A DNA stretch of 31,835 nt, taken from Acutalibacteraceae bacterium (lineage in GTDB: Bacteria > Bacillota > Clostridia > Oscillospirales > Acutalibacteraceae). The notes beneath the pieces were generated by a model. The model did no database searches. It saw only the letters and a list, made by a program, of their open reading frames with translations, and had not been told where the DNA came from. How positions within the stretch are numbered: position 1 is the first letter of the stretch; each line of letters begins with the position of its first letter. A program made the position numbers and the translations under genes. The stretch spans positions 1 to 31,835 of the forward strand of contig JAZUNC010000016.1 of assembly GCA_045603945.1 (NCBI GenBank), read 5' to 3'. Below, piece after piece: positions 1-31,835 of this stretch.

Positions 1-141
1 CTTCCGATACGAGTGTTGGCTTGCCCGACGGCTTTGTGATGAAGCTTCCATACTGCTCAACTATTGTCTTTTTGCCGAGTAGCTTTTCCAGCTCTCCGAG
101 AGATATAAGTGTCGTCTTCGTTACAACGCTCTCATCTACTC
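1..141. repeat. Terminal direct repeat, copy 1 (circular-contig overlap)
   Basis: Bases 1-141 (cttccgatac...catctactc) are identical to 31695-31835, and one reading frame runs across the join. Confidence 0.97.
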
Positions 142-1066
142 CGTTGTCAACCAAAGCTTGCAACAAAGCTCTCTCGTCGGTGTACTTTCTTACGCTTCTG
201 CCCTCTACTACCTTATATCGAGGTATCACCGTACCCGACAATGCAGAGCGTAAAGCATGCTCCTGCAATGCCTTGCACCACGCTTCGACGGCAGGCACAA
301 CGGTTAACTTCTCCGCTATCTCGGTTGGTGTTAACATGGCTACTTCTTTGTCGTTAACACCACTACACTCATTAGCGAGCTTACGGCATACACCTTTGGC
401 TTTGCAGAAGCGGCAATGCTCTCCCGTTGCAAATTCGCCACCACCGGTGTACGCCTCTATCGCGGTGTGTTTAAGCGTGCGGCTACCCCATGCAAGCAGC
501 TGAGAGGGTGTTATGCTATACACGCTGTGACTGTGTAGCCGAGGTTGCACGATATGCAGCACAACATTAGTGATGTTTTCACACGTCACCTTGGCTAACA
601 CGCCAAGGGCATACATCATTAGCTGGGGGTTCTCCTCAGCATCGACGGCAACACCTCTGCCATATTTCAAATCGAAAATATGAAGCGTGCCATCTGTGAT
701 AACGCATGCGTCAACCGTGCCATAGCATGCCGGCACAAAATCTGTCAAGTCAACTTTATACTCGACAAGCACGGTTGAGTTGTCGTTGATAGCTTCCATG
801 ACTGCCTCCACATAGATGTTAACGAAGTCGGGCATCTCAATGCTATAATGCTGTTGTTTCGATGCTTGCTGCATCAATACAGCTGCCGTATCTTTATCAA
901 TGGCTCCGGTGTAGCGTTTCAACGCTACCTCCGCTATATGATGGGCGAGCGTGCCTTCTTCGGCTACCTCACTTGTTGTATCGGGGAATAGTTGCTCCAA
1001 CCTCGCTGATGGAGGACAAGCGAGCCATCTGTGCGACCCTGAGGGTGATAAAATAGAGTGTGACAT
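1..1066 (-). CDS. DUF2800-type PD-(D/E)xK (Cas4-like) phage nuclease, 5' part; spans the origin (about 373 aa in total)
   Basis: Absent from the ORF track because it runs off the edge. Manual translation from ATG 1066: MSHSILSPSGSHRWLACPPSARLE...EEGTLAH...YGTVDACVI...IFDLKYGRGVAV...NPQLMMYALG...HCRFCKAKGVCR. Sits beside the SSB and PolA genes, as is usual for this module. Confidence 0.88.
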   Translation of the reverse strand, partial: MSHSILSPSGSHRWLACPPSARLEQLFPDTTSEVAEEGTLAHHIAEVALKRYTGAIDKDTAAVLMQQASKQQHYSIEMPDFVNIYVEAVMEAINDNSTVLVEYKVDLTDFVPACYGTVDACVITDGTLHIFDLKYGRGVAVDAEENPQLMMYALGVLAKVTCENITNVVLHIVQPRLHSHSVYSITPSQLLAWGSRTLKHTAIEAYTGGGEFATGEHCRFCKAKGVCRKLANECSGVNDKEVAMLTPTEIAEKLTVVPAVEAWCKALQEHALRSALSGTVIPRYKVVEGRSVRKYTDERALLQALVDNGVDESVVTKTTLISLGELEKLLGKKTIVEQYGSFITKPSGKPTLVSE

Positions 1067-1069
1067 CTT

Positions 1070-1426
1070 TTAAAGTGTTAAAATTTTGTTGTAAAATTCG
1101 ATTCGTTCATCATTGTTTAGTTGCGAGAAGCCGGATACACCATATGTAGCTAATATATCCTTGACTTGTTGGCGTTTGCCTTGCTGCACCAACTCGCTTA
1201 TTTTGCCTTGCAACACCGGCAGCTCTATAACTTTCGCCTCGGCTTTGGCGTGTTCTTCGGCAATAGGTGCATCAGTGGCTGCTTTTGCCTCCTCCTTCAT
1301 TGGAGTGGCAGCTTTTACGACGGCTTCGCTTTGTGTTGTTGCCGTCGGTGCTGTTGTCAATAGCTTGTCAACAATTCGCTGCACCTGGTCAGCCAGTGCA
1401 ATTGTTAATGTTACGTTTATTTCCAT
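1070..1426 (-). CDS. Hypothetical protein of the type usually found upstream of DUF2800 genes
   Basis: 118 aa; Ala/Glu/Thr-rich linker and helical C-terminus (VKDILATYGVSGFSQL...FYNKI); abuts the next gene. Confidence 0.7.
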   Translation of the reverse strand: MEINVTLTIALADQVQRIVDKLLTTAPTATTQSEAVVKAATPMKEEAKAATDAPIAEEHAKAEAKVIELPVLQGKISELVQQGKRQQVKDILATYGVSGFSQLNNDERIEFYNKILTL

Positions 1427-1657
1427 AATGCTTTATTTTTTTTACGCCCTCTGACAGCTTCGGGCATTGCTTTTTAAAGAAAAGACGAGCAAAACAAGGG
1501 CTGTAATAAATGAAAGAAAACACCTAACCATGAAGAAGTTGCCCGACATTCACGCTCTCGTGATATGCTGTTTTGCTCGTTATATAATGTGTCGGCACCC
1601 TGCCGTATATCTCAACACACCCAACATCGCCTCACTATGGCGGATGCCGACACTATG

Positions 1658-1876
1658 CTATTCAAGGCACATTTTTGTTATAGTCGCCTTAGAGAAGTAG
1701 AGGCGACCGAAACGTTTTTTGCAAGGGAGTTCGCCTCTATTAGCTTTGTTATGCACCGTCTTTACGGCTAAGCCGAGGTAACTTGCCACTTGCTCGGCTG
1801 TCATAACTTCGTCCAGCTCACTCCTCAACTCTCGTGCGGTCATTATGGCGATGCGTCTAACTTCCTGCTCTCTCAT
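1658..1876 (-). CDS. Excisionase-like HTH (HTH_17/MerR-like) protein
   Basis: MTAEQVASYLGLAVKTVHNKANRGELPCKKRFGRLYF fits the Xis/AlpA-like winged-HTH pattern. Confidence 0.75.
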   Translation of the reverse strand: MREQEVRRIAIMTARELRSELDEVMTAEQVASYLGLAVKTVHNKANRGELPCKKRFGRLYFSKATITKMCLE

Positions 1877-1878
1877 GG

Positions 1879-2085
1879 CTATTCGACTCTTGTTACTTTT
1901 ACATATATAGGGTTACTCTCGTCGGGGTTATCACGTATGATAGCTGTTTTCCATCTACGCCCTGCAACAACTACATTTAACCTGCTTACTGACGACACAA
2001 CCGAGTCGTATCTTTCGATGGGAAATGTTACGCTTGCCCCCTTCCTGAGGGCTATCAGCGTCTTTCGTATTGGCTCTTTTTTCAT
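1879..2085 (-). CDS. Small basic DNA-binding (Cro/Xis-like) phage protein
   Basis: 68 aa, IRKTLIALRKGASVTFPIERYDSV...VTRVE; directly upstream of the Xis-like gene; resembles small early proteins of Bacteroidota prophages. Confidence 0.55.
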   Translation of the reverse strand: MKKEPIRKTLIALRKGASVTFPIERYDSVVSSVSRLNVVVAGRRWKTAIIRDNPDESNPIYVKVTRVE

Positions 2086-2091
2086 ATTTTT

Positions 2092-2784
2092 TTAATTTAA
2101 AATTTCAACATTCATCCTCGTATACAATGTGTTAGTGCTTATAACACGCAGCACCGCGTTACCTCTTATATCGCAAGGAATATATAGCCAAGAGTTGACG
2201 GTAGCGTTGCCGTACACCTCTTTGACGGTAGCGTAGTCACACACCTCTTTGACGGTGGCGTTGTCGCACACCTTGTTGATGGTGGCGTTGCCGTACACCT
2301 CTTTGACGGTAGCGTTGCTGCACACATAGTTGACGGTAGCGTTGTCACACACCTTGTTGATGGTGGCGTTGCCGCCCACATAGTTGACGGTAGCGTTGTC
2401 ACACACCTCTTTGACGGTGGCTTTGCCGTACACCTCTTTGATGGTGGCGTTGCCGCACACCTCTTTGATGGTGGCGTTGCCGCACACATATATATTTGCC
2501 AAAACGCTAATAGTGTCGATGTCACCATCTATTAAGCAGTAGCCTTCATGATGTACTTCGTTGGCATATATATGCACCGCGTTAAATAGCTCTTTGTTGG
2601 CTTCTATCATTGGTACATCTACTACCCCCTTATAAAAGCACCAGTTGAAGTTGTCTTTTACGACGTCGAAAAAAGCCTCCATCGTATCTGCATCTTCTGC
2701 ATCATGTATAACATGACAAGCGTTGGCTTCGTAGCCTCTGCGGATTATTTCCGCTTTTAATTCTTCAAAGTTGTTCATAATCAT
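2092..2784 (-). CDS. Hypothetical protein with 11 tandem 9-aa repeats (predicted beta-solenoid)
   Basis: N-terminal helical domain followed by NAT(I/V)(KE/NK/NY)V(C/Y)(G/D) repeats. Likely start is ATG 2784, overlapping the upstream stop (TAATG). Confidence 0.8.
   Translation of the reverse strand: MIMNNFEELKAEIIRRGYEANACHVIHDAEDADTMEAFFDVVKDNFNWCFYKGVVDVPMIEANKELFNAVHIYANEVHHEGYCLIDGDIDTISVLANIYVCGNATIKEVCGNATIKEVYGKATVKEVCDNATVNYVGGNATINKVCDNATVNYVCSNATVKEVYGNATINKVCDNATVKEVCDYATVKEVYGNATVNSWLYIPCDIRGNAVLRVISTNTLYTRMNVEILN
2195..2491. repeat. 27-nt tandem repeat, 11 copies, in frame within a CDS
   Basis: Units of the form ttga(c/t)ggt(a/g)gcgttg(c/t)c(g/a)(c/t)acac(ctct/cttg/atag) start at 2195 and recur every 27 nt to 2465. 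Confidence 0.93.
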
Positions 2785-3056
2785 TATATTAGTTCGATAT
2801 AAGTACATGCGAGGTTCTTTGGCTGCACGTCACAGCCGATACGGTACGGTACTTGCAGTTTGTCGAGGATGCGGGCTACTGCTGCTGTGTGGTCGTGAAT
2901 TGTGAAGCCGACATCGCCACGAGAGCCACCGATGACAGGGTAACATCTCCCGTAAAGGTAAAGTGTGATAATAGCTTTGCGTACTGCACTGTTCTGCGGA
3001 ACGGGAAAACTCTTCGGATTGTTTAATGCTACTTGCAAAAGGTCTTGACTTGTCAT
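2784..3056 (-). CDS. Hypothetical protein
   Basis: 90-aa ORF with an AT-rich upstream region typical of Bacteroidota translation starts; coupled to the downstream gene. Confidence 0.6.
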   Translation of the reverse strand: MTSQDLLQVALNNPKSFPVPQNSAVRKAIITLYLYGRCYPVIGGSRGDVGFTIHDHTAAVARILDKLQVPYRIGCDVQPKNLACTYIELI

Positions 3057-3096
3057 AACGTTTTAATTTTTAATTGGTTAATACTTTTTTATCTTT

Positions 3097-3161
3097 AAAA
3101 AAAAGCTTGCCGAGGCGAGTGCGAAGTTTACAACCTCTTTTGATGCTTTATCTCGGCAAGC
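3097..3161 (-). terminator. Intrinsic terminator or attenuator with a large loop
   Basis: gcttgccgag (3105-3114) and ctcggcaagc (3152-3161) form a perfect 10-bp stem, followed on the minus strand by U8 (A-run 3097-3104). Confidence 0.55.
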
Positions 3162-3176
3162 GGGCTTACCAGAGCT

Positions 3177-3362
3177 TTAACACATCAATAGTGCGAGATA
3201 AAATGAAGCTTTTATAAATGCCCATATAAAGAGCATGAAAGCGTTGTACACAGACGAGATAGTTATCACGTCGAACAGCGTGTCATCACGCCAAAATGCC
3301 CAAACGAGCCATCCGCAAGCGTTTACCGCTGCCCAGAGGAGGAGGATTATCAACATGCCCAT
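3177..3362 (-). CDS. Small membrane protein
   Basis: 61 aa with two hydrophobic segments. Confidence 0.55.
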   Translation of the reverse strand: MGMLIILLLWAAVNACGWLVWAFWRDDTLFDVITISSVYNAFMLFIWAFIKASFYLALLMC

Positions 3363-3366
3363 AACT

Positions 3367-3534
3367 TTATTTATTTGGATAATTACGACACACTCGCCAA
3401 CCCTCCTGAACCCATCGGTTTATCGTCATTTGGCTTCTATATTTGTTTTCTACACGCTCGCTGGCTTTAATCCCATTAACGGAAGCCTGCTCTATTAGCT
3501 CACTGCCTTTGTATACACTGATGATAACTCTCAT
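3367..3534 (-). CDS. Hypothetical 55-aa protein, first gene of the early operon
   Basis: Manual translation: MRVIISVYKGSELIEQASVNGIKASERVENKYRSQMTINRWVQEGWRVCRNYPNK; below the ORF-track cutoff; AT-rich leader. Confidence 0.5.
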   Translation of the reverse strand: MRVIISVYKGSELIEQASVNGIKASERVENKYRSQMTINRWVQEGWRVCRNYPNK

Positions 3535-3614
3535 AACTTTTGTACTTTTAATTGTTTTTATTACCTTTGTTTGTTTGTTTACTTAATGATTTGATTCATT
3601 AACTAATTATAGTA

Positions 3615-3645
3615 CAAATATAAGCTGATAGTTTAAATTATGCAA
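3615..3645 (-). promoter_or_regulatory. Early lytic promoter (Bacteroidota sigma-A type)
   Basis: Minus-strand TATATTTG (-7 box TAnnTTTG) at 3615-3622, with TTG 20 nt upstream. Confidence 0.6.
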
Positions 3646-3678
3646 GCTATTAGCCAATTATTTTTAATCTATTAGCTT
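3622..3678. promoter_or_regulatory. Three palindromic operators, consensus AAGCTAWTAGCTT
   Basis: aagctgatagttt (3622), aagctattagcca (3644) and aatctattagctt (3666), exactly 22 bp apart, between the divergent repressor and early operon. Confidence 0.7.
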
Positions 3679-3719
3679 TATTTGTACACATTCCAAATAA
3701 ACCAACAGCTTATTTTATT

Positions 3720-4454
3720 ATGAAACAACGTATTAAGGAGTATTTAAGATTTAAGGGTATTAAAAATATGGATTTTTCCGCTGCGATTGGTGTATCAAAC
3801 GCCTATATATCAAGCATTAAGAGAAGTATTCAACCCGACAAACTTGCTCGAATCCAACAAAATTACCCCGACCTGAACATCGAATGGCTTGTTACGGGTC
3901 GCGGTGAAATGCTTAACACACCTCAACACATGAGCGTGATAAACAACGGCACTAACAGCGACACGATGGCAAACAATATAACGATGCACAACGCTCATCA
4001 GCATTGCCATAACGCAACAACAGCTGCGTGTAATGGCGATTGTGAGCATTGTGCAATCCCCGTCGTGCCGTCGGAGCTTACAACAGCACCAAATATAGAT
4101 GTATATAATGTAGTGACTAAATTAGATAATGTAAGCCGTTACCCTCACACCGGGCAAACGCCTCGACCCGACCTCTATTACCCCATCATGAGCCGAGCCA
4201 TGGAGCCGTACATCTGCCTCGGGGATAGGCTTGCCCTCGTCTCCTTCCCCATCGGCGAAGAGGCTATCGAACCCGGCACTCCTCACACCGTCGACACGAA
4301 GTCGAAAGGGTTCATCACACGGCTGCTATTTGACCACCCCGACGGCTATTTGGCTCGGGCTTTCGACCGAGAGCGATACCCCGACTTCGTCATCAAAAGA
4401 AGCGACGTTATACGCATCTATCGCATCATCGGGCTTATCCGCGTAAGGATGTAA
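3720..4454 (+). CDS. CI-like prophage repressor (XRE HTH plus degenerate S24-like C-terminal domain)
   Basis: N-terminal HTH ending in LNIEWLVTGRGEML; C-terminal IMSRAMEPYICLGD...VDTKSKGFITRLL...VIRIYRIIG follows the S24 layout; divergent from the early operon. Confidence 0.82.
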   Translation: MKQRIKEYLRFKGIKNMDFSAAIGVSNAYISSIKRSIQPDKLARIQQNYPDLNIEWLVTGRGEMLNTPQHMSVINNGTNSDTMANNITMHNAHQHCHNATTAACNGDCEHCAIPVVPSELTTAPNIDVYNVVTKLDNVSRYPHTGQTPRPDLYYPIMSRAMEPYICLGDRLALVSFPIGEEAIEPGTPHTVDTKSKGFITRLLFDHPDGYLARAFDRERYPDFVIKRSDVIRIYRIIGLIRVRM

Positions 4455-4486
4455 AATTGAAAGAAAATAGTCCTTAAAAACGACAA

Positions 4487-4749
4487 AAACGCAACACTAT
4501 GTAAAAATAAACATATAACTATCTAACTATCAACAACAAAGTTCACTCCCCATGGGTGTACCGAAAATGGTGCGTTATATGGCACTTGCAAACTGCTAAG
4601 CGTTTAATTTTGAGCTGTTTAGCAAATATAGGGTAAAAGGACGGGGGTCGAATTAAGTGCGAAGTCCGCCTTTTACTTCCCTATTTAAGCCGTCTACTTC
4701 CTATCTAAACGCAACACTTTCACAACACCTATCGGCAAAAACGCAACAC
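4487..4749 (+). repeat. Direct repeats AAACGCAACAC, 3 copies (candidate integrase arm-binding sites)
   Basis: Exact copies at 4487-4497, 4707-4717 and 4739-4749, on both sides of the putative core. Confidence 0.6.
4541..4562 (+). other. Putative attP core resembling a tRNA 3' end
   Basis: gttcact-cccca-tgggtgt-a-cc matches T-loop-like + T-stem 3' strand + 7-nt acceptor strand + discriminator + CC; lies in the non-coding gap directly upstream of the integrase. Confidence 0.55.
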
Positions 4750-4750
4750 A

Positions 4751-5857
4751 ATGAAGATAAGCACAACACTTTTACGCAACAACGTCATGGTGCGTGTCGC
4801 ATTCACTTCCAACATTCGCAAGCACTTCAACACTGGCGTGTCGGTAGCTGACCGCTCACAATTCGATAATGGTGCCATAGTCAACAGAGAAGACGCTGCC
4901 GAGCTTAACGCGAAGATAGGTGCAAAGCTTGCCGAGGTAAAGCGAGCCATTGACTTGCTCGAAGCCCAAGGCATAGATGTAACGCCTGACACATTATCTA
5001 ACGCACTTGACAAGCGTTGTGATATAGGCAGCTTCCTCGACTTCATGGAGAGACGAATCAAAGAGCGGCCTCTGCGTGAGAACTCGCGACGCAACCACCT
5101 CATCACTCTTGCGGCTCTTCGTCGTTTCGGCCGCATACAAAGCTTCGCATCTCTCACACCTGAAAATATAATGCTATTCGATAGCTTCCTGCGAGAGGAG
5201 GATGCGACACGCAAGCAGTCAACTATCCGAGGGTATCACAAGAGCATCAAGCCGTATATAAGAGAGGCGTTGCTGTCGAGGTATATACGCGTCAATCCTT
5301 ACGACCACTTTTATGTGCCTCGTGGTGCTGCCACTCCTCGCACTCCTCTCAGTGAGAGCGAGCTGCAACGCATTATCAACGCTCACCTCCCACACATATA
5401 TATAAAGGCTCGTGACATCTTTATCTTCCAAGCTTATACGGGCTTGTCGTACGCAGACGCAATGGCTTTCGATGCGAGAGAGCATCTCATCGTGCGTGAT
5501 GGGCATTCGTTCATCTCTCATGAGCGTATCAAAACGGGGACGAAATTTTTCACACCTCTGCTGCCAAACGCGGATGCCGTTTTGTTGAAATACGGTGATA
5601 GGCTACCACGCCTGAGCAATCAAAAATATAACATGCATCTGCACGCAATCGAGGGGATTGTTGGCATTGACAAGCCGTTAACTTCACACGTTGCCCGGCA
5701 CACGTTTGCAACACTGATGTTGTCCTATGACATGCCTATGGCTGTCGTGTCGCGTATGCTCGGGCATACAGATATAAATGTAACACAGCTATACGCGAAG
5801 ATAACAAGTGACAAGGTAGAGAGTGCCACAAGCAAGCTTTGGGGCGAATTAGAGTAA
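4751..5857 (+). CDS. int: Tyrosine integrase (Bacteroidota IntDOT/IntN1-like)
   Basis: FIFQAYTGLSYAD (Ser at the first catalytic Arg position, as in IntDOT), RIKTG, SHVARHTFAT (HxxR), LGHTDINVTQLYA (His and catalytic Tyr). Confidence 0.93.
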   Translation: MKISTTLLRNNVMVRVAFTSNIRKHFNTGVSVADRSQFDNGAIVNREDAAELNAKIGAKLAEVKRAIDLLEAQGIDVTPDTLSNALDKRCDIGSFLDFMERRIKERPLRENSRRNHLITLAALRRFGRIQSFASLTPENIMLFDSFLREEDATRKQSTIRGYHKSIKPYIREALLSRYIRVNPYDHFYVPRGAATPRTPLSESELQRIINAHLPHIYIKARDIFIFQAYTGLSYADAMAFDAREHLIVRDGHSFISHERIKTGTKFFTPLLPNADAVLLKYGDRLPRLSNQKYNMHLHAIEGIVGIDKPLTSHVARHTFATLMLSYDMPMAVVSRMLGHTDINVTQLYAKITSDKVESATSKLWGELE

Positions 5858-5889
5858 AAAAAAGTAACGAGGGTTATAAACCCCCGTTA
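5856..5889 (-). terminator. Intrinsic terminator ending the minus-strand cassette, convergent with the integrase
   Basis: taacg-a-gggt / accc-c-cgtta hairpin next to an A8 run (U8 on the minus strand). Confidence 0.6.
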
Positions 5890-6072
5890 TGATATAGTTA
5901 GCGTTAGCCCTAATGGCGGCAATAGCTTTGATAACGTGTCGAGCGTTGGCGATAATTGCCCGAGTTCTATCTTGTTTATATGCTTGTAATTAACCCCCGA
6001 AAGGGCTTCAAGCTTCCTGAGAGAGTAGCCGAGCGATTTCCTACGCTCGGCTATAATTTCGTTATAGCTCAT
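5887..6072 (-). CDS. XRE/Cro-C1 HTH protein
   Basis: IAERRKSLGYSLRKLEALSGVNYKHINKIELGQLSPTLDTLSKL is a canonical HTH_3 pattern. Confidence 0.85.
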   Translation of the reverse strand: MSYNEIIAERRKSLGYSLRKLEALSGVNYKHINKIELGQLSPTLDTLSKLLPPLGLTLTIS

Positions 6073-6259
6073 ACGGCCAATACACTATTGCTGTTATGTT
6101 ACCGTTTTCATCTTCAAGCTCATGCTCGAAGCGTTTGAGAGCTTTGTTGTAAAATAGCTCTCCGTTAACTACTTGGAGGTTGTCGTTTTCATCCTCCCAT
6201 GTAAAATAACCCTGACGAGGGTTAAAGTCGCTTCCTTTAATTTCTTTTACTTTTGCCAT
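6062..6259 (-). CDS. Small acidic hypothetical protein
   Basis: 65 aa with roughly twice as many D/E as K/R; overlaps the HTH gene start. Confidence 0.7.
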   Translation of the reverse strand: MAKVKEIKGSDFNPRQGYFTWEDENDNLQVVNGELFYNKALKRFEHELEDENGNITAIVYWPYEL

Positions 6260-6280
6260 AGTCGTATAATTTAAATGTTA

Positions 6281-6586
6281 TTATCTGGCGTTAGCTATTT
6301 GGCAAGCTTTGTCATAGCCGTGGTATTCAACAGCCTTTTGCCAATTGCTTTTGTAACCTTTTGTCATTTGAGGGTGGTATTTTATAATTTGGTTCATTTG
6401 ACATATGATGTCTTTTTCAGCGATGTTTACGCGACGACCCCAAGAGAGTTGAGCGTACTCCAAAACGCGGGTCATGAACCATTTAAGAGTGTAAAATTTG
6501 TGTTCGGTATTACAATTTTTATTATAAAAATTGATAACTAATTCGCGGTTAACTTTGAGTACGTTTAATATTTGTTCGGTTGTCAT
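6281..6586 (-). CDS. Hypothetical protein, first gene of an accessory cassette
   Basis: 101 aa; starts about 37 nt downstream of a consensus promoter. Confidence 0.7.
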   Translation of the reverse strand: MTTEQILNVLKVNRELVINFYNKNCNTEHKFYTLKWFMTRVLEYAQLSWGRRVNIAEKDIICQMNQIIKYHPQMTKGYKSNWQKAVEYHGYDKACQIANAR

Positions 6587-6623
6587 AGTTGTAATGTTTT
6601 TGGGTTGTTTTTTAATTACACTA

Positions 6624-6655
6624 CAAAGATAATGCTTTTATTTTATATGACCAAA
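6624..6655 (-). promoter_or_regulatory. Consensus Bacteroidota sigma-A promoter of accessory cassette 1
   Basis: Minus-strand TTTG (6652-6655), 20-nt spacer, TATCTTTG (6624-6631). Confidence 0.75.
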
Positions 6656-6697
6656 TAATATCACAAAATACTCACATAATTAACACTAATTAACAGA

Positions 6698-6735
6698 AAA
6701 AAGATACATCTACCCTCACGAGCCGACGCATCTTC
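6698..6735 (-). terminator. Terminator after the lysis genes
   Basis: Minus strand agatgcgtc-ggctcgtgagggta-gatgtatct followed by a U-tract. Confidence 0.55.
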
Positions 6736-6745
6736 AACCAAACAA

Positions 6746-7165
6746 TCACTTTTTGAAACAAATATAGAAACAACAAAACACTACTATCAATGCTAATGCC
6801 GTTAACCACCAACACCACGATGGCGTTTTATACCTCACGACTTCGGCAATTACCGGGATACTGTCCACCTCATGCACATATATATAGCTTACGGCAACGC
6901 TATCTACTCGCTTGTGTTGGTGTAAGTCGTGATACAATGTGCCATCTCTCACTCTTGCGGTAGAAGTTGCCCATGTCGTGCTGATGGTGCTTGTCGTGTC
7001 CGTTGTTGTATTAATTACCACCTCGTGGGGTGTTACGACCTCGACAATTGTATCTATCTCTATCTTTGTTATCGTTTTGCTCTTCTCCACAGGCACATAT
7101 ACGGTGCGTGTGCATGCCACGCAGCACGCTACTAACAACACTATATATATAACTATCTTCTTCAT
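6746..7165 (-). CDS. Putative unimolecular spanin
   Basis: N-terminal lipoprotein signal with lipobox-like Cys (LLVACCVAC), beta-rich middle and C-terminal TM segment; follows the endolysin. Confidence 0.65.
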   Translation of the reverse strand: MKKIVIYIVLLVACCVACTRTVYVPVEKSKTITKIEIDTIVEVVTPHEVVINTTTDTTSTISTTWATSTARVRDGTLYHDLHQHKRVDSVAVSYIYVHEVDSIPVIAEVVRYKTPSWCWWLTALALIVVFCCFYICFKK

Positions 7166-7563
7166 CTTTTGTGTATAACTTCTCGCCTGTTACGCCCTTT
7201 TCGCTTGTAGCTGACATGCACCCATGAGTAGCCGTATTCGTCTATCAATTGGTCGAAAGGCAAGTTGTCTCGAATGTAAGCGAATAGCCTCCTATTTCCC
7301 TCCTTTGTACCTGTCGTTATATCTGCTGCCTCGCCAGTCATGTGTTGGCTTCTATTCGCACCTCCTATCGTCTTGTTGAGCTTAGGAGAGCGGTAGCCAC
7401 TATTGACGTAAATAGGCTTGCCGTACGCATCCCTGAGGGGGTCAAGCACCATCTCTACAAGCGTGTGTAAGTTGTCAGCAGAAGTTGCATCAGGAGTGTT
7501 GTCAATGTGCAATGCTCTCGCTGTGTCACTATTCGTTAGCTCTGCCATCGTGAAATGTTTCAT
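7162..7563 (-). CDS. Endolysin, peptidase M15 family (zinc peptidase)
   Basis: VNSGYRSPKLNKTIGGANRSQHMTGEAADI and WVHVSY motifs. Confidence 0.9.
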   Translation of the reverse strand: MKHFTMAELTNSDTARALHIDNTPDATSADNLHTLVEMVLDPLRDAYGKPIYVNSGYRSPKLNKTIGGANRSQHMTGEAADITTGTKEGNRRLFAYIRDNLPFDQLIDEYGYSWVHVSYKRKGRNRREVIHKR

Positions 7564-7927
7564 CGCTTTTCTTATTTCGTTGGCAAAATGTACCTAATTT
7601 CGGCTCCCTGTTTTCGCATTCCTCGCGTAGGCAGATGTGGCTTTCAGCAAATAGCGTGCGTGAAACGAGGTCGTTAATCGTTCGCTGCATGCCTGTCATT
7701 TTTTTATGAAGCGTAACGATGTGTTCCTCGGCAAATTGCACGCGTTTAGAGAGGTACTCGAATTGCTTCACCTCTGTATCGATGCGGCTCTTACGCGTCT
7801 CCTCCTCTTTTTGTTTCGTATTCTCGGCTTCTTGACGCTTCTTGTCTTTCAACGTCACCCAGCCGATAACTCCTCCGAAACAAAGGAAGTTAACAACGAT
7901 AGCTATTATAGATACCCACTCGTTCAT
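7529..7927 (-). CDS. Holin-like membrane protein
   Basis: N-terminal TM segment plus coiled coil; immediately upstream of the endolysin. Confidence 0.55.
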   Translation of the reverse strand: MNEWVSIIAIVVNFLCFGGVIGWVTLKDKKRQEAENTKQKEEETRKSRIDTEVKQFEYLSKRVQFAEEHIVTLHKKMTGMQRTINDLVSRTLFAESHICLREECENREPKLGTFCQRNKKSDETFHDGRANE

Positions 7928-7930
7928 TTT

Positions 7931-8458
7931 TTAGTCGCCTATCACTTTAATTGTCACGCGTCTATTTCGCATGCCTTTGCCACACCCTTTATACTCGTCA
8001 AAATAGCCCATCTCCTCGATGTATAACAGCGTCTCCTTCATATAGCTGTCAGCAACGAGCGTTGCATCATTGGATGCTGCATAACGCTCACGGTAGTCAA
8101 CTTGTCTGCTGAACTCATCATTTTTCTCGACAAAGCCGTAACGCGTTGCGGTTCGTCCGCCGTTTTTTACGATTCTGCCGTAAACATAGTAGGCGAGTGT
8201 TTTACGAATGCCCGCAAACGTCGCTATCTCTCCGCATGGTCGCTTATATTTGCCACCATTTAAGAGGTCGTAATTATGCCCTCCGTTGCCCTCGTTGTTG
8301 AGCAAACGAAGCAAGAGGGCAGCACCGATGGTAGGCTTTAAGTCAAGTTGCTCGGCTTCATCGATGTACACTTCAACATCTTTCACATCTATTGACGAGC
8401 TGCTATTTCTCGCCAACGCAAATACTTCTTGCGGTGTTATTAAATGCTTATCTGCCAT
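7931..8458 (-). CDS. Putative head-tail adaptor (DUF6712-like)
   Basis: Likely start MADKHLITPQEV at 8458, coupled to the portal stop; helical; directly follows the portal. Confidence 0.55.
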   Translation of the reverse strand: MADKHLITPQEVFALARNSSSSIDVKDVEVYIDEAEQLDLKPTIGAALLLRLLNNEGNGGHNYDLLNGGKYKRPCGEIATFAGIRKTLAYYVYGRIVKNGGRTATRYGFVEKNDEFSRQVDYRERYAASNDATLVADSYMKETLLYIEEMGYFDEYKGCGKGMRNRRVTIKVIGD

Positions 8459-9600
8459 TACATTACGTTTTGTGTCTCCGTGCCGCCAAAACGGCATGAA
8501 AGGATTGTAAAATTATCGAAACGCTCCCCTGCCCAGTGTGCAAATATCTTCGCATAGGCTGACGAAATGAATTGCTGCTCCTCCATCACTTGGGCGGCGT
8601 AATCATTCCACGCGTCGCGGACTAAATCGCCAGAAAAGCCAACTTTACCGCGTCGAAGAGACAAAAACACCTCTTGATTAAAGGCACTATATATGTTGTC
8701 TATCACGCTCTCGGTGGTGACGTTAAACATCTTATCGGTGTTAAGCCCCTCAATAGGCTTAAATTCTGGAGCTTCCTCCGACACATCGACCTCCACTTCA
8801 AGGAGCTTTAATGCGTTTGAATCGCCCTGAAAACGTATTAAATCGCCCGAGTAGCCTGTATCGTTATATGTTTCGCCCTCTATCTGTGAGCCACGCTTTG
8901 TTATAAGCATGCCGGCAGGCAAGAAGTTGTTGCGGACGTTTCGATTTCGGATGTTGCTCAACCCCTCGTCGGTCGACAAGTCGGTTAATATGCCATCGTA
9001 CTTTGTCGTTGGGTATCTTCTCCATCCGCTGAGCGAATTCCATTGTATTTGCCCGTCGTAATAGGCTACACCTCCTACCGCCTCTATCTGCTGCATAACA
9101 GCGTGTGGGGCAAAGACGTCTATCCGCTCTATCGTATCGTTGTCAACCCTGACGCGAAGCCCTCCCCGGGTAGAGCTGCCCGACCAGTCGACGTGCGTCA
9201 CTATATGCGAGATGTATCCGTTGTCGTCGCACTCTTCGAGGCGGCAGTTCTCGAACGGCTCATGCTGTATCTCTATCACCTCACCCTCAGTGTTGTAATT
9301 TAGATGCAGTGCGAATCCTCCAAAATGGGCAAGGTCTCTCGATACGAGGTGATGCAAATCACGCATCGTTTGACGATAGCGATTGACCACCGTATTTGCA
9401 AGAGCTTCATCTTGCAGTCCTCGACCCTCTATAAATTTCGCATAACGCTCCAAGCATTGCCGCCCATTTGGCGAAGCCATCACAACAGCTAATGCATGCT
9501 GCGGATATAGGTTGTCATGCCCATAGGCTTGTATGTCGAGACGGCTGTTATACGCTATCTCGACACGCTTGTCCGGCTGCTTTAAGCTTTTTATGTTCAT
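8458..9600 (-). CDS. Portal protein
   Basis: 380 aa; YGHDNLYPQH, DLAHFGGFALHLNYN and RNNFLPAGMLI segments resemble phage portal families. Confidence 0.75.
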   Translation of the reverse strand: MNIKSLKQPDKRVEIAYNSRLDIQAYGHDNLYPQHALAVVMASPNGRQCLERYAKFIEGRGLQDEALANTVVNRYRQTMRDLHHLVSRDLAHFGGFALHLNYNTEGEVIEIQHEPFENCRLEECDDNGYISHIVTHVDWSGSSTRGGLRVRVDNDTIERIDVFAPHAVMQQIEAVGGVAYYDGQIQWNSLSGWRRYPTTKYDGILTDLSTDEGLSNIRNRNVRNNFLPAGMLITKRGSQIEGETYNDTGYSGDLIRFQGDSNALKLLEVEVDVSEEAPEFKPIEGLNTDKMFNVTTESVIDNIYSAFNQEVFLSLRRGKVGFSGDLVRDAWNDYAAQVMEEQQFISSAYAKIFAHWAGERFDNFTILSCRFGGTETQNVM

Positions 9601-10013
9601 TATTTTTTACGCTTTTTTGGCTGTTTTTCGGTCTCCTGTTCTTCTTGCTCCTCCTCTTCGGGTATCGCTTCGAATAGCGACTTCTTTTGAGGGTACTTCG
9701 CGAGATAAGCCTTAGCCACCTCGTCAGTGATGTTGACGTGCGTGTAAACATCTGTCGTGTCGGGTAGTTGTATAACGACACCACGTTTAAGCTTGTATTT
9801 TTGTTCACTCATTGCATTTAATGTTTTAATTTTCAACGATATAATAATAAGTGCATCATTGTACACGTCAGGGCAATTGCATCTCCTTAACGGCTCTCCG
9901 GTTACATGCTTATATAGCCGTCGTATGTCGTTTTTAACTTCATCGGGGATGAGGGATGCACCCCTCACCCCCGATAAGCTGTTAAAGAGTTGTATTGCCA
10001 CCTCGTGTGTCAT
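9600..10013 (-). CDS. Conserved structural-region hypothetical protein
   Basis: 137 aa with a CxC motif and charged C-terminus; coupled between tail tube and portal. Confidence 0.65.
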   Translation of the reverse strand: MTHEVAIQLFNSLSGVRGASLIPDEVKNDIRRLYKHVTGEPLRRCNCPDVYNDALIIISLKIKTLNAMSEQKYKLKRGVVIQLPDTTDVYTHVNITDEVAKAYLAKYPQKKSLFEAIPEEEEQEEQETEKQPKKRKK

Positions 10014-10615
10014 TAGTTACTCGCAACCATCGACTCCAACGCAGTTTTCGTAGCCGCGTAAGACGTCTTGTAAAGGTACATCTCCGACTTCGGGGCTTGC
10101 GTCTCGGTGAGCGTTATAGCCCAACCCGAGCGTGTATCGTCGCTATACTTGTCTGCCTCTCCAGCACTTACGATAGCTCCCTGGTGAAAGCCGTAAATTT
10201 GGAAAGCTGCCGAGCCGGGCAACGTCTTTCGCAAGCCCTTGTATTTGTTTTCGAGAATGACGACAAATTCCTCGCCACTGATGAGGGGGTCGATGATGTT
10301 GTGGGCAACATCCGGTCCATTGTCTGGCACAACGAAAGCAACATTGTGCGTTGTGCCGTTAACATAAGTGCCTACTTCTACCGACGAGTTAGTGCCTGTA
10401 AAGGCATTGTTTTGTTGGTAGATGCGAACGGCTTTTTTGCCACTAATTAGCGGCAAGTCCTCGATAATGTTGTCATTATCGGCATTAAATGTAACGGAGC
10501 CAAAATCGATATCCGCTCTGCGGAGCAGATAGCCAATGCTTTCAACGCCCTTTTGTATCGGCTCGTTGCAATTCGACTTAATATCCGTCACAACTGCTCT
10601 ATCACATAAGCTCAT
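10013..10615 (-). CDS. Putative major tail (tube) protein
   Basis: 200 aa, beta-rich, directly after the major capsid gene; resembles Bacteroidota siphophage tail proteins. Confidence 0.6.
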   Translation of the reverse strand: MSLCDRAVVTDIKSNCNEPIQKGVESIGYLLRRADIDFGSVTFNADNDNIIEDLPLISGKKAVRIYQQNNAFTGTNSSVEVGTYVNGTTHNVAFVVPDNGPDVAHNIIDPLISGEEFVVILENKYKGLRKTLPGSAAFQIYGFHQGAIVSAGEADKYSDDTRSGWAITLTETQAPKSEMYLYKTSYAATKTALESMVASN

Positions 10616-10633
10616 ATATACCTCCTCTCTCTC

Positions 10634-11710
10634 TTAGTAAGCGACTTGAATCATATTGTCTTGACCGATAATAGTACCAATCGCACCCTTCGACTTCAAC
10701 AAGTTAAGTTCGCTCTTGGGGTCGAAGAACACGTTTAACTCTGCGAAGTCGGTGTAACCATCGATACCTACGAGCAAGTTATCTGTTGTCGAGTAGAAAG
10801 CCCGGTGAGGCTTATTCCATTTAGTACCTGTGCTTTCGTATGCCTGTATGACGCTATCCCAGAGAGGCACGGCTACGAGGCGAATGCCTTGGTAATACGA
10901 CTCAGTAACACCCTCGAAGATAGATTGCCATTGCAACTCGCTACCTACGTTGTTGTTGCGTATATCTCGCACCAACGCATCTTTGAGCGATTGAGTGACA
11001 AATATAACTTGGTTTGGTGCTTGACGCAGCTCAGGTGATGCACTCATGATGAGGTTGTCAAGGATGCCGGTTGCAACGCCATCGGCAAGGATGCCCGACT
11101 TTTGAGCTGCAAATGTGGTTTGATTGTTTGCCGCTATCTCAACGCGACGCAAGGAGTTTGCTGCGACGATTTCAAAAGCATGCTTCCAAAATCCGTCGGT
11201 AACGCTGAAATAAGCAGGGTCAACACCGTTAGTGATTACGCCACCATCTGCGACGTTGTCGGCAGCCGTATCTCCAAACCACGCAAAACGCATCAACATC
11301 TTATAGATGGCGAGCTCCATGCGGGGATATACAACATCGTCGAGGTATTCTGTGCCGGTGAGGTCGTCGATGTTTGCACCGCGACGCATTGCAACCTGAG
11401 CAAGTGTACCGATAAGGTCTCTGTAACAAATTTGCTCGTAAACGCCCCATTCTCCAAGCTCCCACGTTTTTTCGCTCGTAGCGATAGCCGTGTTGTTATA
11501 GGTGGGGTTGCAGCCTTGTGCCGCTTGACCAATCAATCCGAACTCCCCTACGAAGCCGACTTTTTTACCGGGGAGGACACCGAAAATTACGTTAAACACT
11601 TGTGCGAGGCGTTCAGAGCCAAGCACTTTTGCGAAGATAAGCTCATTGAGCGATTGCAATGCACCGTTGGAGGGTGTCAATGCTTCAAAGTTAATTCCTG
11701 CACTTCCCAT
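10634..11710 (-). CDS. Major capsid protein (HK97 fold expected)
   Basis: 358 aa directly downstream of the Clp protease/scaffold gene. Confidence 0.75.
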   Translation of the reverse strand: MGSAGINFEALTPSNGALQSLNELIFAKVLGSERLAQVFNVIFGVLPGKKVGFVGEFGLIGQAAQGCNPTYNNTAIATSEKTWELGEWGVYEQICYRDLIGTLAQVAMRRGANIDDLTGTEYLDDVVYPRMELAIYKMLMRFAWFGDTAADNVADGGVITNGVDPAYFSVTDGFWKHAFEIVAANSLRRVEIAANNQTTFAAQKSGILADGVATGILDNLIMSASPELRQAPNQVIFVTQSLKDALVRDIRNNNVGSELQWQSIFEGVTESYYQGIRLVAVPLWDSVIQAYESTGTKWNKPHRAFYSTTDNLLVGIDGYTDFAELNVFFDPKSELNLLKSKGAIGTIIGQDNMIQVAY

Positions 11711-11715
11711 ATTAC

Positions 11716-12828
11716 CTATTTTTTGTTGTTTTTACGAATTTCAGCCAGCTCTGCCTCGATGCGAGATACACCAAGTGCCGGCTTGCTCTCTGTATGCGTG
11801 CGTTGGGTAGCTGCTCGATTGCTCACTGCGATGCTTTTTAGCCACTCCGCACCTCCAGCCTTTGCAACGGTGTCAAGGATTGCCACCTCCTCGGTGGTCT
11901 TTTGAGATGCAGTTAACATCTCTACCTGTGTTGTTAGCTCCTCCACGCGAGCGGTCAACTGCTCGATAGTATCTGCCATCGCTTGCTCCTCCTCTGTCAG
12001 CTCCTCAGGAACATCCTCAGGGTCGCGAATTTCGGTAATCACACCGTCGTTAACAACTACAACGCGACCATCTTCAAGCATATGCTCTCCGTCGGGCGAA
12101 GCCTTATCTCCTACCTTTGGGTCGTCGGCATCTGTCTCAACGACCAACTCTGTGCCGGCTGTCGTGGTAAGTCGCAATTCTGCAACTGCACCCTCTAACA
12201 TCTCGGCTGCACGCTGTAACAAGCGTGCGATTGCGTTCTTCTTTGCCATTTTATTGTTAATATTGGTTAATGCTGTGTTTGGTGTATTTATCGCACCAAT
12301 GATACCGAGAGCTAACGCCTCTTCGGCATCCATCTCTCTGTCCTCTCTCATTATAGAGGCGATTGTATCCGCGTCACTCCCGGTACGCTCCGCATAAAGC
12401 TCGATGAATTTTTGCGTTTCGATACGCAACTCCTCTGACAGCCTGCCAAGCGTCTCACTCGTCGCGTCAACACCTATCGCATAGGCAGGGTAGCGAGGCT
12501 CGTGTATGCAAAACGTTGCGTGAGGAGCAGAGTAGCGTGCTTCCTTTGGTGCCGCCATCAACACAACGCTTGCCATCGACGCACATACACCCTCAACCGT
12601 GGCAGTGATGTTTTTACCCGACGAGCGAAGTACATCATATATAGCCCACCCGTCTTGCACGCTGCCGCCTCGCGAGTTAATTAAGATGTCAATGTTGTTG
12701 TCGCTATCCGGCAAGCTTGTTATAAAGTCGCTGATTTCGGAGAGCGAAACATGCTCGATGCCACACCATGAGAGATACGAGCTCTCCTCTCCATCTGCTA
12801 TTACTCCGTAAATTTTTAATATTGCCAT
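11716..12828 (-). CDS. ClpP-like (S14) prohead protease with C-terminal scaffold-like coiled coil
   Basis: INSRGGSV, CASMAS (Ser), CIHEP (His). Likely start MAILKIYG at 12828. Confidence 0.88.
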   Translation of the reverse strand: MAILKIYGVIADGEESSYLSWCGIEHVSLSEISDFITSLPDSDNNIDILINSRGGSVQDGWAIYDVLRSSGKNITATVEGVCASMASVVLMAAPKEARYSAPHATFCIHEPRYPAYAIGVDATSETLGRLSEELRIETQKFIELYAERTGSDADTIASIMREDREMDAEEALALGIIGAINTPNTALTNINNKMAKKNAIARLLQRAAEMLEGAVAELRLTTTAGTELVVETDADDPKVGDKASPDGEHMLEDGRVVVVNDGVITEIRDPEDVPEELTEEEQAMADTIEQLTARVEELTTQVEMLTASQKTTEEVAILDTVAKAGGAEWLKSIAVSNRAATQRTHTESKPALGVSRIEAELAEIRKNNKK

Positions 12829-12851
12829 AAAAAACCTATTGAAAACCTGCT

Positions 12852-12882
12852 CAAATATAAATGATTTGATTTTTAATGCAAT
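12852..12882 (-). promoter_or_regulatory. Promoter of the capsid operon
   Basis: Minus-strand TATATTTG at 12852-12859, with (A)TTG about 19 nt upstream. Confidence 0.55.
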
Positions 12883-12899
12883 ATTTTGCGACTTAAAAA

Positions 12900-12922
12900 G
12901 CACTATCAAATTTTGATAGTGC
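12900..12922. promoter_or_regulatory. Perfect palindrome, candidate activator or operator site
   Basis: GCACTATCAAA-T-TTTGATAGTGC (11-bp arms), just upstream of the -33 box. Confidence 0.65.
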
Positions 12923-12934
12923 CATTACAAGCCG

Positions 12935-13168
12935 TTATACTGCTATTTCTTTTTTGAATTTTTTTACCACTCTATAAATATTTGCGATAGATACACCGTG
13001 CTTGCTCGCAAGGTATTCCGCTGTAAAAGTCACTTTGAAGCCTCTATCTTTCATTGCATTGTATTCCTCGACTATAAAGAGCATGGCGAGGTCGTTAGGT
13101 GTTATATTGTTTCGCCCCATAACGCCTAACAGCTCGCTATGCTCTTTTATGAAGTCGTGAATTGTCAT
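12935..13168 (-). CDS. Small Mor-like HTH transcription regulator
   Basis: 77 aa; EYLASKHGVSIANIYRVVKKF HTH at the C-terminus. Confidence 0.6.
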   Translation of the reverse strand: MTIHDFIKEHSELLGVMGRNNITPNDLAMLFIVEEYNAMKDRGFKVTFTAEYLASKHGVSIANIYRVVKKFKKEIAV

Positions 13169-15978
13169 CGTTTTGCTATATCTTCAAGAACTTTTACGCG
13201 ATTAGCTACCCGAGTTATCTCTTGCACGTTGACCACTGGCGATGGCATCATTTCAACACCTCGGGCAAAAGCCCTTGCCAGCATCTCCTCTCCCGTGGCG
13301 TTGTTGCTGCTCACCGTGATAGGCACTCCTCCGCCCATCTGATTGAAAGCCGACAATACGGGGGCAAACATCGACGTGGCTTGTGCCGTCATCACGCTTT
13401 CACCGTTTGATAGCATTGCCGGTATGCTGTCACTCGTACCTGTACCCTCACCTGTAACGAGACCACCGGTAGCAAATTTAGCACCCTTGACGGTAGTGAT
13501 AGCCGTAGCCATGTTTGCGAGTACTGTCGCGATAGTAGTTGCGATAGCTGGGATGCTTGCAGGAAACCCAACGGATAACGCAGAAGATACGCCTTTGGCA
13601 ATAGCTACACCAGTGTTAAAGGCTATTTCCGCGAGTGCTAAAACTTTACCTCGCTTAGCTGCTTCTTCCTCGGTATCACTGGTAGCATCTATGAGGCTTC
13701 CAATTGCGGAAAACATAGCAGTAGTAGCTTCTTGTAACTCTTTTTTTCGCTCTATCTCCATTCGCTCTATCTCCTCCCTCGCATCTTGCTCCTTTTTGGC
13801 GAGTGCCAGCTTGTCAGCTTCAGCCTTTTGCATTGCTGCATATTCCGCTGCAATTCTTTGCTGTTCCGCTTCGCTCGATTTACGATTGATTTCTGCTATC
13901 TCGTTTTCGCGTGCAGCGTTCAGGGCTACAATAGCATCATTTTTTTGCTTCTCCAACGCTTCTATGTCGGTTGCATATTTCTTGTTAGCCTCAAACGACG
14001 CATTAAGCTCGGCAACCTCAGCATCATATTTCGCATTAACTTGCTCGATAGCTGTATAGGTGTTATCTACAATTATCTTTCGTAGCTGCTCTTCATATCT
14101 TTCGAGGTCTTTCAACGCCTTTTCTTGCTCCCGTGCCGCTTCTTTTATTGCTTTGTCGTCGACAACTTCCGTTGTCTTCTTTGTAGACGTGACAGACACC
14201 GACGTTTGAACTCCGACCTGTTGCTGAGAAGCCTCCTCTATATTTTTCTTCGTTTTGTCGTAAGCGGCACTATATGCAGCACTGACTTTGCCGGGTATCT
14301 CTGTAATTTCCTTCAACCATTTATCCCACGCATCACCTACGTTAGACCAATTAAAGGTGATAACGTTATATAACAAGTCGCCCATCGCCTTAATGGATTG
14401 CATCGATTCACCAACATATGTAAGAACGGCCGAGAACACCGCACTTATTTCCGCACCGAATTTAAGAACTCCGTTAATTATTCCCGTAAGATATGTATTA
14501 AGGAACGTTTTGCCTTGCGTCATCAGGTCGTCGAAGCTCTCCCCCATGCCTCCGAATAGCTGATTAGTTGCTTTTTGCAACTCTATTTGACTTTCGAGGT
14601 AGTCATCTTGTAGCTGAGCATAATCCCCTGCTTTGCCTTTCACTTCGTCAAGGTCGGTTGATATATCTTTGAGCGTCTTCAAATACTGCAAGCCAGCATC
14701 CTCACCTGCACCTCCAAAGATGTCTGCTACCGCAGTGCCGACTTCTTGACTTGTCGCCGGCAATTCGTTCAACTTCTCACTAACGAGTTGTATCGCGTCA
14801 AACGCGGTCATTGAGCCATCTGCCATTGCTTGCTGTATCTCTTGCCCCGACAAGCCTATGCCAGCCAACGCTTCATCGGTGGCTGTTGTCATCTCTCGCA
14901 TCCTTATTGTCGCCTCTTTGATGGCGTCTACACCCTTATCGCTGTAAACGCCTTGCTTAACCGCTTCGGTGCTGATGGCAACGAACTCGCTTGCCGACAA
15001 GCCAGCCTCCTTGAAAAACGCAGGGTACTCTTTCACAACATCGAGGAATTGACCCGACACGTCAGCACCTGACACGAAGCCATCTTTGACAACATTTATA
15101 GCCTCATCGTATGTGATACCGAATTGTTTTGCCAACGTGTTAGCCGACTGCATCACTTCGTTGAAGTCCTTGCCGTACACATCGGCTACCGCTTGCACCT
15201 CGTCACGATAATTTATCAGCTCATCGCCAGAAAGCCCAGTAAATTGCTCTGTCAATCTCGTCGCCTCCGATAGACCTTTGTTGAAATCGAACCAAAATTT
15301 AACGCCCTCGGCTATCTTCGTTACGCCAAAAATAGTGAGAAATACGGGGTTGGCGGATAACGCTTTCATCGCTCCTCCAAGCCCCACGATTCCACCTTTC
15401 AAGCCCGGTATAATGCCATTCGCAAAGTTCATCGAGTCGGCTATACCCATCATCGACGAGCCGAAGCCTTGATTAAGTCCTAATACGTTTTTTATAGCCC
15501 CCTCATAATTTCCGACGTTGCGATAAAATCTACCGGTTGCCTCCTCACTTCCTTTTATCTCGTCAGTGATGGCTGCTATTCGGTCTCGAAGTTCTGTCCC
15601 CTCCATGCCCTCACGCTGTGCCTTGCCGAGGCTGTCGTATTCATTCGTCAACCTCGACAACTCAGCACGCAACGACTTCAAGCTACCCTCGTTGTTCATG
15701 TTCTCACGCACCGTGTTTGCGACCACTCTGTTAAGGTCACTCATCGAGCGTTTGTACTCCGTTGTCTCGGCATTGGTGGCTGCTATCTCCTCCGAGAGAG
15801 CTTGCATCTGCTCAGCGTAGTCATCGGACGACTTGTCAAGCTCCTTAATTGCTTTTTGCAGCTCCTTAACATGTTGCTTGTTGTCGTCAATTTTTCGCGA
15901 TAAGTCAGCAATCTTCTTAATTGCTGCTCCGTTATCAATGCTAATTGATATAATTGCTGTTCTTTTGTCTTCTGCCAT
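13165..15978 (-). CDS. Tail tape measure protein
   Basis: 937 aa, helical and Ala/Gly-rich, with coiled coils; C-terminal FATGGLVTGEGTGTSDSIPAMLSNGESVM motif. Confidence 0.9.
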   Translation of the reverse strand: MAEDKRTAIISISIDNGAAIKKIADLSRKIDDNKQHVKELQKAIKELDKSSDDYAEQMQALSEEIAATNAETTEYKRSMSDLNRVVANTVRENMNNEGSLKSLRAELSRLTNEYDSLGKAQREGMEGTELRDRIAAITDEIKGSEEATGRFYRNVGNYEGAIKNVLGLNQGFGSSMMGIADSMNFANGIIPGLKGGIVGLGGAMKALSANPVFLTIFGVTKIAEGVKFWFDFNKGLSEATRLTEQFTGLSGDELINYRDEVQAVADVYGKDFNEVMQSANTLAKQFGITYDEAINVVKDGFVSGADVSGQFLDVVKEYPAFFKEAGLSASEFVAISTEAVKQGVYSDKGVDAIKEATIRMREMTTATDEALAGIGLSGQEIQQAMADGSMTAFDAIQLVSEKLNELPATSQEVGTAVADIFGGAGEDAGLQYLKTLKDISTDLDEVKGKAGDYAQLQDDYLESQIELQKATNQLFGGMGESFDDLMTQGKTFLNTYLTGIINGVLKFGAEISAVFSAVLTYVGESMQSIKAMGDLLYNVITFNWSNVGDAWDKWLKEITEIPGKVSAAYSAAYDKTKKNIEEASQQQVGVQTSVSVTSTKKTTEVVDDKAIKEAAREQEKALKDLERYEEQLRKIIVDNTYTAIEQVNAKYDAEVAELNASFEANKKYATDIEALEKQKNDAIVALNAARENEIAEINRKSSEAEQQRIAAEYAAMQKAEADKLALAKKEQDAREEIERMEIERKKELQEATTAMFSAIGSLIDATSDTEEEAAKRGKVLALAEIAFNTGVAIAKGVSSALSVGFPASIPAIATTIATVLANMATAITTVKGAKFATGGLVTGEGTGTSDSIPAMLSNGESVMTAQATSMFAPVLSAFNQMGGGVPITVSSNNATGEEMLARAFARGVEMMPSPVVNVQEITRVANRVKVLEDIAKR

Positions 15979-15980
15979 CT

Positions 15981-17357
15981 TTAAGGTATTTTTATAAGTT
16001 TTACTCTCGTTATCTCTCCCGTATTTTGAAGCTCAATTATAGCGAAGTGCGAGCCATATTGCGATATATATACCGGCTTTGAGAAGTCGAGATCCGCAAG
16101 GTCGAACTCCGTCAACTTGAAATCAGCAGATATAACGAGAGGCTTTTTTATAACATCTTTGTATTTCTGATATTTTTCCGAAATGATGGTGCGGAAATAT
16201 AGCTCGTTGTCAAAAGATAATGAAGGTATTTCATTGCCTGCATCATCAAATACGCCATCAGGGCGAGCGACAAGTATTCTCGGCTCTGTTTTGATAAAAT
16301 CCGTGCTGCTATCTCCGTCATCATCTATTGTAGTTAAATATTGACGAATAAATGCTCCATTAGTAGGGGCAAACGGTAAAGTGAAAAGCGTTTTATCAAC
16401 TTCCAACGTCTCGTCATCAACATCTACATAGCCATCGGCATTTGTTGTAACTTCTTCATCTTCTTTGTAACGCATCCAATTACGCTGAGCATAATCGCCA
16501 AACGTATATTCAACGTCTATCGGCAGGATGCCAGCCGTCGCGAGTTTGCCACTCCAATCAATAGCTTTCGTTTTATCTATCGCGTCATCTATCGCAACTA
16601 ACTTTATCAAGCCGTAAGATGTACGCTCTATATACCAGCCCATTATATGGCATATAGCTTTTACAAAGTCCACCTGCTTTATCTCTGGTATATAATCACG
16701 AATAGCAAAATTCGGCTGAGACGTGCCATCCGCACCAAGCTCGCGTACAAGGTCGTCATTGAAATTGATGTAATAATTTTTTAGCGGCTCCATATCAACG
16801 CCCGAGGTGTCAACTCTACCACTTGACATCGATTGTAATATGAGATTAAAAATAAGATGCACCTGTACAACTGGGAATACATACGCCTCGCCGCCGTTGT
16901 TATACCAATAAAGACCGTACAAAATACCCATGTATTTTGAAAAAACGTTTAAATTATTTAGCCTAATACCCGTTTGATAGGTTAACGGCAAATCGCGAAG
17001 TGTTGTGCCGGCATTTAGCCACGTCCCAAGCTCCGTGAAAACTCCCCATACAAGGCTTATTTCGTACGCCTCTTCATCTGCTGATAGTAAGGTAGCTCTG
17101 CCATTGACGAGGAGGACACCGTTGCGTCGGTATTCAGCCGAATACCACCGACGGGCGAAATCACTCGTCGAAAATGGAGCATCCGCGAAATTCACGACAA
17201 AGTTATTTAGAGGCGTTTTAGGTAGTCGAATTGTCAAGCTGCTGCTTGACGTAATTTTATCGATGTCGCCAAACAGATTCGACCGATAATTCAACGTTAT
17301 ATTTTCATCAGGCATTAAATCAACCCGATGCCCGTTTATGCGTAATTCTTGTGTCAT
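15981..17357 (-). CDS. Tail tip / baseplate hub-like protein
   Basis: 458 aa adjacent to the tape measure gene; N- and C-terminal segments resemble Bacteroidota siphophage minor tail proteins. Confidence 0.55.
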   Translation of the reverse strand: MTQELRINGHRVDLMPDENITLNYRSNLFGDIDKITSSSSLTIRLPKTPLNNFVVNFADAPFSTSDFARRWYSAEYRRNGVLLVNGRATLLSADEEAYEISLVWGVFTELGTWLNAGTTLRDLPLTYQTGIRLNNLNVFSKYMGILYGLYWYNNGGEAYVFPVVQVHLIFNLILQSMSSGRVDTSGVDMEPLKNYYINFNDDLVRELGADGTSQPNFAIRDYIPEIKQVDFVKAICHIMGWYIERTSYGLIKLVAIDDAIDKTKAIDWSGKLATAGILPIDVEYTFGDYAQRNWMRYKEDEEVTTNADGYVDVDDETLEVDKTLFTLPFAPTNGAFIRQYLTTIDDDGDSSTDFIKTEPRILVARPDGVFDDAGNEIPSLSFDNELYFRTIISEKYQKYKDVIKKPLVISADFKLTEFDLADLDFSKPVYISQYGSHFAIIELQNTGEITRVKLIKIP

Positions 17358-18331
17358 GGCAGTTGAGTGTTATAGGGTGCGAATTCGATTTGTGCTTCAA
17401 CCACTTTGTAATTGCCCGATGGAGTGGTAGTGCTTCCATCGGCAACACGGACACGATACCACTCACCTGTATTCCAATCGTAAGCATCTACTATCGCAGA
17501 GGTGTGTAACGTTTTAACGACTTTGTATTCTTCCTCCGTCACATCGGTAGCAGCTATCTTAACAACTCTCTTAACTCTGCGGCTTCGCTCGCTCTCCCAT
17601 TCGTTCAGCACACCGTTTTCCTCAATGGGCATCCTACCGTAGGAGGTAGCCTCTTCCGTGGTGGTTGTTTCCTCGCCAATGTCGAAGAGCCAATACCAGC
17701 ACAACCCTTGGGTGTCTATCCAACGTAAATAAAGCCCCTTGCCGAATGTATAACACCCCTGCTTGATGTTGTACGACCAGTAAGCCGTTTCCCAATCGTA
17801 AGAGAACACCGTTCCCTCAACTTGCAACTTCTTTATACCCGTCGGTACATCATAACGATACAACTGGTAACTCGACCCATAGCCGTTAGATACGTCAACT
17901 TCTAACACATGGCCTTGGCTATCTGTAAGTTCTATTACTGCCGTGTCGTAATATAAGAAGTCAATTGTAAATGGTAATCCGCCCCACCTACGCAAGCTAT
18001 ACGAGCCCCCAAATTGCTCGAATGCTCCGCGTGTGCCATTGATGCTGCAAAAATATAGCTCCATCATGGAGTTGTCATCCTCTATATATACGAAGATATT
18101 TTTGCCGAAAATTTGCAATGCTCGCGATATATCAGCATATATCGTATTGCCCGTAGTTCCGAAAGAATAGATAAAAACAACTTCTTCCGCTATATCTTCA
18201 TCTCCAACATGTATTATCAACTCCGTAGTGGATATCCCCTTTCTCGTAATTTTCAAAATATTAGGAGACCACCGAAACAACACCATAGAGCTGTACTCTA
18301 CGGTTAAATAATCATTACTACTTACTGCCAT
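17354..18331 (-). CDS. Putative minor or distal tail protein
   Basis: 325 aa, beta-rich, YLRWIDTQGLCWYWLF C-terminal domain; within the tail cluster. Confidence 0.5.
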   Translation of the reverse strand: MAVSSNDYLTVEYSSMVLFRWSPNILKITRKGISTTELIIHVGDEDIAEEVVFIYSFGTTGNTIYADISRALQIFGKNIFVYIEDDNSMMELYFCSINGTRGAFEQFGGSYSLRRWGGLPFTIDFLYYDTAVIELTDSQGHVLEVDVSNGYGSSYQLYRYDVPTGIKKLQVEGTVFSYDWETAYWSYNIKQGCYTFGKGLYLRWIDTQGLCWYWLFDIGEETTTTEEATSYGRMPIEENGVLNEWESERSRRVKRVVKIAATDVTEEEYKVVKTLHTSAIVDAYDWNTGEWYRVRVADGSTTTPSGNYKVVEAQIEFAPYNTQLP

Positions 18332-18806
18332 AACGTAATATGCTTTTAATGTTAATTAAATAATTATTTGCAATTTCACTCTCTATTCGCTCTATCGTCA
18401 GAGGTAGCACGTTGCTATATATATCATCTCGCCCACCATCGCGGTACAACTTGCTACCCTCGTTCGCAATCTTCCTCGCTATCAGATAAGCCATCGACAT
18501 GTCGGCTGAACGTTGTGACCTGTTACCGGATACATCGGCATGCACCCCCTTATCTTGCATCCACTGGTAGATTATTTGACGGAAACCGGCAGGCACTCGT
18601 CCGGCTCTTCGTCCCGTCTCAACCGTTCCGAAAGCCTGACGACCGTAGAGAGTACCAGTTGCGTCGTCTACTTCAACACTCAAAGACGCAGACGTGCGAC
18701 CACTGGCATTCGTGCCGGTGGCTTCCAAATTTTGCTGTATCTTCAACTTCGCATCTTCGAGTGCCGAAGTGAGCAAACGTTTTATGTCAATCGTTATCAT
18801 ACGCAA
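18318..18806 (-). CDS. Neck / head-tail joining protein (HK97 gp10-like)
   Basis: NASGRTSASL...VETGRRAG...IARKIANEG pattern typical of neck proteins. Confidence 0.55.
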   Translation of the reverse strand: MRMITIDIKRLLTSALEDAKLKIQQNLEATGTNASGRTSASLSVEVDDATGTLYGRQAFGTVETGRRAGRVPAGFRQIIYQWMQDKGVHADVSGNRSQRSADMSMAYLIARKIANEGSKLYRDGGRDDIYSNVLPLTIERIESEIANNYLINIKSILRYGSK

Positions 18807-19291
18807 CTACCTACTGCATCCTTAATTGTTAACGACAAAGCAATGCCCGACACGGCTACATCCATGCGGTCATACATTATTTGATAGTTTGCTTCCGTAA
18901 TAGCCTCGAAATACCCCGAGCTGTTACACTCAGCTATAAATTCAAACGCTAACCTCTTCATGCGCGCTATCGTCGGCTGCTCTTTCTCCGCGTTGTAATC
19001 GAGTTCCGTTTTATCACAAAAAAATAGCAGGCAATTAGGTGCATCGCTGAATACGTTTTGCCAAACGGTAACGCTGCCCGATGTTGGCAAAACATCAATC
19101 AACACCGGGAACTCGCCATCACCTATAACAACATTTGCCTCATACATCGATGCAAAGAGGTAACGCACCCCTATCCGTGATGCTATCTCTTTGATTCTCT
19201 GCCTTACCACATCATTAGCGTCTACGCTGCTGTCGTTGCTGCTCGTAAACCTTTCGTAATCGCTGTTCATATCTGAAATTTTCATTATCAA
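18797..19291 (-). CDS. Putative tail terminator / completion protein
   Basis: Size, position and beta-rich C-terminus fit; the true start may be GTG near 19210. Confidence 0.5.
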   Translation of the reverse strand: MIMKISDMNSDYERFTSSNDSSVDANDVVRQRIKEIASRIGVRYLFASMYEANVVIGDGEFPVLIDVLPTSGSVTVWQNVFSDAPNCLLFFCDKTELDYNAEKEQPTIARMKRLAFEFIAECNSSGYFEAITEANYQIMYDRMDVAVSGIALSLTIKDAVGSCV

Positions 19292-19757
19292 TTTTCATGC
19301 ACTTATAAAATCGCACCCAAGGCATCGCCTCTGCTTCCGCGTGGTCGGTTATACCCATGCGACGGCAATACCAATCGAGTGTGCCAAATAGCCCGTGATT
19401 GAGCTGCTTTATCCCGGCTTGCTGCTGCTCGGATGTTGGCTCAACATTTAAATCAGCGAACAACTTACCTATCTTCTCCAGCTCCCTGCTCGCCCAATAA
19501 ACGAAGCTCATCACCTCAGCACCATCTGCCTTGTTGACTTCCTCCACTGTCATGCCGAGAAGCAAAACGCACAATCCCGTTATATCATTTGCCTTTGCCA
19601 TCTCTTGGGATTGTATCAACTCTCCAAACGACAACTCATATAAATCTCGCATCGGTTCTCTCCCCGCAACCTTTGCGGGTCTGCCGAACATTCGTAACCG
19701 CTTCCATGTATCGGCGGTTACTATGTCGGCATATCTCGTCAGTTCTTCATATGTCAT
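19215..19757 (-). CDS. Putative tail assembly chaperone-like protein
   Basis: 180 aa, helical, between TerL and the tail genes. Confidence 0.45.
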   Translation of the reverse strand: MTYEELTRYADIVTADTWKRLRMFGRPAKVAGREPMRDLYELSFGELIQSQEMAKANDITGLCVLLLGMTVEEVNKADGAEVMSFVYWASRELEKIGKLFADLNVEPTSEQQQAGIKQLNHGLFGTLDWYCRRMGITDHAEAEAMPWVRFYKCMKIDNENFRYEQRLRKVYEQQRQQRRR

Positions 19758-20923
19758 AGCTTGCCACTCTTTATACTCGCTCTCCTATTTGGCGTCAGCA
19801 ACTTGTTAAGAGCTACATAACGTATCGCATCGAGCGAGTGATTAAACACATCACACGGCTCATTGGTTATTACGCCCGAGCCGTCTACTTTCCATTTGTA
19901 ATTTTGCAACTCCTTTCGGATGTTGGAGCTTCTTCGCGTGACACACAACGGGTAGCGTTGTAGAATCGAAATACCAACGCGAATACTATCTGCACCTTTC
20001 TTGGCTGCTTCGATTCTCGCACCATGCCTACGAAGCTCCTCTATGCTCTTTGGCTCTGCACTATCCGCAACTATCTGCACACCTTGCAATCCATTAGCCG
20101 TTATAACCCTATATATCTCGGGGTTCGTCATGCTCTGGCGATATAGCACTTCGTCAAGCCACAACTTGCCTTCCGATAGCCTAACCTCTACCAGTGCGGT
20201 TGGGTCATTGAAACCGAAGTCAAGCCCAATCCAACGACCTTTGTAGCTCTCCGGCAAGCTATCTACTATCGTAATGTCGTTATATATAACACCTTGTATC
20301 CTACCCGTTAACCCCCTGGCGTACACTCTCCACAACTCGGGGTCGCTGATGCTCTCTATCCGGTCATGCTCCTCCTCCGAGAGGAAAGGGTTGTGTCGAT
20401 GGTCGGTTATAGTTAGCGATACATCTTCCTTGCCTATCAGGTGGTCGTGAACCCAAAAACGAGACGAGGGGTTGTAGTCGATATATATAGCTTTGCGGGT
20501 TCTGATTGCAAGCTGCCAATATATTTCGTAAGGTATGCCGTTTGCCTCGTTGACAAATAAGTAGTCACGCTTACCGCTTCGAGCATCTTGCTCATTGGCG
20601 TAGCTTTTAAATTCCACGAGCGAGCCATTGACACAACGGAGCTGTAAATAACCATCTGATACAACAAATAGCCGTTGAAGCTTAGTGTTATCCGAAACGA
20701 TTCGCTTAGCATCTCGCCACGCCCCTACTTTGAGGTTCGGGACGTCCTGCCCAACAACAGTAACAACCTGCTTCGGCGTTGCCGATGCAACTATAAGCAA
20801 CACCTGCAAAATGGTATACGTCTTGCCTGACGATGTGCCTCCTTGGCACACCGTTATGCGTCTCTCTGGCTTATACAACTTCCCAAAGAGTGGTGTCACT
20901 TTTATGTTGTCATCGCTCGGCAT
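19754..20923 (-). CDS. terL: Terminase large subunit (PBSX-like)
   Basis: Walker A QGGTSSGKT, Walker B LFVNEAN, YIDYNP, nuclease GLDFGFNDPT and NHSLDAIRY. Confidence 0.92.
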   Translation of the reverse strand: MPSDDNIKVTPLFGKLYKPERRITVCQGGTSSGKTYTILQVLLIVASATPKQVVTVVGQDVPNLKVGAWRDAKRIVSDNTKLQRLFVVSDGYLQLRCVNGSLVEFKSYANEQDARSGKRDYLFVNEANGIPYEIYWQLAIRTRKAIYIDYNPSSRFWVHDHLIGKEDVSLTITDHRHNPFLSEEEHDRIESISDPELWRVYARGLTGRIQGVIYNDITIVDSLPESYKGRWIGLDFGFNDPTALVEVRLSEGKLWLDEVLYRQSMTNPEIYRVITANGLQGVQIVADSAEPKSIEELRRHGARIEAAKKGADSIRVGISILQRYPLCVTRRSSNIRKELQNYKWKVDGSGVITNEPCDVFNHSLDAIRYVALNKLLTPNRRASIKSGKL

Positions 20924-21419
20924 CTATTTCGCTTTCACTCATTGCTATCTCAGGTGTTGCATCGTTGAGTATGTTAACACCCAACGAAAGCGACCCCTGT
21001 ATCTCGGCTTGCTGTTGCTGCTTGTTTTGCCATCGCTCGGGAGCGATGTTAGTCAAAAGGAAAATGGCAGCACCGACATTAGGCGGCACATCGACATCCT
21101 CCGTTATCTGCTTTTTAATTACGGGGTTGCCGTCTTTATCACTCGTGTACTCCGTCTTTCGTCGCACCCACTTATACCCCTTTGCCGACCTTGCAAGGCT
21201 GTCTACCAACTCGTGTTCGAGGTTAGCGGCAAAGTGCTTTTGTGCTTCCGCTATCATTTTAGCGAAGTCCTCTCGCTTCATCCATCGCTCGAATGTCCGC
21301 TCAGATATGCCGAAGTGCTTACTTAACGATGCCACGGTTGCACCTCCATGCAGCTTTAATCCGTTGCATATTATCCACTGACGGATGTCGGCAAACATTT
21401 CCGTTGTTAATTTACTCAT
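20910..21419 (-). CDS. terS: Terminase small subunit (HTH)
   Basis: HTH LSKHFGISERTFERW and VPPNVGAAIFLLTN motif; directly upstream of TerL. Likely start MSKLTTEM at 21419. Confidence 0.7.
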   Translation of the reverse strand: MSKLTTEMFADIRQWIICNGLKLHGGATVASLSKHFGISERTFERWMKREDFAKMIAEAQKHFAANLEHELVDSLARSAKGYKWVRRKTEYTSDKDGNPVIKKQITEDVDVPPNVGAAIFLLTNIAPERWQNKQQQQAEIQGSLSLGVNILNDATPEIAMSESEIDAER

Positions 21420-22341
21420 CGTCATTTTTACTTCTCTTAGGTTCATTTGTAAATGGTGCATCTTCGGGGTATGCATCGTACTCGATATTACCCTTACACC
21501 CATATACTCGTAATATCTTCGGAGCTATGTATCTATAACTAATCCGATGATGCAATCTACCGCCATTCATCTTTTGCCTCTCTGCGTGTATAGCCGACGG
21601 GTACGTTATAGGGCATACGAGCGACTTGTTCAACAGCTTACACTCCTTGTATAAGTCCGTTAAGCCCCCAGTTGCCGTCACACTCTGCACCTGATTTAAG
21701 ACCAATCCCGTACGAAAAGATGCTATAAAATACCCCTCGTTTAATGCTGCGACAAATTGCGACGTGTCGTCATCTTGCACACCTCGCTCACCCCTATATA
21801 CATAAGGCATTAATACAAAAGTCGTATTCATTATTTTTGCACGCAAAAGCCCTCTATCCAATTCTCCTGCATTAAATAGTTCACCCGTTTGCGAAAGCCC
21901 GAACAACCCGACGTGATAACGCCTCATCATTTTCTCGACTCCTCCAAAAACAATCTCGAAATTTTTTAAAGTTGCTTGCCCTTTGTACTTCCCGAAAGGT
22001 CTGTTTTCGTAACAAACAGTGTCGTCATCTATTACCACATAAAAATCTATGGATAAAGATTTTGCGATGTCGTAAAACATGTTACGAGCTTGCCCGGCAC
22101 TGCGACGAGCTTTACTCGGACGATGGATATAATCATATCGCAGACGAGCCTCCCTCATGTCAAAGATATGTAAATTAAAGCCGTATGAGCTTGCAACTTC
22201 CTTATAACTTTCAACATCATCCGCTTCATCATCTATAACGACATGTAGCTTATCGACGGGATAACCTATTTTCACGAAATAATTTACCGTTCTTATATTC
22301 TTTGCTCGGTGGTACGACGGTATAAAAATATTCGGCATCAT
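21412..22341 (-). CDS. GT-A fold glycosyltransferase, TAGT/GREB1-like
   Basis: IFIPSYHRA, AGQARN, VVIDDD (DxD-type) and DDDTSQ motifs. Confidence 0.7.
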   Translation of the reverse strand: MMPNIFIPSYHRAKNIRTVNYFVKIGYPVDKLHVVIDDEADDVESYKEVASSYGFNLHIFDMREARLRYDYIHRPSKARRSAGQARNMFYDIAKSLSIDFYVVIDDDTVCYENRPFGKYKGQATLKNFEIVFGGVEKMMRRYHVGLFGLSQTGELFNAGELDRGLLRAKIMNTTFVLMPYVYRGERGVQDDDTSQFVAALNEGYFIASFRTGLVLNQVQSVTATGGLTDLYKECKLLNKSLVCPITYPSAIHAERQKMNGGRLHHRISYRYIAPKILRVYGCKGNIEYDAYPEDAPFTNEPKRSKNDDE

Positions 22342-23120
22342 AACTCGTTTTGTTTATTCGCAATCCTCAACAACTCATCTTGTATAAATCCGTCAATGCT
22401 TCCATCAACCAACACTAAACGCAATCTCTCCATTACACGCTGCTCCTCCTCAGAGGCATTAAATGCATAGTAGTTCGCTACATTTTCGAAATCAATTTTA
22501 ATAAATCGATACGCGAAAAGTTTAAGTACTTCTCTCTGCTCTTCCGTTAATTTATATTCTTCGAGTGCTTTTATTTTCGCATTAAACTTCTCCAAATTAA
22601 CACAATCAACGAGCTTTATATTTGGCTTCTCCTCTGGCTGGTAATAAATGTCACTAAACGAAACATCCGATAAAATCTCCGTCATGGGACTGCTTCCTGA
22701 ATCCTGCGAGGATGCCTCACTCTCAATTGTTACTCCCCAATCCTCGGGCTTTACATTCCATCGCTCGGCTGCTACCTGTAATTCGTCGTAGTTCCATGAA
22801 AGATTTGCGGCACTCGTAGCGTTATCTGCGAGTGCCATGCGTCGCCCCTCTTCACTATCTATGTCGAGGTCTGTACGACGAACCACAACAAGCTCATCTC
22901 CTGTTGTGTCAATTATGCGGATGTTTTTGCGATTGAGAGACCTTGCAGCCTCCACGATGCCGTTGCCGGCGATAATGTTGTTGTCCTTGTCGACAACAAT
23001 TGAACGACCGAAACCGTTCTCCCTCACCGACTTTCGGAGTAGCTCCATGCCCTCCTCGGTGTGGTCGTTGAAGTTGTGTGCGTCATAATGTAACGCGTCA
23101 ATGTCATTATATTTGTTCAT
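22338..23120 (-). CDS. ParB/Srx-like domain protein with an additional C-terminal helical domain
   Basis: HNFNDH...SVRENGFGRSIVVDKDNNIIAGNG...MALADN. Likely start MNKYND at 23120. Confidence 0.75.
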   Translation of the reverse strand: MNKYNDIDALHYDAHNFNDHTEEGMELLRKSVRENGFGRSIVVDKDNNIIAGNGIVEAARSLNRKNIRIIDTTGDELVVVRRTDLDIDSEEGRRMALADNATSAANLSWNYDELQVAAERWNVKPEDWGVTIESEASSQDSGSSPMTEILSDVSFSDIYYQPEEKPNIKLVDCVNLEKFNAKIKALEEYKLTEEQREVLKLFAYRFIKIDFENVANYYAFNASEEEQRVMERLRLVLVDGSIDGFIQDELLRIANKQNEL

Positions 23121-23155
23121 AAGCCTACTCCCGTAGGCGATGTAGGTGTGCGAAA

Positions 23156-23195
23156 CAAAGGTAGCAATTTTATTTGAAAAGCAAAATAAAATCGC
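23156..23195 (-). promoter_or_regulatory. Putative late-operon promoter with overlapping inverted repeat
   Basis: Minus-strand TACCTTTG (23156-23163) and TTTG (23182-23185); inverted repeat attttattt / aaataaaat at 23167-23192. Confidence 0.5.
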
Positions 23196-23226
23196 ATTTT
23201 TTAAGAAAAAAAATATTTGATAATAT

Positions 23227-23257
23227 TTTGTATTTTCAATAATAATTACTATCTTTG
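23227..23257 (+). promoter_or_regulatory. Consensus Bacteroidota sigma-A promoter of accessory cassette 2
   Basis: TTTG (23227-23230), 19-nt spacer, TATCTTTG (23250-23257). Confidence 0.75.
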
Positions 23258-23261
23258 TAGT

Positions 23262-23452
23262 GCAATCATAGAGTGATTGCAACGGATAATTCCTGATGCC
23301 GAGAAAAGAAAGGAATAACCCCCAAAATCTTACACGATGAAATTTAGAATTGAAGTCGAAGTTAAGAATTGGAAATTTAAAGTCTTAACAATTAAGATTG
23401 TTAAGTAGTTTCCAAAGGGGGTGGACGGGGTCAACGTCCGCCCCCTCTTGGG
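23262..23452 (+). ncRNA. Putative structured leader or small RNA (four hairpins)
   Basis: Stems: gcaatca-tagag-tgattgc; attcct...aggaat; cttaacaat-taag-attgttaag; ccaa-agggggtggacg...cgtccgccccct-c-ttgg. Confidence 0.5.
23336..23408 (+). pseudogene. Small amphipathic peptide frame one base out of register with its ATG
   Basis: ATG AAA ATT TAG at 23336, whereas the +1 frame reads KFRIEVEVKNWKFKVLTIKIVK-stop. Confidence 0.4.
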
Positions 23453-23479
23453 GGTTATGGTGCAAAAGTAAACAAAATT

Positions 23480-23686
23480 ATGGAAACCGAAAACAAAACA
23501 GAAAAGAAAAGTAATCGCGGAGGTAAACGAGTAGGAGCAGGACGAAAACCGAAAGGTGAGGCAAAACGTATAACACTTGGCTTCGTAGTATCGGAGACCG
23601 CTGCTAACAACCTCAAAGCGTATGCCGAGCGATTGGGCAAGACACGCAACGATGTTATCAATGAACTTTTAGAGGGGCTTATTTGA
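23480..23686 (+). CDS. Ribbon-helix-helix-type DNA-binding protein with N-terminal RGGxRxGAGRK motif
   Basis: NRGGKRVGAGRKP, beta strand RITLGFVV, then helices ETAANNLKAYAERLG-KTRNDVINELL. Confidence 0.7.
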   Translation: METENKTEKKSNRGGKRVGAGRKPKGEAKRITLGFVVSETAANNLKAYAERLGKTRNDVINELLEGLI

Positions 23687-23700
23687 CCCCTCTTTTTTTT
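23671..23700 (+). terminator. Intrinsic terminator overlapping the RHH stop codon
   Basis: agagggg-cttatttga-cccctct followed by a T-run. Confidence 0.7.
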
Positions 23701-23719
23701 CTCTCCGACAATAACGACA

Positions 23720-25096
23720 TCACTTATACCTGTCAACAACCGCCTTAATAGCTCTCATCAAACACTCTTGCGTGTCTACTTTACCGGCAAGAGCTTTCGA
23801 CACCTCAACGTCCATCGTCCCCTCAACTAGCAAATGATAAACGTATACGGGCTTTGTTTGCCCCTGACGATTGAGCCGTGCATTCGCCTGTTGGTATAAC
23901 TCCAACGCCCAGTTAAGCCCATACCACACGATTATATTGCCTCCTCTCTGCATGTTAAGACCGTAAGCCGTCGATGCAGGGTGTGCAAGCAACACCTCTA
24001 TCTCGCCGTTATTCCAACGCTCTACGCAGCTGTCATCATCCATCACAACGACATTATAACCTTTTAGTGCTTGCTTAATGCGTGGTATTTCGTGCTTGAA
24101 TTGATAAAATAACAAAACGGGGTTGCCGTTTGCCTCCTCTATAAGCTCTGCTAACGCCTCTATCTTGCTATCATGTAGATGCTTTACATTTTTGTCGGCA
24201 TCATAGATGGCACCGCTTGCATATTGCAGCAGCTTGTTGGAGAGGGCTGCCGCATTAACCGCAGATATAGAGCCGTCCTCCTCCTCCGGGAGAGCAAGTA
24301 CTTGCTCCTTTGCAAATTGCTCATAATTCGCCCTCAGCTTGTCGGAGAGAGGTATCATTACATCGTGATAACTGCAAGCAGGGAGCGACAAATAATCCTC
24401 TGCTTTCATCGACACACAAAAGTCGGCTATCGCATTGTAGATGCGTTGCTCTCCATCGCTTTGCAGCTTGTAATCAAATACTACTTGCCCGTTTGTCCTG
24501 CCCGGTCGAAAATAATTTGCTCGGTAGTGCGTTATATATTTCCCAAGAGCGTTGCCTTGGTCAAGCAAATATACTTGCCCCCATAAGTCAATTAAGCCGT
24601 TAGGTGCTGGTGTTCCCGTCAAACCTACTACCCTCGCTAAGCGAGGGCGTATAGTTCTCATTGCCTTCCAGCGAGCCGACTTGTGATTTTTAAAACTCGA
24701 AAGCTCGTCAAGCACCACCATATCGAAAGGAATACGACGCCCACTATAATGAGCTACAAGCCATTGCACGTTTTCGCGATTCGTTATGTAAATATCTGCT
24801 TCACTATTTAACGCCTTGATACGCTGCTTCTCCGTGCCAAGGACGCGGATAGCTTTCAGATCCGATAGATGCTCCCACTTCTCTATCTCTTGCAGCCATA
24901 CCGATTGAGCAACCCTGAGAGGTGCTATTACAAGCACCTTGCTTATTTCGAGGTTATATATCAACCGCTTTATAGCCGTTAATACGCACACCGTTTTGCC
25001 AAGCCCCATTTCGAGAAATAGCCCGACATAAGGCGTCTCGATAATCTTCTCTATCGCATAACGTTGATAATCGTGCGGCTTAAAAGTCATCTGCAT
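23720..25096 (-). CDS. SNF2-like (SF2) helicase
   Basis: LEMGLGKT, VVLDELS, LTGTP and QANARLNRQGQ motifs. Confidence 0.9.
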   Translation of the reverse strand: MQMTFKPHDYQRYAIEKIIETPYVGLFLEMGLGKTVCVLTAIKRLIYNLEISKVLVIAPLRVAQSVWLQEIEKWEHLSDLKAIRVLGTEKQRIKALNSEADIYITNRENVQWLVAHYSGRRIPFDMVVLDELSSFKNHKSARWKAMRTIRPRLARVVGLTGTPAPNGLIDLWGQVYLLDQGNALGKYITHYRANYFRPGRTNGQVVFDYKLQSDGEQRIYNAIADFCVSMKAEDYLSLPACSYHDVMIPLSDKLRANYEQFAKEQVLALPEEEDGSISAVNAAALSNKLLQYASGAIYDADKNVKHLHDSKIEALAELIEEANGNPVLLFYQFKHEIPRIKQALKGYNVVVMDDDSCVERWNNGEIEVLLAHPASTAYGLNMQRGGNIIVWYGLNWALELYQQANARLNRQGQTKPVYVYHLLVEGTMDVEVSKALAGKVDTQECLMRAIKAVVDRYK

Positions 25097-25382
25097 AACA
25101 TATAAGGCGTTTAAATTCATTCAACTTCTCTGCACTATCTATCACAAATACCTCCTGCTGACGTTTCCGCAGCTCAGCATGTGCCAAATCTTGCAGCTTT
25201 GTAGGCTTCTTGCCCTTGCTTTTAAGCTCTACCCAACATGTGCCTCCGTCGGGCAATACAACCAATCTGTCAGGCAACCCTCGGTGATAGGGGTTGTGAA
25301 TTTTGATGCACATACCTCCGATGCCTTCTACCGCTTCGACAAGTTTACGCTCTAAATACTTCTCGCTATCCTTGCTATTCAT
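25080..25382 (-). CDS. VRR-NUC domain nuclease
   Basis: GLPDRLV...WVELKSKGKKPTKLQ (PD-(D/E)xK); adjacent to the SNF2 helicase. Confidence 0.88.
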   Translation of the reverse strand: MNSKDSEKYLERKLVEAVEGIGGMCIKIHNPYHRGLPDRLVVLPDGGTCWVELKSKGKKPTKLQDLAHAELRKRQQEVFVIDSAEKLNEFKRLICYADDF

Positions 25383-25596
25383 ATCTTTTGCCTCCTCTCA
25401 ATCGCTCTTCAAAAGCTATCTTGTCATCGATGTAATATTTGGCAAATGTCAGTGATGTAGCCGTTGCAACAAGCTGCCCCCATGAGTTGCTAATTGTCCA
25501 TCCAATTGACGCAACTCTTCTCACTGAATAGCCTCGATAAAAATACATGCCATCGCCCATTCTTACTGCTGATTTTTCTCTTCTTTTTTTTTCCAT
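25375..25596 (-). CDS. Hypothetical protein
   Basis: Likely start MEKKRREK at 25596; the longer ORF-track start falls inside the AT-rich repeat region. Confidence 0.55.
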   Translation of the reverse strand: MEKKRREKSAVRMGDGMYFYRGYSVRRVASIGWTISNSWGQLVATATSLTFAKYYIDDKIAFEERLRGGKRYE

Positions 25597-25620
25597 TATT
25601 ATTACTCCTTTCTGCTCGCT

Positions 25621-25886
25621 TGTAACAATGTAACAATTTTTTTCTATTAATTCTATACACATGTGTATATATATATATTTTAAGCCTATTATACCTAAAA
25701 GTGTTTTATATATATATTATTGTTACATTGTTACAAACTTGTCTTAACCGCTTAATTTTTAATCCTTTATCGCATGTAACAAAATTTGTAACAAATCCGT
25801 AACAATCAATTATTGTTACTTAAAATTTGTTAACGCTTAAATTCTGTAACAAAAAAATTCCGTCATTGTTACACGCTTTTGTTACA
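25621..25886. repeat. Putative replication origin (TGTWACA iterons, AT-rich)
   Basis: Nine exact TGT(A/T)ACA copies plus a perfect 17-bp inverted repeat (25621-25637 / 25719-25735); non-coding, just downstream of the primase-helicase gene. Confidence 0.6.
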
Positions 25887-25903
25887 CCTTATTTTACCCG
25901 ATT

Positions 25904-28342
25904 TTAAACGCCTGAACTCGCCATGAAATCCTCGTCGTCAAAGAGGTCGTAATGCACCTCGTTAGGTACTTCGAATACACGCTGCATTCCGTATAAAGGA
26001 ATGCGACGCATAGGCAATTCTTTCAGCCCCATGTGGCGAAATAATGCATTTATATCTCTCGTTTTGTAACGAGTTTTATCATCGATTCGTTCGCCAAAGC
26101 ACTCGGCCAACACCTCAACAGCACACACCGTTTCGCGTCGTTTGACACCCTGCATTTGCAGTGGGTCGCCGTCTATCAGCCATCGTCTGCGGCTCTCGAT
26201 TGAACGGTTCGACCAATCAGCAGGCAGCAACTTGTTGATGTAAGTTGTGATGATGCCTATGCGTTCGTCGTTGCCACTCTCCGAGTTCTCGACTTGCCGC
26301 TCTCTGGACTCACGTTCGAGTTCACGAGGTAGGTACAACGCTTCGCCTTGGTTATAATAGTGATACGCCTCTGCCCATAGCTGACCTCTTACATGCTCGG
26401 TGAGGTCACTCCATAAGTCGTATTTCGGCTTGATAACGCCTACCTCTATCACCCACCAACGACGGTTGCCCGTGTCGCCTTTCAAGAAGTGTTCTTCGTT
26501 TGTCGTTGCAAAAAATACGCATTGTCGTGGATACGTCTCTATCTTCCTTCCATAAGCAGGTCGGAACGTGTCATCCGTTTTGGATAAAAACGCCTTATAT
26601 GCTTCGACGCTACTACGCTTGTAATTCGTCAATTCTCCAAGCTCTATAAGCCATTTCCGCTGCACCTGCTCCATAGCTTCCTTGCCCTCAACGCTCGTAA
26701 AGCTGTCGCTGAACCATTCGCCACCCATCACTTTGAGTATTGTCGACTTTCCGATGCCTTCACCTCCTCGGAGGGTTAAGATGTAATCCCATTTCGTCCC
26801 CGGCTGCATCACTCGGGCTACGGCAGCGACAAACGTTTTGCGTGTCATCGCCCTTGTCAACTCACTATCCGCTGCACCGAGGTAGTCAACCATCAACGTG
26901 TCAAGCCGTGGCGTACCATCCCATTGTAGCGTGTTGAGGTAATCTCTGATGGGGTGAAATCTTCGCTTTGACATCATCGACTCAAACGCATCATATATCT
27001 TGTCCTTGCCCTCCATGCACCAAGGCTCGCGAGCAAGATAGCACCTCAGGTTCGCGTCGTCTTCGTTATCCCAATACGGGCGAGCCGCACTCTTAGCCCT
27101 CCACGGGAGGGACGATATAAGCACATCCGTGTGGTTGAACTCGTCACGTTTAAGCACTCCCCTGAGAGCCGCGTCGTTGGTTAATATTAACTCAATATTT
27201 TTAAGCGTTTTGAGGAAATTTCCACGTTTGTCGACATCGAGTTGCTTTTGCCAATCGCTACCCTCATCGACAAGTGTCGGCTCCATCACATCGAAGTCGG
27301 CACTCGCCTCTCTTACACGCTCGGCTGCCAACAGCTGTACAACTTGCTTATCTTGCCTTGCAAGCTCCTCCATTGCTTTGTAGCTCGGCAGCCTATTTAC
27401 AGGCGTGTCGGGCAGGCTGTTGGCGTCAGCACCGCCGAAGCGATGAAGCCTAACAAGGTCAAAAGCGTTGCACAGGCGACCGCCTGCGGGGTCAGTTGCG
27501 TGATGCGAGTACAGATACATGTCATCATATACAACGGCTCCACCGGACGTTGTGCCTTCTGTATATGTATATCTGCCCTCTATCGTGCTTCGCTTATACA
27601 CTCGTGGCAGATATTTGTCGATGGCATTTGCTATCGTATATGTACGGCAAAATGCACCAATAATGCCTGACTTCTCCGTCGGGTTGCCGACCTGCTTAGA
27701 GGCTTGCCTGATACGAGCTGTCACACGCGAGCTGTAAGCCCATTGCGTGCAGTCACGCCAGTCGGCGTAAGCACTTAACACCTCTTCAACGTTAAGAGGC
27801 TCACCCTCTTGTTCTCTGAAATAATACTCTCCATCTTTTGAAGTCGACGGCCAATACATCAAGCGGTGAGGCTCATAAGACGTGTCATCTACTTGCTCTA
27901 TTCCTATATATTCAGCCACCTTGCGTGCGATAGCTTCATACTCGTCTATCGCCACATCACGCGATAGCGGTATAACAAGCCGAAGCCTCGGCTGATCCGA
28001 TGTGTGCTTATGAGTGCTATACACAAGGGCTGCACAACTCATTATTAAAGTTAAGTCATCCCACATTGTTTGGGCAGCATTGTCGAGGTCAAGCGTCAAA
28101 ATAGAGCGATGCACCACATTGCCCGACTTTCGGCTGCCTGCGTTGAGGTAGCCACCAACGAAGCCTCCTACATCTTTTATCTCGCCTTGCCGCTCTTTCG
28201 GCATGGCTTTGTACTCCGCCAACGTCTCATGCGTCGTTGTTGTTGTTGATAGCTTATGAGCAAGCTCCGACCATTCGACGCTTTTATTTCGCAGCGTCTT
28301 GTCGTGCCTGCTCCTCGCTATTGCTATGTCGTATGTTCTCAT
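25904..28342 (-). CDS. Primase-helicase (N-terminal primase-like domain plus VirE-type P-loop helicase)
   Basis: LTLDLD and YSTHKH in the N-terminal domain; Walker A GGEGIGKST, WLIELGEL, RPAYGR and GNRRWWV. Confidence 0.88.
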   Translation of the reverse strand: MRTYDIAIARSRHDKTLRNKSVEWSELAHKLSTTTTTHETLAEYKAMPKERQGEIKDVGGFVGGYLNAGSRKSGNVVHRSILTLDLDNAAQTMWDDLTLIMSCAALVYSTHKHTSDQPRLRLVIPLSRDVAIDEYEAIARKVAEYIGIEQVDDTSYEPHRLMYWPSTSKDGEYYFREQEGEPLNVEEVLSAYADWRDCTQWAYSSRVTARIRQASKQVGNPTEKSGIIGAFCRTYTIANAIDKYLPRVYKRSTIEGRYTYTEGTTSGGAVVYDDMYLYSHHATDPAGGRLCNAFDLVRLHRFGGADANSLPDTPVNRLPSYKAMEELARQDKQVVQLLAAERVREASADFDVMEPTLVDEGSDWQKQLDVDKRGNFLKTLKNIELILTNDAALRGVLKRDEFNHTDVLISSLPWRAKSAARPYWDNEDDANLRCYLAREPWCMEGKDKIYDAFESMMSKRRFHPIRDYLNTLQWDGTPRLDTLMVDYLGAADSELTRAMTRKTFVAAVARVMQPGTKWDYILTLRGGEGIGKSTILKVMGGEWFSDSFTSVEGKEAMEQVQRKWLIELGELTNYKRSSVEAYKAFLSKTDDTFRPAYGRKIETYPRQCVFFATTNEEHFLKGDTGNRRWWVIEVGVIKPKYDLWSDLTEHVRGQLWAEAYHYYNQGEALYLPRELERESRERQVENSESGNDERIGIITTYINKLLPADWSNRSIESRRRWLIDGDPLQMQGVKRRETVCAVEVLAECFGERIDDKTRYKTRDINALFRHMGLKELPMRRIPLYGMQRVFEVPNEVHYDLFDDEDFMASSGV

Positions 28343-28532
28343 CTCTCTCTACTTTTTTGAACGCGTAGCCCTCCCCCGTAATCTCTAAGCATACACGCGA
28401 GAAGGCATTGTTAGTGTTGTTATCTACGTTTGTGCAGAAGTTGAGTAAGTCGCATTCTCGGCACTCCTCGTTGAGGTTGGCAGCTATCGGAGCATACACA
28501 ACCCCGTTTATCGTTAATTTTATATCTTTCAT
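28284..28532 (-). CDS. Small Cys-containing hypothetical protein
   Basis: CRECDLLNFC...C pattern, possibly zinc-binding. Confidence 0.55.
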   Translation of the reverse strand: MKDIKLTINGVVYAPIAANLNEECRECDLLNFCTNVDNNTNNAFSRVCLEITGEGYAFKKVERDENIRHSNSEEQARQDAAK

Positions 28533-29053
28533 ATCTTTTTGCTTTTAACCATTCGCAAAATATAACTCAATGGTGCATAAACGTGTATTTTGCAATCTTT
28601 TATCATATCACACATACGCATTAAAGCGTTAAGTACAGCATCTTTGGCGTCGTCATAGTCGACACCACTAACACGTTGCATATGTTGAGTGCATCTCTCC
28701 ATGTGAGGTAATAGGTAGTTATATAATAGTGTTGCATCTCTCTCTCTGATAGCTACCACGCAAAGCGTTTGCCACTTAATAGCCTCCTCATAACGCCTCA
28801 TAGCACATAGTGTTACGCCTTTATATGTGCATCGTTTGGCTTTTCCCCTATTAAATAGAGCTAAGTTGTCGCCAGTATTTGCACAATATATGATATCTCG
28901 TTTCTTAACGCGACAAATTTTGCCTCCTATTACGAGGGTCGTTGATTCTCCGTAACCGCTAAATTTAAGAGGCTTGCCTGACGAGCTTATAACAATACCG
29001 TCGTCATATACTTTCAATTGAGGGCACCCATTGACAACTTTAAAAGGTATCAT
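28529..29053 (-). CDS. Hypothetical protein (degenerate NUMOD4-like N-terminus plus sigma region-2-like C-terminus)
   Basis: 174 aa, coupled to the PolA stop; domain calls are pattern-based only. Confidence 0.5.
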   Translation of the reverse strand: MIPFKVVNGCPQLKVYDDGIVISSSGKPLKFSGYGESTTLVIGGKICRVKKRDIIYCANTGDNLALFNRGKAKRCTYKGVTLCAMRRYEEAIKWQTLCVVAIRERDATLLYNYLLPHMERCTQHMQRVSGVDYDDAKDAVLNALMRMCDMIKDCKIHVYAPLSYILRMVKSKKI

Positions 29054-30981
29054 TTTCGGTAAAAATTACTCGCAAAGGCAACGCCTCGCAAGGGTAAAGT
29101 ACTCGCCCATGAAGGGGCTATTGAAAATTCTCTCTCTATCTCGGTGAGGCAGCTATCCGCAGTTCTTTCATCTACTTCGACAACTACCTCATCATGCACA
29201 TGGGCAACTATCTTGTATCCTTTCGCATCAAGCCTCAGCATTGTATCTGCGAGGCAATCCCGGGCAATTGCTTGCACTATATTTTCGACGATGCGACCTC
29301 CATATAGCTGCTCTTTGCCCTTCTTGCGATAGTCCGCTTCGGCTTCGTAAAACACCTTGCCATCTTTGTACTCGGCATTTCGGTACGCGAGATAACGCCC
29401 AGAAGGCAATGTGATGTACAGCGTGCCTTCTATCACTTCAAATGTAAAGCCACAGTACTTCGTAACACTTTTGTATCTCGCTGCATATATAGCAACGCTC
29501 TCTATCTCACGCCAAAAGGTTACGATGCGTGGATTTGCATCTCTCCATAGCTTAACAGTGGCAGTCATCTGCTCTGCCGTTAAGCCTATTTCATTGCCTC
29601 CCATGGCTTGCAACGCGTTGACGCCACCGTTGTAGCCAAGGGCAAGGTCGGCGACTTTGCCATGTTTATACCTCTTGCCACCATGCGTTATGTCATCTAT
29701 TGGCACATTGTATAGCTTCGCAGCTGTGGCTTCGTATATCTTGCCATCTCCGCGAAATACATCAAGACGCCACTCCTCACCGGCAAGCCACGCCAACACT
29801 CGCGGCTCAACAGCCGAGTAGTCGCAAACGATAAGCTTTTTGCCTGATGGAGCCACGATGGCCGTACGGAGTAGTTGAGATAGCAGCTCCGTTACATTGC
29901 CGTAAGACAACTCCAAGGTGTCAATGTCACAGCTCTTCACTGCCGCCCTCATCGCAGAGAGCTGAGATGATGGCGTGTGTGGTAAGTTGTGCAGCTGTAT
30001 CAAACGACCTGCCCATCTTCCGGTGTGCGTGCCGTAATAATGAAATAGCCCTCTCGCTCTGCCATCTACTTCGCTCATCACATCTAACATTGTGCTATAT
30101 TTCGATGTGCTTACTTTCGCGAGCTGCTTGCGTATGGTTAACACTCGCAACACGTCGATGTCACGAGTGCGTGCTAAAATCTCGTCAACTCGGGCAGCAT
30201 TGAGCGAATACGTCTTAATTCCCCTCGACAAAAGCCACTCCGTTAGCTGCTGCACGCTCATTGGATTGTCGCACCCCGTTATACGCTTCGCTTCGTTGAC
30301 AAGTCGCTCCCTTACATCACCATCGATGCGTTGACAACGTTCGGCAAAAGCTCTATCTATCAGCACACCATTATCATTAATCTTGCCGTCGAGGGCGTAA
30401 ACGGCTTGCTCATAGTCTCCGCAAGCTCTCCCGACACATGTTGCCTTGTCGAGTGCAATTGTCGAGCGGACATCTTGCACACAGTACGCTTTAAACATCG
30501 ACCACATGCCCGGTGCATCACTCGGCATGATGCGTGAACGCATGCCATTGCCCTTTGTTGGCTTCTGCGGCATACAGAAGATGCGAATCAATTTCGCACC
30601 GTCGGGGTTTTTACGCTCCGAGCAACAGGCTACCTTACACGCTTCATCGAGGCTGCGAGGCAACCCCATGCGAGCTGATTGGGCGAGCGTACATCTCCAC
30701 GACTTCGGGCTTATATGTCTTGCGAAATAGGCAGCAAGACAAGTCCTCTCGAATATAGCGTTATGTGCTATCTTAACAACATCGTCGTTATATATAGCAC
30801 TTACAATGTCTTCTGGGATTCGCTCTCCGCTGGCGATGTCTACAATTTGAACCTCTCCACCATCTACGGAGTAGGCAAAAAGTAATAGCGAGAATTGCTT
30901 GCCTTGCGTATATTTGTAAATCCCGCAATTTGTCAAGTCAACTTCGCTATACGTTTCTATATCAATGTATAAGGTTTTCAT
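29050..30981 (-). CDS. polA: Phage DNA polymerase, family A, with 3'-5' exonuclease domain
   Basis: ExoI DIETYS; motif A DYSAVEPR; motif B KVADLALGY; motif C HVHDE. Confidence 0.93.
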   Translation of the reverse strand: MKTLYIDIETYSEVDLTNCGIYKYTQGKQFSLLLFAYSVDGGEVQIVDIASGERIPEDIVSAIYNDDVVKIAHNAIFERTCLAAYFARHISPKSWRCTLAQSARMGLPRSLDEACKVACCSERKNPDGAKLIRIFCMPQKPTKGNGMRSRIMPSDAPGMWSMFKAYCVQDVRSTIALDKATCVGRACGDYEQAVYALDGKINDNGVLIDRAFAERCQRIDGDVRERLVNEAKRITGCDNPMSVQQLTEWLLSRGIKTYSLNAARVDEILARTRDIDVLRVLTIRKQLAKVSTSKYSTMLDVMSEVDGRARGLFHYYGTHTGRWAGRLIQLHNLPHTPSSQLSAMRAAVKSCDIDTLELSYGNVTELLSQLLRTAIVAPSGKKLIVCDYSAVEPRVLAWLAGEEWRLDVFRGDGKIYEATAAKLYNVPIDDITHGGKRYKHGKVADLALGYNGGVNALQAMGGNEIGLTAEQMTATVKLWRDANPRIVTFWREIESVAIYAARYKSVTKYCGFTFEVIEGTLYITLPSGRYLAYRNAEYKDGKVFYEAEADYRKKGKEQLYGGRIVENIVQAIARDCLADTMLRLDAKGYKIVAHVHDEVVVEVDERTADSCLTEIEREFSIAPSWASTLPLRGVAFASNFYRK

Positions 30982-30999
30982 CGCGTTTTCTTTTGTTAT

Positions 31000-31029
31000 T
31001 TACCCCCTGCACGTTTATGCAGGGGGTAA
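31000..31029. other. Perfect 12-bp hairpin between the SSB and polymerase genes
   Basis: ttaccccctgca-cgttta-tgcagggggtaa, with no U-tract on the coding strand. Confidence 0.6.
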
Positions 31030-31036
31030 TGTGTGA

Positions 31037-31603
31037 TTAAAATAGGTTGTCGATGTCATCTTGTGGCTCGATAGCCGGCACGTTGGCAAAATCAAATTCT
31101 GCTGTCGACGCACTACCGAGGTTTTCACCGTCACGAGTCTTCATGATGTGGTTGAGATAAGCTTTGATACCTTTTTTCCCGTTGACATCGTACGGAGCAA
31201 ATGTCATCGAAATCCACCCGTAACAACCGCTATAAAACTCGTCTTTGTCAATGATAGGCTTCTTATCTCGTCCTATTACACCCGGAGCCGTTTTTCGATT
31301 TGTGCTTATGTAATAACTATCTTTGTAAGCTGGGTTAATTTCTCTACCCTCTCCCGGGTTGTCGCCGTCTTTAAGGGGTAATGCGAGGCTTTCAAATGTG
31401 CGATTTCTGAACATGCCTTGTTTTTCCTCTTCGTATACCGTTCTTATTTTTTCGCTTATCTCATTAATTATATGAGTGTCTCTTTTGCTTATAACAGCTA
31501 CGACGCTGTATTTCGGGTTAACGTCGCCCCACGGCTCAAAAACGTGTGCGTAACTAAATCGAACCTCGCCGACTACTGCTTTTCGTGTTGTATTCTTTGC
31601 CAT
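31037..31603 (-). CDS. ssDNA-binding protein, DUF2815 / T7 gp2.5-like
   Basis: VRFSYAHVFEP...KYSV, FYSGCYG and GIKAYLNHIM motifs; acidic tail ending in Phe. Confidence 0.88.
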   Translation of the reverse strand: MAKNTTRKAVVGEVRFSYAHVFEPWGDVNPKYSVVAVISKRDTHIINEISEKIRTVYEEEKQGMFRNRTFESLALPLKDGDNPGEGREINPAYKDSYYISTNRKTAPGVIGRDKKPIIDKDEFYSGCYGWISMTFAPYDVNGKKGIKAYLNHIMKTRDGENLGSASTAEFDFANVPAIEPQDDIDNLF

Positions 31604-31638
31604 AATAAAATACTTTTAATTGGTTAATATTAAAGATG

Positions 31639-31835
31639 TTAAATGTTGATATTCAAAAAATCGACCGTTGCATAGATAGCCTCCCTTTTGTCATCTTCCG
31701 ATACGAGTGTTGGCTTGCCCGACGGCTTTGTGATGAAGCTTCCATACTGCTCAACTATTGTCTTTTTGCCGAGTAGCTTTTCCAGCTCTCCGAGAGATAT
31801 AAGTGTCGTCTTCGTTACAACGCTCTCATCTACTC
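31639..31835 (-). CDS. DUF2800-type nuclease, 3' end (continues from position 1 across the origin)
   Basis: Frame continues ...KPSGKPTLVSEDDKREAIYATVDFLNINI, with stop TAA at 31639-31641. Confidence 0.85.
   Translation of the reverse strand, partial: VDESVVTKTTLISLGELEKLLGKKTIVEQYGSFITKPSGKPTLVSEDDKREAIYATVDFLNINI
31695..31835. repeat. Terminal direct repeat, copy 2 (circular-contig overlap)
   Basis: Identical to bases 1-141. Confidence 0.97.

Follow-up and report, generated by a model that had tools for sequence, protein, structure and literature searches.

The window analysed here, a stretch of 31,835 nucleotides, carries at 3720-4454 on the forward strand an open reading frame (ORF) whose product, judged from its predicted structure, is a CI-like repressor with an S24-type C-terminal domain. 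As read from alignments, the three features that define self-cleaving S24 repressors, namely the Ser, the Lys and the Ala-Gly cleavage site, are all missing from this protein, and RecA-stimulated self-cleavage is thus not expected. Its homologues place it in a large Bacteroidota repressor family in which a conserved Arg replaces the S24 Lys. The loss of the catalytic dyad, as the family alignments indicate, is old and family-wide and is not peculiar to the gene in the window.

Genomic context and host lineage of the phage

The first and last 141 bases of the contig are identical (an exact terminal overlap), which identifies the window as a circularly assembled genome of ~31.7 kb. It is very probably a complete temperate phage of Bacteroidota, with the ORF at 3720-4454 (+) as its lysogeny-maintenance repressor gene. 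Nearly all genes besides those of the repressor and integrase region lie on the minus strand. They include replication genes (DUF2800 nuclease, ssDNA-binding protein, DNA polymerase A, VapE-type primase-helicase and SNF2 helicase), structural genes (terminase, portal, ClpP-like head protease and tape measure protein) and an M15 endolysin. The repressor gene is divergent to the early minus-strand genes, and a tyrosine integrase gene follows downstream on the same strand (4751-5857, +; PF00589, E 2e-14; PF13102, E 5e-9; phrog_1, E 1e-32). This is the classical CI location, at a divergent switch beside the integration module. The Cro position is occupied by the first ORF of the leftward early operon (3367-3534, minus strand, 55 aa), for which no family match was recognised in Pfam, PHROG and NCBIfam scans.

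The repressor gene is preceded by an AT-rich divergent control region of 185 bp (3535-3719; 21-23% GC). An octamer, CTATTAGC, is found three times, at 3492 and, with a spacing of 22 bp, at 3647 and 3669. One TAnnTTTG box is present on each strand, at 3562-3569 (+) and at 3615-3622 (-). This motif, which we take to be the Bacteroides -7 promoter motif, is enriched in the window, with 47 matches versus 24.5 ± 5.4 expected. The CTATTAGC repeats and the TAnnTTTG boxes are candidate operators and promoters. A palindrome, GCTANTAGC, was considered as an operator and rejected, as its single exact occurrence is no more than chance.

Portal homologues in cultured phages amounted to 148 records, all from Bacteroidota (Bacteroides 98, Phocaeicola 24, Parabacteroides 15, Cellulophaga 7, and others). 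The named genomes in which a GTDB scan detected relatives of the N-terminal domain, all of them distant, were likewise exclusively Bacteroidota, mostly gut Bacteroidales bins. The best cultured relative was Bacteroides phage BS-TP3, whose portal is 45.5% identical to that of the window and whose repressor, gp28, is of the canonical Ser/Lys type. When IMG/VR was scanned with the family alignment, only distant matches to the N-terminal domain were returned; the portal gave no match there, and a scan of JGI metagenomes with the hinge and C-terminal domain returned only three irrelevant short matches.

The genome bin that holds the window encodes a classical winged-helix LexA, a second XRE-S24 protein and RecA, and no member of the SusD family was found in its 1.23 Mb at 72% completeness. 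Its GC content is 42.2%, versus 45.8% for the phage. A BLAST comparison of the phage with the rest of the bin, covering spacers and att sites, gave no match, and a scan of 200 genomes from the bin's own family yielded six weak, mostly N-terminal, matches. The bin looks like another organism than the phage host, and the host was therefore taken from the relatives of the phage. The original prediction had spoken of a prophage of an anaerobe; this suits the phage lineage, with its relatives among Bacteroidota and gut Bacteroidales.

Domain architecture of the repressor

The gene encodes 244 residues followed by a stop codon, and its coordinates and translation, with the motifs SRAMEP and GFITRLL, agree with those first described for this ORF. 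The start at 3720 is supported by the conservation of the first 16 residues in homologues; the public gene call (P0001, 228 aa) begins 16 codons later. On the plus strand, an N-terminal helix-turn-helix (HTH) domain (residues 1-66; 3720-3917), which ends in a conserved PDLNIEWLVTGRGEML segment, is followed by an Asn/Gly-rich segment (residues 67-88; 3918-3983) that is modelled as disordered with pLDDT <50, a hinge with a His/Cys cluster (residues 89-112; 3984-4055), and a predicted C-terminal domain of LexA fold without catalytic residues (residues 113-244; 4056-4451).

An AlphaFold model of the repressor was built on 80 homologues. It is helical over residues 1-60, falls to pLDDT <50 over residues 69-107 and forms a beta domain from about residue 108. 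The N-terminal domain, modelled with a pLDDT of 79-89, was matched by VIA-align to P22 c2 (Z 7.7), SinR (Z 7.3), and the 434 repressor and Cro (Z 6.7-7.0). By sequence, the family profile reached SinR in the Protein Data Bank (PDB) at E 5e-5, and PHROG repressor families matched the repressor at E 5e-5 to 2e-4. Pfam HTH_19 matched only at E 0.25, and NCBIfam gave no family for the repressor or for the early small ORFs.

Searches of PDB sequences with the family profile and with the canonical relative P0085 returned HTH proteins (SinR) only and no S24 entry, and a fold search was therefore needed. VIA-align superposed residues 110-242 of the model on residues 73-198 of LexA (1jhh_A; Z 13.5, rmsd 2.4 Å, 120 aligned residues), and Foldseek also retrieved LexA (7b5g_G; E 3e-4, TM 0.72 on target). 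Lambda CI (Z 10.5) and 186 CI (Z 8.9; 2fjr, 2fkd) were matched by VIA-align as well. As the match begins at LexA residue 73, the strand that bears the cleavage site has a counterpart here (IPV, residues 113-115). The window protein had no match to PF00717 (S24) in the Pfam scan, nor was it among the proteins that PF00717 retrieved from its own genome at E ≤ 0.01; at the same threshold, 56 of the 80 homologues were matched. The S24-type assignment of the window protein thus depends on a predicted structure (mean pLDDT 77) and on the homologues.

Loss of the catalytic dyad in the window protein and its family

SRAMEP comprises residues 158-163 (4191-4208) and GFITRLL residues 197-203 (4308-4328). 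Eighteen window-type sequences (A3) and 17 relatives with canonical Ser/Lys motifs (A4) were aligned separately, and the profiles were then compared using hhalign (probability 100%, E 8e-57). This comparison placed Ala160 (codon gcc, 4197-4199) on the invariant Ser and Arg201 (4320-4322), which is invariant across the 18 window-type sequences, on the invariant Lys. In one of two MAFFT alignments the Lys column was off by one and fell on T200; neither T200 nor R201 is a Lys. When residues 113-135 (IPVVPSELTTAPNIDVYNVVTKL) were read for a scissile site, no Ala-Gly, Cys-Gly or Gly-Gly was found. The original prediction that the autocleavage dyad is missing was thus borne out by the profile comparison and by the AlphaFold model, in which a C-terminal domain of LexA fold lacks an intact Ser/Lys pair.

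The window repressor shares with LexA and lambda CI a DNA-binding domain, a hinge and a C-terminal beta domain, as well as the placement of its gene at a divergent switch by the integrase. It differs from them in the residues at the former active site, in the lack of Ala-Gly and in scoring below the Pfam S24 thresholds. Moreover, a long conserved Asn/Gly-rich segment and a hinge with four cysteines are inserted between its domains.

A word-indexed homologue search returned 91 clusters, of which 79 were combined with the window sequence into an 80-sequence alignment (A2). The 12 clusters excluded were P0001, which is the shorter gene call of the window, P0007, a 340-aa tandem form, and ten truncated, N-terminal-only or atypical-length forms. 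In this alignment, the Ser column held Ala in 53 sequences, Thr in 18, Ser in seven and Lys in two. Ser and Lys were combined in only five of the 80 (P0079, P0080 and P0083-P0085), and the dyad was absent from the other 75. When the 50%-identity representatives were searched exhaustively, 4738 proteins scored E ≤ 1e-3, many of them via the N-terminal domain alone; 150 of these were listed, and 118 of those listed match the profile of the C-terminal domain. Among these 118 representatives, position 201 was Arg in 99, Lys in nine and Cys in four, and the Ser column held Ser in 51 and Ala in 44. Both Ser and Lys were kept in 18, and Ser stood alongside Arg in 33.

The canonical relatives, that is, the five sequences named above and gp28 of BS-TP3, belong to the same N-terminal domain family as the window repressor. 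They differ from it in keeping Ser and Lys (GSSMEP/GDSM... and ...K-E-L), with a C-terminal identity to the window protein of 20-23%, and in a short hinge without the cysteine cluster.

Shuffling of N- and C-terminal modules

Identities to the window protein were uncoupled between the N- and C-terminal domains. P0083, with intact Ser/Lys, is 92% identical over residues 1-66 and 23% identical in the C-terminal domain; the corresponding values are 91% and 49% for P0023, which has Ala/Arg and an acidic hinge, and 82% and 27% for P0059, which has Thr/Cys. The reverse pattern was observed in P0006, a Cys-hinge sequence with 55% N-terminal and 83% C-terminal identity. Among the seven Cys-hinge sequences, five N-terminal variants can be told apart, which differ in the recognition-helix region. 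Within the repressor gene, GC content is 30-39% at the 5' end and climbs to 55-59% over 4125-4424, the pattern that a recombinant would show. These comparisons indicate that N- and C-terminal modules have been shuffled and that the Cys-hinge C-terminal module has been joined to at least five DNA-binding domains.

Over the Asn/Gly-rich segment (residues 67-88), identity to the window protein is 59-91% for the majority of non-canonical relatives and 13-27% for eight of them, and the segment is conserved in most sequences of all three dead-domain types. Among the five canonical-dyad relatives, it is gapped in four and 50% identical in P0079. Four C-terminal types can be distinguished: intact S24 (for example P0083 and P0085), Ala/Arg with an acidic hinge (P0016, P0019 and P0024), Thr/Cys (P0062 and P0066) and Cys-hinge (P0002-P0006).

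A cysteine cluster in the hinge

The hinge contains HNAHQHCH (residues 90-97) and CNGDCEHC (residues 104-111; 4029-4052), the latter with CX3CX2C spacing. The spacing is as originally described; the count of three cysteines is not, since a fourth, C96, had been missed. On the plus strand, the cysteine codons lie at 4005-4007 (C96), 4029-4031 (C104), 4041-4043 (C108) and 4050-4052 (C111). CX3CX2C is present in six of the 91 clusters, namely the window's own and P0002-P0006; the remaining 85 lack the cluster and have an acidic hinge of the type DAEEMxVEELP. No variation is seen at the four cysteines, or at N98, G106 and D107, in the six clusters of this subclade (seven sequences, A5). Three hinge types can be distinguished in the subclade, and these share a residue at only 8-11 of the 23 hinge positions other than Cys, versus 74-84% identity elsewhere in the protein, which suggests that the conservation of the cysteines is more than chance. 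At position 93 the window protein has His, whereas four relatives have Cys and one has Asn; H110 is kept in five of the six Cys-type clusters. Only the window protein has the His-rich run, with five His in the 32 residues before the domain versus zero to one in the five relatives.

A word-based homologue search with residues 86-135 returned the window's own protein only. Among the 118 representatives listed, six have at least three Cys in the 32 residues before the domain; elsewhere in the same proteins, two of 654 stretches of 32 residues do (Fisher p 2e-4, a value that overstates the enrichment, as the sequences are related and not fully independent). Distant Cys-rich hinges were seen in P0198 (CNRNCENC, then C and CPEC), P0188 (CKEC-x4-CLNC), P0166, P0125, P0106 and P0171, and in these six relatives 0-30 residues separate the end of the cluster from the P-x-V-P strand with which the domain begins. 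Patterns like CxxC-x4-CxxC are typical of Zn knuckles. Ser and Lys are kept in P0188 and P0166, and the Cys-rich hinge thus appears to be a recurrent feature of the junction, irrespective of whether the protease is live or dead.

The dyad loss and the cysteine cluster are accordingly independent of each other. A causal link between them, as first proposed, was not supported: 75 of the 80 aligned homologues lack the dyad, but only six of 91 clusters have the cysteines, so whatever replaces autocleavage in the family does not need the cluster. Recurrence independent of protease state favours a metal knuckle whose role is structural or geometric and disfavours an origin as a replacement for autocleavage. 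We consider it somewhat probable that the hinge cysteines bind a metal of some kind, and the four invariant cysteines most likely form a small metal (Zn) knuckle. Placed directly before the first strand, such a knuckle would hold the DNA-binding domain in a set geometry relative to the dimerisation domain, and it may be an add-on of one shuffled C-terminal module.

Modelling added little to this picture. The hinge has pLDDT <50, and a folded knuckle has no support in the model. AlphaFold run on the seven Cys-type sequences only gave a mean pLDDT of 43, with the domain not folded, and a complex of two copies of residues 86-244 with two Zn scored 0.39 versus a mark of 0.42. A radical SAM protein was considered and rejected, as CX3CX2C sits in a 24-residue hinge between HTH and LexA folds and no Pfam radical-SAM match was obtained. 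In the literature searched, which covered few subscription journals, no CI-like repressor was described with a cysteine or zinc hinge.

Proposed mechanism and routes of derepression

In the mechanism that we propose, the N-terminal HTH domain would bind operators in the 185-bp region at 3535-3719 and repress the leftward early operon. The C-terminal LexA/S24 fold would have turned into a non-catalytic module, most likely for dimerisation and cooperativity, as reasoned from LexA and lambda CI. The repressor would be unable to inactivate itself on RecA filaments, a property that would be common to the whole family. Because the whole family lacks the chemistry of self-cleavage, derepression most likely needs a factor acting in trans, an antirepressor or a protease not yet recognisable, and we give this reading about an even chance. 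The argument is one of exclusion, as no antirepressor, Bro, KilA or ImmA-type protease was recognised among the ORFs scanned with Pfam, PHROG and NCBIfam. Seven small early ORFs belong to no recognised family.

Precedents for such a route are the repressors of 186 (CI, countered by Tum) and of the Gifsy phages, lysogeny repressors that, as proposed for the window protein, oligomerise through a C-terminal domain with no catalytic activity. Inactivation of the Gifsy repressors is by antirepressors acting in trans, according to the accessible text of the report (PMC3121763). The window phage differs from this group in that no antirepressor gene was recognised in it, and the C-terminal fold of its repressor is much closer to LexA than to 186 CI. 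In the 186/Gifsy group the antirepressor is under LexA; the accessible part of one study describes Bacteroidales as lacking both canonical and non-canonical LexA (PMC8565304), and a LexA-controlled antirepressor of the 186/Gifsy kind is therefore unlikely here. In the portion available of a 2026 preprint, DNA damage is reported as a reliable inducer of Bacteroidales prophages whose CI-like repressors are 'complete', a class of 197 prophages; the dyad is not analysed there. If dead-domain repressors are among its inducible prophages, a RecA- or damage-dependent route without the dyad must exist.

The phage might instead have no dedicated inactivation route, relying on stochastic loss of repression or on Lon/Clp turnover, with the cysteine cluster as a purely structural zinc site. 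We regard this as unlikely. In its favour stand the failure to recognise an antirepressor or dedicated protease in the ORFs scanned and the description of temperate gut phages as 'predominantly inactive' in the abstract of a preprint. However, Arg201 and the former active-site motif (AMEP...GD) are strongly conserved, and the C-terminal modules are actively shuffled between immunity types; together these observations suggest a selected input function and not mere dimerisation.

Such an input could in principle be redox or metal state. The hinge, with its four cysteines and with H93 and H110, would bind Zn or Fe-S, and loss or oxidation of this site through oxygen, peroxide or metal starvation would alter the hinge geometry and release the repressor from DNA, giving the RecA-independent, redox- or metal-responsive induction originally predicted. 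Zinc-thiolate redox switches are known in the ZAS anti-sigma factor RsrA and in Hsp33, and Fe-S regulators include Wbl, FNR and SoxR. As in the ZAS proteins, a short Cys-rich segment lies within a regulator, and the CX3CX2C spacing of the window resembles HX3CX2C of zinc-binding anti-sigma factors such as RsrA, with one distant Cys in addition; the repressor has no sequence or fold relationship to the zinc-thiolate or Fe-S regulators. Four invariant cysteines within a fast-evolving hinge would fit a sensor, and so would the Cys/His swap at position 93, which is expected of a metal ligand. The hinge is also aptly placed for allostery, since the strand that follows it immediately is the one matched to LexA residues 73-75. 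The phage lineage infects gut anaerobes, and Bacteroidales, as far as the accessible text of PMC8565304 goes, have LexA of neither type.

In the available part of a study of Staphylococcus phages, 'redox-mediated repressor inactivation' is proposed, alongside the 'HiLOS' oxidative induction route, for the truncated CI of phage phiMBL3, which, like the window repressor, has no proteolytic site (PMC12628705). The phiMBL3 protein differs in that its C-terminal domain is wholly absent and an ImmA-like metalloprotease is adjacent; a cysteine cluster is not among the features reported for it in that part of the source (PMC12628705). 'Repressor oxidation and destabilization' is also listed among mechanisms in a review table, the part of the review available to us (PMC13760530). 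Against a sensor stands the mismatch between family-wide dyad loss and a cluster in six of 91 clusters, which cannot then be the family's general replacement for autocleavage. The Cys-rich hinges with intact Ser/Lys (P0188 and P0166) fit a structural role, and the hinge is modelled at low confidence. We therefore consider it doubtful, a little more so than the absence of a dedicated route, that the hinge senses redox or metal state in this way, and equally doubtful that the Cys4 (+His) hinge is a metal-thiolate or Fe-S switch by which the phage of an anaerobe detects oxygen, peroxide or shortage of metal directly in its repressor, and one of several interchangeable C-terminal 'input modules' (intact S24, Ala/Arg, Thr/Cys and Cys-hinge) that phages of this lineage would exchange on the same DNA-binding domain so as to alter the inducing signal.

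Self-cleavage by non-canonical residues (S158 or T200 as nucleophile, K196 or R201 as base) is very improbable: Ser does stand next to Arg in the close relatives P0067 and P0069 and in 33 of the 118 representatives listed, and K196 is conserved within the subclade, but the nucleophile position is Ala in 53 of 80 sequences, a replacement that abolishes cleavage in E. coli LexA, K196 is Asn in the neighbouring clade, and residues 113-135 offer no Ala-Gly, Cys-Gly or Gly-Gly.

Implications for prophage induction in gut Bacteroidales

Prophage induction in gut Bacteroidales is poorly understood, and the order has no known LexA, according to the accessible text of PMC8565304. In the portion available of the 2026 preprint, inducibility by DNA damage is predicted from the mere presence of a 'complete' CI-like repressor. 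The presence of an S24 domain would not be enough for such a prediction, as most members of the family described here keep the fold and not the chemistry. In the literature searched, which largely left aside subscription journals, we found no earlier description of a dyad-less Bacteroidota repressor family. From its sequence, the phage must probably be roused by a route other than classical self-cleavage. The phage lineage amounts to a natural experiment: one DNA-binding domain, in nearly the same form, is found with an S24 domain that is intact, with dead domains of two kinds, and with a dead domain preceded by a four-Cys hinge. A comparison of these C-terminal types might bring to light gut induction signals outside the SOS response, a redox or metal input possibly among them.

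Genome form and host assignment

Comparison of the two contig ends revealed an exact direct repeat of 141 bases, located at 1–141 and 31695–31835 of the window. The window therefore represents a complete phage genome of ~31.7 kb, either circular or terminally redundant, rather than an integrated prophage bordered by host DNA.

The genome bin holding the window (G000) encodes, on contig C52, a classical winged-helix LexA in which the Ala-Gly, Ser and Lys are all intact, and a second XRE-S24 protein is encoded in the bin besides LexA (loci L057, 1219–1854, plus strand, and L058, 1477–2136, minus strand). Because the relatives of the phage are without exception from Bacteroidota, the window contig was probably mis-binned. 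The GC content of the phage was 45.8%, versus 42.2% for the bin, and a search of the whole bin for SusD gave no match. The sequence TAnnTTTG, known as the Bacteroides −7 promoter motif, was enriched in the whole window (47 matches, compared with 24.5 ± 5.4 in shuffles), an excess that fits a Bacteroidota host.

Additional phage genes

Immediately upstream of the terminase genes, at 21412–23282 on the minus strand, a TET-associated glycosyltransferase (PF20691, E = 4e-11) adjoins a protein of 314 aa that resembles either a ParB-like nuclease or a methyltransferase; the phage may modify its own DNA bases. The minus-strand gene at 2092–2808 encodes a 238-aa early protein matching the YdcK beta-solenoid repeat (E = 5e-10), with a series of near-identical 9–10-residue repeats (VCGNATIKE, VCDNATVNY and similar), as a result of which long ORFs are also open in other frames. 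At the late operon end, against the integrase, a 65-aa ORF with no family assignment overlaps by 11 bases the gene of a 61-aa HTH_3 protein (5887–6259, minus strand; PF01381, E = 4e-10) that showed weak matches to the HipB/Y4mF antitoxin and RstR. This could be a toxin–antitoxin-like or regulatory pair.

Modular organization of the repressor

The Asn/Gly-rich segment of the repressor (3918–3983, residues 67–88; MSVINNGTNSDTMANN), which is modelled as disordered, was almost invariant among relatives whose C-terminal domains are just 27–49% identical. In proteins of 135 aa with a helical tail at their end (homologue clusters P0081 and P0088–P0090), the same HTH is followed by comparable N/G-rich stretches. 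In some relatives, at least two tandem copies of the N-terminal HTH and Asn/Gly segment precede one C-terminal domain, as observed in P0007 (340 aa) and in several 50%-identity representatives with two to five matched stretches.

In the 80-sequence alignment (A2), a sister C-terminal type carries Thr in the Ser position and Cys in the Lys position of the dyad (ENTMTQ ... SILCYL; 18 of the 80 sequences, relatives P0057–P0077), and two further sequences have Lys/Cys at these positions. Within the repressor gene itself (3720–4454), GC content changes sharply, from 30–39% in the first 180 bases to 55–59% across 4125–4424, a break that fits recent recombination joining a foreign C-terminal module.

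Follow-up and report, generated by a model that had tools for sequence, protein, structure and literature searches.

The question raised by this locus is what purpose is served, in a phage genome whose genes around it all run the other way, by a self-contained plus-strand unit of ~470 bp (23227-23700) that comprises a promoter, a leader of ~220 nt, a gene for a 68-aa CopG-type RHH protein and a terminator. The window, by which we mean the whole stretch of 31,835 nucleotides that was analysed, is one complete contig in a 1.23-Mb metagenome bin, and looks like a temperate Bacteroidales phage of siphovirus-like type. In a comparison with INPHARED, the nearest public phages infect Bacteroides and Parabacteroides, the match being to the helicase gene only. 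From approximately 6.2 kb to 31.6 kb every long ORF lies on the minus strand, in agreement with a preliminary description of this DNA, made from its letters, which had singled out the cassette as the sole plus-strand unit amid minus-strand genes; the features listed there were found in place or a few bases off (Table 1). The cassette sits between the replication genes and the ParB-like gene at the head of the late operon, and a candidate -7 box for that divergent operon lies ~36 nt upstream of the ParB-like start.

Table 1. Features of the cassette and of the phage genes around it (positions in the window; P1 to P5 are helices of the leader RNA).
Feature	Position	Strand	Remarks
CI-like gene	3720-4454	+	
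Integrase	4751-5857	+	
ParB-like gene	22338-23120	-	heads late operon
Glycosyltransferase-like gene, small and large terminase, structural genes			after the cassette, with the ParB-like gene
Candidate -7 box of divergent late operon	23156-23163	-	TACCTTTG; pattern match
Sense promoter, sigma-ABfr type	23227-23257	+	TTTG 23227-23230, 19 nt, TATCTTTG 23250-23257; sequence and pattern match
P1 hairpin	23261-23281	+	at predicted mRNA 5' end
P2	23290-23316	+	TCCT/AGGA; purine-rich, near-invariant loop
Candidate antisense RNA	23295-23458	-	~165 nt; mirror-image junction; both ends predicted
P5, 5' strand	23315-23325	+	ATAACCCCCAA; internal inverted repeat
Micro-ORF	23337-23408	+	23 codons and stop; MKFRIEVEVKNWKFKVLTIKIVK; inside junction
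P3, with inner hairpin P3a	23369-23415	+	TTGGAAATT/AGTTTCCAA; P3a at 23384-23405
P4	23416-23446	+	G+C-rich hairpin
P5, 3' strand	23448-23458	+	TTGGGGGTTAT; carries ATG of 4-codon mini-ORF
Candidate antisense -7 box	23463-23470	-	TACTTTTG; TAnnTTTG match
RHH (CopG-type) protein, 68 aa	23480-23686	+	basic N-terminal arm RGGxRxGAGRKP
Intrinsic terminator	23672-23700	+	hairpin 23672-23693, then eight T
SNF2 helicase	23720-25120	-	
Gp2.5-like annealing protein, DNA polymerase, primase-helicase, VRR-NUC-like nuclease		-	window gene content

The promoter that the preliminary description had called a consensus one is so in the Bacteroidetes sense, as its TTTG, 19-nt spacing and TATCTTTG match the sigma-ABfr consensus of TAnnTTTG at -7 and TTTG near -33 (quoted in PMC7366714). 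Of the 12 relatives, 11 retain its -7 box, and the predicted sense start is the first base of P1. At the other end, the cassette does have the terminator of its own that had been claimed for it, a hairpin followed by T8, with the stop codon of the RHH gene located in the hairpin loop; the relatives carry another stem sequence at this position, again with a run of T behind it. The predicted sense transcript of ~440 nt has a single promoter and a single terminator at its ends.

Protein searches returned 22 close relatives of the RHH protein (68-92% identity) and about 57 more distant ones. By fetching the contigs of these relatives, and by scanning for the conserved pattern, we obtained 12 distinct leaders, which were then aligned. 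The 5' block of the leader is ~89% identical among the 12, compared with ~77% for the RHH coding sequence. In RNAalifold the fold of these leaders opens with hairpin P1 at the 5' end, continues with a small P2 and leads into a four-way junction, which the 11-bp P5 closes. The junction contains an arm over the start of a micro-ORF, P3/P3a, and the G+C-rich P4, with P3 spanning the 3' half and the stop codon of that micro-ORF. When folded singly, all 12 leaders arrive at the same junction.

How strong is the case for each of these helices? P5 is invariant in all 12 leaders and forms in each of the 12 single-sequence folds; because it never varies, the argument for it comes from this conservation and these folds. 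For the other stems there is covariation, on a basis of only 12 sequences of about five types: a UA/CG change in four sequences for P1, three covarying pairs (AU/GC) for P3a, and two (AU/GC and CG/UA) for P4, while U-G wobbles occur in P1 of six leaders and in P4 of eight. For P2, one phage-borne relative (L022) has TTCCC...GGGAA in place of the TTCCT...AGGAA found elsewhere, an apparent compensatory change, though the aligned column was scored as broken. In the consensus structure 94.8% of the cells are paired, against 38-54% when the partners are slid by 1-3 columns, and the observed covariation score is reached by none of 500 shuffles. Furthermore, the fold of the sense transcript lies well below that of shuffled sequences (z = -4.98, equalled by none of 100 shuffles), and the sense junction is stabler than the antisense junction in 11 of the 12. 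Because of this sense-strand stability, and of the G-U wobbles in P1 and P4, we regard the element as a plus-strand RNA and not as a DNA palindrome. The leader is a conserved structured RNA.

The preliminary description had listed four stems, three of which stand with slight shifts: 23262-23280 becomes 23261-23281, 23384-23405 is unchanged, and 23412-23451 contracts to 23416-23446. The fourth, 23289-23316, is reduced in the consensus fold to its TCCT/AGGA pairing, and the long-range helix between 23315-23325 and 23448-23458 was absent from that list. That homologous RHH genes would be preceded by conserved structure was also borne out, the structure being common to all 12 close homologues that keep a leader.

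Inside the junction, each of the 12 leaders holds an ATG-started ORF of 20-27 codons, the stop of which is always found a few bases 5' of the P4 hairpin. In 15 of 16 within-type pairs its pN/pS is ~0.1-0.5 (mostly 0.1-0.3), whereas the other two frames mostly give values around 1 or higher, and in four independent pairs the changes at codon positions 1, 2 and 3 number 20, 9 and 29. These substitution patterns indicate that the micro-ORF is coding and under purifying selection. Its peptides fall into five sequence types, in all of which hydrophobic and basic residues alternate around a K-(I/N/L)-(W/G)-K turn, at a net charge of +3 to +5. The longest stretch lacking a charged or amide residue is 3-8 residues, which is too short for a membrane helix; judged from its sequence, the peptide is cationic with a beta-hairpin-like pattern. 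A search for homologues of the micropeptide returned only two near-identical calls of 43 aa. Where the preliminary description had proposed an RNA and/or a micropeptide as the cargo, both are now in evidence, as a conserved structured leader RNA and as a conserved micropeptide ORF that runs in the same direction as the RHH gene. The K-I-W-K core conserved in the peptide (..AAG ATT TGG AAA..) coincides with strands of two RNA helices, and part of the peptide conservation may be RNA constraint. An upstream ATG at 23296 was rejected as the start of an ORF: it opens two codons in L022, is absent from L011, L026, L040 and L041, and varies in frame.

The predicted accessibility of the two start sites differs. 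The start region of the micro-ORF has an unpaired probability of 0.19-0.32 in all 12 leaders, whereas the RHH start lies in an A-rich stretch where this value is 0.65-0.89 across the 12 sequences. With the micro-ORF start paired and the RHH start open in these predictions, the leader structure would gate the peptide rather than the RHH protein. In between lies the 4-codon mini-ORF, the ATG of which is in P5; it ends 8 nt before the RHH start in nine of the 12 and is in frame with the RHH gene in the other three.

The identification of the downstream gene as RHH-type, as first proposed, holds. A profile built from 50 relatives matches CopG (1b01/2cpg) at an E of 9e-6, and 17 of these 50 match PF01402 (RHH_1); the window protein by itself matches only ParG, at an E of 0.09. 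The AlphaFold model has a pLDDT above 90 at residues 31-68, with helices at 39-52 and 56-65, and the best Foldseek matches are CopG, ParG, TacA and Arc at an rmsd of ~1.2 A. CopG of pMV158 (RHH_1, PF01402) resembles the protein in its DNA-binding core fold and in size, with an rmsd of 1.2 A over 38 residues, whereas the N-terminal arm of ~28 residues, basic and disordered, and the genetic context differ. The residues invariant in the 50 relatives are M1, G14, G15, R17, G19 and G21. In NCBIfam only a sub-threshold match to the BrnA antitoxin was found, and among the relatives compared the P1 sequence shows no co-variation with the predicted DNA-reading residues of the RHH protein. RHH proteins of 86-104 aa in the databases are extensions by gene callers upstream into the leader.

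On the minus strand, a TAnnTTTG box occurs at the same position in all 12 leaders, its specified bases being kept though the flanks differ in one type; this box accounts for the invariant GCAAAAnTA after P5. The start predicted from it is the first base of the P5 strand, as the sense start is that of P1, and the candidate antisense RNA, a mirror image of the sense junction, folds at -52.2 kcal/mol (z -5.1). The helix is followed by a pyrimidine/U-rich tract, which is the complement of the near-invariant purine-rich P2 loop, and which has U at 7-8 of 12 positions in 11 of the 12 relatives and at five of 12 in L022. A -33 element at good spacing is present in only four of the 12. The window has 47 occurrences of TAnnTTTG, and genomes of low GC often have antisense promoters by chance (PMC7366714). 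The box is part of the A-rich sequence that leads up to the RHH start, and the needs of translation initiation may be what keeps this sequence conserved. As a terminator, the multibranch structure proposed for the antisense RNA is of an unusual kind. A second minus-strand box, TAATTTTG at 23473-23480, is found in only seven of the 12 and was discarded.

The surroundings of these leaders are of three kinds. The window and five relatives (L012, L013, L015, L022 and L041) have a phage context, with the head of a late operon on one side and the SNF2 helicase on the other. Two (L026 and L040) lie in a mobile-element-like context, between a polyvalent protein with LPD3, PBECR3 and ART domains and a HicA toxin. 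Three are chromosomal remnants, of which L016 adjoins T9SS-type genes, while L011 and L029 adjoin uvrA, with only ~150 nt of the 3' end of the helicase remaining. In the non-phage copies homology begins at about the -7 box. The cassette is an autonomous, mobile unit of temperate Bacteroidales phages. In a further lineage (at least 20 contigs) the RHH gene stands alone, 22 nt after a SIR2/cobB gene and with no leader, and the distant RHH relatives in IMG/VR (L002-L010) have only the N-terminal motif in common and no such leader.

L011 and L029 have common flanks and RHH genes that are 96% identical, yet their junctions are only 69% identical and their peptides belong to different types; L038 and L039 likewise combine 94% in the RHH gene with 67% in the junction. 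Conversely, L038 and L011 are 73% identical in the RHH gene and 87% in the junction. These comparisons indicate that the junction module is swapped separately from the RHH gene. The exchanged piece runs from about P2 to P4, which is the stretch covered by the proposed antisense RNA.

Beyond these relatives, exact-pattern scans of IMG/VR found no further ones, and of two patterns run against metagenomes the first returned nothing and the second picked up L030 and L031, which are unrelated loci. A pattern scan of GTDB yielded L026 and L029 as true matches and two unrelated ones, BLAST against 400 genomes of the same order gave chance 25-mers only, and tblastn of the RHH protein against INPHARED found none. 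In a search for expression no RNA dataset containing the window itself came up, and three metatranscriptome runs share only few words with it. Two of these match it solely in the AT-rich promoter stretch; in a bovine-gut run, two short contigs of low depth cover the RHH coding sequence of a relative with differing upstream sequence.

We tentatively read the cassette as a type I TA-like or immunity-like module, in which a sense/antisense RNA pair gates the micropeptide and the co-transcribed RHH protein is an autoregulator; we rank this reading first while granting it less than even confidence. It owes its rank to being a joint account of the buried start codon, the conserved minus-strand box, the exchange of that very segment, and the survival of intact cassettes after the loss of the phage. 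Judged by the habit of its family, the RHH protein would repress its own promoter, so that expression comes as a short pulse. P5 would deny ribosomes access to the micro-ORF on the completed mRNA, as happens in the hok and aapA1 mRNAs, and a cis-antisense RNA from the minus-strand -7 box would cover the whole junction, as Sib RNAs cover ibs. Pairing of the two RNAs would then decide whether the peptide is made. The peptide would be the payload, inhibiting growth or causing exclusion, such that the cassette would act as an addiction or immunity module, and the specificity of the module would reside in the exchangeable junction segment.

Of the analogies drawn in the preliminary description, that with type I TA loci alone gains support, from the conserved antisense -7 box, the buried start codon and the mosaic exchange of the module. 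With Ibs/Sib, Hok/Sok and AapA1/IsoA1 the cassette has in common an ORF of ~20 codons, a long-range helix that buries its start (predicted here), a cis-antisense RNA across the whole ORF (a candidate here), several sequence types, and residence on prophages and mobile DNA. The closest pattern is the Ibs/Sib family, its asRNA spanning the entire ORF according to T1TAdb (PMC8594479). Unlike in these systems, the peptide of the cassette is cationic and beta-hairpin-like in pattern, and an RHH regulator is co-transcribed downstream. A hydrophobic membrane-helix peptide is a usual, though not universal, feature of type I TA systems, and since the present peptide is not a hydrophobic helix, we do not file the cassette as a member. 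The host phylum differs as well: type I systems have been reported from Proteobacteria, Firmicutes and Tenericutes only, with none validated in Bacteroidota (PMC12390103), and in B. thetaiotaomicron seven type I candidates have been flagged, unvalidated (PMC7366714).

A more specific version of this type I TA-like or immunity reading can be formulated, although we consider it doubtful. Two mirror-image four-way-junction RNAs, one sense and one antisense, each starting exactly at a helix, would gate a cationic beta-hairpin micropeptide in a phage module of a kind so far undescribed, which would give this phylum a type I TA-like or immunity system with a new type of toxin. The junction of ~150 nt would serve as an exchangeable specificity cartridge for recognition or exclusion between remnant and incoming phages, with the RHH protein encoded on the same mRNA setting the pulse.

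Given that the phage carries an integrase and a CI-like gene and is temperate, and that the cassette is placed between the replication genes and the ParB-like gene heading the late operon, the peptide might instead be an effector of phage regulation, for instance an antirepressor of a CI-like repressor, feeding into the lysis-lysogeny decision like TF-smORF modules or P22 immI, its timing being restricted by the RNA structure and the RHH protein. The immI regions of P22 (arc-ant-sar) and of P1/P7 (c4 RNA-icd-ant) are secondary immunity units outside the main repressor region, in which one transcript brings together a small ORF, antisense pairing and either the RHH repressor Arc or a structured RNA, and which have exchangeable specificity segments. 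The cassette resembles them in this secondary immunity architecture and in the exchangeable segments; unlike them, it lacks an antirepressor-sized gene, has the order peptide then RHH, and shows no sequence similarity. In TF-smORF modules the small ORF next to a transcription factor inactivates cI, and one such module has partition genes on one side and late genes on the other (PMC10432266). Here too the likeness is considerable, as these modules (Silpe et al. 2023, PMC10432266) are counter-oriented small regulatory units of temperate phages, pair the factor with a tiny ORF that belongs to no known family, adjoin partition-like and late genes, and are diverse in sequence. However, their factor is an HTH protein and no structured RNA has been described for them, whereas the cassette has an RHH protein and an ORF inside an RNA junction. 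Their smORFs are ~60 aa long and divergently transcribed (PMC10432266), whereas the micro-ORF has 20-27 codons and shares its strand and a single promoter with the RHH gene. Furthermore, the type of the peptide is exchanged independently of the RHH gene, and there are intact cassettes at sites from which the rest of the phage, any CI gene with it, has disappeared, which makes an effector of this kind unlikely to our mind.

Equally improbable to us is that the micro-ORF is a cis-acting leader ORF only, the translation of which would remodel the junction and tune RHH synthesis or mRNA stability, the peptide itself being without function. Leader-peptide attenuation is known in Bacteroides from the tetQ operon of CTnDOT, and the micro-ORF is wholly embedded in helices, with the mini-ORF either ending 8 nt before the RHH start or running in frame with it. 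Selection nevertheless acts at the level of the amino acids, second codon positions changing least, and none of the five sequence types departs from the alternating hydrophobic/basic pattern. In addition, the RHH start is predicted to be open whatever the junction does, and there are genomes in which the RHH gene functions with no leader.

Far less credible is that the conserved blocks act as DNA, be it as a packaging site, an origin of replication or operators of the RHH protein, the inverted repeats then binding proteins instead of forming RNA helices. Such a site would be in keeping with the perfect, never-varying inverted repeat of P5, with the palindrome that P1 forms where transcription is predicted to start, and with the position of the unit between replication and packaging genes; the wobbles in P1 and P4, however, keep the RNA pairing while breaking the symmetry of the DNA, P3a and P4 carry compensatory changes, the sense strand is the one that folds better, and the cassette persists in chromosomes that have neither phage replication nor packaging genes.

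The anti-defence operon to which the preliminary description had pointed, either acr-aca with the RHH protein as Aca or a leader-derived RNA anti-CRISPR, deserves hardly any credence: small cargo, small DNA-binding autoregulator, own promoter and own terminator are indeed laid out as in acr-aca operons, and among PDB profiles one entry with the title anti-CRISPR protein matches weakly (E 0.21), but the cargo is an RNA junction and a peptide of only 20-27 aa and not an Acr-sized protein (the known Acr proteins are far longer), there is no PADLOC, Acr-type or Rfam match, the leader helices are unlike a repeat-spacer unit, and the leader has no second or repeat-like copy in the assembly.

The RNA and the peptide of the cassette belong to no described RNA or peptide family, as no entry in Rfam, Pfam, PHROG function or PADLOC covers either. 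An Rfam search of the window gave no match at the gathering threshold (the best weak match had an E of 0.5 and 16 bits, against a cut-off of 58.6), and targets of the leader elsewhere in the window amounted to chance 11-12-mers only. Little of the RNA regulation in gut Bacteroidales and their phages has been mapped; the B. thetaiotaomicron transcriptome paper states that before its map of 2020 no more than two sRNAs were known (PMC7366714). At ~470 bp the cassette is a compact, testable example, the natural variants of which already resemble specificity swaps. Should the type I TA-like reading be false, what remains is an unannotated, conserved family of an RNA with a micro-ORF, missed or mis-called by gene callers. 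Should it be true, type I TA-like logic would extend to the phages of Bacteroidota, with a peptide that is not a membrane helix; this could explain how the cassette survives the decay of prophages, and would provide a small orthogonal control part for the engineering of Bacteroides.

Fifty relatives of the protein encoded at 23480-23683 of the window, aligned as family A2, are ribbon-helix-helix (RHH) proteins of 60-70 aa with an N-terminal RGGxRxGAGRKP motif and five invariant residues, a family that no Pfam model covers. The motif is also found in unrelated IMG/VR phage proteins (L002-L010). A mini-ORF (see table) begins within the 3' strand of P5, the long-range helix that closes the leader junction; it is present in nine of 12 relatives, and its stop codon is located 8 nt upstream of the RHH start. 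For the other three, its ATG reads in frame into the RHH gene, thereby adding eight residues.

The RHH gene also occurs by itself, 22 nt downstream of a SIR2/cobB gene, in an arrangement found in at least 20 contigs. These lone genes (L018-L021 and L044-L053), which are 71-90% identical, carry neither the leader nor the micro-ORF, and are followed by a DUF5053 gene in most contigs of the group, or by a release-factor gene in L044. The SIR2/cobB-linked gene looks like a domesticated copy. One phage lineage (L022) also has a DUF5053 gene, which together with a 50-aa ORF forms an insertion separating the RHH terminator from the SNF2 helicase gene.

Coordinates of the features discussed
Feature	Contig	Position	Remark
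Exonuclease gene	window	1-1066	cut by contig ends
Gp2.5-like annealing gene	window	31037-31603	
Mini-ORF, 4 codons (ATG GTG CAA AAG TAA)	window	23457-23471	ATG within P5 3' strand
Lone RHH gene	L044	1081-1287	
DUF5053 gene and 50-aa ORF	L022	516-975	
Cassette and helicase stub	L011	2660-3390	
Cassette and helicase stub	L029	600-1300	minus strand
Different element	L028	5323-5466	
Different element	L030	1327-1472	

Exonuclease and Gp2.5-like annealing genes are usually neighbours, and since they are here located at opposite ends, the window probably represents an almost complete genome in circularly permuted form; contigs related to it measure ~33.5 kb. Counting both strands, the whole window has 47 matches to the Bacteroidetes promoter box TAnnTTTG versus 24.5 expected from shuffles, an excess that is consistent with a Bacteroidota host. 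Four of the 47 are within 23156-23480.

A different element, flanked by the same words GAATAACCCCCAAT ... ATTGGGGGTTATGCAC and containing nested long inverted repeats, is present in two unrelated Bacteroidetes contigs (L028 and L030); it has no match in Rfam, and neither locus has an adjoining RHH gene.

On the chromosome, L011 and L029 share one site adjoining uvrA, where the cassette is accompanied by a helicase stub of ~150 nt. The type of micropeptide at this site differs between the two genomes, which suggests that incoming phages altered the resident cassette through gene conversion.

Follow-up and report, generated by a model that had tools for sequence, protein, structure and literature searches.

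Type I toxins arrest growth or kill when they are overexpressed, and their antisense RNA relieves this effect. Most families of these toxins are hydrophobic and have a membrane-spanning helix, and hok/sok of plasmid R1 and aapA1/IsoA1 of Helicobacter are type I loci with a long-range lock on the mRNA. In the immI region of phage P22, control is exerted by the ribbon-helix-helix (RHH) repressors Arc and Mnt together with the sar antisense RNA, and the regulated product encoded after arc is an antirepressor of 300 residues. The acr-aca operons have a strong promoter of their own, a small effector gene in the first position, the gene of a small DNA-binding autorepressor in the last one, and a terminator. 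To our knowledge, the acr-aca effectors described so far are folded proteins of 50 residues or more, and we know of no structured leader or antisense promoter among the features of these operons. As a type I toxin-antitoxin (TA) system is understood here a small translated toxin gene, usually of less than 60 codons, whose mRNA pairs with an antisense RNA (PMC8594479). Such systems were reported only from Proteobacteria, Firmicutes, and Tenericutes, plus a cyanobacterial candidate (PMC12390103). In our literature search, no report of a type I system in Bacteroidota was found. Antisense RNAs are also present in the copy control units of plasmids, with CopA in copB-tap-repA of R1 and antisense RNA II in copG-repB of pMV158 (PMC5717011).

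The locus described here is located in a window of 31,835 nt, which is the whole stretch of DNA that was analysed. Its conserved elements show a short predicted transcription unit of a Bacteroides-type promoter, a folded leader with a gene of 23 codons, a gene for an RHH protein, and an intrinsic terminator (Table 1). With a micro-gene inside a structured leader and an RHH repressor gene behind it, the locus resembles the type I loci in its proposed gating, and also the units of R1 and pMV158, and it departs from each of them in several defining points. It shares with hok/sok and aapA1/IsoA1 a very small ORF in a highly structured mRNA, and, similar to the lock of hok and aapA1, a helix joins the sequence just upstream of the start codon to the sequence past the stop codon. 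As at type I loci, a candidate cis-antisense promoter is placed behind the ORF, and the unit is a small self-contained module carried by phages and islands. The predicted ORF also falls below the size of 60 codons, and its start, frame, and stop are conserved. Unlike type I toxins, the peptide is cationic and beta-periodic, without a membrane-spanning stretch and without toxin homology, and, unlike in the classical loci, a co-transcribed RHH repressor gene is present downstream.

The copy control units of R1 and pMV158 are similar in that a small repressor, a short leader ORF, and a candidate counter-transcribed RNA form one compact unit, and CopG of pMV158, itself an RHH protein, ranks first among the structural matches of the 68-residue protein encoded here. 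In contrast to both plasmids, the leader ORF is placed ahead of the repressor gene, and there is no replication initiator gene downstream. P22 immI is likewise a temperate-phage accessory region in which an Arc-type RHH repressor occurs with a small antisense RNA (a candidate in our locus), but the only other product here is a peptide of 23 residues, and its gene is placed before the RHH gene. A predicted promoter of its own, a gene in the effector position first, a candidate autorepressor last, and a terminator, carried by phages and islands, is the arrangement of acr-aca operons, from which the locus differs by a 23-residue peptide without any anti-defence family match, by its structured leader, and by the antisense promoter candidate. 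The locus is here tentatively read as a tightly gated cassette of a peptide effector and a repressor, type I TA-like in its gating, with the peptide as a candidate effector; this reading comes close to being probable.

Table 1. Features of the cassette and their positions in the window.
Feature	Position	Strand	Description	Conservation
Bacteroides-type promoter	23227..23257	+	-33 element 23227-23230, 19-nt spacer, -7 box 23250-23257	box kept in aligned relatives
H1	23261..23281	+	perfect 8-bp inverted repeat with 5-nt spacer, at expected transcription start	
Leader segment	23282..23314	+	purine-rich; its minus strand is a U/C-rich tract right after P1	nearly invariant
P1, 5' arm	23315..23325	+	long-range 11-bp helix; ends 12 nt ahead of micro-ORF start	invariant in 13/13
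Micro-ORF (P0023)	23337..23408	+	23 codons and stop codon (23406-23408); cationic peptide with beta-strand periodicity	
H3 around H4	23369..23415	+	H3, 23369-23377 with 23407-23415; H4, 23384-23392 with 23397-23405	
H5	23416..23446	+	G+C-rich hairpin just 3' of micro-ORF, no U tract behind it	
P1, 3' arm	23448..23458	+	21 nt ahead of RHH start codon	
-7 promoter box match	23463..23470	-	candidate cis-antisense promoter	13/13 relatives; single change at a free position
RHH gene	23480..23686	+	68 codons; disordered basic N-terminal tail of 28 residues, then RHH domain	
Intrinsic terminator	23672..23700	+	6-bp G+C stem, 9-nt loop containing the RHH stop codon, eight T	

The micro-ORF is open throughout. 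An earlier note on this DNA had described it as a gene one base out of frame, with the start codon at 23336 and a run of four A behind the ATG. The ATG is coded at 23337-23339, and the sequence after it reads three A and three T; translation from 23336 stops at once, while the frame of 23337 needs no base removal to reach its stop codon after 23 codons. The early stop was only apparent, because the ATG was placed at 23336 and four A were counted. With the frame intact, slippage, recoding, and assembly error have nothing to explain. An out-of-frame toxin gene, whether silenced, read by a +1 frameshift, or mis-assembled, finds no support except in that base count, and has next to no probability given an ORF that is open to 23408 and intact in the window and in 12 out of 13 relatives. 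Relatives in frame, which had been suggested as a check for a repaired form, were indeed found, and the window copy is in frame just as they are. The peptide obtained in the note by "repair" is identical to the one actually encoded, and it ends, as stated there, just ahead of a GC-rich hairpin, with a gap of 8 nt. A frameshifted gene or pseudogene, tried as a candidate, was rejected on the uninterrupted frame that follows the start codon, from 23337 to 23408. The note also proposed an alternative ORF of 30 aa at 23296-23388; it has a stop at codon 15, and its ATG is missing in 5 of the 13 relatives. What is found at this place is a leader ORF of 14 codons (23296-23340), the stop of which overlaps the micro-ORF start codon. 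Lacking the start codon in these five relatives, it is probably not functional.

Thirteen distinct copies of the leader were obtained from the contigs of RHH-protein relatives. The micro-ORF start codon is present in all of them, 12-14 nt past the same arm of the P1 helix. The ORF is 20, 22, 23, or 27 codons long, with all length differences in multiples of three, and 12 of the 13 copies share the position of its stop; the remaining copy has lost this stop and runs to 42 codons. Substitutions were counted and pN/pS was computed within groups of ORFs of equal length. Differences at the first, second, and third codon positions were in the ratio 45:16:77 in the micro-ORF frame, where pN/pS is 0.26; the two remaining frames of the plus strand have values of 1.05 and 3.03. 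For the N-terminal half alone, which is the half without base pairing, pN/pS is 0.21, and for six non-overlapping sequence pairs it is 0.32 (Fisher p 3e-6). A low value (0.34) is also obtained for the antisense frame whose wobble positions coincide with those of the micro-ORF; what decides for the plus-strand ORF is therefore the conservation of start and stop and the indels of three or its multiples. Together with these, the substitutions show a real small peptide gene at 23337-23408, with purifying selection on its amino acids. The note had named conserved nucleotides or structure with a lost frame as the pattern that would speak against its reading; frame, start position, and coding-type substitutions are all conserved. 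A minus-strand ORF opposite the micro-gene was also considered. Its frame is open, but its start and end are unconserved and the open stretch varies from 21 to 75 codons, and it was rejected. In the 42-codon copy (L198:648-866), the ORF without the micro-ORF stop continues across the G+C hairpin, with its end 8 nt ahead of the RHH start. This copy is a natural variant with read-through, or it is in decay, or its sequence contains an error.

All versions of the peptide in the relatives have a net charge from +3 to +6, hydrophobic residues that alternate with polar ones, and a Lys-Ile-Trp-Lys-like motif in the centre. The alternation of hydrophobic and charged residues recognized in the earlier note is confirmed as beta periodicity, with a net charge of +5 and a helical moment near zero. 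The largest hydrophobic moment is found at the angles of a beta strand (150-175 degrees), vs a helical moment of about 0.1, and GRAVY is 0.07 (window copy). Charged residues occur at every 2-4 positions, and no membrane-spanning (uncharged) stretch is present in any version. P0023 has no family match in Pfam, NCBIfam, or PADLOC, i.e., to no toxin, defence, or anti-defence family. It is the physicochemical pattern that is conserved in the peptide and not a fixed C-terminal arrest motif. Of the small toxin proposed in the note, the small peptide gene thus stands as real, and the toxin part is weak, with neither a transmembrane stretch nor a known toxin family. These same absences, of a membrane-spanning stretch and of any toxin or defence family match, count against the effector or type I reading.

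Folding of the plus strand (23259-23480) gave a z-score of -6.8. The consensus structure of the 13 copies contains H1, P1, H3, H4, and H5, with 94.5% of cells paired, vs 40-50% in controls with slid partners, and with a covariation score of 0.144, vs at most 0.065 in the controls. The 23 cells changed on both sides are located in H1 (one pair, in four relatives), H4 (three pairs), and H5 (two pairs, with 98% of cells paired). H3 and H4 are formed by the micro-ORF itself, with its 3' half, and by the sequence that surrounds its stop codon. The mean pairwise difference is 0.098 in the leader segment, 0.00 in the P1 5' arm, and 0.06 in the P1 3' arm, far below the 0.455 at the third codon positions of the micro-ORF; the leader and the P1 arms are therefore constrained as nucleotides. 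Because P1 and most of the leader never vary, P1 is a helix that covariation cannot support. Searched with the covariance models of Rfam 15, the whole window had no match that reached the gathering score; with E relaxed to 10, only chance-level rows were obtained in the leader region, and no true match was found in the tRNA/tmRNA scan.

A strong conserved structure with covariation in three helices would also be expected if the locus were a structured RNA without coding function, such as a cis-regulatory element or a small RNA, and its open frame only incidental. The flanks are better conserved than the ORF, and the 5' arm of H3 codes for a part of the best-conserved peptide motif, which is perhaps kept for pairing. 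Such an RNA is improbable, however, with the start codon in all 13 relatives, length changes in multiples of three, and a low pN/pS not only overall but in the unpaired half too, and without an Rfam family match even at the relaxed E-value. For a locus with no Rfam or protein family, comparative support is unusually clear for both the translated peptide and the conserved RNA fold.

The helices also fold on the minus strand (z-score -6.1), all of them being DNA palindromes. The element could act at the DNA level, as repressor operators or as a replication or packaging site, formed by palindromes in the phage replication module, and the operator-like overlap of H1 with the expected transcription start and the site between the genes for a ParB-like protein and a helicase agree with this. 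Nevertheless, a DNA-level element is very improbable. The cassette also occurs on chromosomes and islands, well away from any replication module, the coding signature would be left unaccounted for, and one strand is favoured by G-U pairs and by consensus energy. The energy is -48.3 kcal/mol on the plus strand vs -38.1 kcal/mol on the minus strand, where the consensus loses H4; the preference of the G-U pairs for the plus strand is a modest one, and P1 is extendable by three pairs on the minus strand. H1 itself may be either a 5' RNA hairpin or a repressor operator, and the RNA and DNA readings are indistinguishable here.

From the -33 element and the -7 box, we infer that the region upstream of H1 acts as the cassette promoter. 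The micro-ORF and the RHH gene are on this one promoter, with no called terminator-like site between them and with one terminator after the RHH gene. The terminator scan of 23000-23900, minus strand included, called no terminator-like site; its loop limit was 8 nt, so the terminator in Table 1, with its loop of 9 nt, escaped it. A hairpin with a T run is present at the place of this terminator in 12 of the 13 aligned sequences and is not evident in L199. Both start codons have A at -3 and -13, and in addition A at -12 (micro-ORF) or at -6 (RHH gene). In Bacteroidetes, an A at -3 acts as a positive determinant (PMC6847099). The purine-rich tract at 23301-23312 is 92% complementary to 23692-23703, which is the T run of the terminator and the bases following it. 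A pairing of the 5' leader with the terminator tail, as a 5'-3' end interaction, was considered; it is present in the window, but the bases past the T run are unconserved among the relatives, and it was rejected.

In the AlphaFold model of the 68-residue protein, pLDDT is 90-96 across residues 31-60, and the domain has two helices. The top Foldseek matches are the RHH domains of CopG, ParG, Arc, TacA, and PutA, and the top 50 are almost all RHH domains, with the exception of two MukBEF-MatP rows. CopG was the best match (probability 0.98, rmsd 1.4 A, 36 columns), and all E-values are above 0.1, the domain being so small. By this model, the protein has the strand-helix-helix fold of the RHH (CopG/Arc/MetJ) superfamily. 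No Pfam match was found for it, and the PDB profile search was empty. The NCBIfam model of the BrnA antitoxin scored 19 bits at a cutoff of 60, which is a weak, sub-threshold match that agrees with RHH.

Nearly all genes of the window run leftward, whereas the unit of promoter, leader, RHH gene, and terminator runs rightward. Its left flank consists of a ParB-like gene (22338-23120) and a gene for TET-associated-type glycosyltransferase, and genes for SNF2 helicase, VRR-NUC-like nuclease, and VapE-type primase are on the right. The ParB-like and glycosyltransferase genes head a leftward operon (21412-23163 in the window). The -7 box of this operon (23156-23163, minus strand) mirrors the cassette promoter, with an inverted repeat at 23155-23180 and 23233-23258.

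In the favoured cassette of effector and repressor, the 5' arm of P1 would lie within the span covered by a ribosome initiating at the micro-ORF. When a ribosome footprint was imposed on the start or the stop of the micro-ORF, the constrained fold lost P1. As P1 is lost in this model with either span forced to be single-stranded, P1 and translation of the micro-gene should exclude each other, and P1 would so hold the peptide synthesis down, as the long-range locks do in the mRNAs of hok and aapA1. The RHH protein, with its CopG/Arc architecture, probably represses its own cassette promoter through the H1 palindrome at the transcription start. The presence of the same RHH gene in leaderless contexts behind SIR2 counts against a cassette of effector and repressor.

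The main rival is a pure cis-acting leader peptide, the translation of which would melt H3, H4, and P1 and so tune the RHH output, with a released peptide that has no function. We consider it possible, if rather unlikely. By analogy with the control of repA by tap and CopA in plasmid R1, the antisense RNA may in this case block the leader ORF. As with tap and CopA, a short ORF is placed upstream of another gene on a shared transcription unit, here with one promoter, one terminator, and no terminator called in between. The stop codon is inside helices, which a translating ribosome must remodel, and the A at -3 and -13 is common to both starts, A at -3 being positive in Bacteroidetes (PMC6847099). 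Moreover, the circuits of R1 and pMV158 join a repressor with an antisense RNA and, in R1, with a leader peptide (PMC5717011). Unlike the stop of R1 tap, however, the micro-ORF stop is 64-71 nt from the RHH start (12 of 13 relatives) and not adjacent to it as in coupled systems, so classical coupling is unlikely, and the peptide sequence is under selection. The RHH initiation region is mostly unpaired already in the modelled closed fold (probability unpaired 0.67), which would leave little evident to switch. Amino-acid selection acts on the whole peptide, including its N-terminal half, a physicochemical pattern is kept where an arrest peptide would have a fixed C-terminal motif, and the RHH gene functions elsewhere without the leader. 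If the micro-ORF is a leader peptide only, the locus would be a compact model of upstream-ORF control in bacteria without Shine-Dalgarno pairing.

The minus-strand -7 box reported in the earlier note was found again as a match to the Bacteroides -7 promoter box. The window has 47 matches to this box vs 24.5 expected, and a single match is therefore weak evidence; this one, however, is kept in all 13 distinct relatives. In one subgroup of relatives, the box was retained while six neighbouring bases changed. It is located 4 nt before P1, and a U-rich tract follows P1 on the minus strand; in the alignment, the box is missing upstream of the leaderless RHH copies L171 and L174. A cis-antisense RNA would start at about 23458, with one arm of P1 first and the other arm near its end, and it would terminate in the U-rich minus-strand counterpart of the purine-rich leader. 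The terminator scan, which called no site on the minus strand, counts against this. If this RNA exists, it would explain all three of the most conserved non-coding pieces: the leader, both arms of P1, and the sequence around 23463-23470. Judged from the sequence, such an RNA would probably add to the repression of the micro-gene. That the locus is an antisense-gated peptide-toxin module in Bacteroidota, the first such one, on temperate phages and islands, with an unusual cationic beta-strand toxin in place of a membrane helix and with the co-transcribed RHH repressor as a second layer of control, at the level of transcription, is unlikely. Its setting is that of gut Bacteroidales phages, in which post-transcriptional control and toxin-antitoxin biology are poorly charted. 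Should the peptide be an effector that is checked threefold, through the lock in the RNA, the antisense RNA, and the repressor, this would be type I-like control in a new phylum and with a new peptide chemistry.

The RHH protein has 22 relatives with 68-92% identity in a large protein collection. On the phage-type contigs L168, L169, L198, and L202, the cassette is placed between the ParB-like and SNF2 genes, as in the window, and in L199 it has the same position with two small genes intervening. In L167, it is between uvrA and the gene of an AMP-binding enzyme on a contig of 55 kb, and the L175 copy, on a Barnesiella contig of 175 kb, is next to the gene of a HicA toxin and to a polyvalent protein of a kind typical for mobile elements. 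The cassette was single-copy in the two genomes checked. No true match was obtained in blastn of the region against phage and plasmid records, and none of about 160 IMG/VR loci reached through the SNF2, ParB-like, and RHH proteins (flank identities 37-65%) carried the leader or the peptide. Exact and gapped DNA patterns (three in IMG/VR and one in JGI metagenomes) gave no matches, and a protein-profile scan of JGI metagenomes found one true relative, which is leaderless. In 400 genomes of the same family, the DNA search returned A/T-rich chance matches only, and a pattern search of 400 genomes sampled from the same order had no match outside the genome of the window itself. The contexts of the relatives show a predicted cassette that is portable among temperate phages of Bacteroidales and genomic islands.

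In the island contexts L214:4259-9012 (a Barnesiella MAG, contig of 175 kb) and L197:381-1242, the cassette and a HicA toxin gene point away from each other. A further neighbour of the cassette in L214 is a polyvalent protein of 1142 residues with PBECR3, LPD3, and ART-PolyVal domains. A leaderless RHH gene of 66-68 residues without micro-ORF was found in L171:784-1701, L205:484-1755, L206, L207, L209, L210, and L174. It is located 21 nt behind a SIR2 gene of 231 residues and is followed by a DUF5053 gene. As the RHH gene is found without the leader beside SIR2, it is an independent module joined to different partners.

Micro-genes of 20-27 codons go unannotated by gene callers, and the one described here was either missed or covered by an extended neighbour gene. 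Public gene calls of the RHH gene are often stretched upstream to 86-104 residues over the hairpin region (P0001, P0004, P0009, P0014, and P0017). The micro-ORF itself is almost never called; L167 is the only contig with a small call there (43 residues, L167:1295-1426), which overlaps the micro-ORF without matching it.
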